Shown here: positions 1 to 64,000 of the stretch, piece after piece
Numbering within the stretch: position 1 is the first letter of the stretch
Layout: the number at the start of each line of letters is the position of its first letter
Assembly (NCBI GenBank): GCA_027319565.1
Contig: DAHVNA010000005.1
Coordinates: 548 to 64,547, forward strand
Source: Elusimicrobiota bacterium
GTDB lineage: Bacteria > Elusimicrobiota > Elusimicrobia > UBA1565 > UBA9628
Reading direction: 5' to 3'
Length of the DNA stretch: 64,000 nucleotides
Program-made: the position numbers and the translations under genes
The notes under the pieces: model-generated
What the model was told of the DNA's origin: nothing
Databases searched by the model: none
What the model saw: only the letters and a program-made list of their open reading frames with translations

Positions 1-1
1 A

Positions 2-321
2 AAATCGCAAAACGACCTATTATTAAGGAGCAAGCTCGAAAATATCGGGCAAGCGGCCGAGGCCTGCCTTGTCCTAATAGCGGCAAGCAAAAATCTTATC
101 AACAACCCAAGACCCAGCGCCCTGGAGCTAGCCCGCTGGCTGCGGAAATCAGGATACCCTATCGCCAGGGTTGACCGAATCCTCCAAAATGCCGCAAAAA
201 ATGGGGATATTCTTGTTTCCGGATCCCGCAGGGGACGCAGATATGAATTAAGCCCCAGCGGCAGACTCAAAGCTCTCCTGATCGCGGAAAAATTAAACAG
301 GCGCATCGGCGAAAGCCTCTA
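2..321 (+). CDS. 5'-truncated ORF running in from the window edge; possible winged-helix DNA-binding protein
   Basis: Open frame from window edge to TAA at 319-321 (translation ...LARWLRKSGYPIARVDRILQNAAKNGDILVSGSRRGRRYELSPSGRLKALL...). No family recognised with certainty. Confidence 0.3.
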
Positions 322-633
322 AAACCTTAAAACAGACAAAAACGCCCGGCAAACCTCGCCAGTCCATAACTATTGATAATAAATATTATGTTACATAATG
401 GGACCACAACAACACTTTATATAAATCAACAAAAATAATCATATAATAAATAAAATACTTATATTTATTTGATAATTTTTAAATTAAGATATATTTTATT
501 GATTTTTAAAATTAGCAGGTGATCGGTAAAGAAATTGGAGGCAAAATTTTACCAAGAATTTATAAATTTTGGGAATACGGACGCAAAAAATGGAAAATGC
601 GCTCGGAAATCAAGGAGTCAAGTTCATACAAAA

Positions 634-672
634 AAACCCATGAGGCGCGGTTTCAAAAATTCGCCTCAAATT
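634..672 (-). terminator. Weak intrinsic terminator candidate downstream of the TPR/small-ORF transcription unit
   Basis: On the minus strand GAGGCG-loop-CGCCTC hairpin followed a few nt later by a T7 run (plus strand aaaaaaaccca...gaggcgcggtttcaaaaattcgcctc). Confidence 0.3.
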
Positions 673-722
673 AAGCCAATTTAAGGAAAGAAGATTCAAT
701 CAGGATAAAACCAAGCAAAAAC

Positions 723-983
723 CTAAAAAGACGGGAAGAGATAAGCCCAGACAAGACCCAAAGCAAGCAAAAAATATCCGCCTAGAATCAAGATGGGAGA
801 AACCCAAGAAGCCCAGTTGCGGCCCAAGGGGTCGCACCAGGATAAAACCCAAAAGCCCAAAACCGCCACTAAAATCCCGCCCCACATCAGCCTTGTCCCC
901 CACCAAGTGAAAAGCGGGGGCTGGGAAGGTTCTAAAAGGGAGGCTCTCTTGGGTTTTTTATCCCCGCGGCGATGGCGAGACAT
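723..983 (-). CDS. Small hydrophobic protein (two predicted TM helices), hypothetical
   Basis: 86-aa ORF on the same strand and immediately downstream of the TPR gene. Hydrophobic stretches GGILVAVLGFWVLSW and PILILGGYFLLALGLVWAYLF. Competes with an overlapping plus-strand ORF 793..990. Confidence 0.3.
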   Translation of the reverse strand: MSRHRRGDKKPKRASLLEPSQPPLFTWWGTRLMWGGILVAVLGFWVLSWCDPLGRNWASWVSPILILGGYFLLALGLVWAYLFPSF

Positions 984-994
984 GGCTTAAACTC

Positions 995-1927
995 TTAAAG
1001 ATGCCTTCGCTTGCTTCTCTTTTGAGCCAAAAGAAAGCGCCGGACCTTTTTTAACTCCTTTTTTGCCTGAGAATCTCTAGGATCAAGGCTTAAAGTCTTT
1101 TTCCAGAAGTGCTGAGCCTCCTGATAATGGCCTAATTTCTGCGAGCTCTGGGCAAGAAAAAAATAGATTTTTTGGGGGGCAATTCCGATATCTTCATTTT
1201 CAGATGGAACCGCCTTTAAAAGATGGCCAAGGGCCCCTTGATAGTCTTTTTGACTCAAAGCAATTCTTCCTAGGTAAAATTCCGCTCTTTTGACGCCCTC
1301 CGGCGATGAGGCCTTGGCCAACTCGCTAAAGATTCCCGCCGCGGAGTTCTCCTCATGGTTTTTCCACAGAGAAAGGGCTAGATTTTCTTTAATAACCGGG
1401 TCTTTGGGAGAAAAATAGCTCAGGCGCTGGTACTCCGCCAGAGCATCGTTATAGCGGCCCGCCTGAAACAAGAGTTTCGCTTCCCTTTGCCGGATATCTT
1501 CATCGTCGGGGAAATTGCGCAGATACCGCTGATATTCTTTAAGGGCAAAGGGGTAAAACCCCAGGTTTTGGTACATAAGCCCTCGGTAATAAAAAATGCG
1601 CGAATCCAGCGCTCCAAGAGAACGCGCCTTTTCAAGGGTATTAATCCCTTGTGGATAAAAATGAGGACCCTGTTGGAAGTAATCAATTCCCAGGCTCACC
1701 AAGGCCTTGAGGTCCTCGGGATTGTTTTTAAGCCTCAATTGCGCCTGAGAAATCGTCAGAGCGGGATTTTGGACGGAGACCTTTCTTCCAAAAATAAGAA
1801 CCGCTAGCGCCAAGACTCCAACTAAGGCCAGAAAAGCGGATACGATATAGGCTCTAAGCGGAAGGCGAGACTTCTCCCCCCCGTGACTTTTTTTAATTTT
1901 GACGAGGGGAGAATCTCCAGAACTCAT
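995..1927 (-). CDS. Tetratricopeptide-repeat protein with N-terminal membrane anchor
   Basis: 310 aa. N-terminal TM (AFLALVGVLALAVLIF) followed by repeated ~34-aa TPR-like units (A..Y..A/L..P patterns). Confidence 0.7.
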   Translation of the reverse strand: MSSGDSPLVKIKKSHGGEKSRLPLRAYIVSAFLALVGVLALAVLIFGRKVSVQNPALTISQAQLRLKNNPEDLKALVSLGIDYFQQGPHFYPQGINTLEKARSLGALDSRIFYYRGLMYQNLGFYPFALKEYQRYLRNFPDDEDIRQREAKLLFQAGRYNDALAEYQRLSYFSPKDPVIKENLALSLWKNHEENSAAGIFSELAKASSPEGVKRAEFYLGRIALSQKDYQGALGHLLKAVPSENEDIGIAPQKIYFFLAQSSQKLGHYQEAQHFWKKTLSLDPRDSQAKKELKKVRRFLLAQKRSKRRHL

Positions 1928-3237
1928 TCTTCGGCCGACAAAATATCTCCCAAGGTCAGAGGCGAGGGAGCTTTAAGATATTGGGCCACGCGAGCGCGCT
2001 CTTGTTTTTCATTGTAGCGCTTAATAGAGACAAATAAGCGAAAAGTTTTAGCATCGACTCCAGAGACCAATGCTCCCACCTCATCTCCCACCTTGGACGC
2101 TTCCTCATCCATTTGAGAAGCCGGACAGAAAGCAACGACCGGGCTTCCTTTCTTGCCTTTCTCCGAAACAGGCTTCTGTTTCTCGCCTTTCACTTGAGAA
2201 GCGAGGACTTTAAAAGCCACTCCCGATGAGTCAACCGAAATGACCGTTCCGGTCACGATCGAACCCGATGGGTATTTCTTCCGCAGTAATTCGGCGGGGT
2301 TGGGCAGAAGCTGTTTAATCCCGAAATAAACCGCGCCTTCCGGCTTATTGGGATCGGTTCCCGGCATAATCTTTGAAACGACTTTAACCCGCAATTTATC
2401 TCCGCGCTTATAAAGCGGGGTAGAAGCCTCTCCCCAAGCGATATCCTCGGGACGGATAAGCCCCTTAAATCCGCCGATATCAATCGTAAGACCTTCAACC
2501 GAGGTCTTGGAAATGCGTCCAAAGCGGACCTGCCCCGCCTCGACTTCAGAAAATATTTTCGCGCGCCTCTGGGCCGCTTGCTCTTCTAAAACCGCCTTGC
2601 GGGAGGCGACCACTCTTTTATCCGCTTCGTTTAAATCAATGATATAACACTCAATTGTCTTGTTTAAAAGCGCTTCGGTATCAAAAACCGGGCGAAAATC
2701 CGCCAGTGAAGACGGCAAGAAGGCGGTGACGCCCGAAATATCGACCAAAAACCCGCCCTTGATTCCAGAGACCACCTTGCCGGAAACCCGCGAATGCTCG
2801 CGAAAAGATTTCGCGACCCCTTCCCAAGATAATTCCATTTTCGCTTTTCTATGAGAGAGAAGAGTCGTTCCATCAGAACGCTTCCCCGCGTAGAGAACGG
2901 CGATTTTTTCTCCGGGCTTAGGCATCACAATCGCCGAAGAGGCCGGCGCATCCTTAGGTTCTTTATGTTTTTTGGATGAGTCAGGACTCTTTAAATTTTT
3001 TTTGGGAGCGGAAAAGGTAAAATCCGAAGCGGGGATAAATCCTTCTCTCTTCTCGCCGATATCCACCCAAACGCCTTCGGGGGTCGAAGAAATCACATTG
3101 GCCCAAACAATCTGCCGGGAGGATATTTTTTTGGAGAGCCCTTCTTCCTGCGCGAAAAGAGCTTCCATCTCTTGCCGAGCTGCCCAATCTTCCTTGGACT
3201 CCGCCCCGACGGAATCATGCTGCATTTTATCTTCCAT
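1924..3237 (-). CDS. rpsA: 30S ribosomal protein S1-like RNA-binding protein (short form with about four S1 domains)
   Basis: 437 aa with repeated S1-type OB-fold segments (G..V.G.V..I...G.FVD). Conserved position immediately downstream of cmk (cmk-rpsA linkage). Confidence 0.65.
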   Translation of the reverse strand: MEDKMQHDSVGAESKEDWAARQEMEALFAQEEGLSKKISSRQIVWANVISSTPEGVWVDIGEKREGFIPASDFTFSAPKKNLKSPDSSKKHKEPKDAPASSAIVMPKPGEKIAVLYAGKRSDGTTLLSHRKAKMELSWEGVAKSFREHSRVSGKVVSGIKGGFLVDISGVTAFLPSSLADFRPVFDTEALLNKTIECYIIDLNEADKRVVASRKAVLEEQAAQRRAKIFSEVEAGQVRFGRISKTSVEGLTIDIGGFKGLIRPEDIAWGEASTPLYKRGDKLRVKVVSKIMPGTDPNKPEGAVYFGIKQLLPNPAELLRKKYPSGSIVTGTVISVDSSGVAFKVLASQVKGEKQKPVSEKGKKGSPVVAFCPASQMDEEASKVGDEVGALVSGVDAKTFRLFVSIKRYNEKQERARVAQYLKAPSPLTLGDILSAEE

Positions 3238-3286
3238 TTAACCTAACCTCTTGAGAGTAATCTATCCAAAATTTCAGTATATTGTA

Positions 3287-3976
3287 TTAAAGTTTTGCCC
3301 GACGATGACGAACCATTTTGAGAATTTTTTGGGCCACCGCCCGACGGCTCATATGGGTTGAGTCAATCAAAACGGCATCCTTGGCGAAACTCAAGGGATT
3401 AATCTTTCTTTTTAAATCTCCCAAATCCCTTTTCAAAATCGCCTCCTTGATTTTTCCCCAATTGGCGTCTTGCCCAGCGGCTTTTAGTTGGTGATACCGA
3501 CGCTTGGCCCTTTCTTCAACGGAGGCATCCAGATAAATTTTAAAATCCGCGTTGGGAAAAACATGCGTGGTAATGTCTCGTCCTTCCATGACGACCCCGC
3601 CGTCTTTGCCTAAGGTTCGCTGAAGCTTGCAGAAAAATTTCCGCACTCCGGGGTAAGACGCCACTTGGCTAGAGAAAGCCCCAACACGCTCATCCCGTAT
3701 ATGGGCCGACACCGGCACATCATCGACAAAAGTCTTTAAGGTGACGCCGTCGGAAGAGGGACGAAATTCCCAATGAATTTGATGAGCTAGTTTCACGACC
3801 TTCTTTTCATCGCTAACGTCTAATTTGTTTTCCAAGGCCTTCCAGGTCAAAGCTCGGTACATCTCTCCGGTGTTGACGAAGTAATAGCCCAAAGACTTTG
3901 CCACCCATTGGCCAATGGTTGACTTTCCCACTCCGGCGGGGCCGTCCATCGCGATAATAAAACCCTTTTTCTTCAT
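3287..3976 (-). CDS. cmk: Cytidylate kinase
   Basis: P-loop IIAMDGPAGVGKSTI, Cmk-typical NTGEMYRALT motif. 229 aa. Overlaps hisC stop (ATGA-type coupling). Confidence 0.9.
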   Translation of the reverse strand: MKKKGFIIAMDGPAGVGKSTIGQWVAKSLGYYFVNTGEMYRALTWKALENKLDVSDEKKVVKLAHQIHWEFRPSSDGVTLKTFVDDVPVSAHIRDERVGAFSSQVASYPGVRKFFCKLQRTLGKDGGVVMEGRDITTHVFPNADFKIYLDASVEERAKRRYHQLKAAGQDANWGKIKEAILKRDLGDLKRKINPLSFAKDAVLIDSTHMSRRAVAQKILKMVRHRRAKL

Positions 3977-5070
3977 TTTAAAATGTCTTTCAAGCTCTTC
4001 AAAAGTTTAAGGTGGTCTTGTCTTCTCCCAATGCTGATGCGCACATGAAAGGAAAGCCCGTATTCATCTAAAGGACGAATGATGATTCCGCGCTCAAGCA
4101 GTTTCTGAAAAAGTTGTTTTCCCGGGATCGGCGATTTCGCGAAAACAAAATTACAGGCAGAAGAAATAATCTCAAAGCCCAAGGGAGGAAGAGACTTTTC
4201 CAGAAAGGCTTTCTCTTTAAGATTTAGCAACACTCCCTTTGACACAAAGCGAGCATCTTTAATCGCCGCGATACAAGCTCTTTGGGCCGGCAAACTGACG
4301 TTAAAAGGCATCCGGATACGGTCCATCCATCCTATGATTTCAGGACTTGTCACGACATATCCGACCCTTAAACCCGCAAGGCCATAAGCCTTAGAAAAGG
4401 TTCTCAATACCGCCACATTAGGTAGCCCTGGTGTCCACAAGGGAATACTTTCGGGATAGTCTTTTTCTAAACGCGCGTAATGATAATAAGCTTCGTCTAA
4501 AATCAAAATCGCCGAAGGCGGAAGCCGGAGAATAAATTTTTCAAGCTCTTTTTGCGAGTTATACGTCCCTGTGGGATTATTGGGATTCGGAATAAAAACA
4601 AGGCGCGTTCTTTCGCTTAAGGCGGCGGCCATGGTCTCAAGATCTAATTTCCAATTTTTCATCGGAACTTCAATAACGCTTGCGCCCATCAACATCGATT
4701 GCTGGCGAAAACGGACAAAGGCGTATTGGGAGGTCAGGGCTTCTTGGTTTTCATCAAGAAAAGCCTCGCAAAAAAGGCGAATGATCTCATCGGAGCCGTT
4801 GCCAATTAAAACCGATTCCTCCGGAATTTTGTGAAATTGGGCTAAAGCCTTTCTCAATTCGGGGCTGGCCCCTTCCGGATAGAGAAAGCAATCCTCGGAG
4901 GCCTTCTGGTAAACAGACATCGCTTTTGGAGAGGCCCCCAGGGGGTTTTCGTTGGAAGCGAGCTTAATGACCTCTTTAAGCCCAAATTCTCTGCGTACGG
5001 ATTCAATGGATTTCCCGGGGATATAAGGAGAAATTTTTCGCAGCGCTGGGCGGGGAACTATTTGTGACAC
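3973..5070 (-). CDS. hisC: Histidinol-phosphate aminotransferase (class II PLP aminotransferase)
   Basis: LASNENPLGASP motif, PLP-lysine region FSKAYGLAGLRVGY. Start reassigned to GTG at 5070 (MSQIVPRPALRKISPYIPGK) preceded by AAGGAAGG RBS, because the long ORF to 5160 would overlap pgeF by 100 nt. Confidence 0.85.
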   Translation of the reverse strand: MSQIVPRPALRKISPYIPGKSIESVRREFGLKEVIKLASNENPLGASPKAMSVYQKASEDCFLYPEGASPELRKALAQFHKIPEESVLIGNGSDEIIRLFCEAFLDENQEALTSQYAFVRFRQQSMLMGASVIEVPMKNWKLDLETMAAALSERTRLVFIPNPNNPTGTYNSQKELEKFILRLPPSAILILDEAYYHYARLEKDYPESIPLWTPGLPNVAVLRTFSKAYGLAGLRVGYVVTSPEIIGWMDRIRMPFNVSLPAQRACIAAIKDARFVSKGVLLNLKEKAFLEKSLPPLGFEIISSACNFVFAKSPIPGKQLFQKLLERGIIIRPLDEYGLSFHVRISIGRRQDHLKLLKSLKDILK

Positions 5071-5783
5071 GATGGTCCTTCCTTTGCCGTGATAAAAGCG
5101 GACATACGTTCTGAGTCTCCTTTGCGAAATGAGAAATATCCCGGCGAACAAACGGTGCATTCCGAACTTAGATAAATTGAATTTTCCGACAGCCCTGCGC
5201 GCAATAGCTGGTTTTTGGCTTCGAGATTTAAATCAAGACGCAGCCCTTTTTTGTCCTCAATAAAGTCTTCAGGTGGGAAAAATTCCTTAATTTCAGGGCC
5301 CACTTCGCAACAGCAAGATCCGATGTGAGGGCCGGCCGAGGCCAACAACTCTTCCGCGTTGACGTTAAAAACTCTCTGCATCTCGGTAGCGGCAATATAG
5401 GCGAAACTTTTGGCCATTCCCCGCCACCCGGCGTGAAAAACCCCGAAAACCGGGCGTTTTCTGGACCATATAAAAAGTGGAACACAATCGGCCACCAAGA
5501 CCATGGGAATCACTGCTTCTTGGCGACAAAACCAGCCATCGCCTTCAAGAATCTTTTCTTCGTCTTTCTCGGCCTCAAAAATCTTCGTTCCGTGGACTTG
5601 GCTTAAGACACGCGGAGTTTTTCCGCTCAAGTCCGAGATTTCCGAAAAAACTCGTTTGCGAACCTGAAGGTCTTTGAGGTTTCCCAAAGAACGTTTAGTC
5701 AAACCGCCGAAAAAGCCGCACTCGGCCATCCGCGAGTCCTGCCAGAGGCTTTGCGATAAAACTTCAGGCTCTCTGATCGGCAT
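5058..5783 (-). CDS. pgeF: Peptidoglycan editing factor PgeF / YfiH (DUF152 multicopper polyphenol oxidoreductase-like)
   Basis: Conserved VFHAGWRG and CCCEVG motifs typical of YfiH/PgeF. Positioned downstream of ftsZ as ylmD is in Bacillus. Confidence 0.8.
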   Translation of the reverse strand: MPIREPEVLSQSLWQDSRMAECGFFGGLTKRSLGNLKDLQVRKRVFSEISDLSGKTPRVLSQVHGTKIFEAEKDEEKILEGDGWFCRQEAVIPMVLVADCVPLFIWSRKRPVFGVFHAGWRGMAKSFAYIAATEMQRVFNVNAEELLASAGPHIGSCCCEVGPEIKEFFPPEDFIEDKKGLRLDLNLEAKNQLLRAGLSENSIYLSSECTVCSPGYFSFRKGDSERMSAFITAKEGPSCHK

Positions 5784-6483
5784 AGAGTTTTGTTTTATTT
5801 TCAGAAGCGGGTTTAAGCGAACGAATAGGGCGAACCCATTTGGTAAAGCTAGACGGCTTTAAAGAGTATTCATGAATCAATCGAATCACCTCGGAAATAG
5901 GCAGAAATTTTTCCCAATTGAGCCTTAAGATGCGCACTCCCGCCTGTTCCATTTCCGCAACGAATTGATCATAGTTAGACTGAAGATATTTTAAATACTC
6001 AAGCGTAATTGTTTTCTCCATCGGGCGTCCGCGGGCTTTAATGCGCTCAAGAGCGGTTTCAGGGCTGCACTGAATATAGACGAGAATTTGCGGAAAAACA
6101 AGCTCGCGAAGCACCATGTTGTCGAAGAGATCTAAATAGGTGTTGTAATCCAAATCTGAAATAATCTTGTCGGGATGAGCGTTGAGCATCCGCGCAAAAA
6201 TAGTGTCTTCCCAAATGGTGCGGTCTTGAACCACTCCTCTAATTTTTCCAAGACTGATGCGAGTCACGAATTCCCGGTGCTGCCTGAAACGATGATTGAG
6301 AAGCCAAACCTGCATCATCGTGCCGTATCCTTTCATGTCATGATAAAAATGCTCGAGATACGGATTTCCCTCGACTTCTTCCAGAACCGGCTCAAAATTG
6401 AGAGCCTTGGCCAAATCGACAGTCAAGGTGGACTTTCCAACTCCGATAGTTCCCGCGATTCCTATATAGCCTTCGGCAAACAT
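5764..6483 (-). CDS. Deoxynucleoside kinase (dAK/dGK/dCK family)
   Basis: P-loop GIAGTIGVGKSTLT, DRTIWED-like motif (ERS/DR-x motif of dNK family), 239 aa. Confidence 0.8.
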   Translation of the reverse strand: MFAEGYIGIAGTIGVGKSTLTVDLAKALNFEPVLEEVEGNPYLEHFYHDMKGYGTMMQVWLLNHRFRQHREFVTRISLGKIRGVVQDRTIWEDTIFARMLNAHPDKIISDLDYNTYLDLFDNMVLRELVFPQILVYIQCSPETALERIKARGRPMEKTITLEYLKYLQSNYDQFVAEMEQAGVRILRLNWEKFLPISEVIRLIHEYSLKPSSFTKWVRPIRSLKPASENKTKLYADQRA

Positions 6484-6486
6484 TTT

Positions 6487-7566
6487 TCACCCCATCCGGA
6501 TTTCTTGTTCAATTCCCTTCATCGCCAGTTTCAAATCGTCAGGACTGGTGGCGGCATCCATGATATCGTTTTCGGAAGCGAGTCCATCTTTAAAAAGACG
6601 AAAGAGAGATTGATTAAAAGTTTGCATCCCGTAAAATTGTCCTTTGCCGATGGCTTGAACGATTCCATTGGAATCGTTATCCTCAATGAGTTTTTTAATA
6701 TGGGCGGTGACGATCATGATTTCTAGAGCCGGAACCCGTCCCCCTTTTGAACAGGACAAAAGTCTCTGGCTGATGACGGCTTTGAGGGTTTCGGCTAATT
6801 CTTTACGCATCAAATTCTGTTGGTGGGGAGGATAGAGATCGATAATGCGGGTAATGGTCTGAGCCGTGTCGACCGTGTGCATGGTCGCCAAAACCAAGTG
6901 CCCGGTCTGAGCCGCCGTCAAAGCCGCCATGGTCGTTTCAAGATCGCGCATTTCTCCAAGCAAAATAACGTCGGGGTCCTGCCTTAACGCCATTCTAAGG
7001 CCTTCCGCAAAAGAATCGGTGTCCTGGCCGATTTCTCTTTGAGTGACAATGGCCTTTTTATCTTTATGTAAAAATTCGATAGGGTCCTCTACCGTCAGAA
7101 TATGACAAGGCCTAGTTTCGTTGATGGCATCTACCATCGCCGCCAAGGTCGAAGATTTGCCAGAACCAGTCGCTCCGGTCACCAATACCAAACCGCGCCG
7201 TAGATCCGCGATTTTTCGCAGCGTCGCGGCCGGAAGCTTGAGCCCCTGAAAAGAGGGAATTTCAACCGGAATATAGCGAATGGCCAAAGACAAGCGCCCT
7301 CGTTGATGGAAAGCATTGACGCGAAAACGCGCGACATTTCCGGCTTCAAAGGAAAAATCGCACTCGCCTTTTTCATCGAATATTTTTTTCGCATGGGGGG
7401 TGATCAGTTTTTTTAAAATATCCTCGACCAAGGTCTGCGTCAGTATCTCTTGTGAAAAAGGCGTCAATTGTCCGTCAATGCGAATATGGGGAACTCCGCC
7501 AACTCTCAGATGAATATCGCTGCCTTTTTTGTCGATAGTCGCCTGCAAAACGCTTTGAATATCCAT
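6487..7566 (-). CDS. pilT: Type IV pilus retraction ATPase PilT
   Basis: Walker A GATGSGKSSTLAAMVD, Walker B/Asp box ILTVEDPIEF, His box ATMHT. 359 aa. Confidence 0.85.
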   Translation of the reverse strand: MDIQSVLQATIDKKGSDIHLRVGGVPHIRIDGQLTPFSQEILTQTLVEDILKKLITPHAKKIFDEKGECDFSFEAGNVARFRVNAFHQRGRLSLAIRYIPVEIPSFQGLKLPAATLRKIADLRRGLVLVTGATGSGKSSTLAAMVDAINETRPCHILTVEDPIEFLHKDKKAIVTQREIGQDTDSFAEGLRMALRQDPDVILLGEMRDLETTMAALTAAQTGHLVLATMHTVDTAQTITRIIDLYPPHQQNLMRKELAETLKAVISQRLLSCSKGGRVPALEIMIVTAHIKKLIEDNDSNGIVQAIGKGQFYGMQTFNQSLFRLFKDGLASENDIMDAATSPDDLKLAMKGIEQEIRMG

Positions 7567-7572
7567 AGTCTC

Positions 7573-8703
7573 TTATTTGAGCCTCCGGGTCTTGAGCCTC
7601 AGAAACGCGGGTTTGGATAAATCATCCAAGTCCTGCGGCTTTGAGGCGTCCACCGAGCCTTTTTTTCTCCCCGCAAGAATGATTTCATTGGGATCATCCT
7701 GTAAATGATTGGCTTTAAAAAAATGGCGCGGATTTCTTCTTACTGGAAAACCAGTAGCGATCACCGTGATGCGAATTGAATCGCCCAAAGAATCGTCATA
7801 GGCCTTTCCCATTTTAATTTTGGCGTCAGGACTGGCGGCGCCCGTGATTAAATCCATCGCTTCTTCCATTTCCGCAAGCTTAAGCCCGTCTTTGCGCCCG
7901 GTGATATTGACGATTAAGCCCTTGGCGCCATCCATGACGACATTCTCAAGAAGCGGAGAATGTATCGCCGCCTTGGCCGCGGCCGCCGCACGCCCCATTC
8001 CCGAGGCTTCTCCCATCCCGATTAAAGCTTCTCCGGCGTCTTTCATAATCGCCCGCATATCGTTTAAGTCCATATTGATATTGCCGGGCATGGTAATGAC
8101 GTCTGAAATAGATTGAATCGCTTTTCTTAAGACATCATCGGCTAAGTGAAACGCGGACTCCGCCGTTGTCTCTGAATCGCTGACATCAAGCAAACGCTGA
8201 TTGGGAATCACTAACAGGGTATCCACATTCTTGCGCATCTCTTGAATTCCCTGCTCCGCGATATTGGCGCGATTGAGTTTTTCAAAAGCGAAGGGCCTGG
8301 TGACGACTCCCACGGTTAAAGCGCCTAAATCGCGGGCAATTTGAGAAACCAAGGGGGCGCCGCCGGTTCCCGTTCCGCCCCCCATCCCCGCAGTAATGAA
8401 AACCAAATCCGACCCCTTGAGGATTTCGCGAATCTGTTCGGCGCTCTCTTCCATTGCCGCGCGCCCGCGCGCGGAATCTCCGCCAACCCCAAGGCCTTTA
8501 GTGAGTTTTTCCCCAATCTGAACGCGAATATGCGCCAAACTTCTTCTGAGGTCTTGGGCGTCGGAATTGGCCGCGATCAGTTCAACCGCCTTAATTCCAG
8601 CTTCCGCCATCCGGTTAATCGCGTTTCCACCGGCTCCGCCGACTCCAATGGCCTTGATGACGGCGCGGGTTTCATGCACGTCTTCTAAAACCTGGATTTT
8701 CAT
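7573..8703 (-). CDS. ftsZ: Cell division GTPase FtsZ
   Basis: Tubulin signature GGGTGTGGAP, N-terminal IKAIGVGGAGGNAINRM, C-terminal conserved tail. 376 aa. Confidence 0.95.
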   Translation of the reverse strand: MKIQVLEDVHETRAVIKAIGVGGAGGNAINRMAEAGIKAVELIAANSDAQDLRRSLAHIRVQIGEKLTKGLGVGGDSARGRAAMEESAEQIREILKGSDLVFITAGMGGGTGTGGAPLVSQIARDLGALTVGVVTRPFAFEKLNRANIAEQGIQEMRKNVDTLLVIPNQRLLDVSDSETTAESAFHLADDVLRKAIQSISDVITMPGNINMDLNDMRAIMKDAGEALIGMGEASGMGRAAAAAKAAIHSPLLENVVMDGAKGLIVNITGRKDGLKLAEMEEAMDLITGAASPDAKIKMGKAYDDSLGDSIRITVIATGFPVRRNPRHFFKANHLQDDPNEIILAGRKKGSVDASKPQDLDDLSKPAFLRLKTRRLK

Positions 8704-8706
8704 CTT

Positions 8707-9948
8707 TTAAAAAAGCTCCTGAAAGACCGAAGTCATATTTTTAAGCCACGCCGGCTTTTTGCTGGGCATTATGCGGCGATTCGGGGAAGCGATGGAAAGC
8801 GGGAGAGAGTTGGCTAAAAGCCCCAGCGCGGTCGAATACGCCGGAGACGCCCAGATTGAATCGACCGCGAACATCTCCGGATGAGCCACCGCCACGCGAG
8901 CGGGAATACCCAGAATTTGGTTTGCCGCATCGCTCATGCCCCGCATTAGAGCTCCCCCTCCCGCTAAAATGACTCCGCCAGGTCCGACGACATCGGCATA
9001 TGAGGAGCCTCGGATATCTTCTTCAATTAAGGTCAAAATTTCTTCTACGCGCGGAAGAACGATGCCCATGACCGCGCTCACCTTGATTTTGCCCGGGGTG
9101 CGGCCATCAACCCCATTAAATTCCAATTCCTCGTCTTCTCCCAAAAAAGATGGATGGGCAAACCCATGCTCGACTTTGAGACGTTCCGCCGTCGCTAAAG
9201 AGGTGCGAAGCCCCACCGCCAAGTCTCGAGTGATGAAATCAGATCCAACGGGGAGCTCTTTGGAATAGCGAATGCTCCCCTCGGAGTATATTCCAATCGA
9301 AACCGATTGTCCGCCAATGTCGACAAAAAGAGCCCCCAACTCTTTTTCCTCGGGCGTCACCAAGACGTCTCCCGCGGCCAACAAACCGTAAACCGTTTCC
9401 TTGGCCTCAAAGCCCGCTTGGGCCACCGCTTTCGCCAAATTATTTAAGTGCGCCGAAGAAGCGGTGACGATGTGGACCTCGACTTCCAGCAAAGAGCCTT
9501 CCATTCCCACCGGATCCGGAACGCCTCTTTGGCGGTCCAAAGTGTATGACTGAGGCATCACGTGCAAAATCTCTCGATCGGAAGAAAGGGGAAGGGCCTT
9601 GGCATTGGCGATGACGCCCTCGACATCCTCGGGAGTAATTTCCTTATCGGTCCGGGCAATATTAAAGGCGCCTCGGTTATTAAAAGATTGCAAATGGCTG
9701 CCGCGAATACCGACGACGAGTTCTTTGACCTCGCAATGGGAATCTTTTTCCGCCCGTTCAACCGCGTCCCGAATGGAGCGAGCCGTCTCTTGAATATTAA
9801 TGACCACTCCGCCTTTAAGCCCGCGACAAGGGACGCTAGCCCCCCCAATGACCCGCACCAAACCCTGCCCTTCTCCGCGCTCGCCAATCAAGCAAGTAAT
9901 GCGGCTACTCCCGATATCGAGCCCCGCCAACACATTTTCCGTAGACAT
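8707..9948 (-). CDS. ftsA: Cell division protein FtsA
   Basis: Actin-fold ATPase motifs LAGLDIGSSRI, FVDIGGQSVSIGIY, VILAGGGALMRGM. Immediately upstream of ftsZ. Confidence 0.9.
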   Translation of the reverse strand: MSTENVLAGLDIGSSRITCLIGERGEGQGLVRVIGGASVPCRGLKGGVVINIQETARSIRDAVERAEKDSHCEVKELVVGIRGSHLQSFNNRGAFNIARTDKEITPEDVEGVIANAKALPLSSDREILHVMPQSYTLDRQRGVPDPVGMEGSLLEVEVHIVTASSAHLNNLAKAVAQAGFEAKETVYGLLAAGDVLVTPEEKELGALFVDIGGQSVSIGIYSEGSIRYSKELPVGSDFITRDLAVGLRTSLATAERLKVEHGFAHPSFLGEDEELEFNGVDGRTPGKIKVSAVMGIVLPRVEEILTLIEEDIRGSSYADVVGPGGVILAGGGALMRGMSDAANQILGIPARVAVAHPEMFAVDSIWASPAYSTALGLLANSLPLSIASPNRRIMPSKKPAWLKNMTSVFQELF

Positions 9949-9956
9949 CTGACCCC

Positions 9957-10757
9957 CTACAAAGTTTTAGCCGTATCCGGCTTGACAAAAATTTTTCCGC
10001 TGGAAAAAGAACGCATATCAACGAAGAAATTGCCTTTAACATAGGTCTTAGCGTCCGCCATAACGGCGTTGAGCCTCTTAAGCTTATCCTCCGTCCACTT
10101 AAGATCTCCCCAATCAACTCGGGTTCCGTCATTTAAAGTCAAGAGCCATCCATTGACCAAAGACTGATAGCGCAGACTTTCAATCGGAGACGAAAGCGGC
10201 AAAGACGAAATCTTTTTAAGAAAAGCGGCTATCTGAGCCAAGGCCTTAGGATCCATTTTCGCGTCTAAAATTTTGGGAACAGGATTTTGATACAACTCCT
10301 GCGGGGCTTTAAAAAGTTTCCCCTGTTTATCCAGAAAGCTTGAATTGCCATCCTTCATAACGACGGCGATCGCTTGGCGTAAAACAACATGATAAATTAA
10401 GCTTTGAGAAAAAAAATCTCGCCGGAGATGAACCGATTCCAAAAAGGGAAAATGCGCCAAGATATCCGAGCTTTTATTTTTCCAAGAATGGACGCTTTGG
10501 GATTTAAGAAAAGAAAGAATTTCAGGTTTTAAAGATTCAGGCGCGCCCTCAACCGCCACTGTTTTGGGGGCGGGAATTGACCCGGAAATCGAGTTTTCGA
10601 TCAAGAAAGCGGATTTTTTTAAGCGCGACCAACTTAAAACCAGAGAAGTCCCCAGGACAAACATCGCAAGCACGAACAGAATCTTGCGCTTTCGCGCCTT
10701 CCGCTCTTGCGGCCTTAAAGCCACCTTGAGATTTCTATGCGAAACAGAGCCTTTCAT
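9957..10757 (-). CDS. ftsQ: Cell division protein FtsQ/DivIB (POTRA domain)
   Basis: Basic N-terminus, single TM (ILFVLAMFVLGTSLVLSW), POTRA-like beta region. Position between murB and ftsA. Confidence 0.7.
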   Translation of the reverse strand: MKGSVSHRNLKVALRPQERKARKRKILFVLAMFVLGTSLVLSWSRLKKSAFLIENSISGSIPAPKTVAVEGAPESLKPEILSFLKSQSVHSWKNKSSDILAHFPFLESVHLRRDFFSQSLIYHVVLRQAIAVVMKDGNSSFLDKQGKLFKAPQELYQNPVPKILDAKMDPKALAQIAAFLKKISSLPLSSPIESLRYQSLVNGWLLTLNDGTRVDWGDLKWTEDKLKRLNAVMADAKTYVKGNFFVDMRSFSSGKIFVKPDTAKTL

Positions 10758-11680
10758 AACGAGCGCCCAACGACCTTGATTTCAAGCTCAAGACTCACCC
10801 CCGCCTCCGCCTTGATTTTTTGCTGTATTTTTTCGATCAGATCCAGCACATCCGAGGCCTTGGCGTTGTTAAAATTTTCAATAAAATTGGCATGGACAGG
10901 GGAGACGCGTGCGCCGCCCGAGGATATTCCCTTAAGCCCGGCTTTTTCAATTAACTCCGCGGCAAAAAAACCATTGGGGTTTTTAAAAATAGAACCAATA
11001 TTAAAGGTATGCACGGGCTGAGTTTTTAAGCGTTTTTCTTGATGAACCGCAACGCGCTTCATTATATCAACTTTCTCGCCTTCTCTCAATCGCAAAAGAG
11101 CCGATAAAACCACGCGTCCCGAAAGCCCGCTTGAGCGGTAAGAGAAATTGACTCGGGATGAATCAATGAACTCCGATTTAAAAGAGCGCGGATCGAAAAT
11201 CTCGATATCCTGAATTAAAGCGCCAATTTCAAGATCGCGCGTTCCGGCATTCATCATCACGGCTCCGCCCAAGGTGCCGGGAATGCCAACCAATGGCTCC
11301 GCTCCCCCTAAACCGTGATTGGCCGCGACGGAAATAAACTGGGGAATTCGCACGCCGGCCCCAACGCGGACAAGGCCTTTTTCCAAGAAATCGATCTTTT
11401 CAAAGTCGCCTTTGAGAACAGCCACCACCCCCGCGATTCCACCATCCAGGATCAGCAAATTAGAGCCCCAACCCATGAAAAAAACGGGAATATCCACCTG
11501 CCGGCTAAAGCGCATTAAGGTTTCCAGCTCAAGGCGATTATTGATTTCAAGGTAAGCCTCAGAGGGCCCGCCAATCTTAAAAGTCGTGTAGCGCGCCAAT
11601 GGTTCCCCGAAGCGCGCTTGAGGGAAAATCTTTTTCAGAGCTTCTTTCCAATCCGCTTGCATTAAATACAAGCTTAACAA
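10754..11680 (-). CDS. murB: UDP-N-acetylenolpyruvoylglucosamine reductase
   Basis: FAD-binding PCMH domain (TFKIGGPSEAYLEI, MGWGSNLLI), C-terminal MurB domain. Dcw context. Confidence 0.9.
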   Translation of the reverse strand: MLSLYLMQADWKEALKKIFPQARFGEPLARYTTFKIGGPSEAYLEINNRLELETLMRFSRQVDIPVFFMGWGSNLLILDGGIAGVVAVLKGDFEKIDFLEKGLVRVGAGVRIPQFISVAANHGLGGAEPLVGIPGTLGGAVMMNAGTRDLEIGALIQDIEIFDPRSFKSEFIDSSRVNFSYRSSGLSGRVVLSALLRLREGEKVDIMKRVAVHQEKRLKTQPVHTFNIGSIFKNPNGFFAAELIEKAGLKGISSGGARVSPVHANFIENFNNAKASDVLDLIEKIQQKIKAEAGVSLELEIKVVGRSL

Positions 11681-11850
11681 ATGGGCCTCTTGTAATTCTA
11701 TAGACGGAAATCAAAAAAAGGCAACGTCCCAATCACTACTCAGCTTATCCAGACAATTAAATAGACTGCTTAATATGTATATTAGGAGAAAGGGCGAATC
11801 CTTTTTGAGATTTATTAATCTAAAGGATAGAAGGGCCTTGGAGGCGCAAC

Positions 11851-13380
11851 ATGAATCAGAAAAAAAATTCGGGCTTTTATTTGAGGGGGGCTCTATTCTC
11901 AGTTTCCCTTTTTGTTTTTCCGCGCATTTTGACGGCCGCGACCTGGATGGTTCCCGTCGCGCCTCAGGGGCCTTTTGACCGGGTTTACTATCCGCAAAAT
12001 GCGCCGGTGGGTTCCGACTTAAGTGTCGGGCCGCTTGAATGGACGCAAATGAATCTCGGGGCCGATCACAATGCGGACGTTCCTCTATTAGGGCAAATGC
12101 CGCCGTGGTCTAAAAATGGAGTTTCTTGGAGATTTGCGGAAGCTCGGGCTTGGCCTTTGGAAAACAAAGATCCATTCGGAACCCATATCTACGGCGAAGT
12201 TGAGGCGGGCGCGGTTCAAACTCAGTTTTACGGAAACGCTCTTGGAGTTTCCGTTGTTGATGGAATCCTCTATGCCGAAAGCGATGATATGTTTGCCTAC
12301 GCCTTAAACATGAAAACGGGGCAGTTGATCTGGCGCACGAGTCCGGTGGGAAATCATTTAATGGGAAATCCCATTGTTAAAGGCCGTTTTGTTTATTTGT
12401 CGGCGGGTGGAGTGGGATTTAATTTCGCAAACGTCGTCAAATACGCAAAAACCCCTTACAAAGCCGTTCGAGGAATGGATTTTAGTTATAACGGAATCTA
12501 TGCTTTGGATCGCTTGACCGGCCGTCTTATTTGGCGACATTCAAGCGTGGGCGAAGCCATGCCAACTCCCGCCGTCCATGGAGATGTTCTTTATTTCGCG
12601 ACCGGAAGCGGCTCTGTCCATGCCGTTAACCGCCACACCGGCCAAACAATATGGACGACTCACTTAACGGGAAGCGACAATATGTCGAGTCCCGCCTACT
12701 ATCAAGGCAAACTTTATCTTGCTCTCGCCATTAAACCGCGCCTTTATTGTCTTGACGCCAAGACCGGAAAGGTTTTATGGAAAAACACGCTTCCCGGCGC
12801 GGCCAATACCGGAATGGGAGACGTCTCTCCGGCTGTTTCAAACGGCGTCGTCATTATGGACGCAGTCACTCATCCCAAAATCGTAAGAGGTAAAACGACG
12901 CTAGATCCAGTGATTCGGGCTTTTGATTCTGATTCCGGCGCGCCGCTTTGGACCGCGTCCATGGGACGAGGCCCCAAACCTCCGGCTTTTAAAGGCGGGG
13001 TTCCCATGATTTATGGAGGAGTGGTTTATGTCGGTTCGCCAGTCAACGGAGCTTATCAGGCGCGCGATTTAAAAACCGGAAAACTGTTGTGGAAATGGAA
13101 TAAAATTTCTTCGGCCAGAAGCGCGCCTACCATGGATGACAACATCCTTTATATCGCCGGCGCGGAAAGCGTTTATGCGCTCAATCCGCGAACTGGGAAA
13201 GAAATAGGACACATCAAGATCGGCGGAAGAATGGGAATTGTGAGCCCGACAATCGTTGGGGGGACAATTTATTTGTCCAATACCTGGGATTGGATTGTCG
13301 CGACTCCAAAACAAGATGTTTTAACCTCCAATCAAGAGAAACAGAAACAAACGCAGCCAGCCCAACAGAAAAACAATTAG
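11851..13380 (+). CDS. Secreted PQQ-like beta-propeller repeat protein (BamB-like fold)
   Basis: Signal peptide. Repeated ~40-aa units with G.LYA/G.V.ALD..TGK.LW patterns characteristic of PQQ/WD-like propellers. 509 aa. Confidence 0.7.
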   Translation: MNQKKNSGFYLRGALFSVSLFVFPRILTAATWMVPVAPQGPFDRVYYPQNAPVGSDLSVGPLEWTQMNLGADHNADVPLLGQMPPWSKNGVSWRFAEARAWPLENKDPFGTHIYGEVEAGAVQTQFYGNALGVSVVDGILYAESDDMFAYALNMKTGQLIWRTSPVGNHLMGNPIVKGRFVYLSAGGVGFNFANVVKYAKTPYKAVRGMDFSYNGIYALDRLTGRLIWRHSSVGEAMPTPAVHGDVLYFATGSGSVHAVNRHTGQTIWTTHLTGSDNMSSPAYYQGKLYLALAIKPRLYCLDAKTGKVLWKNTLPGAANTGMGDVSPAVSNGVVIMDAVTHPKIVRGKTTLDPVIRAFDSDSGAPLWTASMGRGPKPPAFKGGVPMIYGGVVYVGSPVNGAYQARDLKTGKLLWKWNKISSARSAPTMDDNILYIAGAESVYALNPRTGKEIGHIKIGGRMGIVSPTIVGGTIYLSNTWDWIVATPKQDVLTSNQEKQKQTQPAQQKNN

Positions 13381-13392
13381 AAGGAAATCGCC

Positions 13393-14295
13393 CTAGTGGA
13401 TTTGAAAGCGATGGGAATAAGTAAAGGAATAGACATTATTCTTTTCCCCACTCCCCACTTCTGTTGCCCAGGCGGGGATATAGGTGAGAGTAAAATTAAG
13501 GGGACGATAGACCACAGAAATTCCGCCGCCGGCGGCGGTGTTGTCAGCGGAACTGGGCAGTAAAGCGCTTCCCGAGCTTGTCGCTTGACTTGTTTGAGCC
13601 GTGGGCGTTCCGCTGACGATATAACCAAAAAGAATCCATCTTAAAAATCCGGTGTTAAACTGCGGGGCAATTCCGGCGTCATATGAAAATCCCTGGGCAT
13701 TATAAATATTTCCAATCCCGGAATCATTTTCCATGAGATTGCGATATCCCATTCCCACCAGAATCGGCAGTCTAAAATTATTTCCCGAAAACGGATCAAA
13801 AACGATGTCGGCATTGGCGAGAGAACCGTTCGAAGTGGCCTTATCACCGCTAAAGTCCGTGCCTGATAAATGCCCGTATCCCGCCATGACGCCGATGCCC
13901 CAGTGATCGGTAAGGCTGTAAATTGCGGAAGTTCCAATTCCTTCGCCATTCATCTTCCAGGTTGAATTAGGCGTTGCTGGACAGGAACCCGAACAACTTT
14001 CAGAAAGAGCATATTGATCATAGCCTGGGGAAACGGAAACATCCAACGCCCCGGAAGAAAGCGGCTTGGTGGGAAGAGAAGAAGCCATCAGGTATCCCAT
14101 CATTTCCTTAATATCCGAAGCGGCGACCGGCGATTGAAAACAAAAAACAATCGCGGCACACAAAATAATTTTCTCAAACAAGTTCAGATGCCAGCGACAA
14201 GAGTTCTGTTCCCCGAGATTTTTCAAGGTATACTCCATTGACAAATAATATAGAAGAATCCTCTCCCCCTTGCAAGAGAGCTCCAACGCATCCAC
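13393..14295 (-). CDS. Putative outer-membrane protein (hypothetical). Start uncertain, possibly Met at 14238.
   Basis: N-terminal hydrophobic signal-like segment (IILCAAIVFCFQSPVAA). Gly/Ser/Tyr-rich alternating pattern suggestive of a beta-barrel. No family match recognised. Confidence 0.5.
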   Translation of the reverse strand: MDALELSCKGERILLYYLSMEYTLKNLGEQNSCRWHLNLFEKIILCAAIVFCFQSPVAASDIKEMMGYLMASSLPTKPLSSGALDVSVSPGYDQYALSESCSGSCPATPNSTWKMNGEGIGTSAIYSLTDHWGIGVMAGYGHLSGTDFSGDKATSNGSLANADIVFDPFSGNNFRLPILVGMGYRNLMENDSGIGNIYNAQGFSYDAGIAPQFNTGFLRWILFGYIVSGTPTAQTSQATSSGSALLPSSADNTAAGGGISVVYRPLNFTLTYIPAWATEVGSGEKNNVYSFTYSHRFQIH

Positions 14296-14387
14296 AAAGC
14301 CCCCGAAAAAAATAGGTCCTTTGACCCAAAGCCATCTGGGCCTTTTGGCCCTGTTGGACTTTTAAAAATTATCTTACACTCAAACAG

Positions 14388-17300
14388 ATGAGAAAAATAA
14401 TCGCTCTGCTTATCACCGCCACTCTCTGCGCGCCTGGTCCTCTTTTCGCTGAAAGTTTAGAAACTTCTTTTCAAGCGGAAACTCCCGCCCAAGTTCTTAG
14501 CCTTACGCAATCTCCTCTTAATATAGAATCCGCGAGTACAATTCCCGCCGATAATTTAAGCCCGGTCGGTTTTGAAAACGGAGAATCTCTCTCAGAAACG
14601 CCTCTTCAACGAATGCATTCTCCCAAAACGCTCAATCGGGTGAGAATTCTTGAACTTAAGCCCGAGACGCCCGCGCTAAAAGAAAAAGCGAGTCCGGTTC
14701 AAAAAATAAAAGGGCGCATCTCTAAAACCATCCAATACGCGAAAAAATCAATCAAGGTTAATCGCCAAAACCTCGCGGGAAATCTCTCTCAATTTTTCGA
14801 TCGCTCGGCGCATTTTTCAAACTACAAAGACTCTCCCGTCATCACCCCCTCTGGAAAAGAAACTCGGTCTTTAAAACCTTGGCAGAAGGCGGGAACTCTA
14901 GCAACGGCGACTGCGTCTCTGACCAAAGTTCAAAGCGCCATCGCAAGTCCTCTCGCGACTCCGCAAAACGCGCCGGTTCAACACTCTCTTTTAACTTCCC
15001 TTTTTAGCGCCAGCGGACTCACTCATCTGGTTCTCACCGCCGCTGCGGTTGTCTTTACTTATTGGGTTTGGAAAAAATTTGGATCCAACTTGCGCCAAAA
15101 AATTTCTGATTGGAAAAATAACAGAAGCAAAAGCTGGAAAGAAAGCGCTCGAAAACAAAAAGAGGAAAATGCGCCCGTTTCCTCTATTACCTTCGCCGAT
15201 GTCGCCGGGCAAGACAAAGCCGTCAGCGAGGTCAGAAAAATCATTTCCGCCTTTGAGTCTCCCTCTAAATATAAAAGCGTGAACGCCCGTTTTAAGCCTC
15301 GAAACGCCTTCCTGCTCGTTGGCCCGCCGGGAACGGGAAAAACCCTCTTAGCCGAGGCTGTGGCCGGAGAACTTAAACTCGACAAGAGTTCTTTTTTCAA
15401 AACCGACGGTTCTTCGTTTATGAACAAATTTGTCGGAGTCGGCCCCGATGCCGTTCGCAAATTTTTTGAGAAAGCGCGAGAACAAAGCAAAAAATCGGGG
15501 AAGCCTTCCCTGATATTTATCGATGAAATCGATGGATTCGGAAACCGCGGCGGAAACGCCGACAGCGGAGCCGACCACGAAAAACAAATGACCATCGGCG
15601 CTCTTCTAACTGAAATGAACAACCTCTCGGGACCGGACTATAACGTTCTGGTCATCGGCGCCACCAACGAATTCGGAAAACTCGACAAAGCTCTTAAGCG
15701 CTCGGGCCGGTTTGGAACGCATATCGCGCTTGAAAATCCCGATCTTCAAGGACGCGAGAGCATCTTGCGCCTCCACACGAAAGAGGCGCGCTTATCCTCG
15801 GATGTCGATCTCCATAAAATCGCGGAAAAGATAACGGGCTTTTCGGGAGCCGACATCGAAGCGGTCGCCCAAAGGGCGACTGAAATCGCCGTTGAAGACA
15901 ATCAAGCCGACTTTATTTCTCAAGCCGATTTTGAAAAAGCGGTCGAAGGCATCAAAGAAAACATCAATCAAAAGGCCAAAGCCGTCGATAGCTCCAACAA
16001 CTCCTCTACGATATCCGTTCAATTTGAGGACCCCGAAACCATGACGACCGGATTTTCCCAGATCGCCGGACAAGACGAGGCTAAAGCGGAAGTCGCGGAA
16101 CTCGTCGAGCAAGTCAAAAATCGGTCGCGCTATCTTGAGATTAACCCGCAATTCCGCCCGCTGCGCGGAGCTCTATTATTTGGACCTCCGGGAACGGGAA
16201 AAACCTTGATGGCCCGGGCGATCGCGAAAGAATCCGGAGCCCTTTTCTTTAAAGTAGACGGAACCGAATTTCTCAAAAAGTTCGTAGGCGAAGGCCCCCA
16301 GGCGGTGCGGGATATTTTCGAGGCCGCGTCCTATGAATCTAAAAGAGAGAAAAAGCCGGCCATCATATTCATCGATGAAATTGACGCCATCGGCCGCGCC
16401 CGAGGTTCGGATCTAAACGGAAGCCAAGACGCCCTGGTCAACCAGCTTTTAACCGCCATTGACGGATTTAAAACCGAAAATAATGTCACCGTCATCGGGG
16501 CGACCAATAAGCCGGAATCTCTCGACCCCGCTTTAACTCGCGGCGGCCGGCTTGAACTTCAAATTCCCATCGGGCTTCCCGATGTCTTGGGGAGAGAAGG
16601 AATTCTCAAGGTCCACACCCAGGGTATCGCGCTGGATTCCAGCGTCAACCTCAGGGAAATCGCGCAACAAACTGCGGGTTTTTCCGGAGCGGATATGGAA
16701 AGCCTGGTCATGAAAGCGACTTCCGCCTCCATTAAACGCGGAGCCAAGGCCCTTTCCGAAACGGATTTTATTTCTTCAATCGATCGCGTCCAGCTGGGAA
16801 TGGAGAGAAAACTCGTCATGCCGGAAGATGAAAAAGAAGTCGTCGCCTATCATGAAACCGGACACGCCCTGGTCTCCCATCTTCTGCCGGACTCCGACCC
16901 CATCCGCAAAGTCACCATCGTCCCGCATGGCCTTAACGCCTTGGGGTTGATGCAAGCGGTCTCCGATGTCGAGAGAAGAATTCAAAGCCGCTCCTATCTA
17001 GTCGCCCGAATGGCGGTCGCCTTGGGCGGAAGAGCCGGGGAAGAACTCCTAAATGAGAGAATTTACGGGAAAAAAGAAAATTTCTCCGGGGCATCCAACG
17101 ATCTTGAGAAAGCGACTGAAATCGCCAGATATATGGTGATGAAATTTGGGATGTCCGACAAAATCGGGTTGGTCAGCTACGGATTTGAAAACGAGCGGCA
17201 AAATCAGAAGCCAATGAGCGAAGAAACTTCCAAGGCCATTGAAGCCGAGGTGAAATCTCTTGTAGAACAAGCCTATCATACGGCGAGAGAGACCCTTGAA

Positions 17301-17411
17301 AACAACTGGGAAACCTTTAAAGCCGCCGCGGAAGAGCTTAAGAAAAAAGAAACTCTCCGCGGGGAAGATTTCGATCGCTTAATTCCCAAGGCCCAAAACC
17401 TCAAAAAATAA
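14388..17411 (+). CDS. FtsH-family ATP-dependent zinc metalloprotease with tandem (duplicated) AAA+ modules: signal peptide, ~200-aa periplasmic region, TM, AAA-1, AAA-2, M41 peptidase
   Basis: Two complete FtsH-type AAA modules, each with Walker A (LLVGPPGTGKTL / LLFGPPGTGKTL), pore loop FVG, Walker B IFIDEID, SRH with Arg fingers and FtsH-type lid (GFSGAD). Then M41 HEXXH (YHETGHAL), GGRAGEE third zinc ligand and GASND motif. 1007 aa. Confidence 0.8.
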   Translation: MRKIIALLITATLCAPGPLFAESLETSFQAETPAQVLSLTQSPLNIESASTIPADNLSPVGFENGESLSETPLQRMHSPKTLNRVRILELKPETPALKEKASPVQKIKGRISKTIQYAKKSIKVNRQNLAGNLSQFFDRSAHFSNYKDSPVITPSGKETRSLKPWQKAGTLATATASLTKVQSAIASPLATPQNAPVQHSLLTSLFSASGLTHLVLTAAAVVFTYWVWKKFGSNLRQKISDWKNNRSKSWKESARKQKEENAPVSSITFADVAGQDKAVSEVRKIISAFESPSKYKSVNARFKPRNAFLLVGPPGTGKTLLAEAVAGELKLDKSSFFKTDGSSFMNKFVGVGPDAVRKFFEKAREQSKKSGKPSLIFIDEIDGFGNRGGNADSGADHEKQMTIGALLTEMNNLSGPDYNVLVIGATNEFGKLDKALKRSGRFGTHIALENPDLQGRESILRLHTKEARLSSDVDLHKIAEKITGFSGADIEAVAQRATEIAVEDNQADFISQADFEKAVEGIKENINQKAKAVDSSNNSSTISVQFEDPETMTTGFSQIAGQDEAKAEVAELVEQVKNRSRYLEINPQFRPLRGALLFGPPGTGKTLMARAIAKESGALFFKVDGTEFLKKFVGEGPQAVRDIFEAASYESKREKKPAIIFIDEIDAIGRARGSDLNGSQDALVNQLLTAIDGFKTENNVTVIGATNKPESLDPALTRGGRLELQIPIGLPDVLGREGILKVHTQGIALDSSVNLREIAQQTAGFSGADMESLVMKATSASIKRGAKALSETDFISSIDRVQLGMERKLVMPEDEKEVVAYHETGHALVSHLLPDSDPIRKVTIVPHGLNALGLMQAVSDVERRIQSRSYLVARMAVALGGRAGEELLNERIYGKKENFSGASNDLEKATEIARYMVMKFGMSDKIGLVSYGFENERQNQKPMSEETSKAIEAEVKSLVEQAYHTARETLENNWETFKAAAEELKKKETLRGEDFDRLIPKAQNLKK

Positions 17412-17454
17412 AGTTCCAGACGGTAGGGCGCTTCCCCTTTTTGTATAATAAGGC

Positions 17455-18129
17455 GTGGATCAGTCTCTTATTTTCAATTATTTAAAGCGCACGCGCATCA
17501 TCGAAGCGCCCAAGTCAACCTTGGCGACCTTTGGGGCGACCCATATTGAGTATCACCTCATCTCTCCCATTGACAACCTTAAGGATAAAACGCGCTTAAG
17601 GCAAGGGGAAGTGGTCAGTTCAAAGCCCCAGATTATTACGCCTCAAAGCCTCTCCGAGAGATTTGAAGGCTTTGGCCCCGAATCGGATGAGTTCGCCAGC
17701 TGGCTTAAATCGAGCTACGGAGAATTTTTAAGAGCGCTGGAATATCAATTTCAAAACAAGGGTTTTTCAGCCCAAGTGATTTCCGAGTCTCCCAAAGAAG
17801 TGGCTACGCGAATTCAACTCGACATTCAATCGCGAAAACTGTCCAACCAAGCCGTCATCAGCTGTCCGGACGCCGCGTGGTCCTTGGCATTGATGAAGTT
17901 TACGCTCGATGAATCGGCCCGCTCTTTTCCCGTTCATCTGCGCGACATGGAACGCCGCGGAATGTTTAACCCGGAAAAATTCCAGGAAGACCGACACCGG
18001 AGGGAAATCGAATCTTTGTTTGAAAAAGCCGCGTCTGGAGACAAAGATATTTTGCCGGTCCTAGGAACGAAATTAAAAGATTATGGGCTTTTCCCGGAAT
18101 ACGAAGACCGCTACCTCAGCTTCTTTTAA
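17455..18129 (+). CDS. Hypothetical cytoplasmic protein
   Basis: 224-aa ORF, TATAAT-like box upstream (gtataat at about 17441). No recognisable motifs. Confidence 0.5.
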   Translation: MDQSLIFNYLKRTRIIEAPKSTLATFGATHIEYHLISPIDNLKDKTRLRQGEVVSSKPQIITPQSLSERFEGFGPESDEFASWLKSSYGEFLRALEYQFQNKGFSAQVISESPKEVATRIQLDIQSRKLSNQAVISCPDAAWSLALMKFTLDESARSFPVHLRDMERRGMFNPEKFQEDRHRREIESLFEKAASGDKDILPVLGTKLKDYGLFPEYEDRYLSFF

Positions 18130-19657
18130 AGCCGCGCTTTTCTCCCTTGTGGGATTATCCCTATTTCCTATCAATGCGCGCGCTCAAATAAGCCCGCAAG
18201 TCATTCAAACGATTCAGGAAGAAAAAAGGCGCCTTGAATCAAATCCACAGCTCATCAAGGCCCTAGCCAAAAGAATCTCCGACTCATCCATTGGAAATAA
18301 AATTTCTCTCTCAAAAAATAGTCTTGAGAGAACCAAAGAAATAGAGGCTTGGCTGCTCAAAAATCCCGAAGCGGGGGCCATTATCGCCTTGGGCATGGCC
18401 GAAGACGACGCTAACGGAAACCATGCCTTTGAAAACAGGATGAGTCAACAACTCAGCCAATTTGAGCCCAATCCCGGAGCGGTCCACAATGCTTATTACC
18501 GGCTTAAACGAGCCAGCCGAACCGAACGATCGATGCTTTCCGATAAAACCATGACTAATGAAGAGAGAGTAGAAATACTCAACAATCTCTTTGAGGGCCG
18601 CGGAAGCGGCTCAAAGGCCATCATTCGCCGGATGCAAAAAAGTTCTTCCAGCCAATCTCCAGCCACGACTTTGACGGGAAACTTCTATAACCGATTGAGC
18701 GCGTCCAACCTCTCCGGTTATTCGCCTAATGTCGCGGCGCTGCAAAGTCAAATGGCCAGGGAAAACGTTCCCGGCGCTCCGCCCTTGGTGGTCACAGGAT
18801 ACCTTGATGGCAAAACCCTCTCTTATCCCGCCTACGCAATGAAATTCGATCTGTCCAATCTCAAATCGCGCCTCACCCAGGAAGAATCTTTGGCCTTGGC
18901 TAAAGAGCTCGGAATTTCCATTTCCGAACAACAAGCGAAAGACCCCGCCACGCTTTCATCGTTATTAGAAAAAGCTCAAAGAAAAGGGGTTTTGCTTCCA
19001 AAAGATTTCCAGATTCAAATGGAAACGCTTTCTCGCGCTCAAAAGGCTATCGAAGCCTTTGAAAAATTCGCGCAACAAGCTCAAAATCCTAAAAAAATTA
19101 CGTTAGGGTTTATCGCTCAATTAGGCAATCTCCAAAGAGAGGCTTCCCGATGGATCAACGCGGCTTTTCTGGAAGAAGAAATCAGCCGCGTGCTTAAAGA
19201 AGAGAAAAGTCTTTCTCCCCAACTTAAAGAAGCGATCGCCGCTTGCCCTGTCTCCGCTCAGGAAAAAGGAGAATATCTCCAGCGCGGGCAAAATTTTTTC
19301 GAGAAACTCAACGCCCTCAATTCAAGCGATTTCAAAGCCTTGACCGATCTTGTCAATCACTGGCCCCAAAAATCCAAGGAAGCCGATCATCTCATGCAAA
19401 AAAGCTCTCAAATGAGACCGCATCTTTTTACGGATGTTGAAGATTTTGTCGCCGTCCCTTATCGCCTCGCTTCCCTTTCTCAACCGGAACCGCGCTGGAA
19501 AAGCTGGGTCAACAAAATCGCCCGCAACTTCTTTTCATGGACCAGCTACGGCGAACAACTGAAAGCTTTGGATTCGCAAAGGAAAACCCTCAAAAATATT
19601 TTCTTAAGCATCGCTATCGGAGACCAAACCGCCGCACGCCGAATGCTCAACCCTTAG
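18083..19657 (+). CDS. Hypothetical secreted alpha-helical protein
   Basis: 524 aa. Signal peptide (ALFSLVGLSLFPINARA-Q). Overlaps upstream gene by 47 nt. No known domain recognised. Confidence 0.55.
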   Translation: MGFSRNTKTATSASFKAALFSLVGLSLFPINARAQISPQVIQTIQEEKRRLESNPQLIKALAKRISDSSIGNKISLSKNSLERTKEIEAWLLKNPEAGAIIALGMAEDDANGNHAFENRMSQQLSQFEPNPGAVHNAYYRLKRASRTERSMLSDKTMTNEERVEILNNLFEGRGSGSKAIIRRMQKSSSSQSPATTLTGNFYNRLSASNLSGYSPNVAALQSQMARENVPGAPPLVVTGYLDGKTLSYPAYAMKFDLSNLKSRLTQEESLALAKELGISISEQQAKDPATLSSLLEKAQRKGVLLPKDFQIQMETLSRAQKAIEAFEKFAQQAQNPKKITLGFIAQLGNLQREASRWINAAFLEEEISRVLKEEKSLSPQLKEAIAACPVSAQEKGEYLQRGQNFFEKLNALNSSDFKALTDLVNHWPQKSKEADHLMQKSSQMRPHLFTDVEDFVAVPYRLASLSQPEPRWKSWVNKIARNFFSWTSYGEQLKALDSQRKTLKNIFLSIAIGDQTAARRMLNP

Positions 19658-19668
19658 GGCATTTCCTC

Positions 19669-20340
19669 TTATTTGCAAGTCCCGGTCGCGACGCAAGCTT
19701 GCGGAGTCAAATTAGTGCTTCCAACCGTTTGCGGCGAAGACCCCATTGAGCCCGCATTGGCGTTTGAATTAGGCTGGACATAGGTAGGATTGACTTTCTG
19801 CGCGTTTGCCGGGACATTAGGAATAACCACCGAAGATGGTTTCGGAGAGCTGGAAGAACGCGCCGGCGCGGAGCGCGCCGGAGGAGTATAAGCGGGAGCC
19901 GGAGAATAATACGTTCCCGTAGGCGAGCGGTCGCCTCCGTAGCCGCCGCTTCCCCCGTTCATGGCCGAAGGCAACCCGACTGGGATAACGGGATGATAAC
20001 CAGGAACAAAGGTTTTGGGAGACGAGGCGGGAGATATTTGAGGAAAAGACGGAACGACGGGCTTTGAATTTGAAGGCGAAGCCCCTTTCTGAGCTTGATT
20101 ATTATTGGAAGCCCCTGCGGCGGCGGGATTACTCAAAGTCGGCATCATCCCTTGCGCGCCTCCAGAAGCGCTCGCGCTGGGATTTCCAAAAGGAGTTCCC
20201 TGAAGTTGCGGGAACGAAGACGGCTGCCCATTATTGGAATTGTTATTGTTTGAAGCCGGAACAAAGGTCTGGGAATATCCCGACGAAGAAAAAAGCGCGA
20301 TAGTCCCCAAAATCAGCCAAATCTTCCTAGCGTTTTCCAT
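19669..20340 (-). CDS. Secreted low-complexity (Pro/Ser/Gly/Asn-rich) protein
   Basis: Signal peptide (IWLILGTIALFSSSGYSQ), long compositionally biased region, C-terminal Cys pair (CVATGTCK). 223 aa. Confidence 0.5.
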   Translation of the reverse strand: MENARKIWLILGTIALFSSSGYSQTFVPASNNNNSNNGQPSSFPQLQGTPFGNPSASASGGAQGMMPTLSNPAAAGASNNNQAQKGASPSNSKPVVPSFPQISPASSPKTFVPGYHPVIPVGLPSAMNGGSGGYGGDRSPTGTYYSPAPAYTPPARSAPARSSSSPKPSSVVIPNVPANAQKVNPTYVQPNSNANAGSMGSSPQTVGSTNLTPQACVATGTCK

Positions 20341-20381
20341 TTCTGAACCCTCCCTATAAGTATAAACGCCTCAGCCGCTTT

Positions 20382-20410
20382 TTGCAAGCCCTTTCCCATT
20401 ATTGTAAGAT
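20382..20410 (+). promoter_or_regulatory. Sigma-70-like promoter for ndk
   Basis: TTGCAA (20382-20387), 17-nt spacer, TAAGAT (20405-20410). Followed by AAAGGAG RBS and ATG at 20430. Confidence 0.4.
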
Positions 20411-20429
20411 AAAGAAAAAGGAGTCTCTC

Positions 20430-20891
20430 ATGGCTATCGAAGAAACACTCGTTTTAATTAAACCGGATGGCAACAAACGCCGTCTGACCGGGCTAGTCAT
20501 CGACCGCTTAGACGCCTCCGGTCTTGAGCTGGTGGCCGCTAAAATGGTCTCTGTCTCTGAATCCTTGGCCAAGGAACATTACGCCCTTCTCAGCGATAAG
20601 CCCTTTTTCCCCAATTTAATCCGCTATATCCGCGGAGAATTTCACGGATTTAAAGATCATCGCATTTTAGCCTTGGTCTACAGAGGAGAAAACGCGATTA
20701 AGAAAACCCGCGAAGTGACTGGCGCAACCAACCCCGAACAAGCCGCGCCCGGCACCATTCGAGGCTCTTTTGGCCGCATCACCACCGACGGTCAATTTGA
20801 AAATGTGATTCACGCCTCCGGAGACGCCGCCGACGCCGCAAGGGAAGTGGCGCTTTGGTTTAAGCCCGAGGAGATTTTACCGAGAGGATGA
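20430..20891 (+). CDS. ndk: Nucleoside diphosphate kinase
   Basis: TLVLIKPDG, active-site His region NVIHASGD. Start moved to the internal Met (MAIEETL) with RBS; the 5' extension of the ORF is unsupported. Confidence 0.9.
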   Translation: MAIEETLVLIKPDGNKRRLTGLVIDRLDASGLELVAAKMVSVSESLAKEHYALLSDKPFFPNLIRYIRGEFHGFKDHRILALVYRGENAIKKTREVTGATNPEQAAPGTIRGSFGRITTDGQFENVIHASGDAADAAREVALWFKPEEILPRG

Positions 20892-21772
20892 AGATGAAGG
20901 TCCTTTTGCTTTTGTTCGGCTTGTTGACAGGGCTTCTTTTTAGCCAGGTCGTCCAACCCGTTTCCGCCCAGTCTCCCATTGTTCCCGGCCTCGACGCTTC
21001 GTTTAAAACCTCGGACGGCTGGACTTTGGACGCTAAATATATGCCCGCCCAAAAAGATGAGAGAACCGTTCTGCTTATCCACGGACGGGGTCAAAGCAAA
21101 GAACATTGGATTTTACTTGCCGGCTATTTAAAAAACGCGGGACTGGGATATTTAGCGGTGGATTTAAGAGGCCATGGCGACAGTCTTTCGGGCCCGCAAG
21201 GAAACGAGTCTTGGCGCAAGTTTAGAGACACAAGAAGGGAAAATGATTTTGAGAATATGCGCTTTGACATCGACGCCGCGACCCAATATCTAAAGACTCA
21301 AGGAGTCGCTATTAGTTCTATCGCCATCGTCGGCGATGAAGTCGGGGGCAGTCTCGCCCTCAAATACGCGGCTATTCACCCAGAAATTCCAATGGTGGTT
21401 TTGATCTCTCCGGGCCTTAATTACGAAGAAGTTTTAACCGTCAATGCCATGAGGGCCTATAAAAACCGGCCGGCGCTTCTAATCTACGCGGAAAGCGACC
21501 GCAAATCTTCTCACGAGGCTCCGCTTTTATACCAATTCGCGCGCTTATCGGCGGGCGACCAAAATGCGAGTTTGATCTCAATTCCAAATCTCAATGGCCG
21601 CAAAATCGCCTTCTACCGCCCCCTCGCGCAACAAATAGCCGATTGGATCAAAAATCCCGTCAAGATAGCGCCGCCGCCGGCGGTTTCCACTTCTACCGTG
21701 ACATCGACCATGATCTCAACCCAGGCTTCGAGCGTGGCCTTGTCCACCGGACCGACAAACACAAACCCTTGA
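20888..21772 (+). CDS. Secreted alpha/beta-hydrolase fold protein
   Basis: Signal peptide. HGRGQS oxyanion region, nucleophile elbow GDEVGGS, 294 aa. ATGA overlap with ndk stop. Confidence 0.7.
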   Translation: MKMKVLLLLFGLLTGLLFSQVVQPVSAQSPIVPGLDASFKTSDGWTLDAKYMPAQKDERTVLLIHGRGQSKEHWILLAGYLKNAGLGYLAVDLRGHGDSLSGPQGNESWRKFRDTRRENDFENMRFDIDAATQYLKTQGVAISSIAIVGDEVGGSLALKYAAIHPEIPMVVLISPGLNYEEVLTVNAMRAYKNRPALLIYAESDRKSSHEAPLLYQFARLSAGDQNASLISIPNLNGRKIAFYRPLAQQIADWIKNPVKIAPPPAVSTSTVTSTMISTQASSVALSTGPTNTNP

Positions 21773-21849
21773 GCTCTTTAGGCGCTCGATTTAAAATCTA
21801 TTCCCGCCTCCCGACGGAAAAAGCGCCGCCTTATTCCAATATAGACCGA

Positions 21850-22674
21850 ATGAAGCCTTTGGAAATCGCGTCTTTAATGAATAGAGAAGATGAAAAAGTG
21901 GTCTATGCGGTGCGAAAAAAGCTTCGCCAAATTTCCAAAGCCGCGGAAATTCTTCGGCAATGCCTGGCGAAAAAAGGGAGAATCTTTTTATTCGGCGCGG
22001 GAACCAGCGGAAGGCTTGGGGTTTTAGAAGCGGCGGAATGTCCCCCCACTTTCGGAACGCCTCGGAGTTTAATCCAGGCCGTCATCGCGGGCGGGAAAAG
22101 CGCGGTCTTTGCCTCTCATGAGGGAGCCGAAGATCTTCCCATCAAACCCGCTCTCCAAAAGCTTCTAACTCCACGAGACGCCGTAATCGGAATTGCCGCC
22201 AGCGGACTGACGCCTTTTACCCGCTCGGCTCTTAAATTCGCGGGAAAACGCGGATGTCGGACTATTTTTTTAACCTGCAATCCCCAAGAGGGCCGCGAAT
22301 CCGTGGCCGAAGCCGTCATCGCGCTAGACGTGGGTCCGGAAATCATTGCGGGGTCCACCCGCCTTAAAGCCGGAACCGCGACCAAAATCGCTCTTAACAT
22401 GCTGACCACCATCGCGATGGTGGGACTTGGAAAAACATATGGCCCGTGGATGGTGGATTTAAAGCCAATCTCCCGCAAGCTTAAACTAAGAGCCGTTCGA
22501 ATCGTCTCGGAAATCACGCAAGCGCCTCCCGAGACCGCCGAGGAATTTTTAAACAAGGCTCGCGGAAACGCGAAACTGGCGATTTTAATGTTCAAAAAAA
22601 ATCTCAGTCTCTCCCAGGCACGGCGAAAGCTCAATGCCTCAGACGGGTTTTTGCGCCGCGCGCTTAAAAATTAA
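21850..22674 (+). CDS. murQ: N-acetylmuramic acid 6-phosphate etherase
   Basis: SIS-domain motifs GAGTSGRLG, ECPPTFG, GIAASG, CNP, GSTRLKAGTATK, C-terminal NASDGFLRRAL all match MurQ. Start set to Met 21850 (the longer ORF overlaps the upstream hydrolase). Confidence 0.85.
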   Translation: MKPLEIASLMNREDEKVVYAVRKKLRQISKAAEILRQCLAKKGRIFLFGAGTSGRLGVLEAAECPPTFGTPRSLIQAVIAGGKSAVFASHEGAEDLPIKPALQKLLTPRDAVIGIAASGLTPFTRSALKFAGKRGCRTIFLTCNPQEGRESVAEAVIALDVGPEIIAGSTRLKAGTATKIALNMLTTIAMVGLGKTYGPWMVDLKPISRKLKLRAVRIVSEITQAPPETAEEFLNKARGNAKLAILMFKKNLSLSQARRKLNASDGFLRRALKN

Positions 22675-22946
22675 TTAGAAGGCGGCGGGGGCGCAACGAC
22701 AGGAGAAGAAACAGAATTTCCCTTTTTCCCCGAGAAATTCACTCGTGGCGCAAGGGGCACCGCGTGCTCTAAGGGCGGGTTTGAATTGTTTTGAAGCTTT
22801 GAAGTCATTTGAGCCGCGACAATTTTGCCAATTTCCCGTCCCATCGCTTCGCCTTCCCATCTCGGAATAGTGGGCAAGATAAACTTCTCAAAATAAATCC
22901 AACCCGCAACGGCGAGAACCAATAGAGGCAGAATATATTTTTTCAA
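22671..22946 (-). CDS. Small membrane protein, hypothetical (TTG start directly after rpoD stop)
   Basis: One TM (KKYILPLLVLAVAGWIYF). The long ORF to 23096 overlaps rpoD by 145 nt, so it was truncated to the first in-frame start after the rpoD stop. Weak. Confidence 0.3.
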   Translation of the reverse strand: MKKYILPLLVLAVAGWIYFEKFILPTIPRWEGEAMGREIGKIVAAQMTSKLQNNSNPPLEHAVPLAPRVNFSGKKGNSVSSPVVAPPPPSN

Positions 22947-22950
22947 AGTC

Positions 22951-24666
22951 TCATTCCATGTAGTCTTTGAGGAGTTTACTCCGGGATGGATGTCGAAGCT
23001 TTCGGATCGCCTTGGCCTCGATCTGGCGGACCCGCTCCCGAGTGACGCGGAAAAGCCGTCCCACTTCTTCCAGAGTCCTAGGGTACCCGGTGTCAATTCC
23101 GAAGCGCAATTTGACGATTTTAGCTTCCCGGTCGCTCAAGGTCGCCAAGACCTGCTCGATTTCTTTTTTCCTGAGAAAAGAAGCCGCCGAGTAAGACGCG
23201 GGGTGGCTGCTTTTATCCTCTAAAAATTCTTCGAGATAAGAATCGTCCTCTTCTCCGACCGGAGTAGACAGTGAAACCGGCTCTTGCATAATCTTAAGGA
23301 CATTTTTAACCTTATCCATCGACAGATGCATGGATTTTGAATACTCTTCGACGGTGGGTTCCCGTCCATATTCCTGGCGATATTTCCTGGACACCTTGGT
23401 GAGCTTGGAAATTAACTCTTTCATATGAACCGGAATGCGGATGGTCCGCGCCTGATCGGCAATTGCGCGGTTAATGGATTGTCGAATCCACCAGGTCGCG
23501 TAAGTGGAAAATTTAAACCCGCGCTTATATTCAAATTTCTCGACCGCCTTCATCAGTCCCAAACCGCCTTCCTGGAACAAATCCGAAAGTTCAAGATTTG
23601 AGTTGACATGCTTTTTGGCGATGGAGACAACCAGCCTCAAGTTCGCCTTGATGAGCTTGAGTTTGTCGGTTAGAATCGTCTCTTCCAAGCGCACAATTTT
23701 ATCGTCTAATTCTAAAAACCTCTCCACCGGAATCGGAAGGGTATTTTGAATGCGCTGAAGCCTTTCAACCACCGCCCCCATATTTTCAAGAGCGGCTTCG
23801 ACCGCCGACGGAGCATAGCCGGTTTTGGCCTTAAACGCCGCTTCCGTCATCTTGCCGTTTTTAATCTGCTGGAAGTAATGCGTCAGTTCCTCATAACTAG
23901 CGCCGTATCTTTTTTTATAGCGCTCAATTTCATCATGGCACTCGCGAATCTTAGAGGCGAGATTTTTAACCTTGTTGGTCAAGCGCTTGATTTTATCCTG
24001 GTTCAGATCGAGGCTCAGGATTTTTTCAATGACCGCCTTATTTCTTTTCTCAATCGCCTTATTAATTTCGATGCGGTCTTTTTCCTTTAAATTCGGATTG
24101 TTGAGGCGAGAGCGCAAACCCGCCATCACTTTTTCCGATTCCGCGATAAAACGGGAAACGGTTTTCATTTTCTTTTTCATTCCGGCCAATTCCGAATCGG
24201 TCTTGCGTCCTCTCGGCATCAGTTCCTTGGGGGTCATCTCTTCTTGTTCGATTAAAGTTTCCCAACTGCGAATTTCGCGCATCGCCACCGGCGACTCCAA
24301 AACCAAAAGTCGCAGTTCCCGTTCTCTTTCCCGGACGTTTCTAGCCAAGGTCACTTCTTCTTCCCGGCTGAGAAGCGGCACTCTTCCCATTTCCGAGAGA
24401 TACATTCGAATCGAGTTCGACACGTCCGAAGAAGAGTTCCACTCTTCGCTAAAACGCTCTCGCTCGGGAGTCGAATCAGGCAGGGATTTTTTCTTGTCGA
24501 CGACCTCTATCCCCAAATCCTCCAAGGTCGACATCAAATCGTCGACTTCTTCCGAACTGATATTGGCGGGCCCCAAGGTCCTGTTGATTTCATCGAGCGT
24601 CAAATACCCGTGGTTTTTTCCCATCTCGATTAGATTTTTTACCGCCTGACTCGCATGAATGGCCAT
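22951..24666 (-). CDS. rpoD: RNA polymerase primary sigma factor (sigma-70)
   Basis: Regions 1.2-4.2 present. Region 2.4/-10 recognition [24 protein letters not shown]; region 4.2 [30 protein letters not shown]. Confidence 0.95.
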
Positions 24667-24668
24667 AA

Positions 24669-26426
24669 TTACCTGCTCCCTTTTAGTTCACAAAGTACTT
24701 TCTGATATTCTAGTCTTAGATCCGGATGCAACTCGCCCTCTTGTTGGGAATGAATGCGCCCCTCAAGCTCCTGAAGCCTCTCTTCAAGGCGCCGGCGGGT
24801 AAAAATGCGGTTAAGTTCTTGCTGCGGGTCTTCCCCTTCCATGCTTTCCGCAATCATCAATAGTTCGGAAGCTAAAGGCTTTGCCGGCCCCGCGCTTTCC
24901 AGCAACCGCGCGGGCCAGCCCGGCAAATGCGGTTCCACCGCCAAAAGAGCCTGCCAGGTAGCCTGGGCATCCGGAGAACGAAAATGGGTCTCATCGGCAA
25001 TCGAAGCCAAGGACGGGTTTTTCATCATTAAACAAAGAACCTGCCGCTCAAAAGGGCTTGCCTCGACTTTGACCGGAGAGGTCTTCAACTCATCTCTTCC
25101 CCCATTGGGGTCATATGGCCGGCGAAAGCGAAATTTTTTATCCGCCTCTTTTTTAAATTCCATCCGCAAGGAATCTTCCGAAATTTGAAGCCTCTGGGAC
25201 AAGGACCTCAGCCAGTCGGAGCGCAAAACCTCATCCGATGTTTTTGAAATCAAGGCGAAAACTTCATGGGCGACTTCGGATTTTTTGGATGAAGTCAGAG
25301 GCCCCTTTTGTCCGGACAAAAGGATTTCGGTTTTAAAAGCCGCCGGGTCCAGGGCTTTGTCCAAAAGGGCCTTAAAAGCCGCGGCGCCTTTTTCAATGAG
25401 GATTTCATCGGGGTCCTTGTCTTCCGGCAAGACGGCGATGCGAACGTCAATATCCTCGGGAAGTAAAATCTCGGCTGAGCGCAAGGCCGCCGTTCGCCCC
25501 GCCGAGTCGGGATCAAAAGCGATGACCGTTTTGGCTCCGTAGCGCTTGATGGTTTTGGCGTGTTCGGAGGTGATCGCCGTTCCCAAGGGAGCGACGGCGG
25601 ATTCGATTCCATATTGATGCGCCATCAAGACGTCCAGGTAGCCTTCCATTAAAATTATTTCCCGATTTGAGCGAATAGAAGACAGGCCCTCAAAAACGCC
25701 ATAGAGAATGCGACTCTTGGAAAACAGAAGAGATTCCGCGGAGTTAAGATATTTGGGCTGGATTTCGGAATTCAAAACTCGTCCGCCAAAGCCGACGACT
25801 CCCCCCTTGGAATCCCGAATGGGAAAAAGAATCCGGCCGAAGAAAGAAGGCCTTAAGCGGCCATTGATTTTGACCGCGACCCCTGCGGAAAGAAGACGCG
25901 GCTCGGAAAACCCTTTTTTTCTTGCCGCCTCTAAAAAAATGTTGGAGTCAGGGACAAAGCCTAATTGAAAACGCTCCAGGGACTCCTTGGAAACCTTGCG
26001 ATTGGCCAGATACTTTCTGGCGGGCTCGGCGGCAGGCGAGCGGAGAAGCTCGCCGTGATAAAAAGAGGAAGCGAAATCAAGGATGGCCTTAAGCCCCATT
26101 TTTTCTTCGTAGTTTCGATCTTTCTTTTCCGATTGCACCAAGGGCACGCCGGTCTTAGCGGCCAATTTCTCCAGCGCCTCCGGAAAAGTTAAATTCTCGA
26201 CTTTCATTAAAAAAGAAAACGCATCCCCCCCTTCTCCGCAGCCAAAGCAGTGAAATGTCTGCCTTTCGGGGCTGACGATAAAAGAGGGGGTTTTTTCGTT
26301 GTGAAAAGGGCATAACCCCTTCAGATTCTTTCCGGAACGCTGAAGGTTTGGGACATAATCCGAGACAACGTCGGCAATATCCAACTTTAAACGAATTGCC
26401 TCAACTATATCGCCAGAAACACCCAC
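24669..26426 (-). CDS. dnaG: DNA primase
   Basis: Zinc ribbon [32 protein letters not shown] region ([17 protein letters not shown]). 585 aa. Located between rpsU and rpoD. Confidence 0.9.
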
Positions 26427-26439
26427 TTTTCCCCCTGAC

Positions 26440-26637
26440 TTAAACAGTCTTTCGCCGTCTAGAACGCATCATCTTCCGTCTCGACTCCGCCGCCTTCATT
26501 TTCCGCTTTAAAGAAGGAGGGAGGTAGAATTCTCTGCGCTTAATCTCGCGAAGAACTCCGTTTTTTTCGCACTCGCGCTTAAAGCGCCGCAACGCATCGT
26601 CAACGCCTTCGCCTTCGCGTAATTTAACAAAAACCAT
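26440..26637 (-). CDS. rpsU: 30S ribosomal protein S21
   Basis: 65 aa, [21 protein letters not shown]...[10 protein letters not shown]. Classical S21. Heads the rpsU-dnaG-rpoD operon. Confidence 0.9.
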
Positions 26638-26663
26638 GAATATTCACCTCCCTTTTCCCAAAA

Positions 26664-27002
26664 TCAACCCGGCGGCCATTGCATGGCCCTGCCGCCCATC
26701 AGATGATAATGCAAATGGTCCACGGTTTGCCCCGCCCCGACCCCGTTATTGGTCACGAGGCGAAACGAATCCAGGCCCAAGGACTCGGCGACACGCGCCG
26801 CCACTCTTTGCAAATGCCCCAGCAAAGCTCGGTCTCCATCGGTCGAAGCCGAAAGGCGCGCGATATGTTTTTTAGGAACGACTAAAACATGCGTCGGAGC
26901 CTTGGGATTAATATCTTTAAATACCAGGGCTTCTCCATCTTCAAAAATAAACTGCGAAGGAATTTCTTTCGCGGCTATCTTACAGAATAGGCAGGAACCC
27001 AT
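26664..27002 (-). CDS. HIT-family (histidine triad) nucleotide hydrolase
   Basis: HxHxHxx motif VDHLHYHLMGG. 112 aa. Confidence 0.8.
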   Translation of the reverse strand: MGSCLFCKIAAKEIPSQFIFEDGEALVFKDINPKAPTHVLVVPKKHIARLSASTDGDRALLGHLQRVAARVAESLGLDSFRLVTNNGVGAGQTVDHLHYHLMGGRAMQWPPG

Positions 27003-27079
27003 TGATTATCTTTATTATTATAGCCTTTCCAAGTCTCTTGCCGCAAGGCTATCGACAACAACCCATTGGATTGAAATTT

Positions 27080-27457
27080 TTAACTTCCGGCATTTCCCAA
27101 CGATTTTCGCGCGCGCAAGCCCTTTCCATTGGCCCGGTACATAATAACATGAACTTTTTCGAGCGTCACAAGACCGTCTTGAACCATCGCGTCCAGATGC
27201 GGGAGAATTTTTTTTATCCTTTCTTCGCTGTCCACGATTTCGATGATGATGGGAAGATCCTCGGAGAGATCCAGGAACTTGGCCATATGGATATGGGCAT
27301 TGCAGCCAAAGCCGAGAAACCCCTTTAAAACGGTCGCCCCGGCCATTCCCATTTTTCGCGCCTGATTGACAATGGCCTCATGAAGCGGAAGCCCTTCCCA
27401 TTTGTCCTGTTCGCCGATGAAAATTCTCAGAAGCTTCTGCTCGCCTTCTAATTTCAT
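27080..27457 (-). CDS. DUF190 / PII-like protein often co-encoded with CrcB
   Basis: 125 aa, LRIFIGEQDKWEGLPLHEAIV...GATVLKGFLGFG pattern of the DUF190 (COG1993) family. Directly downstream of crcB. Confidence 0.7.
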   Translation of the reverse strand: MKLEGEQKLLRIFIGEQDKWEGLPLHEAIVNQARKMGMAGATVLKGFLGFGCNAHIHMAKFLDLSEDLPIIIEIVDSEERIKKILPHLDAMVQDGLVTLEKVHVIMYRANGKGLRARKSLGNAGS

Positions 27458-27472
27458 AATTTCCCTCCGAAA

Positions 27473-27847
27473 CTAAGCCAGCGCGCCCAAATACGCGCCA
27501 ACCTTAAACAAAATAAATCCAAAAACGCCGCTCGCCAAAAAATTGAGAAGCGCTCGAATCATTTCCCCATCTTGGGCTAAATTGGCTGTTTCCAAGATGA
27601 GCGTGGAAAAAGTCGTGTAAGCTCCGCAAAATCCCGTCATCAAAAACAACCTGGCATCGGGACCGATTAAGAAACGAACTTCCGAAAAGCTGTAAAATAG
27701 GCCGATCAAAAAGCAGCCGGAAACGTTGACGATAAATGTCCCGTAGGGAAAATCGGCGCCCGTGAACCGGTAAATCCAACCCGCCAGGAGATAGCGAGAA
27801 AATCCTCCCAGGACGCTGCCGACGGCTAAGCCGATCCATTTATTCAT
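27473..27847 (-). CDS. crcB: Fluoride ion channel CrcB/Fluc
   Basis: Four TM helices, conserved GFCGAYTTFSTL motif. Start set to ATG at 27847 (MNKWIGLAVG...), because the TTG at 27892 lies inside the riboswitch. Confidence 0.85.
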   Translation of the reverse strand: MNKWIGLAVGSVLGGFSRYLLAGWIYRFTGADFPYGTFIVNVSGCFLIGLFYSFSEVRFLIGPDARLFLMTGFCGAYTTFSTLILETANLAQDGEMIRALLNFLASGVFGFILFKVGAYLGALA

Positions 27848-27931
27848 AAAAAAACTCCCATCGATAAAATCGATAGGAGTCATCAGCCCCAAGCAAATCC
27901 GGAGCGGTTTAGGCGAACTCCATCGCCTGTT
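27848..27931 (-). promoter_or_regulatory. Fluoride riboswitch (crcB RNA motif) with terminator-type expression platform
   Basis: Minus-strand RNA AGGCGAUGGAGUUCGCCUAAACCGCUCCGGAUUUGCUUGGGGCUGAUGACUCCUAUCGAUUUUAUCGAUGGGAGUUUUUUUAUG. Contains the P1 GGCG/CGCC stem, GAUGGAGU loop pairing with downstream ACUCC (pseudoknot), the UAAAC linker and the CUGAUGACUCCUA 3' consensus. Then a 12-bp hairpin plus U7 that also buries the GGGAG Shine-Dalgarno. Confidence 0.85.
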
Positions 27932-27988
27932 TGTTCATTGTATCAAATTCAGCAAAATATAATTCCCTGAAAATTGGTCTCCTTAAAA

Positions 27989-28777
27989 TTATTGAAAGAG
28001 CCCGCACATCTTCGCGGCAAGGCCGTTAAAGGATTCCGCGCTGTCCTGAGAAACCCCAGAGGAAGCCGCAGTCTCCTGAAAAGACGCCAAGGTCTCATGA
28101 GAAGGGCGGAAATCTCCTCCGCAAACCGCTAGCAGATACCGAGTGATGATAAAAGCGCTGTCTTTTTTCTCTTGTTTGGACAAGACCGATATTTTATCGG
28201 CATCTCCCGTTCCCATTCCCTCGGAACCCACGCCATTGGGAATATAGAATTGGCGCGGCAACTCTTTTGTTGAAGGAAGAACGCTTAAAAAAAGAGAAGA
28301 GGCAAGCCTGTCGCGAACTTGTAGAGCCTGCGTTAAATCCAGCGAACGATAAACTCCGGCTTCTCGTCCGTCTCCGCTCCCAAACATCGCGATGGTCAAA
28401 AGTTTTAAGGCCCGCAAGCGCCTCACATATTTTCCGTAATCCTGCACAAACTGGTTTTGAAGGTTGAGGCACTCAAGACCCTTTTCGCTTGACACCTCGG
28501 GACTCGGATTAAAACACTGAGCCTTCCCATCTTTAAGCTCTTTAAAAATTTCAGCATGGCGTTTATTGAGATCGCCCAAAAACGCGTCCAATCGCGGAAT
28601 AAAAGAAGAGGCGTCGGCGTTTTGAAGATTCTTGGGAGAAGCGGTTTTTTGAAAATGCGCCGAGGTCTTAATTTCCCGCCAATTTTTCCACGCCTGGGAA
28701 AGTTCCTGGGAATACGCCGCCTGAACGGAAACAAAAACCGCCAGAAACGCCGCCATCGCCGCCGTTTTATTTTTCAT
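27989..28777 (-). CDS. Hypothetical secreted protein
   Basis: 262 aa. Signal peptide (AAMAAFLAVFVSVQAAYS-Q). No family recognised. Confidence 0.55.
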   Translation of the reverse strand: MKNKTAAMAAFLAVFVSVQAAYSQELSQAWKNWREIKTSAHFQKTASPKNLQNADASSFIPRLDAFLGDLNKRHAEIFKELKDGKAQCFNPSPEVSSEKGLECLNLQNQFVQDYGKYVRRLRALKLLTIAMFGSGDGREAGVYRSLDLTQALQVRDRLASSLFLSVLPSTKELPRQFYIPNGVGSEGMGTGDADKISVLSKQEKKDSAFIITRYLLAVCGGDFRPSHETLASFQETAASSGVSQDSAESFNGLAAKMCGLFQ

Positions 28778-28988
28778 TTTTTCTCCTGATCCGACCTCAT
28801 CTCAAATGCCGGACACTCCTTAGTATAGCGTCCCTGCCTTTTTTACGCCTGGGCCAAAAGGCCCAGACAGGTTCCGGCAAAAGGCCCAGGCCAAGGCCGC
28901 GATTTTGTCTTGACAGATTTGATGCGGTTTGAGAATTGAGCGGAAAGAATCTGCTATACTGCATGAAGTAAACACAAGGGGGCTTCCG

Positions 28989-29468
28989 ATGATTAAAAAT
29001 TGTTCAAAGATTTTAAATTTTTCGCTTGTCGCGGCATTAATGCTTCAGTCCGTCGGCTGTGGAACCATTATGTATCCGCAGCGGAAAGGGCAGAAAGCCG
29101 GAAAAATCGACATAGCGGTTGCCGCTTTAGACGCGGTCGGTCTGTTATTTTTCATTGTTCCCGGTGTCATCGCGTTTGCGGTTGACTTTAACAATGGGAC
29201 GATTTACCTTCCGAAGGGTGGAACGGGCTTATTGAATTTAAACGATTCCCAGAAGGTGAGATTTGATCCACGGGGTAATGCAAAAGCCAACGTTGAAAAA
29301 ATTATTCGGCAAAGAACTGGATTGGATATTGAGCTGGGCGGGCCTGATGTTGAAGCCTTTCATCTCAAGTCCGTTGATGAGTTGCCTGCGCGCTTTACGG
29401 CGGATCGCGAACAACTCTACGGGAAACTAAAGGCAAATAAAATTGAGATCCCCCTCATACTCATATAA
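28989..29468 (+). CDS. Putative lipoprotein, hypothetical
   Basis: Internal Met start MIKNCSKILNFSLVAALMLQSVGC (lipobox-like LQSVGC). Internal hydrophobic helix. 159 aa. Confidence 0.5.
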   Translation: MIKNCSKILNFSLVAALMLQSVGCGTIMYPQRKGQKAGKIDIAVAALDAVGLLFFIVPGVIAFAVDFNNGTIYLPKGGTGLLNLNDSQKVRFDPRGNAKANVEKIIRQRTGLDIELGGPDVEAFHLKSVDELPARFTADREQLYGKLKANKIEIPLILI

Positions 29469-29613
29469 CCTAAAGGAAAGACGCCGCATTGATGAAGAGG
29501 GGCTTAAGCGATCGCGCGATAGGGCTTATTACCTTCGATCACATTTAGCATGATTTGATGCGCATTTTTTAATTTATTATTGAGTCCCTGGTTTGGTAGA
29601 ATAAGACAATCCC

Positions 29614-31131
29614 ATGAAACTGACGATCGCTGTTCTTTCTTTATTTACTCCGCTTTCCGCATTCGCACAGACAGTCAACGTCTCAACTCCCGCCGCGCCC
29701 ACTCGTTTTCTGCCCATCGCGATTTCAAGCTCCGCTCAAACCCAAACTCAAATTGTTTCAACTCACACCCTAAACGCATCCCTGGCCTCTCCGGCGATTC
29801 CTAAAATTTCCTCATCTACGGCCAAGGTCCGGACTCCCGCGATATCGTCTTCAACCGCGCAAAAACAGGTTTCCCAACCCGCCCCCATTCCTTTAGATGG
29901 GATCTCCCAGGCAAAAGAAGATTACCAAGAGGGGCTTGCCGATTTCAAAAATGGACAAGACAGCGCCGGACGAGAAAAAATGGCGGACGCCTTTAGCATC
30001 GTCATCTCCCGCTTTCACGACCCCTTGCTTCCGAAAGTTCTCGCGCCCGACTTCGATCGGATGCTGAAAAAAATACGAGTTACCATTACTTCCAATACCG
30101 AGCACATCGCCATCAATCCCAATGATCCGAAAGTTCAAGAGATGATTCAGCTTTATCTGCGCCGCCCCAAAGCGACCGAAGCGGCCCTGAACCGCTCCGG
30201 AATGTACCGGGACATGATTATGGCGGCGCTCAAGAAAAAAGGCCTGCCCCCAGAACTGTTCTATTTGGTCATGGCGGAAAGCGAATTTAAAGACGATGCC
30301 TTAAGCCGCTCGGGCGCCGCGGGCCTATGGCAATTCATGCCGGGCACCGCCGTCAAATACGGACTTAAGGTCAGCTACTGGGAAGATGATCGTTATGTTC
30401 CCGAAAAAGAAACCATGGCCGCCATCCATTATCTTTCGGATCTTCGCCGCTGGTTCGGCGATTGGGCTTTGGCTTTAGCCGCTTATAACCGTGGAGAAGG
30501 CGGCTTGGGTTATGAAATGAAGATGAGCCGCTCTCTTACTTTCGGCACCCTTTCCTCCCGCGGGGCTTTGCCGACCCAAACGAATTTCTACGTTCCTAAA
30601 TTCGAGGCCTGCGTTTTAATTGGAGAAAATCCTGAGAAATATGGTTTTCATCCCCAATATGCCGCTCCAGAATCCTTTGACACCGTCACGATTCCGCACG
30701 CTCTCGATTTGGGAATCGCCGCGCGCTGCGCTCAAACCAGCGAAAGCGTGTTGCGCCAATTAAACCCGGAACTTCGCGCCTGGTGCACACCGGAAGAAAA
30801 GTCCGGCTTTACGCTTAAAATCCCCAAAGGCTCCGCGAAAAATTTTGAGACGGCCTTGGCCCAAGTCAAGGATTGGAATCCCGGGCCGACTATGCTTCGC
30901 TACCGCATCAGAAGAGGCGACATTCTAGGAAAGATTGCGCGCCGATACCACACCACCATTTCAAGCCTCATTAGAATCAACCACATCCGCAGCGTCAGAA
31001 CCCTTAAACCCGGGCACATCATTTTAATTCGGCCGGGAATACGCCGCGTTCATATACGCCGATTGGCGCGCCGCCGACACCGGCAATCTCGCATATCTCG
31101 CTCAAAGAAAAGAAAAAGAGTTCGTGGTTGA
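29614..31131 (+). CDS. Membrane-bound lytic murein transglycosylase (SLT domain) with C-terminal LysM; MltD-like
   Basis: Signal peptide. SLT catalytic region LVMAESEFKDDALSRSGAAGLWQFMPGTA. LysM YRIRRGDILGKIARRYHTTISSLIRIN. Basic tail. Confidence 0.8.
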   Translation: MKLTIAVLSLFTPLSAFAQTVNVSTPAAPTRFLPIAISSSAQTQTQIVSTHTLNASLASPAIPKISSSTAKVRTPAISSSTAQKQVSQPAPIPLDGISQAKEDYQEGLADFKNGQDSAGREKMADAFSIVISRFHDPLLPKVLAPDFDRMLKKIRVTITSNTEHIAINPNDPKVQEMIQLYLRRPKATEAALNRSGMYRDMIMAALKKKGLPPELFYLVMAESEFKDDALSRSGAAGLWQFMPGTAVKYGLKVSYWEDDRYVPEKETMAAIHYLSDLRRWFGDWALALAAYNRGEGGLGYEMKMSRSLTFGTLSSRGALPTQTNFYVPKFEACVLIGENPEKYGFHPQYAAPESFDTVTIPHALDLGIAARCAQTSESVLRQLNPELRAWCTPEEKSGFTLKIPKGSAKNFETALAQVKDWNPGPTMLRYRIRRGDILGKIARRYHTTISSLIRINHIRSVRTLKPGHIILIRPGIRRVHIRRLARRRHRQSRISRSKKRKRVRG

Positions 31132-32018
31132 GACAAGAAACGGAAAATAACGGCAAGCGCGGAAAGAAGGCAAATTTTTTTACTTCCTTTTACCTTCCGC
31201 TTCTTTCCGTTTTTCTTTTCTCCGGATGCACGCATGATTTCTTTTTTCCAACCCACCGCCTCTACCGCCGCCCGGAAACGCTAGGCATCAACTCCGAGTG
31301 GTTTAAATTTCCCTCCAAAGATGGAACCGCCATCACCGGGCTCTTGATGAAAACATCCCAACCAAAAGCCAAGGGAATTTTAATTCAGTTTCACGGCAAT
31401 GGAGAGAACATGACTTCCCATTTCATGTTCTCTTATTGGTTGCCCGCCCAAGGTTATGATGTGTTAATTTTCGATTATCGCGGATACGGAGCCTCCGATG
31501 GGAAACCCTCGGTCAAAGGCGCCATTAAAGACGGAGAAGCGGCCATTGACTATGTTTTAAAGCGCCGGGATTTACCTTCGGCGGTATTTGTCTGGGGGCA
31601 AAGTTTGGGCGGAGCCATCGGCATCGCTTCTCTGGCCCTGGGGCGTTTTCAAAACCCGCGCATCAAGGCCCTCATCATCGAAAACTCTTTTGACTCTTAT
31701 CAGGATATGGCCGAGGCCGTATTGGGCCGCTCCTGGATTACCTGGCTTTTCCGCTGGCCGCTTTCAAGGCTGTTTATCTCCGACCGCTACGCGCCCATGA
31801 ATTACATGCGCCAATTACCGCATATTCCGATTCTGGCGATTGCCTCGACCAAAGATACGATTGTCCCATTTCGACTTGAAAAAAAACTTTTTGAGGAACT
31901 CCCTCAGCCAAAGACCCTGTGGATCGTTTCCGGGGGAGATCATTTGTCGGCCTTTACGCGATTTGGAGATTCTTTCAAGCCTAAACTTCTTGAATTTCTC
32001 AGCGAGCACCGCCATTAA
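31128..32018 (+). CDS. Alpha/beta-hydrolase lipoprotein (dienelactone hydrolase/S9-like)
   Basis: Lipobox LFSGC, nucleophile elbow GQSLGGAIG, 296 aa. Confidence 0.7.
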   Translation: MRQETENNGKRGKKANFFTSFYLPLLSVFLFSGCTHDFFFPTHRLYRRPETLGINSEWFKFPSKDGTAITGLLMKTSQPKAKGILIQFHGNGENMTSHFMFSYWLPAQGYDVLIFDYRGYGASDGKPSVKGAIKDGEAAIDYVLKRRDLPSAVFVWGQSLGGAIGIASLALGRFQNPRIKALIIENSFDSYQDMAEAVLGRSWITWLFRWPLSRLFISDRYAPMNYMRQLPHIPILAIASTKDTIVPFRLEKKLFEELPQPKTLWIVSGGDHLSAFTRFGDSFKPKLLEFLSEHRH

Positions 32019-32082
32019 AATCCATAAACCGTCTTGAGAAGAGAACCATATTTAGTAGAATGAGGTATTCCTCTACTCAACG

Positions 32083-34263
32083 ATGAATCTTGATCTTCTC
32101 AACCCCGAACAAGCGCGCGCGGTTCTTCACAAAGAAGGACCGCTCTTGGTTCTGGCCGCGGCGGGAACCGGAAAAACGCGGGTCATCACTTACCGGATCG
32201 CCAAACTTATCGAAGAAGGCGTTCCCCCCGAAAGAATCCTGGCCGTCACTTTCACCAATAAAGCCGCCGAGGAAATGCGCCAAAGAATTGAGTCTCTGTC
32301 TCCCGGAAAAGGCAGCGCGGTCTGGGTTTTCACTTTCCACGGCTTCTGCGCGAAGCTTTTGCGCCAGCACTATGAGTTAGCCAAACTCAGCCGTCATTTC
32401 ACGATTTACGATCAATCCGACCAAAAAAGACTGATCACCGAAGCGATGAAGGAACTCGGTCTCGATAGAGAAACCGCGAAGGCCTCGATGTATACCGGAA
32501 TTATCTCGCGCGCCAAAGACGATCTTTTAGACGCCGAGTCCTACGCGATCTATGCCGAAACGACCGTTGACTCTTCCAGAAAAACCGCCGCGAGAATTTA
32601 CAGCGTCTATCAAAAGAAGCTGGAAAACGCGGGAGGAGTCGATTTCGGAGATCTCTTGCTTAAAGTTTGCTCTCTTTTAAAGGAACACCCCTCTATTCGC
32701 GAATACTATCAAGATTATTTCCGGCATATTCTCGTAGACGAATACCAAGACACCAATCACGCCCAATACATCATCACCAAAACCCTGGCCTCCAAACATA
32801 AAAATCTGTGCGTGGTCGGAGACGACGATCAAAGCGTTTATTCTTGGCGCGGCGCCGATATCCGAAACATCTTGGAATTTGAGCGCGATTTTAAAGACAC
32901 CGGAGTCGTCACTCTCGAACAAAATTATCGTTCGACCAAGCCGATTCTCGACGCCGCGGGACGGGTCATCCGCAACAACGGAAAGCGCAAAGCCAAAACC
33001 TTATGGACAAAAAAAGAAGGCGGCAACGCCATCCATGTCCAAGAGTTGATGGATGAAAGAGAAGAGGCTTCCTGGGTAGTCCGTAGAATCGAAGGGGAAA
33101 AAAGAGGAGGGCGTTCTCTTTCCGATTTCGCGATTTTTTACCGCACCAACGCGCAAAGCCGTTCTTTTGAAGAGGCCTTGCGCCGCGCCGGAATCAATTA
33201 TCGATTGATCGGGGCGATGCGCTTCTATCAAAGACAAGAAATCAAAGACGCCTTGGCTTACGCGCGCGTGATTTTAAATCCGAGAGATGAAATTAGCCTG
33301 ATGCGAATCGTCAACACCCCGCCACGGGGTATCGGAAAAACCAGCCTTGAAAGAATCAAGGCTTTTGCGAATTCTAAAAATTTAAGCGGTTTGGACGCCT
33401 TTAAGGCGGCCTCGGAAATAGAAAATTTGACGCCTTCTTGCCGCAAATCCTTAGCGGATATGACTTCCTTTATTGACAGAATTCAAACCGATTTGCCGTC
33501 TTTGTCGGCCGGGCTTGCAATGGCGCGCATTTTAGAAGAATCCCGCTATTTTTCTTGGCTGGAACAAGAAAGCGAAACCGATCTCGACGCGGCTTCTCGT
33601 CTCGCCAACGTCCAAGAACTTTTAAACTCGGTCAAGGAATACGAAGAAAGAAGGCAGGCCTCCGGTTCTCCTTTAAGCCTTAGCCAGTATCTCGAAGAAA
33701 TCTCTCTTCAAACCGACAGCTTGGATGCGCCGGGGGGCGAGGATTCGATAACCCTGATGACCATTCACCTCGCCAAGGGCCTTGAGTTTCCAGTGGTTTT
33801 CCTGACCGGTCTTGAGGAAGGGTTATTTCCAATCGGCTCGAATAATTCTTCCCAGGAGGAATTGGAAGAAGAAAGGCGCCTCTGCTATGTCGGAATGACG
33901 CGGGCAAAGGAAATGTTGTATTTGACTCATGCCTCGACTCGGCGCGTTTTCGGACAAACCTATTCCAATATCCCTTCCCGCTTTATCATGGAGTCTCAGG
34001 TTGAAAGCGAATGTTCGCCCTCTTCCAAAAGACTGCCCGCTCAACCCGCGATGACGGGCTCCTCTCTTCAGCCGCCAAACTCCTACGCCCAAAGAATGGG
34101 GGCAGCGCTAAGAGTCGGCTCTCGAGTTCGGCACCCGCTTTTTGGAACGGGAGAAGTGCTGGAAAAATCCGGCAGCGGAGAAGGCGCCAAAGCCCTCATC
34201 CGCTTTCAAAATGGAAGAATCGCCAAACTTGTTTTGCGCTACGCCCCCTTGGAGGTTATTTGA
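32083..34263 (+). CDS. pcrA: ATP-dependent DNA helicase PcrA/UvrD (SF1)
   Basis: Motif I LVLAAAGTGKTRVITYRIA, motif II VDEYQDTN, motif III VVGDDDQSVYSWRGA, motif VI. 726 aa. Confidence 0.9.
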   Translation: MNLDLLNPEQARAVLHKEGPLLVLAAAGTGKTRVITYRIAKLIEEGVPPERILAVTFTNKAAEEMRQRIESLSPGKGSAVWVFTFHGFCAKLLRQHYELAKLSRHFTIYDQSDQKRLITEAMKELGLDRETAKASMYTGIISRAKDDLLDAESYAIYAETTVDSSRKTAARIYSVYQKKLENAGGVDFGDLLLKVCSLLKEHPSIREYYQDYFRHILVDEYQDTNHAQYIITKTLASKHKNLCVVGDDDQSVYSWRGADIRNILEFERDFKDTGVVTLEQNYRSTKPILDAAGRVIRNNGKRKAKTLWTKKEGGNAIHVQELMDEREEASWVVRRIEGEKRGGRSLSDFAIFYRTNAQSRSFEEALRRAGINYRLIGAMRFYQRQEIKDALAYARVILNPRDEISLMRIVNTPPRGIGKTSLERIKAFANSKNLSGLDAFKAASEIENLTPSCRKSLADMTSFIDRIQTDLPSLSAGLAMARILEESRYFSWLEQESETDLDAASRLANVQELLNSVKEYEERRQASGSPLSLSQYLEEISLQTDSLDAPGGEDSITLMTIHLAKGLEFPVVFLTGLEEGLFPIGSNNSSQEELEEERRLCYVGMTRAKEMLYLTHASTRRVFGQTYSNIPSRFIMESQVESECSPSSKRLPAQPAMTGSSLQPPNSYAQRMGAALRVGSRVRHPLFGTGEVLEKSGSGEGAKALIRFQNGRIAKLVLRYAPLEVI

Positions 34264-34562
34264 TGGAAAAATCTTCTCCGATTACGAAAGAAGACGTGCT
34301 TAAAATCGCGACCTTGGCTAAATTGTCTTTGTCCGCCGATGAAGTTTCCCTCTACCAATCGCAATTCGTCAAAATCTTGGACTCGATCGCGGAATTGTCC
34401 CGCTTAAATGTGGAAAACGTGCCCCCGACCTCTTCAGTCCTGGGTATCAAAAACGCCTTGCGCGAGGATCAAGCGTCTCCTTTTGATAACATGAACGCCC
34501 TCATTGATAACGCGCCGGAAAAAGACGGCCCTTATTTCAAAGTTCCTAAAATAATCGAATGA
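34263..34562 (+). CDS. gatC: Glu-tRNA(Gln)/Asp-tRNA(Asn) amidotransferase subunit C
   Basis: MEKSSPITKEDVLKIATLAKLSLSADEV typical GatC. ATGA overlap with pcrA stop. The upstream extension of the ORF is rejected. Confidence 0.85.
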   Translation: MEKSSPITKEDVLKIATLAKLSLSADEVSLYQSQFVKILDSIAELSRLNVENVPPTSSVLGIKNALREDQASPFDNMNALIDNAPEKDGPYFKVPKIIE

Positions 34563-36022
34563 ACCATTTAACTTCGCTCTCAGCCGCTCAAATCGCAAAA
34601 AACGTCTCGGATGGAAGTTTGAAGGCCGAAGAAGTCGCCGCAGCTCACTTAAGCCGCATTAAATCCGAAGACTCCAAGGTCAAGGCCTTTATCACGGTCT
34701 TAGAAGAACACGCGCTTAAGGTTGCCCGCCAAATTGACTCAAAAAGGGCTCAAGGGAAAAAGCTCGGCAAATTAGCCGGGGTTCCAATCGCCATCAAAGA
34801 CAATATTTTAGTCAAAGGCGTTGAAACCACCTGCGCCTCTAAAATTCTCAAGGGCTTTATGGCCCCTTACGACGCGAGTATCATCGCGAAACTCAAAGAA
34901 GAAGACGCCGTCATTATTGGAAAAACCAATCTCGATGAATTTGCGATGGGCTCATCGAACGAAAATTCCGCTTTCTTTAAGACTAAAAATCCCTGGAATT
35001 TAGACGCCGTCCCCGGGGGCTCTTCGGGAGGCTCGGCCGCCGCGGTCGCGGCCAAAATGGCGCCTTTATCCTTGGGCTCGGACACCGGAGGTTCTATCAG
35101 GCAACCCGCCGCTTTTTGCGGCTTAGTGGGTCTTAAGCCGACCTACGGACAGGTCTCCCGCTATGGCCTTATCGCCTTTGCCTCGTCTCTTGACCAAATC
35201 GGCCCCATGGCCCGAAGCGTCGAGGACGCCGCGCTTTTATTATCCTCTATCGCGGGACACGATTTAAAGGATTCGACATCGTCTCCACAAGCCGCCACCC
35301 ATTTTTCGGGAGCGCCGCTTGAAAGCGCCTGCGGCCTTAGAATCGGAATGCCGCGAGAATATTTCGCCGAGGGCCTTGACCCCGAAATCCGGAAATCCGT
35401 TTGGAACGCCGTCAATTTCCTAAAAACCATCGGCGCTGAAGTCAAAGACGTCTCTCTGCCGCATACCGCTTACGCCGTCGCGACGTATTACATCATCGCG
35501 CCATCCGAAGCCGCCTCCAATCTGGCTCGCTTTGACGGAGTCCGCTATGGACACCGCGCGCAGGACGCGAGAAGCCTTTCGGAACTCTACGAAAAAACCC
35601 GCGGGGAAGGTTTTGGCCCCGAGGTTAAAAGGCGAATCATGCTGGGCACCTACGCCCTAAGCTCGGGCTATTACGACGCCTATTATAACCAAGCGCAAAA
35701 AGCTCGGACTCTGATCGCGCAAGATTTTGAAAACGTTTTTAAGGAAGTCGATTTTCTAGCCACCCCCACCACTCCAACGGCCGCCTTTAAATTCGGCGAA
35801 AAATCATCCGACCCGGTGGCGATGTATCTATCGGATATCTTTACGATACCTTCTAATCTCGCCGGAAACGCCAGCCTCTCTGTTCCCTGCGGGCTAACCA
35901 AAGACCATTTGCCTATCGGGCTCCAGCTAATCGCTCCGGCCTTCCAAGACGAAAAATTATTGGCGCTCGCGGCCACCGTGGAAAAGGCCGTCAATTTCCC
36001 GCAGATCGCTGGGATTGGATGA
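34559..36022 (+). CDS. gatA: Glu-tRNA(Gln) amidotransferase subunit A (amidase signature family)
   Basis: Amidase signature GGSSGGSAAAVAA, Ser-cisSer-Lys triad context. 487 aa. ATGA overlap with gatC. Confidence 0.9.
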   Translation: MNHLTSLSAAQIAKNVSDGSLKAEEVAAAHLSRIKSEDSKVKAFITVLEEHALKVARQIDSKRAQGKKLGKLAGVPIAIKDNILVKGVETTCASKILKGFMAPYDASIIAKLKEEDAVIIGKTNLDEFAMGSSNENSAFFKTKNPWNLDAVPGGSSGGSAAAVAAKMAPLSLGSDTGGSIRQPAAFCGLVGLKPTYGQVSRYGLIAFASSLDQIGPMARSVEDAALLLSSIAGHDLKDSTSSPQAATHFSGAPLESACGLRIGMPREYFAEGLDPEIRKSVWNAVNFLKTIGAEVKDVSLPHTAYAVATYYIIAPSEAASNLARFDGVRYGHRAQDARSLSELYEKTRGEGFGPEVKRRIMLGTYALSSGYYDAYYNQAQKARTLIAQDFENVFKEVDFLATPTTPTAAFKFGEKSSDPVAMYLSDIFTIPSNLAGNASLSVPCGLTKDHLPIGLQLIAPAFQDEKLLALAATVEKAVNFPQIAGIG

Positions 36023-36101
36023 AAACGGACTGATGGAAGCGCCAAAGCAATCACAATGGAAGCAACCGCTGAAATCCAAACCTGGAGAGGCTACAATAAA
36101 T

Positions 36102-37196
36102 ATGCCGCTAACGCGTAGGGCCTCTCATATGATGCAGCCCTGTTTGTTCGAGGACAATTCGCCTCCTTGCATGCCATCAGTGCAGTTTCTTGGCAATAAG
36201 GAAAAATTATTGCCTTGGATTTTTAGTTTTGTGCCAACCTCGACTTTACAAAAACCCTTGCGTTTTCTTGATGGTTTTTCCGGTTCAGCCGCAGTGTCAT
36301 ATGAAGCCAAGCGCAGAGGGTTTCAAGTCACCAGCAATGATCTATTGCAATCGTGTTGGCAGTCAGCGGCGGGCTTAATAGAAAACGGGACAAATACGCT
36401 CTCACAGGCGGAAGCGGAGCGTTTATTCGAGCATTCCACCCAGGCAAGCGACATGATGAGACGGCTATTTGCCGGGCGATTTTTTACGGAATCCGAGGCA
36501 GGATTGCTGGATTCCTTCCGAGCCAACATAGAAATATTGCCAACAGCTAAACAATCGCTCGCGATGGCGGTGATGAATCGCGCCTTGACGCGAAAAATTT
36601 TGATGGGACATTTTGCCCATTGCCAAGCGTTGACTTACGCCGCCAATCCCGCTCGAATTCGGCGGAATCCTAGTATTGCTAAACCTATTCAACAATTATT
36701 CTTTGATCTATTGCCGGAATTTAACCAAGCTGTATTTGATAACGGTCTAGCGCATCACGCCTATAACTTGGAGTTGCTGGAGTTATTGCATGATGAAGTG
36801 GATTTCCATGTGGCATATTTTGATCCTCCATACTGCATGAGTCATGGCGATTACCAATCGTTTTACCATCTACTAGAGACCTATTCCCGCCGCTGGATGG
36901 ACAAAGAATTTATTGGGGGCACTAATCGATACTGGCCTCCCCTAGACACTGGTTTTGACAAAAAAGCGACAGTGATTGACTCTTTCAATAGGCTGTTCAA
37001 ATTGGCGGCTCCAATCCCACTATGGCTAATCTCATATAACGACCGGAGCTATCCTAATGTGGAAATGTTTCACGACCTGTTGTCGGCAACCGGACGAACA
37101 ATAGAAGTGCATCGTTATCAATACCAAAACAGCCGTGGCGGAAAAGGTTCGGTTAAGGGATCTCACGAAATTTTGTTTTTGGCACGCAATGAATAA
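36102..37196 (+). CDS. Dam-like (alpha-class, D12 family) N6-adenine DNA methyltransferase. Start could alternatively be Met 36171.
   Basis: N-terminal FLGNKEKLLPWI (matches the Dam/T4 Dam KWAGGK/GNK...LLP motif), motif I FLDGFSGSAAV (FxGxG), motif IV DPPY (HVAYFDPPYCMSH). GGAGAGG RBS before ATG 36102. Low-GC segment. Confidence 0.75.
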   Translation: MPLTRRASHMMQPCLFEDNSPPCMPSVQFLGNKEKLLPWIFSFVPTSTLQKPLRFLDGFSGSAAVSYEAKRRGFQVTSNDLLQSCWQSAAGLIENGTNTLSQAEAERLFEHSTQASDMMRRLFAGRFFTESEAGLLDSFRANIEILPTAKQSLAMAVMNRALTRKILMGHFAHCQALTYAANPARIRRNPSIAKPIQQLFFDLLPEFNQAVFDNGLAHHAYNLELLELLHDEVDFHVAYFDPPYCMSHGDYQSFYHLLETYSRRWMDKEFIGGTNRYWPPLDTGFDKKATVIDSFNRLFKLAAPIPLWLISYNDRSYPNVEMFHDLLSATGRTIEVHRYQYQNSRGGKGSVKGSHEILFLARNE

Positions 37197-38274
37197 ATTC
37201 AAGCATTGGTTAAAATGTTACGAAACGGATGATTTATTGCCGTTTACCGATAACGCCGACGCGTTGCTTTGGTTAAAACTCAAATCCATTGCGCGAAGAG
37301 AATACCTGAATGGATTCTTGCTTCATAGTGGGATAAAATTAAAATCGGGCACATTGAAAGAACAATGGCGAGAGCTGTTTGTTTCATTACATCAGCGGCA
37401 TGATGCGCATTCGTTGCTGGATGCTTTTATTCGCGATCAAGATCGCCGTATAGCATTGGCTTTGCCGGTTCAACAACTAGTTTCCGAACTTTACAAAATG
37501 CGTTCCTTTGACTGGGGCGGAAACTATCAGAATAATTTAGACCGTTTCCTGGTGGATCGCTATATTAAAAATATTCCGTCGTTTGATATTCTTTCGTCCA
37601 AAATAAAAACGGAAATCGCGGCGAGCGTTTCCGGTTATGTGTTGTGCTCATGGTATAATCACTGGTCATCCATTTTAATCGAGCACTTGTTCAAGCAACA
37701 CCCAAAAGTCTTACCAACGATCGGCATGATAAAAAAAGTTGATTTTTTTATTGATCAAATACCATTCGATCTAAAGGTGACTTATCTGCCGCAAGGCTAC
37801 ATCGCAGAGCAACGCAAGGCGATGGGACTAAAGCCTGAGCTAACGGAGCTAAAAGAATATGCACGAACTGAAAACATATCTTTCGATAAAACCGTCGACG
37901 ATGCGACGCAAACATATGAGATTACACAAAAATTGCTTGATATGGGCAGTCCTAATGCGGACCAGGTTCAGCGCATCAGGACTCGCATTCTAAAAGATGC
38001 CATAAAATCGCCAAAACTCTTGGCGCGTTGGCTCTATGAGAATCAAGGCGAGCGCCGATTTGACGCTTCAAATCGCGTTTTTCTAGTTATGGTGGACACC
38101 ACGGATTGGGATGCAAGCTGGAAATTAAAGCGGAATTTAGATGCGCTCAAGCCATCAATTGAAGGCTGGATTAATTCGTTTGACCGCAAGAAATTAGAAC
38201 GTTTGAAGCTAGAGTTTATTTTCGCGGGAAAATCATACCGGTGTTTTTCTGACGTCATTTTTATTGTGCGATGA
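37189..38274 (+). CDS. Putative cognate type II restriction endonuclease (hypothetical protein translationally coupled to the methyltransferase)
   Basis: ATG 37189 overlaps the MTase stop (ATGAATAA). 362 aa. Candidate PD-(D/E)XK-like motif (VDFFID...FDLK). Low GC like the MTase. No confident family match. Confidence 0.45.
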   Translation: MNKFKHWLKCYETDDLLPFTDNADALLWLKLKSIARREYLNGFLLHSGIKLKSGTLKEQWRELFVSLHQRHDAHSLLDAFIRDQDRRIALALPVQQLVSELYKMRSFDWGGNYQNNLDRFLVDRYIKNIPSFDILSSKIKTEIAASVSGYVLCSWYNHWSSILIEHLFKQHPKVLPTIGMIKKVDFFIDQIPFDLKVTYLPQGYIAEQRKAMGLKPELTELKEYARTENISFDKTVDDATQTYEITQKLLDMGSPNADQVQRIRTRILKDAIKSPKLLARWLYENQGERRFDASNRVFLVMVDTTDWDASWKLKRNLDALKPSIEGWINSFDRKKLERLKLEFIFAGKSYRCFSDVIFIVR

Positions 38275-38291
38275 TGCTAAGATGATGCTAA

Positions 38292-38693
38292 ATGGATAAA
38301 GAAAAATCCGCGGGAGGCATTCTCAGTAAAAATGGCAAGCTTATGCTGGTCCGCGTCAAGAATCTCATGGGGCAAAAAGTTTGGACTTTTCCAAAAGGAC
38401 ATATCGAAAAGAACGAAACTCCTAAAAAAGCCGCTCTTAGAGAGGTTTGGGAAGAGACCGGATGGGAATGCAAAATTATACGCCCCCTTTTTCTCGCCCG
38501 CTATCGTTTTAAAAGAAACGACAAGCCGGTCTCTAAAACCGTACGCTGGTATCTCATGGAACCGTTTTTAAAATCAGGGCGCCCAATGGCGGGGGAAATT
38601 CTCTCGGCCCAATGGCTCAGCCCCAAAATCGCCGGGAAAAGGCTCAAATATAAATCAGACCTTAGACTTTTAGACCTCTGGAAAAAACTATGA
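38292..38693 (+). CDS. NUDIX hydrolase
   Basis: Nudix box GHIEKNETPKKAALREVWEETGW. 133 aa. ATGA overlap with gatB start. Confidence 0.8.
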   Translation: MDKEKSAGGILSKNGKLMLVRVKNLMGQKVWTFPKGHIEKNETPKKAALREVWEETGWECKIIRPLFLARYRFKRNDKPVSKTVRWYLMEPFLKSGRPMAGEILSAQWLSPKIAGKRLKYKSDLRLLDLWKKL

Positions 38694-40114
38694 CAGAATC
38701 TTTTGAAATGGTCGTCGGACTCGAAGTCCATGTTCAGCTCGCGACAAAAACAAAACTCTTTTGCGCCTGCGCCAACGACGGTTTTGGCGCTCCCCCCAAT
38801 AGCCGGGTTTGTCCGGTCTGCACCGGCCAACCCGGGGCCTTGCCGGTTCTCAACAAAAAAGCCGTGGAATTGGCCTTCAAGGCGGCTTTAGCTTTAAATG
38901 GAAAGCTCGCGCACAAATCCATTTTCGCGCGCAAAAATTATTTCTATCCCGATCTGCCGAAGGCCTATCAAATCTCCCAATATGACGAACCTTTTTGTTT
39001 GGGCGGAGAAGTCCCCTTGCGCCTCAAAGACGGAAAAACGAAAATCGTCGAACTGGCGCGCATTCATATGGAAGAGGACGCGGGAAAACTTCTCCATGCC
39101 ATCGGCTCTCAGGCCTTGAATTATTCCCTGGTTGATTTCAATCGCGGCGGGGTTCCTCTCATTGAAATCGTCTCAAAGCCGGAAATTTTTTCAAGCGACG
39201 AAGCCTACGCTTATCTAAGCAGCCTCAAAGAAATTCTCCAATACGCCGGCGTTTCCAACTGCGACATGGAAAAAGGCGAAATGAGATGCGACGCCAATAT
39301 TTCTTTAAGGCCAAAAGGCTCCAAGAAACTTGGCACGCGGGCCGAAATCAAAAATCTCAATTCATTTAAGAACGTTAAGGACGCCTTGGAATATGAATTT
39401 CTGCGCCAAGCCGACGTTCTTTCTTCAGGCGGGAAAATCATCCAGGAAACGCGCCTTTGGAACGGAAAAGAAACCGTCTCGATGCGCTCAAAAGAAGAAG
39501 CCCACGATTATCGCTATTTCCCCGATCCGGATCTGGTTCCCATCGACATCACCCCGGAATGGAGCGACAAAATCAAATCCGAAATTCCAGAACTCCCGCA
39601 AGCCCGCCGCGAGCGCTTTGTCTCGGACTACCATTTATCTCCTTATGAAGCCGAGGTCTTGGTCTCCGACCGAGTCATCTCCGATTATTTTATCCAGGTT
39701 TTGAAATCTTCTGAAGCGCAAAATGACGCGGAGGTGTTGGCCAAGCTCATCATGAACATCCCTGATTTTACTCCAATCGCGCCAGAGCAGATGGCTTCTC
39801 TAGTCGCCCTTTGTCGTCAAAAAACCATTACTATTAACCAGGCCAAAGAACTTTATCCCGAGATTCTTGAATCAAAAAAAGACCCGAAGATTCTAGTGGA
39901 AGAAAAAGGCTTGGCCCAGGTTTTAGACGAAAAAATTTTACGGGATTGGGTCCAAGAGGCTCTCGCCTCAAACCCAAAGGCGATATTAGATATCAAGGGC
40001 GGAAAAAAACAAGCCGCAGGCGCGCTAGTTGGCGCGGTGATGAAATTATCCAAAGGAAAAGCCAATCCCGCCTTGGTCAACAAACTCATATTCGAAGGGA
40101 TTGACAAAGCGTAA
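38690..40114 (+). CDS. gatB: Glu-tRNA(Gln)/Asp-tRNA(Asn) amidotransferase subunit B
   Basis: YEMVVGLEVHVQL, CDANISLRP, C-terminal YqeY/GatB domain. 474 aa. Confidence 0.9.
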   Translation: MTESFEMVVGLEVHVQLATKTKLFCACANDGFGAPPNSRVCPVCTGQPGALPVLNKKAVELAFKAALALNGKLAHKSIFARKNYFYPDLPKAYQISQYDEPFCLGGEVPLRLKDGKTKIVELARIHMEEDAGKLLHAIGSQALNYSLVDFNRGGVPLIEIVSKPEIFSSDEAYAYLSSLKEILQYAGVSNCDMEKGEMRCDANISLRPKGSKKLGTRAEIKNLNSFKNVKDALEYEFLRQADVLSSGGKIIQETRLWNGKETVSMRSKEEAHDYRYFPDPDLVPIDITPEWSDKIKSEIPELPQARRERFVSDYHLSPYEAEVLVSDRVISDYFIQVLKSSEAQNDAEVLAKLIMNIPDFTPIAPEQMASLVALCRQKTITINQAKELYPEILESKKDPKILVEEKGLAQVLDEKILRDWVQEALASNPKAILDIKGGKKQAAGALVGAVMKLSKGKANPALVNKLIFEGIDKA

Positions 40115-40218
40115 TTTTAGGGATATACTCTTTGGAAAGCAGGTCATGGGTGACAGAATTCGCCGATACGGCTATTTTTCCCCGTGATTCATTATAACGG
40201 CGAAAAGGGGGTCATACC

Positions 40219-40689
40219 ATGAATGAAACAAAGGCAGTGAAAGGAGCGCGGGCTTCGGGATTCACGCTCATTGAGTTAATGATCGTGGTTGCTATTATCG
40301 GTATTTTGGCGGCTATCGCCATACCGAAGTTCGCGAATCTTATCAGACAGTCTCAGGAAGGAGCGACGAAAGGAAACCTGTCAGGGATCCGCTCGGCGCT
40401 GAGCATCTATTACGGAGATAATACCGGGGTTTATCCGACGGACCTCCCGGGGCTCACCGTCAACGGAAAGTATCTGTCAGTCATCCCGAACTCGACCATT
40501 CCTCCGTATCACACGGCTACGTCTCTTGATGTCAACCAGACAGCCGGCGGCGGCCCTGGAGCGGCATCGGAAGGATCTGGAGCTGGAGAATGGCTCTACG
40601 ACAGCCTTTCAACCGATGGAAACTACGGCGGAGTGTGGGTTAACTGCACGCATACCGATACCCACGGGACAACCTGGACGACCTATTAA
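40219..40689 (+). CDS. Type IV pilin (PilA-like major pilin/pseudopilin)
   Basis: Prepilin leader ending G|FTLIELMIVVAIIGILAAIAIP (N-methyl-Phe class III signal). 156 aa. Confidence 0.8.
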   Translation: MNETKAVKGARASGFTLIELMIVVAIIGILAAIAIPKFANLIRQSQEGATKGNLSGIRSALSIYYGDNTGVYPTDLPGLTVNGKYLSVIPNSTIPPYHTATSLDVNQTAGGGPGAASEGSGAGEWLYDSLSTDGNYGGVWVNCTHTDTHGTTWTTY

Positions 40690-40712
40690 TTCTAAGTTAA
40701 CCCAGACAGGTC

Positions 40713-40746
40713 AAGGGCCCCTCCCCAAGAGGGGCCCTTCTTCTTG
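40713..40746 (+). terminator. Rho-independent terminator after pilin gene
   Basis: AAGGGCCCCTC-cccaa-GAGGGGCCCTT hairpin (11 bp, GC-rich) followed by CTTCTT. Confidence 0.5.
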
Positions 40747-41559
40747 ACGATGATGAAATCCCTGACGACTCCAAAAAACCGTCTTCACATCTCTCATTGG
40801 GGCGGGACGGGACGACCGATTCTCTTGGTTCATGGACTCGCCGGGAGCGTATCTTGGTGGGACAAGGTTTGTCCCTTACTCAAAGACGATTTTGAAGTCG
40901 CGGCTCTAGACCTCTCTGGACACGGAGACAGCGCCTGGTCTAAAGACGGCCAATATGCGATGGACTTATTTTTATCGAATATCGACGAAGCCCGGGAATT
41001 TCTTAATTGGAAGAAATTTATTCTCGTGGGCCACTCCCTGGGAGCCCGAATCAGCGTCGAATACGCCTCTCGGGAGAAATCTCCTTTAGAAGGCCTCATC
41101 GCCATTGATTTCATGCCCCGCGTAAAAGAATCTAGCCCAAGATTTTCAAGACTCGCGGGGCTTCGGCAACCCGTGTTTTCCAACGAAGAGGCGATGATCA
41201 GCCGCTTTCATCTCCAGCCTAGAGAAACCAATCTCTCCGAAGAAGAAATGCGAGAACTCGCCAAAAATCTAATCCGGCCTTGGAAAAACGGCTTTAGCTG
41301 GAAATGCGATTGGAGAGCTTTTTTAATCCGCTACGAATCCGTCTGGCCGCTTTTGCCCCGGATTCAAACGCCCAGCTTAATAGTCCGCGGACAGTTAAGC
41401 CCCATTATGGACCGAGAAGACATTAAAAAAGTTTGCCAGGAAACACTCAGAAGCGAATGTCTGGAAATTCCAGGCGCCTATCATCACGTGCCTCTCGACG
41501 CGCCAGAAGCGACGGCAAAAGCGATCCTTGATTTTGCTCAGAAACTGGTCTCTCTATGA
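40744..41559 (+). CDS. Alpha/beta-hydrolase fold protein
   Basis: HG oxyanion motif (LLVHGLAGS), nucleophile elbow GHSLGA, catalytic His near C-terminus. 271 aa. Confidence 0.7.
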   Translation: MTMMKSLTTPKNRLHISHWGGTGRPILLVHGLAGSVSWWDKVCPLLKDDFEVAALDLSGHGDSAWSKDGQYAMDLFLSNIDEAREFLNWKKFILVGHSLGARISVEYASREKSPLEGLIAIDFMPRVKESSPRFSRLAGLRQPVFSNEEAMISRFHLQPRETNLSEEEMRELAKNLIRPWKNGFSWKCDWRAFLIRYESVWPLLPRIQTPSLIVRGQLSPIMDREDIKKVCQETLRSECLEIPGAYHHVPLDAPEATAKAILDFAQKLVSL

Positions 41560-42008
41560 CGCCCTCTCACTTTGTCGCCACGGGATATGTCGTTAAAAAC
41601 GGGAAGACCCTTCTTTTACTCCACAAGAAACTAGGCTTTTGGCTGCCTCCCGGCGGACACATCGAAGAAAACGAAAATCCGGTGGAAGCTCTCTTGCGGG
41701 AAGTGCGGGAAGAAACCGGGCTTAAAGTTAAAATTCTATCGCCCTTGATTTCCCCGCCCCCCAAGGAAAAAGATGTCCAGTTTCTACATGTACCCAATCA
41801 CTTTCAGATGGAAATATTGCCCGGACACGGAATTCATTTCGATCTCGTCTATTTTTGCAAGGTCATCGCGGGCCGGGAAAAATTTTCCGTCCAGGAAAGC
41901 CGCGACATGAAATGGTTCTCTCCCAAAGATCTGGCTTCCCCTCAAATACGAGATGAAGTCAGGCGCGTGGCTCTTCAAGCCATTAAGCATGTCGGAAATA
42001 TCCGATAA
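41556..42008 (+). CDS. NUDIX hydrolase
   Basis: Nudix box GGHIEENENPVEALLREVREETGL. 150 aa. Confidence 0.8.
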   Translation: MTPSHFVATGYVVKNGKTLLLLHKKLGFWLPPGGHIEENENPVEALLREVREETGLKVKILSPLISPPPKEKDVQFLHVPNHFQMEILPGHGIHFDLVYFCKVIAGREKFSVQESRDMKWFSPKDLASPQIRDEVRRVALQAIKHVGNIR

Positions 42009-42055
42009 ACTCCTAAAAATAGCCATCTCGGCGGCATTTTTGCTAATCTAAAATA

Positions 42056-43156
42056 ATGACCGCGCAAGCCGTTTCACTTCTTAAAAAAACTCCCCTCAAC
42101 CAAGCCCACAAAGACAATGCGGCCAAGATGGTCGACTTTTTCGGCTGGGAGTTGCCGCTTTATTTTGAGAGCATCCTTAAAGAACATGAATCCGTCCGAA
42201 CCCGTTGCGGGATTTTTGACGTTTCTCATATGGGACGACTCAAAATAGAAGGCCCCTCGGCTCTTGAGCTTCTTCAAAAAATTAATACCAACGATATCGC
42301 CGCGTTAAAACCCGGGCAAGCCCTTTATTCCCATATGCCAAACGAAAGCGGAGGGATTATTGACGATTTAATCGTCAGTTGCCTGGATCCCGAACATTAT
42401 TATGCGGTTGTCAACGCCTCCAGAATTGACGCCGACAAAGAGTGGATCGAGAAAAACAACGATCACGGAGTTGTCATTACGGATCAAAGCCCCGAGACCG
42501 CCATGATCGCGGTTCAAGGTCCGGTGGCGGAAGAAATTCTTTTCCGGCATCTCAAATTTAAAGAAGCCAAAAGCCTGCCAAGATTTGGAGTCACTCAAGC
42601 GGAGATTCTCAATTGCCAAGCCCTTATCAGCCGCACGGGATATACCGGAGAAGACGGATTTGAAATCGTGGTTTCATCTCAAGAGGCCACTTCCCTTTGG
42701 AGCGCTCTTATCTCGGGCGGCGCCACTGCCTGTGGACTCGCCGCGCGCGACACGCTCAGACTTGAAGCTGGACTTCTTTTATACGGTCAAGACATGAACG
42801 AAGAAACCTCAAGCCTTGAGGCCAATTGCGCCTGGCTCGTCAAATTCGGACAAGATTTTATCGGCAAAAATGCCCTCTTAAGCCAAAAAACCCGCGGGCT
42901 TACGCGCCGCCTCTGCGGCGTAAAATTGATGGACAAGGGCGTGCCGCGTCACGGAAATGAAGTCTTTTTAGGCGAAAGCCAAGCGGGAGTTTTGACCAGC
43001 GCGACATTTTCTCCGACATTAAAAACCGGAATCGGGCTCGCCTATCTTCCCGCAAGCGTCAAGGCGGGACAAGAGCTTTTTGTCTTGGTTCACGGCCGTA
43101 AAATTCCGGCCCAGGCCGCGCCGATTCAATTCTACAAAGGAAAAATACATGCCTAA
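42056..43156 (+). CDS. gcvT: Glycine cleavage system T protein (aminomethyltransferase)
   Basis: 366 aa. Folate-binding GcvT motifs (CGIFDVSHMG, TGYTGEDGFEI). Confidence 0.9.
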   Translation: MTAQAVSLLKKTPLNQAHKDNAAKMVDFFGWELPLYFESILKEHESVRTRCGIFDVSHMGRLKIEGPSALELLQKINTNDIAALKPGQALYSHMPNESGGIIDDLIVSCLDPEHYYAVVNASRIDADKEWIEKNNDHGVVITDQSPETAMIAVQGPVAEEILFRHLKFKEAKSLPRFGVTQAEILNCQALISRTGYTGEDGFEIVVSSQEATSLWSALISGGATACGLAARDTLRLEAGLLLYGQDMNEETSSLEANCAWLVKFGQDFIGKNALLSQKTRGLTRRLCGVKLMDKGVPRHGNEVFLGESQAGVLTSATFSPTLKTGIGLAYLPASVKAGQELFVLVHGRKIPAQAAPIQFYKGKIHA

Positions 43157-43538
43157 AAACGAAGAATGCCGTTATATGAAATCTCACGAGTGGGCCTATC
43201 TAGATGGAACAGAGGCCCTTGTTGGAATCTCCGATCACGCCCAGAAAGAAATCACCGACATTGTCTTTGTCGAAGCGCCCAAGTTGGGGCGCAAGGTTTC
43301 TTCCGGAGAATCCGTCGCGACGGTGGAATCGGTCAAAGCCGCTTTCGATATCTACAGCCCTCTCTCGGGAGAGATTTCCGCCGTCAATCCGGAAGTCAGC
43401 AAAGACCCCGCTATCGTCAATAAAGACCCCCATGGAAAAGGTTGGCTTTTCCGGATCAAACCTTCCAGTAAGGAAGAACTTAATGCGCTGATGGATTGGA
43501 AGCAGTATCAAGAATTTCTCAAAACCCAGAAACATTGA
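43149..43538 (+). CDS. gcvH: Glycine cleavage system H protein (lipoyl carrier)
   Basis: HEWAY...GISDHAQ, lipoyl-lysine motif ESVKAA. Start at the internal Met 43149. Confidence 0.9.
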
Positions 43539-43540
43539 AT

Positions 43541-46444
43541 ATGATCTCTAGCACCTTGGAACCAGAACCCCTCCTCAAAGAAAACAAGATTGTATCCGAA
43601 AGCCTGTTCGCCAAGCGCCATATCGGCCCCTCCGAGGGAGATATCGCCGAGATGCTGTCTTATCTCAAAGTATCCAGTCTCGAAGAGTTAATTGAACGCG
43701 CGGTGCCTAAAACCGTCTTATCGCGTAAGGTGATGCGCCTGCCTCAAGCCCTCAGTGAACGCCAAGCCCTTCAAAAATTAAAAGAGCTCGCCGAAAAAAA
43801 TAAAATTTTTAAGTCTTATATCGGGATGGGATATTACGACACCTTCACCCCCCCAGTCATCAAAAAAAATATTCTGGAAAACCCCGGCTGGTACACCGCC
43901 TACACCCCTTACCAAGCGGAAATCGCCCAGGGGCGGCTGGAAGCTCTTCTCAATTTTCAAACGATGGTGGAAGACCTCACGGCTCTGCCGGTAGCCAACG
44001 CCTCTTTATTAGATGAATCCACCGCCGCCGCGGAAGCCATGCTCATAATGCGGAATTTGTCGGAAAACAATTCCTCTCTTTTTTTGGTCTCAAATGACTG
44101 TTTTCCTCAAACCCTGGCGGTCGTCTCAACCCGCGCCAAGGCCTTGGGAATTGAAGTCGAAATAGCGCCTGAAGACGCTTTTGATTTCTCAAAAAGACCT
44201 TTCGGCATCCTCGTTCAATATCCGACTAAAAACGGCCTTGTCAAAGATTACGAGTCTCTATGCCAAAAAGCGCATGCGGCGGGCGCTTACGTCTCGGTCG
44301 CATCCGACCTATTGAGTCTGACCCTGTTTAAAGCTCCGGGAGAATTCGGCGCCGATATCGCTTTAGGATCTACGCAGAGATTTGGAATCCCCATGGGAGG
44401 TGGCGGCCCCCACGCCGCTTATTTAGCGACCAAGGATGAATTTAAGCGCCATATGCCGGGAAGAATTGTCGGAGTCTCAAAAGACTCTTCCGGGAAAACC
44501 GCTTTACGACTCAGCCTCCAAACCCGCGAACAGCACATTAGACGAGAAAAAGCGACCTCGAACATCTGCACCGCGCAAGTCCTTTTGGCTGTCGCCGCCG
44601 GGGCCTATGCGGTTTATCACGGTCCCAAGGGGCTTCGCCAAATAGCGGAGAGAATTCGCCAACTCGCGCAATCCCTGGCGGAAGGGCTTCAAAATCTTGG
44701 TTTTGAGTCAAAAAACAAATCCGACGTCTTTGACACCCTTTTTGTCTCTCTTCGTCCAGAGGAAATAGGAAAAATTCGCGCCGCCGCGGAAAAGCGAAAG
44801 ATGAATTTCTGGTTTGAAAAAGAGGGTGTCGGAATTTCGCTGGGGGAAACGAGCGCTGAAAAAGACGTCCTGGAAATCCTATCCGCGTTCGCTTCGATTA
44901 AAGGAGTCGCCTCTCCCATGAATTTACCCATCAAGGGCGCTCCCATCCCTGAACCGCTCAAAAGAAAAAGCAATTATCTCGCCCATCCAGTTTTTAACTC
45001 TTATCATTCAGAAACCGAAATGATGCGCTATCTCAAGCGCCTTGAGAATCGCGATTTATCCTTGGTCCATTCGATGATCTCCTTGGGCTCCTGCACCATG
45101 AAGCTCAACGCCGCCTCCGAAATGGAAGCCATGACCTGGCCGGAATTTGCCCAGATTCATCCATATGCGCCTCAAACGCAAACCCGCGGATACCAGGCCT
45201 TGATCAAGGATCTAGAAAGGCGGCTTTGCGCCATCACGGGCTTTGAGGCTTTTTCCTTTCAACCAAACGCCGGATCTCAAGGAGAATATGCCGGACTTTT
45301 GGCGATCAAAAGATATCACGAGAATCGCGGCGAAAGACAAAGAAACGTGTGTTTAATTCCCGCTTCCGCGCACGGCACCAATCCCGCTTCCGCGGCTCTG
45401 GCGGGGCTTTCAGTCGTCGTGGTTTCGACCACCGAAAACGGCGACATCGATGTCGCGGATTTGAAATCAAAAGCGGAAGAATTTAAAGAGCGTCTTGCCG
45501 CTTTAATGGTCACCTATCCCTCGACCCATGGAGTTTTTGAAGCCCAGATACGGGAAAGCTGCTCCATTGTCCATAAAAACGGAGGCCTGGTTTATTTAGA
45601 CGGAGCCAATATGAACGCCTTGGTCGGTCTGGGAAAACCCGCGGAATTAGGAGCGGATGTGTGTCATCTCAATCTCCACAAAACCTTCGCCATTCCCCAT
45701 GGCGGGGGAGGTCCGGGAATGGGGCCGATTGGAGTCACAAAAACCCTCAAGCCCTATCTCCCGGGAAATCCGCTCGACGGAGAAAATAGCTATGCCGTTT
45801 CTTCCGCGCCTTGGGGATCCGCCTCGATTCTCACCATTTCCTGGGCCTATATCGCCCAGATGGGCTACGAGGGACTTCTTAAGGCGACCCAAGTGGCCAT
45901 ACTCAACGCCAATTATCTCGCGAGAAAATTAGAGACCGCCTATCCGATTCTTTTCAAAGGTCCCGGCGGCTGGTCCGCCCATGAGTGCATCATCGAACTG
46001 AGGCCCCTTAAAAATTCTGCGGAAGTGACCGCTGAAGACATCGCCAAACGCTTGATGGATTACGGCTTTCACGCCCCGACTGTTTCTTTTCCCGTGCCTG
46101 GAACCATGATGATTGAACCCACCGAATCGGAATCCAAGGCCGAGATCGACCGTTTTAGCGACGCGATGATTTCTATTCGCGCAGAAATTCGCGAAATCGA
46201 GGAAGGCCGGGCCGATAAAGCCAATAATCTTCTTAAAAACGCTCCCCACACCCTGGAACAGGTTTGTTCAGACCGTTGGGACAAGCCATATGGCCGGGAA
46301 AAAGCCGCTTTTCCTCTGCCTCAGATGAAAGACCGCAAGTTTTGGCCCGCGGTGTCTCGCATCGACAACGCCTGGGGCGATCGCAACTTCTTCTGCTCCT
46401 GCCCGCCCTGGGGAGACGGAGGCGTTGCCCCATCGAAACAGTAG
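43541..46444 (+). CDS. gcvP: Glycine dehydrogenase (decarboxylating), single-chain P protein
   Basis: About 968 aa, covering both alpha and beta halves (PLP-lysine region [18 protein letters not shown]). Start at Met 43541 after the gcvH stop. Confidence 0.9.
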
Positions 46445-46473
46445 TCGAAGCTTCTTTAGACGTCTATTCCCAA

Positions 46474-47115
46474 ATGGCCTTAGACGAGGCCTTGCTTCTT
46501 TTTTCTCCCGAAGAGGGAGTGACTTTGCGGTTTTATTCTTGGCCGGAATCCTCCGCCACCTTTGGACGGCATCAATCCTTTCAATTTGTCGAAAGAGAAA
46601 TTAAACAAGAGGGAAAACCCGCTCTTTCCTGCACGCGAAGAATCACCGGCGGAGGACTGGTCTTTCATGGAGAAGACCTCACCTTTTCCATCACCTTCCC
46701 TTGGAAAGAGCCGATCACCCCGACTGAAATCTATCAAAGCCTCCATCATCTCATCGGCGAAGAGTTGCGTCAAGAGGGAATTTCCCTCCATTTAAAGTCC
46801 GAGCCCTCCGCAATAGCGGGGCTTAATAAAATTTGTTTTTCCGTGCCTGAAAAATCGGATATTACCGCTCTTGACGGAGCCAAAATTCTCGGCGGAGCGC
46901 TGTGCCGAAAAAACAAGCGCGGGCTTTATCAAGGCTCGCTCAAAACATCTCTTATCTCTCTTTCCCTTGCTCAAATCAAACAGGCGATATTTCGCGCTAC
47001 GTCCATCTTTGGCAAGAAAAATCCGGAAGAGAAAATCCCTTTTTTCGAACGCTCAAAAATCAGCCTTCTCGTCGATAAATACCGCTCTCAAGACTGGCGT
47101 CTCCGCGTCCCTTGA
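46474..47115 (+). CDS. Octanoyl/lipoyl transferase, LipB/LplA-family catalytic domain. N-terminus is probably longer than annotated.
   Basis: Motifs GRHQ (ATFGRHQSF), GGGLVFHG, catalytic Lys DGAKILGGAL. Homology to LipB appears to start about 15 aa upstream of the first ATG, where no canonical start exists. Confidence 0.6.
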   Translation: MALDEALLLFSPEEGVTLRFYSWPESSATFGRHQSFQFVEREIKQEGKPALSCTRRITGGGLVFHGEDLTFSITFPWKEPITPTEIYQSLHHLIGEELRQEGISLHLKSEPSAIAGLNKICFSVPEKSDITALDGAKILGGALCRKNKRGLYQGSLKTSLISLSLAQIKQAIFRATSIFGKKNPEEKIPFFERSKISLLVDKYRSQDWRLRVP

Positions 47116-47150
47116 ATAAAGTGGAAAATATGTGCTATGATAATAACGTT

Positions 47151-47456
47151 ATGTACGCGGTCATAGAAACAGGCGGTAAACAATATAAGGTTGAACCCGG
47201 AGAAGTCATACGGGTTGAGAAGCTCGATCTAGCTTCTGGAAGCGAAATTAAGTGGAAAGCCCTTTGGGCTTCCAAAGGCGAAGATTCACCGCTCGCGGGA
47301 ATTCCCAAGGCGACAGTGACAGCCGAGGTTCTTTCCCAAAAGAAAGCCCCCAAAATTTTGGTTTTCCGAAAGAAAACGAAAAAGGCTTACAAAAAGATGC
47401 ATGGGCATCGCCAGTCCCTGACTGAAGTTAAAATTAAGGATATTTCTTTCAACTGA
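47151..47456 (+). CDS. rplU: 50S ribosomal protein L21
   Basis: [25 protein letters not shown]. Start at the internal Met 47151. Confidence 0.9.
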
Positions 47457-47457
47457 T

Positions 47458-47706
47458 ATGGCTCATACCAAAGCTCAAGGTTCATCCTCCAACGGTCGCG
47501 ATTCAAACGGTCAACGTCTCGGCGTCAAGATCTACGGAGGCCAAAAAATCAAAGCGGGAATGATCATTGTCAGGCAGCGCGGAACAAAATTTTTGCCGGG
47601 CGAAAACGTCGGGCGCGGCAAAGACGATACTTTGTTTGCCAAGGCTTCTGGCTCCGTGCAATTTGAGTGGGCATACAAAGACAAAAAGCGCGTCAGCGTC
47701 CGCTAA
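47458..47706 (+). CDS. rpmA: 50S ribosomal protein L27
   Basis: [24 protein letters not shown] canonical L27 N-terminus. 82 aa. Confidence 0.9.
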
Positions 47707-47743
47707 AGTCTTTTCGCCTTCTTCCCCCTCTTAACTTCTTACC

Positions 47744-49063
47744 ATGAATTTTATTGATCGAGTTCGTCTTTTTCTTGAAGGTGGCCGCGGCGGGGACGGA
47801 TGTCTTGCCTTCCGAAGGGAAAAATACGTCGCCTACGGCGGTCCGATTGGCGGCGATGGCGGAAACGGCGGCGACATCATTCTTAAAGCGAGTTTGCGCT
47901 TAACCACCCTCTTTGATCTCTCCCGACAGACCCATATTTACGGAAATCCCGGAGCGCACGGAAAAGGAAGCAATAAAGCGGGGAAAGACGGCGAACCTAT
48001 CACGATTGAAGTTCCCGTTGGAACTCTCGTCTACAAAGACAATATCCTAGCTGCCGATCTTAATTTGCCGGACAAAACCTATATCGCGGCCAAAGGCGGA
48101 AGGGGCGGAAGGGGCAATCTCTCGTTTAAAACTCAATGGATGACCGCCCCCCGAATCAGGGAAAGGGGAGCCCCCGGAGAATCGGCTCATTTCGAACTGG
48201 AGCTTAAACTCTTGGCCGATGTGGGCTTGGTGGGTTTTCCCAATGCCGGAAAATCAAGCCTTCTCGCTCATTTATCCAAAGCCAGGCCCAAGATTGCGGA
48301 CTACCCCTTTACGACTCTTTCTCCCAATCTCGGAGTGGTCGTTCATAAAGGGGTCTCCTTTGTTTTAGCCGATATCCCCGGCCTCATCGAAGGCGCCCAC
48401 AAAGGCAAGGGCTTGGGATTTGACTTTCTAAGGCATATTGAAAGAACGCGGGTTCTCGTTCATCTCGTCGACCCGCAAGGCTTTGAGCCCTATTCTCCCG
48501 CGGAAGGAATCACCTTGATCGAAAAGGAATTAAACTCTTATTCCGCCAGCCTCAAAAAAAAGCCCCGGTTTCTGGCGGTTAACAAAATGGATATCCCGCA
48601 ATCCGCGGAAGTTTTTAAGAAATTAAAAAAAAGATTTTCCAAGCGCGAGATTTTCCCGATCTCGGCGGCGACGGGAGAGGGTCTTAAGCCCTTGCTCGAT
48701 TCCCTGATCAAAATTCTCTCGAAAACCCCGCCTCCGATGTTTAAAACGGCGGAAGAATCGGAAGAGAAATTAGAGATACAAAAAGGCTTTGAAGTCGAAC
48801 CCTTGGGAAACGGGATTTTTAATCTTAAAGGCGCCTCCATTGAACGCGCCGCGGCCATGTTGGACTTTGAACTGCCGGAAGCCGTGATGAGATTTCAAGC
48901 AATGCTCAAAAGAATCGGGGTTGACCGCGCGCTCAGAGCCGCCCATATCCGCGAGGGAAATGAAGTGCGTTGCGGAAAGGTCTCTTTTGAATGGAGCGGC
49001 GAAACCCCCAAACCCCTTCCCAAACTCTCGCGCGATCGCCCGACAAAACTAGGAATCTATTGA
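47744..49063 (+). CDS. obg: GTPase Obg/CgtA
   Basis: Obg fold N-terminus FIDRVRLFLEGGRGGDGCLAFRREKYV with Gly-rich repeats. G1 GFPNAGKSSLL, G3 DIPGLIEGA, G4 NKMD. Conserved rplU-rpmA-obg order. Confidence 0.9.
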   Translation: MNFIDRVRLFLEGGRGGDGCLAFRREKYVAYGGPIGGDGGNGGDIILKASLRLTTLFDLSRQTHIYGNPGAHGKGSNKAGKDGEPITIEVPVGTLVYKDNILAADLNLPDKTYIAAKGGRGGRGNLSFKTQWMTAPRIRERGAPGESAHFELELKLLADVGLVGFPNAGKSSLLAHLSKARPKIADYPFTTLSPNLGVVVHKGVSFVLADIPGLIEGAHKGKGLGFDFLRHIERTRVLVHLVDPQGFEPYSPAEGITLIEKELNSYSASLKKKPRFLAVNKMDIPQSAEVFKKLKKRFSKREIFPISAATGEGLKPLLDSLIKILSKTPPPMFKTAEESEEKLEIQKGFEVEPLGNGIFNLKGASIERAAAMLDFELPEAVMRFQAMLKRIGVDRALRAAHIREGNEVRCGKVSFEWSGETPKPLPKLSRDRPTKLGIY

Positions 49064-49947
49064 TGGCAGAAACCCTCAAAGCCTATCAGGCCCGGCAAGA
49101 AAATCCGCAGGACACCGCGGCGGCCTATTTGTTTTGCTTGGATCTGGCGAGTTCTCACTATGAAAATTTTCCCGTCGCTTCGAGTTTTATCTTTCCCAAA
49201 CTTAGAAAGCACGTCGCTTGCCTCTACAGCTTTGCCCGGATAGCGGACGATTTTTCAGACGAGCCGGAATATGAGGGCGTTCGACGCGAAAGACTTTTAG
49301 AATGGCGCGAAAATCTAAACAACCTTAATCTCAAAACTCCCACCCATCCCGTTTTCATCGCCCTAAAAGACACGCTAAAAACTCTTCACCTCCCCACCCA
49401 GCCTTTTGACGATTTATTGGACGCTTTTTTGCAAGACACCGTCAAAAACCGCTATCAGAATTTTGACGAGGTCTTGGATTACTGCCGGCGATCAGCCAAC
49501 CCCGTGGGACGCATTGTGCTCATGATTCATGGCTATGACCAAGAAGAGCTCTTTAAACTTTCCGATTCAATCTGCACCGGCCTTCAATTGGCCAATTTCT
49601 GGCAGGATATTTCAGTGGACCTCAAAAAAGACCGCATCTATATCCCACAGGAAGATTTCGCCCAATTTTCCTACTCGGAAGCGGATTTAAGAATGGGCGT
49701 CGCCAATGAACGATTCCGCAATCTCATAAAATTTGAAGTCGCCAGAGTCTGTCAGATATTCGAGGAAGGAAAAACTCTTCCCCAAAAACTCTCCTGGCCC
49801 CTGTCTTGGGAAATTCGCCTAACGGAATTAGGGGGACGCCAAATTCTGCGCAAAATCAGAAAACAAAACTACGACACTCTCCAATCTCGCCCCGTTTTAA
49901 CCAAGTGGGAATGGATTCCACTTATTTTGCGCGCCGTTTTAAAATGA
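49063..49947 (+). CDS. hpnC: Squalene/phytoene synthase family enzyme, HpnC-type (presqualene diphosphate to hydroxysqualene)
   Basis: YENFPVAS motif and FARIADDFSDE Asp-rich motif. Start at Met 49063 (ATGA overlap with obg stop). First of a three-gene hpnCDE arrangement. Confidence 0.75.
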   Translation: MAETLKAYQARQENPQDTAAAYLFCLDLASSHYENFPVASSFIFPKLRKHVACLYSFARIADDFSDEPEYEGVRRERLLEWRENLNNLNLKTPTHPVFIALKDTLKTLHLPTQPFDDLLDAFLQDTVKNRYQNFDEVLDYCRRSANPVGRIVLMIHGYDQEELFKLSDSICTGLQLANFWQDISVDLKKDRIYIPQEDFAQFSYSEADLRMGVANERFRNLIKFEVARVCQIFEEGKTLPQKLSWPLSWEIRLTELGGRQILRKIRKQNYDTLQSRPVLTKWEWIPLILRAVLK

Positions 49948-50804
49948 CTCCGGCAAGTTCGCCCGCAGAAACGCTTCCTCAATCCGAAAAAAACTCGAAT
50001 TTCTTTTTAGGTTTTCTTTTTTTATCTCCCGTTCAGCGGCAGGCCTTGTCCGCGGTCTACGCCTATTGCCGCCTCATCGATGATTTAGTCGACGACACCC
50101 AAAAAACCGAAAAAGAGGCGCGGGCAGGGCTCGATTTTTGGCGAAATGAAATAGAGAAAATTTTTGCGGGCCAGGGAAGCCACCCGGTGTCCTTAGAAAT
50201 CGAAAAGGCGCTTAAACATTTTCCCCTCCCCAAGGAGGCTTTTTTTGAAATGATCCGGGGATGTGAAATGGATCTCAATAAAACCCATTATCAAACTTTT
50301 TCCGATTTAGAACCTTATCTGAAGGGCGTCGCGGTTTCAGTGGGACAGCTTTCGGTTGAGATTTTCGGCTACCAGCACACGGCCCAGGATAAAATGAAGG
50401 AGTTCGTAGGTTCTTTCGGTTACGCCTTTCAGATGACAAACATTTTAAGAGATGTCGGAGACGATCTCAGCCTCGGACGCATCTACATTCCCGAAAGCGA
50501 AATGGAAAAAGCGGGATATAGTCGCGCTGAACTCTTAAAAAGAGAACACAATTTGGCTTTTGAACGACTCATGCAAGGACTCTGGCAAAAAACCAAGGGA
50601 TTTTACAGGCAGGGAAGAGCCGCCCTCGACTTTAGAGATCGCCCTGCGCTCCTTCCGGCCGAGATTATGGCCCATGTCTATGAAGGCATTTTAGACGAGA
50701 TCCAAAGAAAGGATTTCCGAGTATTCTTCTCAAAAACAACTCTCTCTCCGTTCAAAAAACTCAGATTGGCGTTCAAGGCCTGGCTCTATTGTCATGGATT
50801 TTGA
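49944..50804 (+). CDS. hpnD: Squalene/phytoene synthase family enzyme, HpnD-type (presqualene diphosphate synthase)
   Basis: SNFFLGFLFLSPVQRQALSAVYAYCRLIDDLVDD pattern of HpnD. Second Asp-rich motif (DVGDDLSLGRIYIP). ATGA overlap with hpnC. Confidence 0.75.
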   Translation: MTPASSPAETLPQSEKNSNFFLGFLFLSPVQRQALSAVYAYCRLIDDLVDDTQKTEKEARAGLDFWRNEIEKIFAGQGSHPVSLEIEKALKHFPLPKEAFFEMIRGCEMDLNKTHYQTFSDLEPYLKGVAVSVGQLSVEIFGYQHTAQDKMKEFVGSFGYAFQMTNILRDVGDDLSLGRIYIPESEMEKAGYSRAELLKREHNLAFERLMQGLWQKTKGFYRQGRAALDFRDRPALLPAEIMAHVYEGILDEIQRKDFRVFFSKTTLSPFKKLRLAFKAWLYCHGF

Positions 50805-52128
50805 CGTTCTAGTCATCGGTGGCGGCTTTGCCGGCCTTTCCGCCGCGACGATCTTATCCGAGCAAGGCAAAAAAGTTTTGCTCCTTGAAAAAAAACCTCA
50901 CCTCGGGGGAAGGGCTTATTCTTTTATTGATTCCAAGACCGGACACGAAATCGACAACGGACAACACTTGTTTATCGGGGCTTATGCCGAAACCAGAAAA
51001 TTTATCGGCCGCATCGGTTCAAGCCCGCTTTTACGCTTTGAGGAGAAGCTCAATCTTCATTTTAAAGACTCTTCCGGCCAAAGCGCGCGCCTGTCGGCGC
51101 CTTCCCTATTTCCCGCCCCGCTTGATTTCGCCTGGGGAGTGTTTAATCTCAAAGGCCTTTCTCTTAAAGAAAAAATATCGGCGGGAAAGGTCTTTCGCGA
51201 AATAAAAAAATTTAGAACGGAGAGTGATTACTCCGGGAAAATTGAGCGCCTCAGCGTCCGTCAATGGCTTAACTCTCTAGGACAAAGCTCGTCCATTCAA
51301 AAAAGATTATGGGAACCTCTCGCGATTGGCATTCTCAATGAAAACGCCCAGACGGCCTCGGCCCTAGGCCTCATCCAGGCCTTGGAAAAAATCTTAAGCG
51401 GAACCCCCAAAAATGCTTCCAGACTCGGATACTCCCAGGTTGGATTAAGTTCGCTTTACGTCCAACAAGCGGAAGCTTATATTCAGAAACGTCAGGGATC
51501 GGTTCTCTATTCTTCAAAGATTAGTTCGATTCTCTATCAAGAAGGACGCGCCTGCGGGGTCACTTGCGATGACGGACGCACGTTTAACGCGCGCCATGTT
51601 TTACTGACGCTTCCTCCTTGGGACCTCAAGCGCCTCAACGTTCCCGATTGGCTCAAAACCGGGCTTGAGTCGTTTTCGACCTCCCCGATTATCGGACTTT
51701 CCTTGTGGTTGGACAGGCCGATTACCCCCAATCAAACCACCGGGCTCATCGACACCCAATTTCATTGGGCGTTTAATAAAAACCGCATTTGGAATCTTCC
51801 CGGCAAAACCCAATATCTGGCCTTGGTCATTAGCGCCGCCCATGCTGAACTTAAAAAAGAGCCTCAAGAAATTCTTGAGATCGCAAAAAAAGAACTTGCG
51901 GTTTTTCCTGAATTTAAAAAAGCTAAAATTATCCATTGGAGGCTGATCAAGGAGCCTTTCGCGACGCCTTCTCCAAAGCCCGGCCTGGAAGAAATGCGGC
52001 CGTTTCCTGGAGAGGTTTCGCCCGGGCTCATTCTCGCTGGGGACTGGACTCGAACAGGCCTTCCGGCCACCATTGAGAGCGCGGTTTTAAGCGGACATAG
52101 GGCCGCAGAAATCGTCTTAAAAGCGTAA
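50794..52128 (+). CDS. hpnE: FAD-dependent hydroxysqualene dehydroxylase (amine-oxidase fold), HpnE-type
   Basis: Rossmann dinucleotide motif DVLVIGGGFAGLSAA...LLEKKPHLGGRA. 444 aa. Directly follows hpnD. Confidence 0.75.
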   Translation: MDFDVLVIGGGFAGLSAATILSEQGKKVLLLEKKPHLGGRAYSFIDSKTGHEIDNGQHLFIGAYAETRKFIGRIGSSPLLRFEEKLNLHFKDSSGQSARLSAPSLFPAPLDFAWGVFNLKGLSLKEKISAGKVFREIKKFRTESDYSGKIERLSVRQWLNSLGQSSSIQKRLWEPLAIGILNENAQTASALGLIQALEKILSGTPKNASRLGYSQVGLSSLYVQQAEAYIQKRQGSVLYSSKISSILYQEGRACGVTCDDGRTFNARHVLLTLPPWDLKRLNVPDWLKTGLESFSTSPIIGLSLWLDRPITPNQTTGLIDTQFHWAFNKNRIWNLPGKTQYLALVISAAHAELKKEPQEILEIAKKELAVFPEFKKAKIIHWRLIKEPFATPSPKPGLEEMRPFPGEVSPGLILAGDWTRTGLPATIESAVLSGHRAAEIVLKA

Positions 52129-52259
52129 AGGTAACTGTTCAGGTTCGTCATTCCGGCGAACGCCGGAATCCAGTGGTAAGCTTTCTGAGAGTCTGGACTC
52201 CGGCTTACGGATTGCCGGAGTGACGCGAGTAGTTACGCATATACTCATAAAGGAGAACA

Positions 52260-52829
52260 TTGCAAATGCTGAAATCCGATCGCTGGATTAGAAAGATGTG
52301 CCTTGAGACCAAAATGATTGAGCCTTTTATCGACAGACAAGAAGGAGAAGGCAAAATCTCTTTTGGCCTTTCATCCTATGGATACGATATCCGCTTGGCC
52401 GATGAATATAAGATTTTCACCAATGTCTTTGGCGCCGTCGTCGACCCAAAAAACTTCGATCCGAAATCCTTTGTCGATTACAAAGGTCCGGACTGCATCG
52501 TTCCGCCCAATTCTTTTGCCTTGGCGCGTTCGGTTGAGCGCTTTAAAATTCCCAGAAACGTCTTGGCCATCTGCCTTGGGAAAAGCACTTTTGCCCGCTG
52601 CGGTATCATCGTCAATGTCACTCCTCTTGAGCCAACCTGGGAGGGATATTTAACCATTGAAATCTCAAACACCACTCCGCTTCCGGCCAAGGTCTATTCC
52701 GGCGAGGGAATCGCCCAGCTTTTGTTCTTAGAATCAGACGAGGTTTGCGAAACCAGCTATGCCGACAGAAAAGGCAAATATCAATCCCAGACGGGCGTGG
52801 TGGTCCCAAGGATTCTCTCAAAAGCCTAA
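52260..52829 (+). CDS. dcd: dCTP deaminase
   Basis: [11 protein letters not shown]...IEPF N-terminus, dUTPase-like fold motifs ([14 protein letters not shown]). 189 aa. Confidence 0.85.
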
Positions 52830-53406
52830 TCGGACTTTAAACGCCCTTCTCATTAGTTTTTTTCTAATCCCACGGGGATTATTTTTTCCCCGTCGCTTAG
52901 CTTTCGCGGCGCCGCCATCCAACAATCAAGCCGCAAGCTCCAGCGCCATTGAAGAATTAAAAAAAAGACAAATTATAGCCCCCGACGCCGAGGATTACAC
53001 GGAAGAAGATTTGCAGACGCTCGTGCGAATGAAAAAGGCGGAATCTCTCGGGGCGATAGATTTTTTATCCCGTAAACTCGGCGATATTAAGGCTTTTACT
53101 TTTGAGGAGCGGGGAAAAAGCGATTCTCCGCTTAAACTCAACAACGCGGGTTTTAAAAAATACCTCTTTTTTCTTTCTCAAAAAGCCATCGCTTATTTTG
53201 CCTTGCATCATACAGCGCCCAAACGAGTCTTTAGCCTCACCGACACCCAGGGCCGGAAAATTTTCGATAAAGACGGGCTTTTAACTCTTCCCGGAGAGAA
53301 TCTTTTCGATCAAATCCTCGAAAAACGCCACGTTGAGTGGGAGCTTTCCGGCAAAATCATGGCCAATTACAAGCTCAAAAAAAGTTCTTTATCCGCCTCC
53401 CCATGA
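52759..53406 (+). CDS. Hypothetical secreted protein (start uncertain, overlaps the dcd 3' end)
   Basis: Signal-like [22 protein letters not shown]. No in-frame canonical start after the dcd stop. ATGA coupling to the next ORF at 53403-53406. Confidence 0.4.
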
Positions 53407-54098
53407 TTCGAGAAGAAGTCGTTTTTTATTTAAAGTCCAACCTTGGGAAATTTCCATTATCGGAACTCAAGGCGCAACTATTATCGGAAGGCGTTTCAGA
53501 AGAAGAAATCAAAAGCGCCCTCAAAGCGGCCAAACGCGCCCAAAGCCGAGAGCGCTTCGGGCGTTTCCTAATGATTCTAGGAGGAGTCGCCTTATTTTCT
53601 TCCCTTGTTTTTATTTTTCTTAGGCCGACAAGGCCGCCCTTGGGAGTTCCAGTGACCAGTCCCGTTTTCATCAGCCATTTTGGCTATACCCTTCATATTC
53701 CTGATGGATATGAAGCGATCATCGACAAAAAAACAAGAAGGCGGGAAACCGTTTTTTTCTGCCAAAAAGGGACCGACCCCAGCACCTTTTTAGACCAAAG
53801 CCTTTATGGGGAATTGGGAATCCTGCGGCTGAAGGTCTTACCCAATCCCTTTCCCAACGACCTGTCGGCTTTTAATAAGCTCAGCCGCATCATCGAATCC
53901 AAAGCTAGAACCAACGGCTCGCCCTTTCATTTAGAACCCCTCAGCATCTCCGGTATGCCGGGTTTAGAAGTAATCTTTGACGCTCCCGCCTCTAAAACCC
54001 TGACCTATGTTCTCGGAGCCAAAAATCTTTATATTTTTCTCACCGGCCCCAGTAATCCCAACGCGCCTATCATCATCAAAAGCTTGCGGGAAATCTAA
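53403..54098 (+). CDS. Hypothetical bitopic membrane protein
   Basis: Start at Met 53403 ([11 protein letters not shown]...). Cytoplasmic ~90 aa, one TM (FLMILGGVALFSSLVFIFL), ~140-aa extracytoplasmic domain. Confidence 0.5.
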   Translation: MIREEVVFYLKSNLGKFPLSELKAQLLSEGVSEEEIKSALKAAKRAQSRERFGRFLMILGGVALFSSLVFIFLRPTRPPLGVPVTSPVFISHFGYTLHIPDGYEAIIDKKTRRRETVFFCQKGTDPSTFLDQSLYGELGILRLKVLPNPFPNDLSAFNKLSRIIESKARTNGSPFHLEPLSISGMPGLEVIFDAPASKTLTYVLGAKNLYIFLTGPSNPNAPIIIKSLREI

Positions 54099-54162
54099 AA
54101 CCCCGCAAATTGGGCCGAACTTTCGAGACCTTAACTGCGTAATAAAAAGAGAGCGTCTTTAA

Positions 54163-55515
54163 TTGGCCATGACAAGAATGTCCTTTATTTTCTTATCGGG
54201 AACTTGCGTTTGCCTCTCAACGCCGACAAATCTAAAAGCTACATCGTTTCCTCATCTCAGCAATCCCGCTCCGATCTTAACCCCAAACTCAAGCGCCAAC
54301 GACCCAGTCGCAAAAACTGAAAAGACAAAAATCTGGCCTCACACGGCGGTTTTGCGCGCCCTCTCAAACTGCTGGAAACCCGCCTGCTGGCCCTGGAAGA
54401 GTTCGGATTCGGAAATAAAAGCGGAGAAAGAGACCGTCAAAAAATACCCCCTTCCTATCCCTAAGACAAAACCGGCGCAGCAAAAAAAAATGCAAGTTCT
54501 ACTGAAAAATCTAAGCTCTAAATATCCCAAGGATATCCTCAACTCTTTGACGCAAGAAAATTCTTCTCCGACAGCAAGAATCAAGATTCTCAAGCATTTT
54601 GACAAAGAACAAGTCCGCTTGATTCATAAATACTGGCCCCACTGGGAAGATCCCGCGGCTCAAAATTCCACCACTCCAATCACTGTTGGCGGAGGCAGCG
54701 GAAGAACATCCAACGGGAAGGATAAAAACAAGAAGAACGGAATTTCAAATGGGATAGGCACGAACTCAGGTGGTGGCGGCGGGGGTTCTTCTAGCGGAGG
54801 CTCGGGGTCTTCCAGTCAGCCTAGTTCGCCCAACTTAAATCAATCTCCCACAAATTCCAATTCCAAAACGGCTTCTCTCCCAACCTCGATTAAACCTTTC
54901 CCCAAAGCGATTTCAAAACTTAAAAAAGCGCCCGCGCCCAAAATTAAAAACCCTTCCCAAAAAATAAAACATACTCCCACTGTCGTTCAAGCGGCGAAAA
55001 AACCGGCCGTGCCGGGGCCCGTCAATACAAAACCTTCGCTTCTTAATCCAAAAACCGGCGCTCCCATAAATTCTCATCTTCAAAAGCCTATTCCAGCATC
55101 AAAAGCCGACAAAAAATCTTCTAGCACTCAAATTTCAAAGAAGACACCCGCCCTCGCTCCAGGCTTTCTCCCTTTAAAAAACAATCCCTCTTCCGGAGCG
55201 GAAAAAAATGCGGCTTCAGGCTTAGGACTGGCAGATGAAAGCGCGAAAGCTCCATCCAAGAGCCTAAAAGCTTCAAAAGCCAAAGGCCCGTTTCCCCTCG
55301 CACCAAAGGCATCTCGAGCAGAAAAAGAGTCGGCGGTCCCGCCGCCCAATCCACCATCCCCGCAAAACCGTCCGGAAAAAGTCCAGCCTGAGAGCCGTCC
55401 CTTGCCCCTTGATTCCATAAGTCCGCGCCCTAAAACCTCTAACCCCTCTGTTTTTTTACTCTCCGCTTCTCTAGGCGCGCTCGCCATTTTAATTTTCATC
55501 CTTTGGATGATTTAA
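54163..55515 (+). CDS. Secreted Lys/Pro/Ser-rich low-complexity protein with C-terminal membrane anchor
   Basis: 450 aa. N-terminal hydrophobic signal, Gly/Ser run (GGGGGGSSSGGSGSS), long K/P/S-rich region, C-terminal TM (VFLLSASLGALAILIFILWMI). Confidence 0.5.
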   Translation: MAMTRMSFIFLSGTCVCLSTPTNLKATSFPHLSNPAPILTPNSSANDPVAKTEKTKIWPHTAVLRALSNCWKPACWPWKSSDSEIKAEKETVKKYPLPIPKTKPAQQKKMQVLLKNLSSKYPKDILNSLTQENSSPTARIKILKHFDKEQVRLIHKYWPHWEDPAAQNSTTPITVGGGSGRTSNGKDKNKKNGISNGIGTNSGGGGGGSSSGGSGSSSQPSSPNLNQSPTNSNSKTASLPTSIKPFPKAISKLKKAPAPKIKNPSQKIKHTPTVVQAAKKPAVPGPVNTKPSLLNPKTGAPINSHLQKPIPASKADKKSSSTQISKKTPALAPGFLPLKNNPSSGAEKNAASGLGLADESAKAPSKSLKASKAKGPFPLAPKASRAEKESAVPPPNPPSPQNRPEKVQPESRPLPLDSISPRPKTSNPSVFLLSASLGALAILIFILWMI

Positions 55516-55578
55516 GTCTGGCTGTCCAAGAAACAATTTAGGACTTGAAAATTCCCTGTTTGGGGGTTATAAAAGGGT

Positions 55579-56721
55579 ATGCGGCTCTCAAGGGGACAAA
55601 TTCTGATACCGGCTCTTTTAATGTTTCCGACCTTGATGCTTTTTGTCTATTTAATTTATGAGACCGCGAAACTCTCCCGTGAAAAAATTCGCCATCAATT
55701 CGCCATTGATTCCGCCGCTTTTGTCGAAATGACCAACTATTCGGACTTTATCAACCGCACCGCCTATGTCAACGGAGCGTTTCCGATGCGCATTTTCTAT
55801 GAAGGGTTTCATTCGACCCAATTAACCAACATGGGGAAAAGTAATTGCGATGCCGCAGTCAATCAATACGCAACCGGAGGCTCGTTAGCTCTCGATGATC
55901 TTCTCTATGCGGAAGGCGCCTTTCCCCGAGATCCCAATTACGCCTATAGTGATTCCGAAGCCCCGGGATCCGCCTCATGGAAAATTGCCTATGACCCTGC
56001 CTCTGTCCGCGGCCCCAACCTCAATACTCCCACCCCGACAAACTTTGATTCCTCCAACGCACACACTGATCAGTCTGGAAAAAACTGCGGGCAAACCCCA
56101 TGTCTGACCCTCATTAGCGAACAAACCGCCAATTGTTGGAATATCAATTGGCAGGACGCGACCGAGGTTATGAATCTCTATGTCCAGATCTATCAGCTCT
56201 TGGGTTCGGTTGAATCCGCCCAATTTTCGGTTTTGCAAAGACTGGCGACAGGACATCAATTTTTCACCAAATCTTATTGGCTTAACCTCGGCACGCAAGA
56301 AGCCCTCAGCGAAGCCCAGGGGGTCTCTTTTCCTCCGGTCAATTTTATGAGCGGCATCCAAATGCACTGCGTGCCCGCTCTTTTTTACTACGCCAATAAG
56401 CTGACGCCAGGAAATCCGTATCAGCCTTATGGAATATTCAACAACACTCCCGGAACCGCTATGACCAGCTCTATTAGCGGATGCGACGGGCTTTTTCAAT
56501 TGGCCACCGTCAACCCCAGCATGATCCAATCAGCGGAACAAGGAAGCCCTTACCCCGGCTGGCAAGCCTCGATTACCTGGACGCCTCCCCAGAATTCTTT
56601 TAACATCCCTCTGGGAACGGCCAAGGTTCACGCCACCGCCTCTTTATGGCCCGGCGCGAACGACGAGGCCTCTGTCTGGCCCGACCCCACACCCCATTTT
56701 CAAACGAGGCTTTATCCTTAA
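55579..56721 (+). CDS. TadG/TadE-like pseudopilin-type protein (Flp-pilus assembly-like N-terminus)
   Basis: N-terminus MRLSRGQILIPALLMFPTLMLFVYLIYETAKL resembles the TadE/TadG RGQ..hydrophobic..E motif. 380 aa. Cys-containing extracytoplasmic domain. Confidence 0.5.
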   Translation: MRLSRGQILIPALLMFPTLMLFVYLIYETAKLSREKIRHQFAIDSAAFVEMTNYSDFINRTAYVNGAFPMRIFYEGFHSTQLTNMGKSNCDAAVNQYATGGSLALDDLLYAEGAFPRDPNYAYSDSEAPGSASWKIAYDPASVRGPNLNTPTPTNFDSSNAHTDQSGKNCGQTPCLTLISEQTANCWNINWQDATEVMNLYVQIYQLLGSVESAQFSVLQRLATGHQFFTKSYWLNLGTQEALSEAQGVSFPPVNFMSGIQMHCVPALFYYANKLTPGNPYQPYGIFNNTPGTAMTSSISGCDGLFQLATVNPSMIQSAEQGSPYPGWQASITWTPPQNSFNIPLGTAKVHATASLWPGANDEASVWPDPTPHFQTRLYP

Positions 56722-56890
56722 CGGCAAGTAACGAGAAGCAAAAGAAAGAAACGGAAGGCAACGGAAAGAAATGGAAAGTAACGGAAAGAAAAAGAAAGAA
56801 CCAGAAAGCAACGGCAAGTATTCGCAGTTTTCCCTTGCTTTCCGTTGCCTTCCGTTACCTTCTGTGTCTCTCCGTTTCTTCCGTTCTCAC
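56721..56890. repeat. About 10 tandem copies of a 10-bp repeat (aCGGaAAGnA) followed by a 10-nt spacer and about 6 inverted copies. Contains a 19-bp perfect inverted repeat.
   Basis: Read directly: acggcaagta acgagaagca aaagaaagaa acggaaggca acggaaagaa atggaaagta acggaaagaa aaagaaagaa ccagaaagca acggcaagta (56721-56820), then tcccttgctt tccgttgcct tccgttacct tctgtgtctc tccgtttctt ccgttctcac. Arms 56750-56768 and 56838-56856 are perfectly complementary. Confidence 0.7.
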
Positions 56891-57349
56891 AAAGGTCAGG
56901 CCACGACCGAAACGGTTTTGCTGTTTCCGATATTTATGTTCTTTCTTTTTGTATTCGCCAAAATATTCGCGATGCTGATTTTAGTCCAAAAAATGGAAAT
57001 CGCATCCTACTACGGCGCCCGGCGTTGGCAGCTTGAATCCCACAGAAATGAAAGCGCCTATCCGGACAACGGACTTGAAGGCGATATTCAAAATAAAATC
57101 AGCTCTTATCTTGGATACGGAAGTCCAACTCAGAGCTTTTTAGGCCTGGCGCCGACCGGATCTAACGGCGGGGCTTCTTTTCAGTGTACGCCGACCGAGT
57201 TTTGGCAGGTTTGCACTCTCAAAGTTCAAACCAAACCCATTGACATCGCCTGGATGTATCAATCCCCAGGATATACTTTCGAGGTGACAAAATACGTGCC
57301 GCACCGCGATCGCCCAATCCCATTTGTCCTTCCAGGAATGGGACCTTGA
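56864..57349 (+). CDS. TadE-like pseudopilin-type protein (GTG start)
   Basis: GTG at 56864 gives MSLRFFRSHKGQATTETVLLFPIFMFFLFVFAKIFAML..IASYYGAR, the TadE-like N-terminal pattern. The annotated ATG ORF from 56771 would read through the repeat array. Confidence 0.45.
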   Translation: MSLRFFRSHKGQATTETVLLFPIFMFFLFVFAKIFAMLILVQKMEIASYYGARRWQLESHRNESAYPDNGLEGDIQNKISSYLGYGSPTQSFLGLAPTGSNGGASFQCTPTEFWQVCTLKVQTKPIDIAWMYQSPGYTFEVTKYVPHRDRPIPFVLPGMGP

Positions 57350-57397
57350 GGTTATTTTAATGAGAGTCAGTATATTGATATATTCTAAGGAGTCTTT

Positions 57398-59203
57398 ATG
57401 ATCGCCTCTTATATTATTGAAGTCGCCGCCAGCATCGCGTTTTTATCCGTTTTGATGCTCCTCATCGGCCCGGGAAAGCGCGGGAGCCTCAAGGCTCGGA
57501 TTTGGCTTTTTTTCCAGCGCAATTGGCTGTGGTTTGCGATCGTCGCGGGAGTGATTATCTCCATTGTCATTCCGATTTGGTATATGGCCGGGATGGAAGA
57601 AAGCGTTCGCAAATACATCATTGGAATTAATATCGCTTCCCTGCCGTGGGGAATCATCCAAACCTTGGTCTTTGTCGGATTTCTCTATTTACTCCAATAT
57701 GGCGGCGGATTCGCCCAATTCAGGAAATCTCGGGTCAAAGAGGGCCATGTCAATGTCAGGTTTTCAGACGTCATCGGTCTCAATGAGGCCAAGAAAGACG
57801 CCTGGGAAATGGTCCAACTCATAAAAGACCGCGCGGCCTTAAAAAAAGTCGGCGGGAAAATTCTTCATGGGATGCTCATGGTCGGACCGCCGGGATGCGG
57901 GAAAACTCTTCTCGCAAAAGCCATCGCCACCGAAGCTGGCGTTCCTTTCTTATCGGCCTCGGGCTCGGAATTTGTCGAGGTCTTTGTAGGGGTCGGAGCC
58001 GCGCGCGTCAGAAAGCTTTTCAAACAAGCCCGGCAATTTTCAAAAGCCTACGGGGCTTGCATCATCTTTATCGATGAATTGGAGGTTCTGGGGCGTTCTC
58101 GTGTTTATTTTGACGCCTTTGGCGGAAACCAGGAAGGCAATCAAACCCTCAATCAGCTTTTAGTTGAAATGGACGGTCTCAATGACGATGGAAGTCCGAT
58201 TGTCGTCATCGGAGCCATGAACGCCCAAGAAGAAGTCTTGGACGCCGCTCTATTGCGCCCCGGACGGTTTGACCGCACGATAGCCATCGGACGCCCGAAT
58301 CTCCAGGAACGCACCGAGATTTTTGATTACTACGCGAAAAAAATTAATCTTGATCCCAATATTGATATCGCGCGTTTGGCGAGAAAAGCGGTTTATAAAA
58401 CTCCGGCGGAAATAGAAAATATCCTTAAGGAATCGGCCCTGATTGCGACTCGCGATCGCCGGGAAGTGATCACTTACAAAGATATTTCCTCCGCTATTGA
58501 AAGAATCGAACTCGGAGTCGCTCATCGCCTCAATATGACGCCCCACGAAAGGGAAATGACCGCGTTTCACGAAGCGGGACACCTTCTGATCCTCTATTTG
58601 ACGCACCCCACTAATGACGTCTTTAAAGCGTCCATTATCCAGCGCGGAGGAATCTTGGGAGTCGTCCATTCCATTCCCAGAGAAGAGCTCTTTAGCTCTG
58701 ACATGAATACGCTCAAAGCCCATATCAAGGTCGCCTTGGGCGGGTACATGGCGGAAAAACTCAGGTTCGGCGTCACGACCGACGGCGTGGCCTCCGATTT
58801 CGCAAACGCGACGACCATCGCCCACAACATGGTTTGGAGATATGGGATGGGCGAAAAGGGATTTGTCGGAGATTACACCCGCATCCCGAAAGAACAGCTT
58901 TCCGAGGCGCTCAAAGAACGCCTTAACGCCGCCACCCAAAGACTTCTCCAACAATCAACGGAAGAAGTCGAGATGACGTTAAAAACCGAATCGGTGATTC
59001 TGGAGCGTTTCGCGCAGGAGCTTCTCAAGCGCGACGAACTCGATTACGATGAAATCGTGGCCATTTTCCAGGAATACGGAAAGCCACCCAAGTCTCTTCC
59101 CTCTAATTCCGAGGTCTCACAGCCCAAAACAGAGCCGGTGCTTCCCGTCATCGCCACTCATGAGACCCCAAGTCCTAATGAATCTTTAAAGCCGTTAGAA
59201 TAA
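57398..59203 (+). CDS. FtsH-like ATP-dependent zinc metalloprotease paralog (polytopic N-terminus, no periplasmic domain, Pro-rich C-terminal tail)
   Basis: 3-4 N-terminal TM helices. AAA module with variant Walker A GPPGCGKT, pore loop FVGVG, Walker B IFIDELE, SRH. M41 HEXXH FHEAGHLL. 601 aa. Confidence 0.8.
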   Translation: MIASYIIEVAASIAFLSVLMLLIGPGKRGSLKARIWLFFQRNWLWFAIVAGVIISIVIPIWYMAGMEESVRKYIIGINIASLPWGIIQTLVFVGFLYLLQYGGGFAQFRKSRVKEGHVNVRFSDVIGLNEAKKDAWEMVQLIKDRAALKKVGGKILHGMLMVGPPGCGKTLLAKAIATEAGVPFLSASGSEFVEVFVGVGAARVRKLFKQARQFSKAYGACIIFIDELEVLGRSRVYFDAFGGNQEGNQTLNQLLVEMDGLNDDGSPIVVIGAMNAQEEVLDAALLRPGRFDRTIAIGRPNLQERTEIFDYYAKKINLDPNIDIARLARKAVYKTPAEIENILKESALIATRDRREVITYKDISSAIERIELGVAHRLNMTPHEREMTAFHEAGHLLILYLTHPTNDVFKASIIQRGGILGVVHSIPREELFSSDMNTLKAHIKVALGGYMAEKLRFGVTTDGVASDFANATTIAHNMVWRYGMGEKGFVGDYTRIPKEQLSEALKERLNAATQRLLQQSTEEVEMTLKTESVILERFAQELLKRDELDYDEIVAIFQEYGKPPKSLPSNSEVSQPKTEPVLPVIATHETPSPNESLKPLE

Positions 59204-59786
59204 ACTGAACTCCGATCGCGGCCAGCATAAGACCCATTAAGCGCGTAATGATATTGAGGATCGTCGGCCCCAGACGTTTGGCTCCGGAACCCGAAAAAGT
59301 CAAAATCAAATAAGACAAGGCGGCAACCGCGGCTATGGTCAAATAGAGAATTCCGCGGGTGACCCAGCCGTGCGCGCGGTCAGACAAGACAATCGCGGTC
59401 GTAATCGCTCCCGGGCCGGCCAACATGGGAACGGCCAAGGGGGTAATGGCGATGTCTTCTTTCGCCATTCCCTCGCGGGTTTCTTCTTCGGTTTCTTGCA
59501 AGGGAGAGCGCTTGGCGCGAAGCATGTCCAGAGCGGAAAGAAGGACGATCAAGCCGCCCGCGACCTGAAAAGCGGGCAAGGTAACTCCAAAGAGGCTAAA
59601 AATTTGACTTCCTAAAAGAGCGAAGGCCGTTAAAATCAGCCAACAAACAATACAGGCCGTTTTAGCGGTGTGTCGGCGATCACGAGAATCTAACTTTTCC
59701 GTCATCGCCAAAAACGCCGGAATCGCGGCGAAAGGATCGACAATCGCAAATAGCGATCCGAAAGTTAAAAGAAAATATCCAAGCAT
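59175..59786 (-). CDS. MarC-family (UPF0056) integral membrane protein
   Basis: MLGYFLLTFGSLFAIVDPFAAIPAFLAMT N-terminus and six TM segments typical of the MarC family. 203 aa. Confidence 0.8.
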   Translation of the reverse strand: MLGYFLLTFGSLFAIVDPFAAIPAFLAMTEKLDSRDRRHTAKTACIVCWLILTAFALLGSQIFSLFGVTLPAFQVAGGLIVLLSALDMLRAKRSPLQETEEETREGMAKEDIAITPLAVPMLAGPGAITTAIVLSDRAHGWVTRGILYLTIAAVAALSYLILTFSGSGAKRLGPTILNIITRLMGLMLAAIGVQFILTALKIH

Positions 59787-59798
59787 TTCACGATTGTA

Positions 59799-61337
59799 TC
59801 AAAACGCCATGACAATTGAGGTTCCCGTCAGATAGACATTGTCCAAACGGTAGCCGGGGATACTCGCATAGGTATAAGCGCTGGTCGCGATGCCGTGCAA
59901 ATTCCAATAAGAGTATTCGAGCTTAAACCAAAAATGATCGCTGATCTGCCAATCAATCGCGGCGGTATATTTATCCATGACGGAAGTCGCATAACCGTTT
60001 GCGGGATTAATCGCGGTCACCGAGGGATATAAGGTGTCGTTGAGCGTCTGGTTATCCAAGAGGTCTTCCACCGGGCCTCTTCGATACATCTGGTTATAGA
60101 CAAGAACGCCCATGACGTCTTTCCCAAATTTAGGATGGCGAATCAGAGGAGCCGAGGCCTGGACGAAATAACCGTAATTTTCCTCGGCACTTTCTCCCAA
60201 TAGAGAAGTGCAGCCATTGGCCGTCCCCGCAGACGGACACGGAGAACCGGAGGCCTGAAGATAATTCCCATTGGCCTCCAGCGGAGCCATAAACTGGGTA
60301 TAGCTGTAAATGCCTTGCCCGGAAAAATTAAGCCCGAGATAATCGAAACTCCAGTCCACTGAGTAAATTTGATAATTTAAATTTCCTTCCAGATTGTATT
60401 GCCCCTCCATCCCCGACAAATCCATCGTCACGCCCTTGAGATTGGAAGCCCCTTCCGGGAAAGGCCAGGGGAAACGCAAATCTCCCAAGGCCCAGACCAA
60501 ACGCGCGCCAACCGATTTTTGATTATTGTTATCGGCCAAATTATTATCCTGATGGCCAAAATCGATATTAGTCCCATTGCCGGGAATGGGAGGAACTCCA
60601 AGATTTCCGGTATTTGGAAAAGTGCGCAGGCGATTATTAGATTCTCCCAAGCCGTTGACCACGTACAAAGTAATCTCATCTGGAATCAGAGGGTTTTTAA
60701 TAGGAGGATAGAAACTCGTCCGCGCCCCGATATCGGTGTATCCAAGACTGACCGGAGGAGTCGGGGAATTGGCGCGCACGACAAAGCCGGGGTTTTCGGG
60801 GGAAACCATGGACAGCGGCTGCGTGATGGTCAGATACTGTTCCGGACGATAAAGCTCGTTATAACGTCCAAAGGGAACGATGAATTTTCCCAGCTGAAAA
60901 TCCCAGTTTTGAATCTTTTGATAGCTGAAATTGAGCTGATTGAGCTGAATCGAGCCTTGTCCCGTCGTCGGCATATGCCATTCGGCCACGATGGGAACGC
61001 TGTCGACAATCGGCCCATTAAAACCCGCGTACATTCCCCCCATGTAGACATCGTCTTGAACCTGCGTTTCATAACCGGGATAACGGGGACCGATATTAAT
61101 CCAATTGAGGGCCATGCTTCCCGTGGGGCGCAAACGCGAAAAATGCGCAAGAAAACTATCGGCCATGTCCCAGTTGGAACCCGAGGCCGGTCCCGTTGAG
61201 AGGTCCGCTGAAAAACCGCTCGCTTGAGCCTTTAATGCGAGGCCAAAAATCAATAAAAAAGCGCAAAGAGTTGTTTCTTGACAGCGGAAGCGAAAAGAGT
61301 TACCATGAAAGCGTCGCATCGGTTTAAATCTTATCAA
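59799..61337 (-). CDS. Putative outer-membrane beta-barrel protein
   Basis: Signal peptide (LCAFLLIFGLALKAQA). Alternating amphipathic beta-strand-like pattern rich in Gly/Tyr/Asn. C-terminal aromatic Phe (…SIVMAF), the OMP beta-signal. 512 aa. Confidence 0.6.
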   Translation of the reverse strand: MIRFKPMRRFHGNSFRFRCQETTLCAFLLIFGLALKAQASGFSADLSTGPASGSNWDMADSFLAHFSRLRPTGSMALNWINIGPRYPGYETQVQDDVYMGGMYAGFNGPIVDSVPIVAEWHMPTTGQGSIQLNQLNFSYQKIQNWDFQLGKFIVPFGRYNELYRPEQYLTITQPLSMVSPENPGFVVRANSPTPPVSLGYTDIGARTSFYPPIKNPLIPDEITLYVVNGLGESNNRLRTFPNTGNLGVPPIPGNGTNIDFGHQDNNLADNNNQKSVGARLVWALGDLRFPWPFPEGASNLKGVTMDLSGMEGQYNLEGNLNYQIYSVDWSFDYLGLNFSGQGIYSYTQFMAPLEANGNYLQASGSPCPSAGTANGCTSLLGESAEENYGYFVQASAPLIRHPKFGKDVMGVLVYNQMYRRGPVEDLLDNQTLNDTLYPSVTAINPANGYATSVMDKYTAAIDWQISDHFWFKLEYSYWNLHGIATSAYTYASIPGYRLDNVYLTGTSIVMAF

Positions 61338-61358
61338 ACAAACAGGGAGAAGAGTTCA

Positions 61359-61673
61359 ATGGCTCATGTCATCAACGAAGCCTGCTTAGGGGAAGTTTAC
61401 GCTTCATGCGTCGATGTCTGTCCGGTTGAGTGCATTCATCCGGGAGATTACAAGGGTCAGCCGTTCATGATCATTGATCCAGAGGTCTGCATTGACTGCG
61501 GAGTCTGCCTCCCGGAATGCCCCATCGGCGCGATTGTCGGTTCAGTGGATGAGTCTCCCGAATGGGCCAAGGTTAACGCGGAACTGGCTCCCACGTTTAA
61601 AAATAATCCGAAAACGACGCCGCGGCCGGCCAACGATCCGCCCAGGAAAGCCACTAATAAGCTGGTCAAATAG
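61359..61673 (+). CDS. 4Fe-4S ferredoxin
   Basis: Start at internal Met (MAHVINEACLGEVYASCVDVCPVEC...CIDCGVCLPECP). Two Cys clusters incl. CxxCxxCxxxCP. 104 aa. Confidence 0.75.
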   Translation: MAHVINEACLGEVYASCVDVCPVECIHPGDYKGQPFMIIDPEVCIDCGVCLPECPIGAIVGSVDESPEWAKVNAELAPTFKNNPKTTPRPANDPPRKATNKLVK

Positions 61674-61676
61674 TTT

Positions 61677-63665
61677 TTGATTGATCTCTATAAAAAGGCT
61701 AGCCGGCTGTTGGGGCTCGGCGTTTTTTTGTTTTTTTCCGCGCCGCGAGCCCAGGCTATGAGTTACACCTATCTGTGCCGGGCCCCGCTAGACTGGAAAG
61801 GAGCCGTTCTCTCGGGCCTTCAAGCCATTCCCTTTGAAGACGGGCTTTTTAAAACCAGCGCGAGTTCTTCTGTTTTTTTGTCCCGGGTTATCTCATCTCC
61901 GATTCCCTTTGATCAGTTGGTAGGATCTTGGAACGCGGAAGTGCCCATTCACAATTCTCTGCGGATGGAGGCGCGCGTTCAAATAGACAATCACTGGACG
62001 CCTTGGTTTATTCTTGGAACCCAAAAAGGATCCCTTTTCTTCTCGCATAAAAGCGAAAAGAAATCTTCTATCGCCTTTGTCGATATCGACACGCTGAAAC
62101 TCAAAAAAAGCGCTCGCATTTTTCAATACCGCGTTTTATTTTCGTCTCCTAAAAAACCGACAATTCTAAAACTTCTCGCGATTAACGTCTCAAACCCGGA
62201 AGGATACCGCAAAAAACCGCTTCCATTTAAGCCCGGCCCCTGGGTTCGGGAGCTTAAGGTTCAAGCCCGCTCTCAAATGCAGGAAGAAAAAAAATATCGG
62301 CGCAATGTTTGCAGCCCCACTTCCCTGGGAATGGCGCTTGACTATTGGAAAATTCGCATTAAAACGGCGAAAATCGCCGAAGCAGTGCGGGATCAAACAA
62401 CGCTTAATTTTGGAGACTGGACGTTTAACACCGCTTTTGCCGGCTCCTGGGGGCTTCTGTCTTATGTTTCACGCTTTAACGACTTAAGAGAAGTCGAGGA
62501 AGAAATCGCAAAAGGACGGCCCGTCATCGCCAGCGTTTCTTTTAAGACCGGAGAAATGCCCCGCGCCCCCATTCAAAAAACGGCAGGACACCTGCTTGTC
62601 ATCATAGGATTTACAAAAACGGGAGACGTCATCGTCAATGATCCCGCCGCGCCTAACGTCTCTTCAGTCAGACGGGTCTATCCCAGGGCTTCTTTTGATA
62701 AGGCCTGGAGAATCAACAAAAGAGGCCTGGTTTATCTCCTGAGTCCCCTTCAAGGCCTCTCGGCCATCATCGGCGTTCCCGTTTCAAACCTGATGTCAAA
62801 ACCCGTTCCCAAAATAAAAGTAAAGCTCGACGATCCTTTGCACTTATCTCAGCTTCTTTACGGCGAGAAAATAACCATTTTAGAAGCCAAAGGCCAATGG
62901 GTTAAAATCGCGGCTGATGAACAAATGGATTTTCGGCAAGGACATTGGCAAGGCTATCATGGGTGGATTCAAGCAAAAGACATTTCCTTTGCCTTTAATC
63001 CGGCGCCGAATTCCGTCGTTAGAATCAGACAAGCCATTTTGCACCGCGGCCAAGAATTTCTCAACCTATCAGTTGGCACCAGGCTTAAGAAACTTGGGAA
63101 CAACGGCAGCCTTTCCATTGTTCAACTTCCGGACGGCACAACCGCCGAGATTGATTCCAGCGCTCTTTATCCTTCTCAAAACGCAATCGACGCCCAAAGC
63201 CGAGCGGAAATTATTCGAACGGCCGAGCTTTTTCTTGGAACCAGCTATTACTGGGGCGGCAGGTCCGGAGTTCAACCCGATCTCTCCATCGGGGTCGATT
63301 GCTCGGGACTGGTTAACCTCGCCTACCGGGTCATTGGAATCGATATCCCCAGGGATTCTTTCGCGCAAAAGCTCAAAAGTCTTCCCATGAAAAACACGGA
63401 TCTCAAAATAGGCGATCTTATTTTCTTAACCGATCCTAAAAACAAGAAACGCATCAGCCATGTCATGATTTACACGGGCGGAGATGGATTTATCGAAAGC
63501 CGAAAATCATCCGGACAGGTTATGCGTTCCTCGTTTAAAGAGAGATTCGGTCTTCCCTTAAGCGAAATCGCCTCAGGTTCCGAAGTCAAGGATTACTCCT
63601 ACCCCAAGCCCAAGAAAAGATTTATTTATTTTGGCTCTTATTTTGAACAACCTCATCTAAATTAA
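61677..63665 (+). CDS. Secreted multidomain cell-wall hydrolase: C39-like/BtrH-like cysteine peptidase domain plus C-terminal NlpC/P60 endopeptidase domain
   Basis: Signal peptide. CSPTSLGMALDYW (papain-like Cys in the C39-like domain). C-terminal NlpC/P60 catalytic Cys DCSGLVNLAYRVIGI and His HVMIYTGGDGFIES. 662 aa. Confidence 0.75.
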   Translation: MIDLYKKASRLLGLGVFLFFSAPRAQAMSYTYLCRAPLDWKGAVLSGLQAIPFEDGLFKTSASSSVFLSRVISSPIPFDQLVGSWNAEVPIHNSLRMEARVQIDNHWTPWFILGTQKGSLFFSHKSEKKSSIAFVDIDTLKLKKSARIFQYRVLFSSPKKPTILKLLAINVSNPEGYRKKPLPFKPGPWVRELKVQARSQMQEEKKYRRNVCSPTSLGMALDYWKIRIKTAKIAEAVRDQTTLNFGDWTFNTAFAGSWGLLSYVSRFNDLREVEEEIAKGRPVIASVSFKTGEMPRAPIQKTAGHLLVIIGFTKTGDVIVNDPAAPNVSSVRRVYPRASFDKAWRINKRGLVYLLSPLQGLSAIIGVPVSNLMSKPVPKIKVKLDDPLHLSQLLYGEKITILEAKGQWVKIAADEQMDFRQGHWQGYHGWIQAKDISFAFNPAPNSVVRIRQAILHRGQEFLNLSVGTRLKKLGNNGSLSIVQLPDGTTAEIDSSALYPSQNAIDAQSRAEIIRTAELFLGTSYYWGGRSGVQPDLSIGVDCSGLVNLAYRVIGIDIPRDSFAQKLKSLPMKNTDLKIGDLIFLTDPKNKKRISHVMIYTGGDGFIESRKSSGQVMRSSFKERFGLPLSEIASGSEVKDYSYPKPKKRFIYFGSYFEQPHLN

Positions 63666-63987
63666 TTCCAAGCAGCGGCCACCTGGAATTTTCATACCGG
63701 GCAAAATATTCCAAGGCTGGAACGTCTTTAACGACGCTGTTAAAAGCCGCGTGGCGAATATAGGTCTGCCCCCCCTTCTGGATGATAAACACTTGATGGG
63801 AAATTAAAACCGGCTTATCCGAGCGGTCGGCGCGGACAAGATTGGCGATAGTTCCGGACGGAATTTCCGCCAAGCGATCCTCAAAATCGCGGATTGGCAG
63901 ATAGGGAATTTGAGCTTCCTCATCCGGCATCGATTCTCCGATCTCGCGCAAATTGTGAAGTAAATTCTCTTTCTCCTGAGGCGACAT
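63622..63987 (-). CDS. Hypothetical protein (overlaps 3' end of the hydrolase gene on the opposite strand)
   Basis: 121-aa ORF near the window edge with no motifs. Start may lie beyond 63987. Confidence 0.35.
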   Translation of the reverse strand: MSPQEKENLLHNLREIGESMPDEEAQIPYLPIRDFEDRLAEIPSGTIANLVRADRSDKPVLISHQVFIIQKGGQTYIRHAAFNSVVKDVPALEYFARYENSRWPLLGINLDEVVQNKSQNK

Positions 63988-64000
63988 CTTTGGAAAGCCT

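Follow-up and report, generated by a model that had tools for sequence, protein, structure and literature searches.

To our knowledge, the characterized AAA+ proteases that carry motor and peptidase on one chain, such as FtsH and Lon, have only one ATPase ring; the unfoldases with double rings (ClpA, ClpC, Cdc48/VAT) pair with a peptidase on a different chain. A gene in the 64,000-nucleotide stretch of Elusimicrobiota DNA analyzed here (the window) raises the question of whether bacteria also contain FtsH-type proteases with two ATPase modules per chain and, if so, how the second module arose and what it could contribute. This coding sequence (14388..17411, plus strand) is complete and encodes 1007 aa plus a stop codon, as judged from the open reading frame list, Pfam matches and orthologues. 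Its product is probably a functional, membrane-anchored FtsH/M41 AAA+ zinc protease in which the AAA module has been duplicated in tandem, and which would assemble as a hexamer whose ATPase modules form two stacked rings.

Pfam analysis of the protein recovered two stretches of PF00004 (AAA), two of AAA_lid_3 and one Peptidase_M41 domain (PF01434; residues 810-998, E=3e-54). In combination with a regular expression search for motifs, these matches bear out the two complete FtsH-like AAA modules and the intact HEXXH M41 domain claimed in a preliminary description of this DNA, which had proposed such a domain search. The first AAA module, D1 (15171..15965, plus strand, residues 262-526; defined by Pfam, motifs, NCBIfam, dN/dS and pLDDT), is connected by a linker of ~21 aa (15966..16028, plus strand, residues 527-547; the gap between phmmer envelopes, with pLDDT <50 at 532-543) to the second module, D2 (16029..16802, plus strand, residues 548-805; defined by Pfam, motifs, NCBIfam, alignment and dN/dS), which is followed by the M41 zinc metallopeptidase domain (16803..17408, plus strand, residues 806-1007; defined by PF01434, invariant residues and dN/dS).

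The two modules contain a Walker A sequence (GPPGTGKT at 312 and 599), an FVG pore loop (348 and 632), a Walker B sequence ((L/I)IFIDE at 375 and 659), a TN...R.GR segment (426 and 706) and a GFSGAD lid (484 and 764), and HETGH is found at 822. The corresponding residues are K318, F348, D379/E380, sensor-1 N427 and Arg fingers R438/R441 in D1, plus K605, F632, D663/E664, the DGF motif at 692-694, sensor-1 N707 and Arg fingers R718/R721 in D2. In a 31-sequence alignment, the key motif columns of D2 are invariant, as are H822, E823, H826 and the third zinc ligand, D905. Across seven family members, the Walker A/B, FVG, sensor-1 and R.GR motifs are conserved in all seven for D1 and in six for D2; the orthologue P0006 has lost the aromatic pore-loop residue of D2 (SLQG), not that of D1. 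When compared to four orthologous loci, dN/dS values were 0.05-0.08 for D1, 0.05-0.08 for D2 and 0.05-0.06 for M41, so all three domains are under purifying selection. By these measures both AAA modules look catalytically competent, and the proposal that this is not a degenerate duplication is upheld by motifs that are kept in both modules and by a dN/dS of D1 equal to that of D2.

As judged from its domains, the protein belongs to the FtsH family, since it has an M41 domain, a classical-clade AAA module (D2) directly upstream and a predicted N-terminal anchor. Its whole-protein score against TIGR01241 (FtsH) was 717.5, compared to a cutoff of 600, but this value is the sum of two stretches, with D1 alone accounting for ~250 bits. 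The cutoff is passed because these stretches add up and, by subtraction, D2 plus M41 alone would be expected to score below it. Canonical FtsH proteins from E. coli, Thermotoga and Thermus (TIGR01241; PDB 7vhp, 2ce7 and 3kds) have in common with this protein an N-terminal membrane anchor, a classical-clade AAA module (FVG pore loop, SRH, Arg fingers) and a C-terminal M41 HEXXH domain, and the solved FtsH chains align end to end with D2 plus M41 at ~37-44% identity. Unlike canonical FtsH, which has one AAA module per protomer (type I), the tandem protein has two AAA plus lid modules per chain, has no FtsH_ext periplasmic domain (PF06480, absent when the whole protein was searched with Pfam), and begins with a signal-peptide-like segment, a periplasmic region of ~185 aa that is predicted to be mostly disordered, and a single clear transmembrane (TM) helix.

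Hydropathy analysis revealed exactly two hydrophobic segments, at residues 3-24 and 201-228, as expected from the one TM helix and signal-peptide-looking start that had been described previously, and these segments, with the positive residues after the second one, suggest N-terminal membrane anchoring and catalytic domains that face the cytoplasm. The first segment (14388..14450, plus strand, residues 1-21) contains MRK, a 12-residue hydrophobic core and APGPLFA followed by ES. This n-region, 12-residue h-region and 'APGPxFA' c-region are conserved among orthologues, the motif is also kept in single-AAA Elusimicrobiota relatives, and it looks like a signal peptidase I site, so the segment may be either cleaved or retained as an uncleaved signal anchor. 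The periplasmic region (14451..15002, plus strand, residues 22-205; defined by pLDDT, dN/dS and conservation profile) is poorly conserved (dN/dS 0.29-0.39 against the four orthologous loci) and predicted by AF2 to have a pLDDT <50 over 13-211, with short helices at 103-118, 126-140 and 166-175. It contains conserved islands at ~101-140 (QKIKxxISxxIQYAKK...NLxxxLSxFFDxS) and ~161-170 (SLKPWxKAG). Its reported enrichment in Ser, Thr, Pro and Ala is real (39% versus 26% in the remainder of the protein), but its reported low complexity is not, as the Shannon entropy is 3.2-3.9 bits versus 3.5-3.9 in the AAA region. No NCBIfam family matched residues 1-249, and no Pfam family matched the periplasmic region. 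The TM helix (15003..15074, plus strand, residues 206-229; defined by hydropathy, dN/dS and AF2), with positively charged KKF...RQK after it, has a dN/dS of 0.02-0.11, and a predicted helix of moderate pLDDT (208-261) runs from it into the basic cytosolic stalk that links it to D1 (15075..15170, plus strand, residues 230-261; defined by AF2 and sequence). This N-terminal design is not confined to the tandem form; it is common to single-AAA Elusimicrobiota FtsH-like proteins.

A second AAA module could also be produced by a sequencing or assembly error that mis-joins a tandem duplication, or the gene could be a pseudogene; a collapsed duplication was one of the outcomes that the preliminary description had named as fatal to its reading. 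The sole hint in this direction is the related MAG L005, in which only the last ~105 codons of the gene are left; this points either to a misassembly or to a gene that the cell can do without. Against an artefact or a recent duplication, D1 and D2 share only 40% identity over 270 aa, and a DNA-repeat search found motif-sized similarity only, the longest repeat covering 53 nt of the Walker A region with 74% identity. In addition, the reading frame is uninterrupted, purifying selection acts strongly on both modules, and a survey of related genomes found the same layout in six independently assembled orthologue clusters (975-1008 aa, 55-89% identity) as well as five MAG or metagenome loci, from different studies. 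An artefact was therefore rejected, and the chance that one explains the second module is negligible. The core of the previous reading (FtsH family, duplicated AAA module, intact M41) stands on Pfam, motifs, dN/dS and this repeat search, and the tandem layout is shared by a small set of uncultured Elusimicrobiota. For the truncated L005 reading frame, an IS3-type transposase fragment was considered as the identity of its unrelated N-terminal half, a guess that Pfam did not confirm.

The source of the second module is a separate issue, since it might have been acquired by gene fusion from a Cdc48-, VAT- or PAN-like classical AAA family. Like the tandem protein, p97/VCP/Cdc48, VAT and NSF have two classical AAA modules with a ~20-residue linker between them, and their sequence and fold matches cover both of its modules: the NCBIfam CDC48 model (TIGR01243) aligns over 252-790 in one stretch, and PDB sequence matches to Cdc48/p97/VAT score on a par with those to FtsH. 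However, the CDC48 score of 381 bits is far under the cutoff of 803 (802.65), and the tandem protein differs from these systems in being membrane-anchored, in carrying the protease on the same chain and in having no Cdc48-type N-domain. When modules were scored individually against NCBIfam, D1 gave 250 bits with FtsH_fam versus 208 with PAN and 162 with CDC48, and D2 also matched FtsH_fam best (287 bits), ahead of PAN (240) and CDC48, so both modules are FtsH-type. In a neighbor-joining analysis of the individual modules, of the kind the preliminary description had called for, D1, D2 and the single-AAA Elusimicrobiota proteins P0134, P0136, P0146 and P0156 formed a clade in 130 of 200 bootstraps, and a subfamily-specific 2-residue insertion before Walker A is common to D1, D2, P0134 and P0136. 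A fusion origin is thus very improbable.

The single-AAA proteins P0134, P0136 (MFI5362171.1), P0146 (MBI3288488.1) and P0156, two of which (P0136 and P0146) are annotated as Elusimicrobiota-derived, are 46-50% identical to D2 plus M41. They share with the tandem form a 'PGPSFA'-type signal peptide, an Ala/Pro-rich region with an FDG/FDRS motif, one TM helix and the indels, but have one AAA module only. The grouping of both D1 and D2 with proteins of the same N-terminal design suggests that the tandem duplication of the AAA module took place within an FtsH-like subfamily specific to the Elusimicrobiota, the ancestor of which would already have combined a signal-peptide-like start with a mostly disordered periplasmic tail and one TM helix. 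Within the clade, D1 and D2 were sisters in 59 of 200 bootstraps, and D2 joined the single-AAA proteins in 48 of 200.

The architecture also exists outside the Elusimicrobiota. An exhaustive search identified at least 27 other 50%-identity clusters with an AAA-AAA-M41 layout in other lineages, plus M41 proteins with three or four AAA modules. For example, there are two modules in P0163 and RTL41810.1 (Melainabacteria), three in P0009 (Obscuribacterales), P0122 and MGI9082343.1 (Thermoleophilaceae), and four intact ones in P0007 and P0123, while P0008, P0124 and P0150 are AAA-M41-AAA-M41 fusions of whole FtsH proteins. Like the Elusimicrobiota protein, to which they are 33-41% identical, the multi-AAA forms place two to four AAA modules before a single M41 domain, are mostly membrane-anchored and have catalytic motifs that are mostly intact in all modules; unlike it, they usually have the canonical two-TM topology, and some (P0007) have an FtsH_ext match on record. 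Their modules most closely resemble sibling modules of the same protein or those of other FtsH lineages, and therefore reflect duplication events separate from the Elusimicrobiota one, so that, by sequence similarity, many multi-AAA M41 forms arose independently. The FtsH-derived chloroplast import-motor protein Orf2971 (Ycf2) of Chlamydomonas is also reported to have two AAA+ domains but, unlike the tandem FtsH, is an organelle-encoded eukaryotic protein that has lost M41 and has a huge N-terminal extension (PMC9421593). Multi-AAA M41 proteins are named "FtsH" or "AAA family ATPase" in databases, and such pipeline labels hide their architecture. We found no description of a tandem-AAA FtsH in the literature covered, from which subscription papers were mostly absent, and no solved structure of an AAA-AAA-M41 protein.

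How could two modules be arranged in an active protease? The preliminary description had suggested a double ring like that of ClpA/ClpB/p97, which is a reasonable analogy. By analogy to other tandem AAA proteins, we propose a hexamer with ATPase rings in two tiers, in which D1 would lie beside the membrane and D2 on the M41 protease ring. Substrates would enter at D1, and the aromatic pore loops of both rings (F348 and F632) would thread them on to the M41 chamber. The second ring could add pulling force, processivity or grip, and would shift the protease about one ring height further from the membrane. We know of no characterized tandem classical-clade AAA protein (p97/Cdc48, VAT, NSF) that does not stack its rings. 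The D1-D2 linker is also similar in length to that of p97 (~21 versus 22 aa; PMC4730245). AF2 predicted confident folds for D1, D2 and M41 (pLDDT ~80-90; ~80-88 for D1), but the low-pTM model superposed only loosely on p97 D1D2 chains in Foldseek, over ~560-590 columns at 8.3-12 A rmsd, with a TM-score <=0.60 for D1D2-only chains.

Alternatively, D1 and D2 could sit side by side in one ring, with three chains forming a pseudo-hexamer of alternating modules and three M41 domains, as a covalent version of the alternating heterohexamers that m-AAA and cyanobacterial FtsH paralogues form. Module counts of two and three divide six, a ~21-aa linker could span neighboring subunits, the fusions P0008, P0124 and P0150 illustrate that FtsH units do become covalently linked, and the AlphaFold monomer models leave inter-domain geometry poorly defined (pTM 0.41 for the full length, 0.44 for the cytosolic part). 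However, the four modules of P0007 and P0123 could not fill a ring of six evenly and so fit stacking better than in-ring concatenation, and the inter-module gaps of 2-5 residues in P0007, P0121, P0141 and P0187 are short for in-ring bridging. In solved FtsH structures, the M41 domains close into a six-fold protease ring that could not be built from a trimer. We consider the side-by-side arrangement quite improbable.

If the rings are stacked, it does not follow that they do equal work. D1 is without the DGF inter-subunit signalling motif (MNNLSG is in its place), has a D1-specific 3-residue insertion, and accumulates changes faster than D2 when distant orthologues are compared (distances of 0.58-0.63 versus 0.37-0.43); the missing motif and faster evolution mean that D1 could be mechanistically subordinate. 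ATP binding by NSF-D2, and partly by p97-D1, mainly drives or stabilizes hexamer assembly, and by analogy D1 may be a structural or regulatory ring that uses ATP mainly for this purpose while D2 does the unfolding. Such a ring could compensate for loss of the canonical assembly platform of two TM helices plus FtsH_ext, since the protein has one TM helix after its signal peptide and no FtsH_ext. On the other hand, D379/E380, sensor-1, both Arg fingers and KFVG of D1 are kept in all seven family members, its dN/dS is equal to that of D2, and in P0006 the degenerate pore loop is that of D2. The DGF motif is also missing from the single-AAA relatives P0146 and P0156, in which the only ring must be active, and single-AAA relatives with the same N-terminal design do without D1 altogether. 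A regulatory D1 is therefore unlikely, though less so than the side-by-side arrangement.

It is possible, but as yet tentative, that the Elusimicrobiota protein is one case of an undescribed, repeatedly evolved class of multi-tier FtsH proteases with two to four fully active rings stacked between the membrane and one M41 ring. If so, the class would provide the first natural AAA proteases of 'type II and higher' in which motors and protease belong to one chain, and extra rings would be an evolvable means of tuning the unfolding or extraction power of FtsH, the unfoldase strength of which is still debated (PMC9601784). A natural two-ring FtsH, if both rings are active, would be a system for analyzing the contribution of a second ring (force, processivity, grip or substrate selection) and the way in which stacked rings that feed a fixed protease coordinate their nucleotide cycles. 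Single-ring paralogues, closely related and from the same phylum, provide natural controls, and the three- and four-module variants in other phyla would widen the comparison.

The genes around the tandem-AAA FtsH gene were also analyzed. The preliminary description had placed it divergently next to PQQ-propeller and OMP-like genes; this is correct for the OMP-like gene (13393-14295, minus strand), but the PQQ/BamB-like gene (11851-13380, plus strand) is on the same strand. As conserved partners both were rejected, since L001 has no OMP gene at this place, and L003 and L004 have neither of the two. A role in a defence system was also rejected because the PADLOC matches (IetA, TRIP13) reflect generic classical-AAA similarity only. 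Downstream are a 224-aa gene (17455..18129, plus strand; syntenic in L001-L005 and L009) and a 524-aa gene with a signal-peptide-like N-terminus (18083..19657, plus strand), which overlap by 47 nt. Neither product matched Pfam, NCBIfam or PADLOC families, and the 224-aa protein had no meaningful PDB sequence match. The 224-aa protein is conserved across the Elusimicrobiota (at least 142 homologue clusters) as a hypothetical protein that elsewhere is not encoded beside an FtsH gene, so it was rejected as a specific FtsH partner, and the single-AAA P0136 gene has neither gene downstream. Both genes are syntenic in all tandem-form loci. There is no terminator in the 43-nt gap before the 224-aa gene, which is probably co-transcribed with the tandem-AAA FtsH gene, and a terminator-like hairpin (19641-19664) is found at the end of the 524-aa gene.

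The gene at window positions 14388-17411 (+) is an intact 1007-codon open reading frame, and Pfam recognizes in its product two PF00004 (AAA) stretches, two AAA_lid_3 domains and a Peptidase_M41 domain at residues 810-998. A motif scan agrees with this layout, placing Walker A (GPPGTGKT) at residue 312 in the first AAA module (D1) and 599 in the second (D2), FVG at 348 and 632, (L/I)IFIDE at 375 and 659, TN...R.GR at 426 and 706, GFSGAD at 484 and 764, and HETGH at 822. The two AAA modules and intact M41 peptidase of the preliminary description are thus borne out, including by domain calls of the sort that it had proposed as a check. When the tandem protease was aligned with its orthologues and canonical FtsH proteins (31 sequences), the Walker A residues, D663/E664, N707 and R718/R721 of D2 were invariant, as were H822, E823, H826 and D905 of M41. 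The NCBIfam FtsH model matches two stretches of the protein and the CDC48 model a single stretch (252-790); for each module alone, FtsH_fam is the top match (D1 250 bits, D2 287 bits), with lower scores for proteasome-activating nucleotidase models (208 and 240 bits) and CDC48 (162 and 216 bits). Judged by its domain content, the protein is a member of the FtsH/M41 family that differs from canonical FtsH in lacking the single-AAA state and the FtsH_ext domain, and its likeness to type II AAA ATPases is confined to layout.

Hydropathy analysis finds only two hydrophobic segments, at residues 3-24 and 201-228. The periplasmic stretch, previously described as low-complexity, is indeed enriched in Ser, Thr, Pro and Ala (39% vs 26% in the rest of the protein), but its sequence entropy is about that of the AAA region, so by this measure it is not truly low-complexity. 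An 'APGPxFA' c-region kept across the orthologues (one of those used, P0005, has an N-terminally truncated gene call) suggests putative signal-peptide cleavage. In AlphaFold2 models, D1, D2 and M41 have pLDDT values of ~80-90 and residues 13-211 fall below 50; the only helices predicted within 13-211 (103-118, 126-140 and 166-175) lie in the same places as islands conserved among orthologues. The transmembrane helix is predicted to run on as a basic helix up to the start of D1, and the D1-D2 linker of ~21 residues is modeled with low confidence.

Several observations establish that the tandem, apparently competent AAA-AAA-M41 layout is real and conserved. D1 (262-526) and D2 (548-805) are 40% identical across 270 residues (E=2e-66), and their DNA similarity is confined to motif-sized patches, the longest being 53 nt at 74% identity over Walker A. 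The identical architecture is found in six orthologue clusters (P0001-P0006, 55-89% identity) and in independently assembled metagenomic loci, two of which (L002 and L003) are titled Elusimicrobia bacterium. In Nei-Gojobori comparisons with four orthologous loci, dN/dS was 0.05-0.08 for D1, 0.05-0.08 for D2, 0.05-0.06 for M41 and 0.29-0.39 for the periplasmic region. A collapsed or expanded repeat, the assembly artefact raised earlier as a potential refutation, and a decaying duplicate are therefore both excluded by the divergence of the modules, the lack of a long DNA repeat, the independent assemblies and the low dN/dS values; the last of these, with the intact motifs of both modules, also upholds the earlier view that the duplication is not degenerate.

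The 3' end that encodes M41 (window ~16800-17408) looks mosaic. Its dS is 1.9-2.7 against loci L001 and L002, compared with 0.33-0.57 over D1 and D2, whereas against L003 and L004 it is about 0.8-1.4, comparable to that of D1 and D2, a pattern that suggests within-gene recombination between strains.

An exhaustive search of 1.84 billion representatives placed four single-AAA proteins (P0134, P0136, P0146 and P0156) just under the orthologues, with 46-50% identity to D2+M41. Their N-terminal design matches that of the tandem protease throughout, comprising a signal-peptide-like start that ends in 'PGPSFA' or 'PAPAFA', an Ala/Pro-rich region of 150-190 aa with an FDG/FDRS motif, and one transmembrane helix, so the odd N-terminal region is a trait of the subfamily and not of the tandem form. 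Two of them, P0136 and P0146, come from Elusimicrobiota MAGs and are annotated as FtsH. A 2-residue insertion ahead of Walker A is common to D1, D2, P0134 and P0136, and a 5-residue insertion ahead of Walker B is found in D1, D2 and P0134 and is shorter in P0136, P0146 and P0156. When 179 AAA modules were placed in neighbour-joining trees, a clade uniting every D1 and every D2 with the four relatives was recovered in 130/200 bootstraps; D1 (199/200) and D2 (200/200) were each monophyletic. The best reading of these sequence comparisons is that the tandem arose by internal duplication of the AAA module, or by two very close paralogues fusing, inside an FtsH-like subfamily specific to Elusimicrobiota and before the seven known tandem members split.

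The two modules have since diverged in some features. D1 is the faster-evolving module between distant orthologues, bears three inserted residues after Walker A that D2 lacks, and reads MNNLSG where the DGF inter-subunit signalling motif has been lost. The loss of DGF need not mean an inactive D1, since the motif is likewise missing from the single-AAA relatives P0146 and P0156, and since in orthologue P0006 it is the D2 pore loop that has become SLQG while D1 retains KFVG.

By analogy, the protein may assemble as a hexamer in which a D1 ring would sit on a D2 ring and the D2 ring on an M41 ring, with substrate translocated by both AAA rings. To our knowledge, all characterised tandem classical-clade AAA proteins stack D1 on D2. 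In addition, the ~21-residue linker is about as long as that of p97, which is 22 aa (PMC4730245). Modules could alternatively be concatenated within a ring, but the existence of 4-module relatives and of inter-module gaps of only 2-5 residues in some relatives makes stacking the better fit. Superposition of p97 D1D2 chains on two AlphaFold2 monomer models (pTM 0.41 and 0.44) gave 8.3-12 Å rmsd and TM-scores <=0.60, and these models speak neither for nor against stacking. If the rings are stacked, added unfolding or extraction power is a possible benefit; whether FtsH itself is an intrinsically weak unfoldase is unsettled (PMC9601784).

The AAA-AAA-M41 layout is not unique to this organism. Among the 150 best representatives, to which domains were assigned by phmmer with D2 and M41 as queries, 27 50%-identity clusters outside the Elusimicrobiota tandem family have this layout, five have three AAA modules before M41, one has four, and two are FtsH-FtsH fusions. 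The first homology search added, with Pfam confirmation, a second 4-module protein (P0007), a 3-module protein from Candidatus Obscuribacterales (P0009) and a third FtsH-FtsH fusion (P0008). Source-named examples come from Thermoleophilaceae, Melainabacteria and other Cyanobacteria-labelled MAGs, under record names such as 'AAA family ATPase', 'ATP-dependent zinc metalloprotease FtsH' and 'cell division protease FtsH'. In most of these multi-AAA proteins each module retains Walker A/B, an aromatic pore loop and R.GR, and most have FtsH-like N-terminal hydrophobic segments. Sibling modules are mutual nearest neighbours in several (P0142, P0133, P0224, P0192 and P0148), in others each module is closest to a different canonical FtsH, and none groups with the Elusimicrobiota D1, which indicates, from module relationships, that AAA duplication in M41 proteins has happened repeatedly and independently.

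Among PDB matches there is no solved AAA-AAA-M41 structure; the matches are either FtsH, aligned in one stretch over D2+M41, or Cdc48/p97/VAT, aligned in two stretches and without a protease. Targeted searches of the accessible literature turned up no description of a tandem-AAA FtsH, the nearest published case being Chlamydomonas Orf2971/Ycf2, which is FtsH-derived with two AAA+ domains reported but, unlike the tandem protease, has lost M41 (PMC9421593). The interest of the system lies mainly in the multi-AAA FtsH proteases to which it points, a family that recurs and has apparently not been described, and in the natural single-ring controls within the same phylum.

The three whole-protein fusions (P0008, P0124 and P0150; AAA-M41-AAA-M41, 1021-1605 aa; 21 member sequences in the P0008 cluster) may represent FtsH heterohexamer pairs in covalent form. 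Four other proteins (P0131, P0145, P0135 and P0138) of 1400-2100 aa carry five or six FtsH-like AAA modules per chain without M41.

The genomic context of the tandem protease is without a functional clue, because upstream genes are not conserved, downstream proteins match no family, and the first downstream gene lies elsewhere away from FtsH. The protease gene lies downstream of a PQQ_2/BamB-like gene and diverges, as noted earlier, from an OMP_b-brl-like gene (13393-14295, -; E=2.6e-5, below the Pfam cutoff). The protease gene is not tied to these neighbours, since the OMP-like gene shows presence/absence polymorphism (L002 has it, at 86% identity, but L001 does not, and there the PQQ and protease genes lie only 185 bp apart), and neither gene was found upstream in L003 or L004. 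Downstream, a gene for a 224-aa cytoplasmic protein (17455-18129, +) and then a ~525-aa gene follow in every tandem-form locus, including that of the 62%-identical orthologue P0005, and are missing at the single-AAA relative P0136; no terminator-like site occurs downstream of the protease gene before 19641-19664. Neither product matched the family libraries (Pfam, NCBIfam and PADLOC), and PDB sequences gave no meaningful match to the 224-aa protein. This protein has at least 142 homologue clusters at 50-65% identity, all source-named ones from Elusimicrobiota, and looks like a phylum-specific core gene; in three distant genomes its gene adjoins Peptidase_S8 and/or DsbA/MauE genes, not FtsH.

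A second divergent FtsH-like gene (57398-59203, +; 601 aa), immediately following a weak TadE-like gene (56771-57349), encodes three or four N-terminal hydrophobic helices, one AAA module and an M41 domain with HEAGH; FtsH_ext was not found in it, and its FtsH_fam score of 457 bits is below the 600 cutoff. Several FtsH paralogues are thus present in the source genome. In locus L005 of a related MAG (5154-5780 of JAJZCM010000004.1, MAG JA2.bin36), the tandem protease is cut down to its final ~105 codons, which continue in frame from ~100 codons of unrelated sequence, with Pfam matching the M41 part alone and the downstream 224-aa and 527-aa genes intact; this is either a real deletion, making the gene dispensable, or a chimeric contig. 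Together, the paralogues and this reduced locus suggest that the tandem form acts as an accessory protease rather than in the housekeeping role.

Another Elusimicrobia MAG locus (L013, 1-4808 of JACQPG010000024.1) encodes a 2288-aa product with firmer AAA_2 and ClpB_D2-small matches and weak or faint Peptidase_M50 and AAA matches; its gene adjoins a 1097-aa LonC-like gene, another unusual AAA/protease combination in the phylum.

Follow-up and report, generated by a model that had tools for sequence, protein, structure and literature searches.

The junction between a TadG-like and a TadE-like gene in the stretch of Elusimicrobiota DNA analysed here (64,000 nucleotides, referred to as the window) is occupied by two degenerate arrays of a 10-nt unit that are inverted with respect to each other and whose transcript is predicted to fold back into a single long hairpin. 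It is proposed, with a likelihood judged somewhat short of even, that this is a cis-acting mRNA hairpin resembling REP and intervening-sequence (IVS) elements, which would gate the translation or processing of tadE.

Anatomy of the array

The left arm (56721..56820, plus strand) is purine-rich and consists of ten degenerate 10-nt units with the consensus ACGGAAAGnA. In order, units 1-5 are acggcaagta, acgagaagca, aaagaaagaa, acggaaggca and acggaaagaa, while units 6-10 are atggaaagta, acggaaagaa, aaagaaagaa, ccagaaagca and acggcaagta. The array is bracketed by identical copies of acggcaagta, the first unit being the same as the last, as had been stated in the first-pass annotation of this DNA. 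A spacer (56821..56828) separates it from the pyrimidine-rich right arm (56829..56890, plus strand), which holds about six reverse-complement units (TTTCCGTTGC-like), is free of stop codons in all frames and lies in the reading frame of the leader peptide. TRF reported a left array at 56744-56818 (period 10, 7.5 copies, 75% matches) and a right array at 56829-56885 (period 10, 5.8 copies). A repeat search found seven in-register copies at exact 10-nt spacing, together with six alternative inverted-repeat registers of 43-57 nt with 71-79% complementarity. Positions 56750..56768 (aacggaaggcaacggaaag, plus strand), which include the SD-like motifs GGAAGG and GGAAAG, are the exact reverse complement of positions 56838..56856 (ctttccgttgccttccgtt, plus strand) and form with them a perfect inverted repeat of 19 bp. 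The four longest inverted repeats of the 64-kb window all map to the array region. The array, its inverted copy and the perfect inverted repeat were all seen as first described, but the units are degenerate (75% matches) and not the strict repeats that had been claimed.

An assembly artefact or frameshift was ruled out, as the junction is identical in four assemblies: the 221 nt around the array are 100% identical in three contigs of other assemblies (L086-L088), with no variation in unit number. The earlier exclusion of a CRISPR array and of an ordinary terminator was also upheld. CRISPR arrays are defined by direct repeats of ~24-48 nt with unique spacers of similar length, whereas the 10-nt units directly abut one another. 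An intrinsic (Rho-independent) terminator would be a short GC-rich hairpin with a U-run directly behind it; here the stem is followed by ctcacaaaggtcagg, a T-run is lacking, and 56720-56890 contains no terminator-like match.

Predicted RNA structure

The RNA of positions 56700-56910 has a predicted folding energy of -70.4 kcal/mol, compared with -48.5 ± 4.2 kcal/mol in 200 dinucleotide shuffles (z -5.3, 0/200). The hairpin as a whole (56716..56896, plus strand) is predicted to comprise ~60 imperfect base pairs (-62.0 kcal/mol, z -5.75, 0/300 shuffles), and the 160 nt starting at 56721 rank first for structure in the 64 kb after GC correction. The minus strand of the junction folds comparably (-74.8 kcal/mol, z -4.3). 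The predicted stem begins inside the final codons of the TadG-like gene and pairs units 1-6.5 of the left arm with the right arm, while units 7.5-10 (56786-56820, plus strand) form the apical loop. High pairing probabilities were obtained for the stop codon of the TadG-like gene (0.96-0.99), for positions 56750-56768 (0.96-1.0), for the SD-like motifs GGAAGG/GGAAAG, for both candidate start codons of the TadE-like gene (ATG 56771 and GTG 56864) and for the G codon of its putative cleavage site. The predicted fold, in which the start codons are paired, supports the earlier suggestion that a very long RNA hairpin buries the downstream start.

At the gathering threshold, the junction had no match in Rfam, the sole match in the window being a fluoride riboswitch located elsewhere. 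Permissive searches of both strands returned only sub-threshold eukaryotic miRNA-precursor models, which are generic long-hairpin matches. The hairpin belongs to no known RNA family in Rfam.

Flanking genes, start codon and leader peptide

The TadG-like gene (55579..56721, plus strand; 380 aa) ends with a TAA stop codon at 56719-56721, and the hairpin's 5' base is made up of this stop and the gene's last codons. The C-terminus of its product (...PTPHFQTRLYP) is conserved among ~110 related loci; the protein has no Pfam match. The TadE-like gene (56771..57349, plus strand) encodes 192 aa when read from its ATG, with a mature part of ~151 aa. It is followed by the gene of an FtsH-like AAA+/M41 protease (57398..59203, plus strand), a conserved downstream neighbour, the gene order being the same in related loci. 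The presence of a full Tad pilus locus nearby was ruled out, with the upstream genes being those of the glycine-cleavage system, L21, Obg, squalene/phytoene synthases and dCTP deaminase.

The likeliest start of the TadE-like gene is the ATG at 56771..56773 (plus strand), the first in-frame start after a stop, from which a leader of 41 aa would be made. It is the only candidate start common to the window and L001, the nearest relative with the array, lying 123 nt from the G codon in both; in L006 a separate in-frame ATG occurs in the left arm, at -138. The anti-SD duplex energy is -5.7 kcal/mol for ATG 56771 vs +1.2 kcal/mol for GTG 56864, and SD strength is only a mild argument for the former, since many genes of this genome are without an SD. 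The alternative GTG (56864..56866, plus strand; leader of 10 aa) is less likely: it has no SD complementarity and is GTT in L001, where a TTG occurs three codons upstream of the equivalent position (TTA in the window). In the first-pass annotation the right arm was said to overlap a GTG start; the codon is present there, but its use as a start is doubtful. The view that the region is non-coding fails for the right arm: whichever start is used, its last 27-30 nt would be coding, and in relatives every possible start precedes the homologous arrays.

The codons for G/QATTE (56894..56911, plus strand; slash at the putative prepilin-type cleavage site, with Gly at -1 and Glu at +5) form the 3' boundary of the variable segment. 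The G, A and E of this site are invariant among 30 aligned homologues. The leader matches the type IV prepilin-like (TadE-type) pattern (...HK G/QATTETVLLFPIFMFFLFVF) in ending with Gly, with Glu at +5 and a hydrophobic helix thereafter. The Pfam TadE match (19.6 bits, below the curated cut-off of 22.9) begins at the cleavage-site Gly. Taken together, these features suggest that the TadE-like pre-protein is cleaved at G/Q. When the 41-aa leader was used as a protein query for other element-derived N-termini, no candidate with enough shared 5-residue words was found.

Alleles among close relatives

In L003/L009, L007/L008 and L010 (87-93% protein identity) the array is absent and the two genes meet in an ATGA stop/start overlap, while L006 carries 9/10-nt units with indels. 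L001 (with the array) and L008 (without it) are 99.74% identical downstream, from 1 nt before the G codon; the array is dispensable, since nearly identical genomes carry or lack it. The array-less L008 junction is also structured (windows of z ~ -3.9). Near the ATG, the left arm can be aligned with the purine-rich sequence that encodes the leader in L010, which suggests an at least partly local origin and not an insertion.

The window and L001 show no indel in the 123 nt after their shared ATG and a 33-nt difference before it. Substitutions between them at the three codon positions number 5/7/9 in the leader and 10/3/31 in the mature part, and on these counts the leader peptide appears to be unconstrained in sequence. 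The arms evolve at an approximately neutral rate (17% per site vs 20% at third codon positions). The stem contains only one double (compensatory) change, which made a test of compensatory substitution between the two loci uninformative; with neutral arms and a single such change, the stem could be a palindrome in slow decay. Over ~270 nt, the only difference between L077/L109 and L089/L090 is a 20-nt (2-unit) indel, which moves the start from the first to the second of two ATGs. No out-of-frame allele was found in any lineage compared.

Recurrence of the fold-back across Elusimicrobia

Among related loci, the distance between the stop codon and the Gly codon ranges from 14 to 440 nt and is mostly <=86 nt; where the sequence of these short junctions (<=86 nt) was read, an ATGA-type stop/start overlap was found. 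RNA folding gave a mean z of -2.09 for distances >=95 nt (52% at z<-2) and of -1.54 for distances of 60-94 nt (25% at z<-2), with no junction at z<-2 for distances <60 nt; the corresponding value for controls taken within tadE and tadG was 0-5%. Wherever the junction is longer, the added RNA is structured. The 60 nt that follow the stop were predicted to pair more strongly with the 60 nt that precede the Gly codon within the same locus (-38.7 kcal/mol) than across loci (-29.5 kcal/mol; permutation p<1e-4, 29 lineages).

Unit sequences are unrelated between lineages (AACGGAAAG, GCCATAA, GGGATGA, GAGGGGTTA and AGGCTGA), and in Elusimicrobia that are more distantly related this junction holds arrays of 7-nt units whose sequence is again unrelated. 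As hairpins of differing sequences occupy the same junction, it is the fold-back that is conserved and not a 10-base helical spacing. In 22/27 lineages a purine-rich 5' arm (0.66) is combined with a pyrimidine-rich 3' arm (0.38). Stems contain 39 G.U pairs vs 16 A.C mismatches, which is weak evidence on the transcribed strand because mismatch scoring biases the count. In L021, L025, L029, L070 and L077 every in-frame start lies upstream of the array, and, judged from these reading frames, homologous arrays are translated in all five lineages. L021 and L025 differ by exactly 30 nt, and L070 possesses 19 near-perfect TCATCCC units (95% purity). Occlusion of the start is not universal, since in several 7-mer lineages the start codon lies in the loop and not in the stem. 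A distant blastn search of a plasmid collection gave no match; the best match in a metagenome scan for closer relatives was 66% identical and was useful only for more distant lineages.

Proposed mechanism

According to the cis-acting hairpin reading, the element would fill the exact stretch that is free of mature-protein constraint, from the tadG-like stop to the cleavage-site Gly codon, and would be transcribed within a tadG-tadE-ftsH-like message. The pyrimidine-rich 3' arm, and probably half of the purine-rich 5' arm, would be translated into a leader that is discarded. The imperfect stem of ~60 bp would bury both candidate starts of tadE together with the tadG stop codon and the SD-like motifs. 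tadE could then be translated only with the stem open, a state reached when ribosomes complete tadG or when initiation precedes transcription of the 3' arm. At this length the stem would also suit RNase III or another RNase specific for double strands. Overall, expression of tadE(-ftsH) would be reduced relative to tadG, and the two would be uncoupled. The arrays would gain and lose units and shift register via replication slippage, and the whole junction would be swapped between close strains by recombination. Counting against this reading are a minus strand that folds about as strongly, arms that evolve at a near-neutral rate, an array that nearly identical genomes can lack, and start codons that in several 7-mer lineages lie in the loop. 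Strong hairpins were also found at other operon junctions of relatives, which points to a general element class and not to a tadE-specific regulator.

Comparison with known systems

Intercistronic hairpins are known to enforce translational coupling or differential expression, as in the coat/replicase junction of RNA phages and in ribosomal-protein operons. The window hairpin is comparable in that the downstream start region is predicted to be paired and the upstream cistron terminates at the stem's base, and its hairpin-less relatives use an ATGA overlap, i.e. direct coupling. It differs in that the stem is far longer than needed, is built of repeats and is polymorphic between near-identical strains.

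Elements of the REP/BIME/REPIN, BOX, ERIC and Correia types are likewise imperfect palindromes at intra-operon junctions, form co-transcribed hairpins and occur as genome-specific families. Where a REP hairpin lies <16 nt from a stop codon, ribosomes stall and translation is reduced (PMC12306157), and Correia elements bind RNase III (PMC2649163). The window shares with REP-type elements a stem that starts in the last tadG codons and a second copy of the motif 25 kb away. Unlike them, its arms are tandem arrays (of 7-10-nt units among the related elements), it extends into the putatively translated leader peptide of the next gene, and no associated RAYT (IS200/IS605-like) transposase was seen in the window or in related loci of 2-6.5 kb.

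The IVS elements of 23S rRNA possess a long stem formed from terminal inverted repeats (also found in the window, L029 and L021), tandem heptamers whose number varies between strains and, optionally, an S23p/PF05635 ORF in the loop; RNase III cleaves their stems and excises them (PMC4990558). At the tadG-tadE junction, L029 has precisely this architecture. The stem-loops of L021, L025, L101 and L029 all enclose a gene of the same family (PF05635, 23S rRNA IVS protein), on the plus strand in L029 and on the minus strand in the other three. The window copy differs in that its host is an mRNA junction and not helix 25/45 of 23S rRNA, with no rRNA match in the window. It has no ORF (tblastn found no PF05635 ORF in the window), and its cleavage by RNase III is only predicted.

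Alternative explanations

A rather unlikely alternative is that of a selfish or neutral palindromic element of the REP/REPIN, MITE or IVS kind with no host function. A genome-specific fold-back family would spread by transposition, gene conversion or recombination, and copies would persist only where they are harmless, namely in intergenic spacers and where a leader or signal peptide that is cleaved off is encoded. The hairpin would be a by-product of terminal inverted repeats and the tandem units a by-product of slippage. Such behaviour is suggested by a second, smaller hairpin with the same AACGGAAA/TTTCCGTT motif (31135..31222, plus strand), which encodes the signal peptide of a lipoprotein hydrolase and, 25 kb from the junction array, replaces exactly the signal-peptide segment of that gene (88-nt core, z -2.98; with flanks, z 0.03). 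In L065, two other junctions carry inverted 7-mer arrays that belong to one family. The PF05635 genes within the stem-loops, the neutral rate of the arms with almost no compensatory change, and the presence/absence polymorphism among genomes 99.74% identical beside the junction are further in its favour, and IVS elements, which have terminal inverted repeats and heptamers that vary between strains, have themselves been called selfish (PMC4990558). However, the orientation bias (22/27) and the recurrence of unrelated sequences at one junction need selection, at least for stop-free translation. Array-less short alleles are also unusually structured, the left arm has an aligned counterpart in the ordinary leader-coding segment of L010, and the motif has only two copies in the 64 kb, both overlapping leader-coding sequence.

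It is improbable that the junction is a phase-variable contingency locus, in which slipped-strand mispairing would add or remove 10-nt units, shift the frame between the start and the mature TadE-like protein, and so switch the protein on, off or to another start. In Haemophilus influenzae lic1, CAAT repeats are combined with alternative ATGs. In Neisseria opa, pyrimidine-rich CTCTT repeats, whose length is not a multiple of 3, lie in the 5' segment coding for the cleaved leader (PMC3960869). The arrays compared here are similar in having unit lengths of 10, 7 and 8 nt, none a multiple of 3, and in lying in the 5' leader-coding segment. Simulated unit changes yielded three states, one without any start, and the 2-unit change in the L077 lineage switches between two ATGs in different frames; the near-perfect TCATCCC units of L070 would also suit slippage. 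The window array, by contrast, is of low purity (75%), should slip rarely and is invariant in the four assemblies, and out-of-frame alleles are absent from all lineages compared. With a GTG start, the units upstream would leave the frame unaffected. The inverted upstream array, which gives rise to the hairpin, is unexplained by this model and has no counterpart in classical contingency loci.

The first-pass annotation had also regarded the 10-bp helical phasing as functional, and cooperative binding of a regulator to ACGGAAAGnA on one helix face (or bent DNA) controlling downstream transcription could account for the seven in-register copies, the A-tract units and an AACGGAA core common to the window and the distant L077 and L021; this is highly improbable and, on the sequences compared, already largely refuted, because phasing is not kept among relatives (array absent in L003/L009, L007/L008 and L010; indels and 9/10-nt units in L006; 7-nt units in other lineages), an outcome that the first-pass annotation had itself named as refuting. 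The core is explained by TTCCGT as the Phe-Arg codons of a common 'RLFRRR'-type leader, a symmetric DNA site is at odds with strand asymmetry and a coding right arm, and the array and the sequence directly behind it contain no promoter-like site.

Implications for Elusimicrobia

A broader and rather doubtful proposal is that Elusimicrobia carry an undescribed class of 'mRNA intervening-sequence-like' fold-backs, with arms made of inverted arrays of 7-10-nt repeats, which colonise cleaved-leader or signal-peptide segments and intercistronic junctions of envelope-protein operons. If this is true, the purine-rich arm would supply SD-like motifs and a Lys/Glu-rich N-terminus and the pyrimidine-rich arm a stop-free hydrophobic continuation, so that the element would double as a ready-made leader peptide. 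Some copies would carry genes for 23S-IVS proteins (Avd-like, PF05635). RNase III processing, slippage variation and swapping by recombination would together make expression of minor-pilin-like proteins rapidly tunable. If the RNA-level reading is true, the repeat-built hairpin would be a cis-regulatory structure and a disposable leader-coding sequence at once. For gene callers, variable and low-complexity N-termini are to be expected for TadE-like proteins here.

The PF05635 genes in stem-loops link rRNA intervening sequences to mRNA contexts, and their placement bears on the long-open nature of IVS elements and their four-helix-bundle proteins. To our knowledge, Elusimicrobiota is a phylum with almost no experimental genetics. 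The occurrence at the same junction of unrelated units with complementary arms, of presence/absence alleles at 99.7% identity and of slippage alleles that change the start would provide a testable model of fast retuning of operon stoichiometry.

Repeat array and hairpin at the tadG-tadE junction

The tadG-like ORF (55579-56721, plus strand) ends with a TAA stop codon at 56719-56721, and reading of the sequence from 56400 to 57200 identified ten 10-nt units lying head-to-tail directly after it (left arm, 56721-56820), units 1 and 10 both being acggcaagta. After a spacer of 8-10 nt there are about six reverse-complement units (right arm, 56829-56890), and 56750-56768 forms a perfect inverted repeat with 56838-56856, all as described in the first-pass annotation. 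Tandem Repeats Finder (TRF) reported a period of 10 for both arrays (7.5 and 5.8 copies, 75% matches each), a repeat search found seven in-register copies at exact 10-nt spacing, and an inverted-repeat search gave six alternative registers of 43-57 nt. The same 221 nt occur identically in three contigs of other assemblies, all encoding an identical TadG-like protein, which rules out an assembly artefact.

The predicted RNA fold has an energy of -70.4 kcal/mol against -48.5 +/- 4.2 in dinucleotide shuffles (z -5.3), bearing out the long RNA hairpin that had been proposed; folding of the minus strand is similar. This element contains all four of the longest inverted repeats in the window and is also the top-ranked 160-nt stretch of the 64 kb for structure when corrected for GC. 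In the ensemble fold the tadG stop, both SD-like motifs, the possible tadE starts ATG 56771 and GTG 56864 and the Gly codon are all paired, in agreement with the earlier proposal that the downstream start is sequestered, and the loop comprises left-arm units 7.5-10. No promoter-like or terminator-like site was found inside the element. Left-arm units unpaired in the main hairpin (56782-56801) show 85% complementarity over 20 nt with 56938-56957, where the mature TadE-like protein has its MFFLFVF segment. The match could represent an alternative pairing, or it could be due to chance, Lys codons being complementary to those for Phe and Leu. A strong GC-rich palindrome of unrelated motif (cgtcattccggcgaacgccggaatc ... 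ccggagtgacg; 52140-52240, plus strand), located between amine-oxidase-like and dCTP-deaminase-like genes, ranks second in the window for structure.

The TadE-like protein and its gene module

A weak match to Pfam TadE, starting at a Gly, was found in the downstream ORF, whose 385 homologues are almost all from Elusimicrobia. Alignment of thirty homologues showed an invariant G-x-A-x-x-E at the start of the mature protein and a hydrophobic helix after it; the N-terminal extension before the Gly varies from ~5 to 60 residues. Type IV prepilin-like leaders carry Gly at -1 and Glu at +5, a pattern that this N-terminus fits, and cleavage is predicted. The order tadG-like, tadE-like, FtsH-like AAA+/M41 protease (55579-59203) is kept across Elusimicrobia loci. 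No Tad secretion-machinery genes were found nearby in the window or upstream of the module, so the 'pilus' annotation of the TadG-like and TadE-like proteins may mislead. Just 5' of the tadG-like gene (54163-55515, plus strand) lies a gene for a 450-aa low-complexity protein without a Pfam match, rich in Ser, Pro, Lys and Gly and bearing a hydrophobic segment at its C-terminus; related loci have an ORF of 448-466 aa in this position.

The junction among related loci

The junction was compared among 80 species-representative loci, 39 metagenome loci and several strain-level contigs, the tadG-like stop being located by the conserved C-terminus ...PTPxFQxRxYP*. This stop lies 14-440 nt from the Gly codon, and at most 86 nt from it in most loci, of which those whose sequence was read have an ATGA-type stop/start overlap; the window (175 nt) belongs to an expanded minority. 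Relatives at 87-93% protein identity fall into two groups: the array is missing from L003/L009, L007/L008 and L010, which have ATGA, and a shorter version of it is present in L001/L002 and L006, which have TTAA/CTAA instead of ATGA, with 9- and 10-nt units and indels in L006. TRF detected short tandem arrays in 27 of 80 upstream regions (350 nt 5' of the Gly codon), reaching to within a few nt of this codon in about ten lineages, and further junction arrays were found among the metagenome loci.

Unit sequence and length differ, and the arrangement is constant: one arm begins at the stop of tadG and the complementary arm extends to the Gly codon. The 5' and 3' units are AACGGAAAG and CTTTCCGTT in the window, L001, L006 and L077, GCCATAA and TTATGGC in L079/L108, GGGATGA and TCATCCC in L029, GAGGGGTTA and TAGCCCCTC in L065/L103, and AGGCTGA and TCAGCCT in L062/L112/L113. 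In L021/L025 they are GGGAACGGAA, directly after the tadG stop and ~500 nt upstream, and TTCCGTTCC. The exception is L070, whose 5' array (AGTAACC x12.7) is not complementary to its 3' arm (TCATCCC x19).

Fold z-scores were calculated from 20 nt before the stop to 15 nt after the Gly codon, with length-matched controls taken inside tadE and tadG. Junctions of at least 95 nt gave a mean z of -2.09 (z<-2 in 52%), those of 60-94 nt a mean of -1.54 (25%) and those below 60 nt a mean of +0.7 (0%), compared with z<-2 in 0-5% of the controls. Duplexes between the 60 nt after the stop and the 60 nt before the Gly codon averaged -38.7 kcal/mol within a locus versus -29.5 across loci, and none of 10,000 permutations was as low (29 dereplicated lineages). 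In 22 of 27 lineages a purine-rich 5' arm (mean 0.66) is combined with a pyrimidine-rich 3' arm (0.38). Together, the duplex energies, z-scores and strand bias show that the conserved property is strand-specific complementarity and not 10-bp phasing.

Coding status of the arms and origin of the unit

The first-pass annotation had considered the element non-coding, which does not hold for the right arm. In L077, L021, L025, L070 and L029 all in-frame start codons (ATG, GTG or TTG) precede the 3' array, which is therefore translated there within the leader; the difference between L021 and L025, exactly three units (30 nt), keeps the frame. A pyrimidine tract contains no possible stop codon in any frame, which explains the purine-first, pyrimidine-second orientation. 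The window's in-frame starts are ATG 56771, in left-arm unit 6 (41-aa leader), and GTG 56864 (10-aa leader), with moderate anti-SD complementarity for the former and none for the latter, many genes here having no SD. L001 shares the ATG at the same 123-nt distance without an indel, has GTT at the position of the window's GTG and TTG at that of its TTA, and differs by 33 nt in length upstream of the ATG; L006 has its own in-frame left-arm ATG at -138. Window and L001 differ by 5/7/9 substitutions at codon positions 1/2/3 over the 41 leader codons (17% per site) versus 10/3/31 in the mature part; the leader peptide is thus free of purifying selection, which is what a discarded leader would be expected to show. 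Start positions and substitution pattern together indicate that the right arm is coding and that left-arm units 6-10 probably are.

TTCCGT specifies Phe-Arg, 'RLFRRR'-type leaders are common in the TadE-like family, and L010 has a purine-rich leader-coding sequence, encoding MNAETKSKGKPRKAKES, that aligns with the left arm in the region of the ATG. An origin of the unit by local slippage and inverted duplication of leader-coding sequence is thus plausible, and would explain the AACGGAA core common to distant lineages without a binding protein.

Slippage and allele exchange

Over ~270 nt, L077/L109 and L089/L090 show a single difference, an indel of two units (20 nt) in the 3' array, which shifts the mature frame from an ATG with an SD-like motif to another ATG in a different frame. 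When unit changes were simulated, there was also a third state without a start; only the two in-frame states were observed. The best candidate for true slipped-strand phase variation in the data set is L070, where nineteen near-perfect TCATCCC heptamers (95% matches; ~2370-2505, -147 to -12 from the Gly codon) lie inside the tadE-like leader-coding region, 3' of the AGTAACC array.

L001 carries an array allele (694-842, 143 nt) and L008 a short ATGA allele with two mini-hairpins (2432-2499, 62 nt). These loci are 99.74% identical over 2308 nt from 1 nt before the Gly codon onwards and 95.2% identical over the upstream 693 nt, the junction between being unalignable; the drop places a recombination breakpoint at the hairpin/Gly-codon boundary. 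A neighbour-joining tree built from 2.25 kb of downstream sequence, (WIN,(L007,(L008,L001))) with WIN the window, indicates that junction alleles do not follow phylogeny, and the junction is swapped by recombination within a population. For the window's own allele no variation was seen among the three other-assembly contigs compared.

Similar hairpins and known element classes

A second hairpin, built from the same AACGGAAA/TTTCCGTT motif as the junction element (31135-31222, plus strand; z -2.98), has a right arm resembling that at 56.8 kb (score 33 versus a null maximum of 28). It lies directly 3' of a TTGA stop/start overlap and encodes the entire signal peptide (MRQETENNGKRGKKANFFTSFYLPLLSVFLFSGC) of a lipoprotein alpha/beta hydrolase. 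In L130, a 92%-identical relative, the DNA is identical as far as TTGA and from the lipobox Cys codon onwards, with an unrelated, ordinary signal-peptide segment in place of the hairpin. The window also contains a fluoride riboswitch (crcB motif; 27867-27936, minus strand; Rfam RF01734, 57.7 bits, E 2e-13).

In L029 the stem encloses a plus-strand PF05635 gene (2070-2510; 23S rRNA-intervening sequence protein, E 6e-41; an Avd-like four-helix bundle), in frame with the TadE-like ORF. Homologues on the minus strand lie between a complete hairpin and a second 3'-array copy in L021 (1337-1912), L025 (1968-2513) and L101 (539-883). A PF05635 gene inside the tadG-tadE stem-loop makes these four loci resemble known intervening sequences (IVSs), which have a stem of terminal inverted repeats, are excised by RNase III, may carry an S23p ORF and contain heptamer repeats that vary between strains (PMC4990558). 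The hairpins of the window and its relatives also resemble genome-specific palindrome families of the REP/BIME/REPIN type; ribosome stalling and reduced translation have been reported for REPs less than 16 nt from a stop codon (PMC12306157). Strong hairpins are also present elsewhere in this operon in relatives: inverted AAGGATA/TATCCTT arrays occur at two further operon junctions of L065 (320-500 and 2360-2590), a perfect palindrome with GTGAAAA/GTGAAAG units at another operon junction of L013 (2990-3060), and a REP-like cluster of GTGCCTGG/CCAGGC repeats 3' of the ftsH-like gene of L029 (4840-5060). The element is akin to known kinds, namely REP/IVS-like fold-back elements and coding repeats in leader regions.

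Possible role of the element

A selfish or neutral palindromic element is a serious rival to any dedicated function, because the arms evolve at a neutral rate with almost no compensatory change, the array is polymorphic for presence and absence, and similar hairpins occur at other junctions. Classical phase variation is possible, but weakly supported for this array, which is degenerate in the window. The helically phased regulator-binding array of the first-pass annotation is not supported, given the irregular units of L006 and the relatives without an array; the RNA hairpin is the part of that interpretation that stands.

The combination of features is unusual and the comparative signal clear. 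The function is inferred, and the evidence best supports an mRNA hairpin that acts in cis. Such a hairpin would make translation of tadE dependent on unwinding, and its stem would be a likely target of a double-strand-specific RNase, with the net effect that expression of tadE(-ftsH) would be tuned relative to that of tadG.
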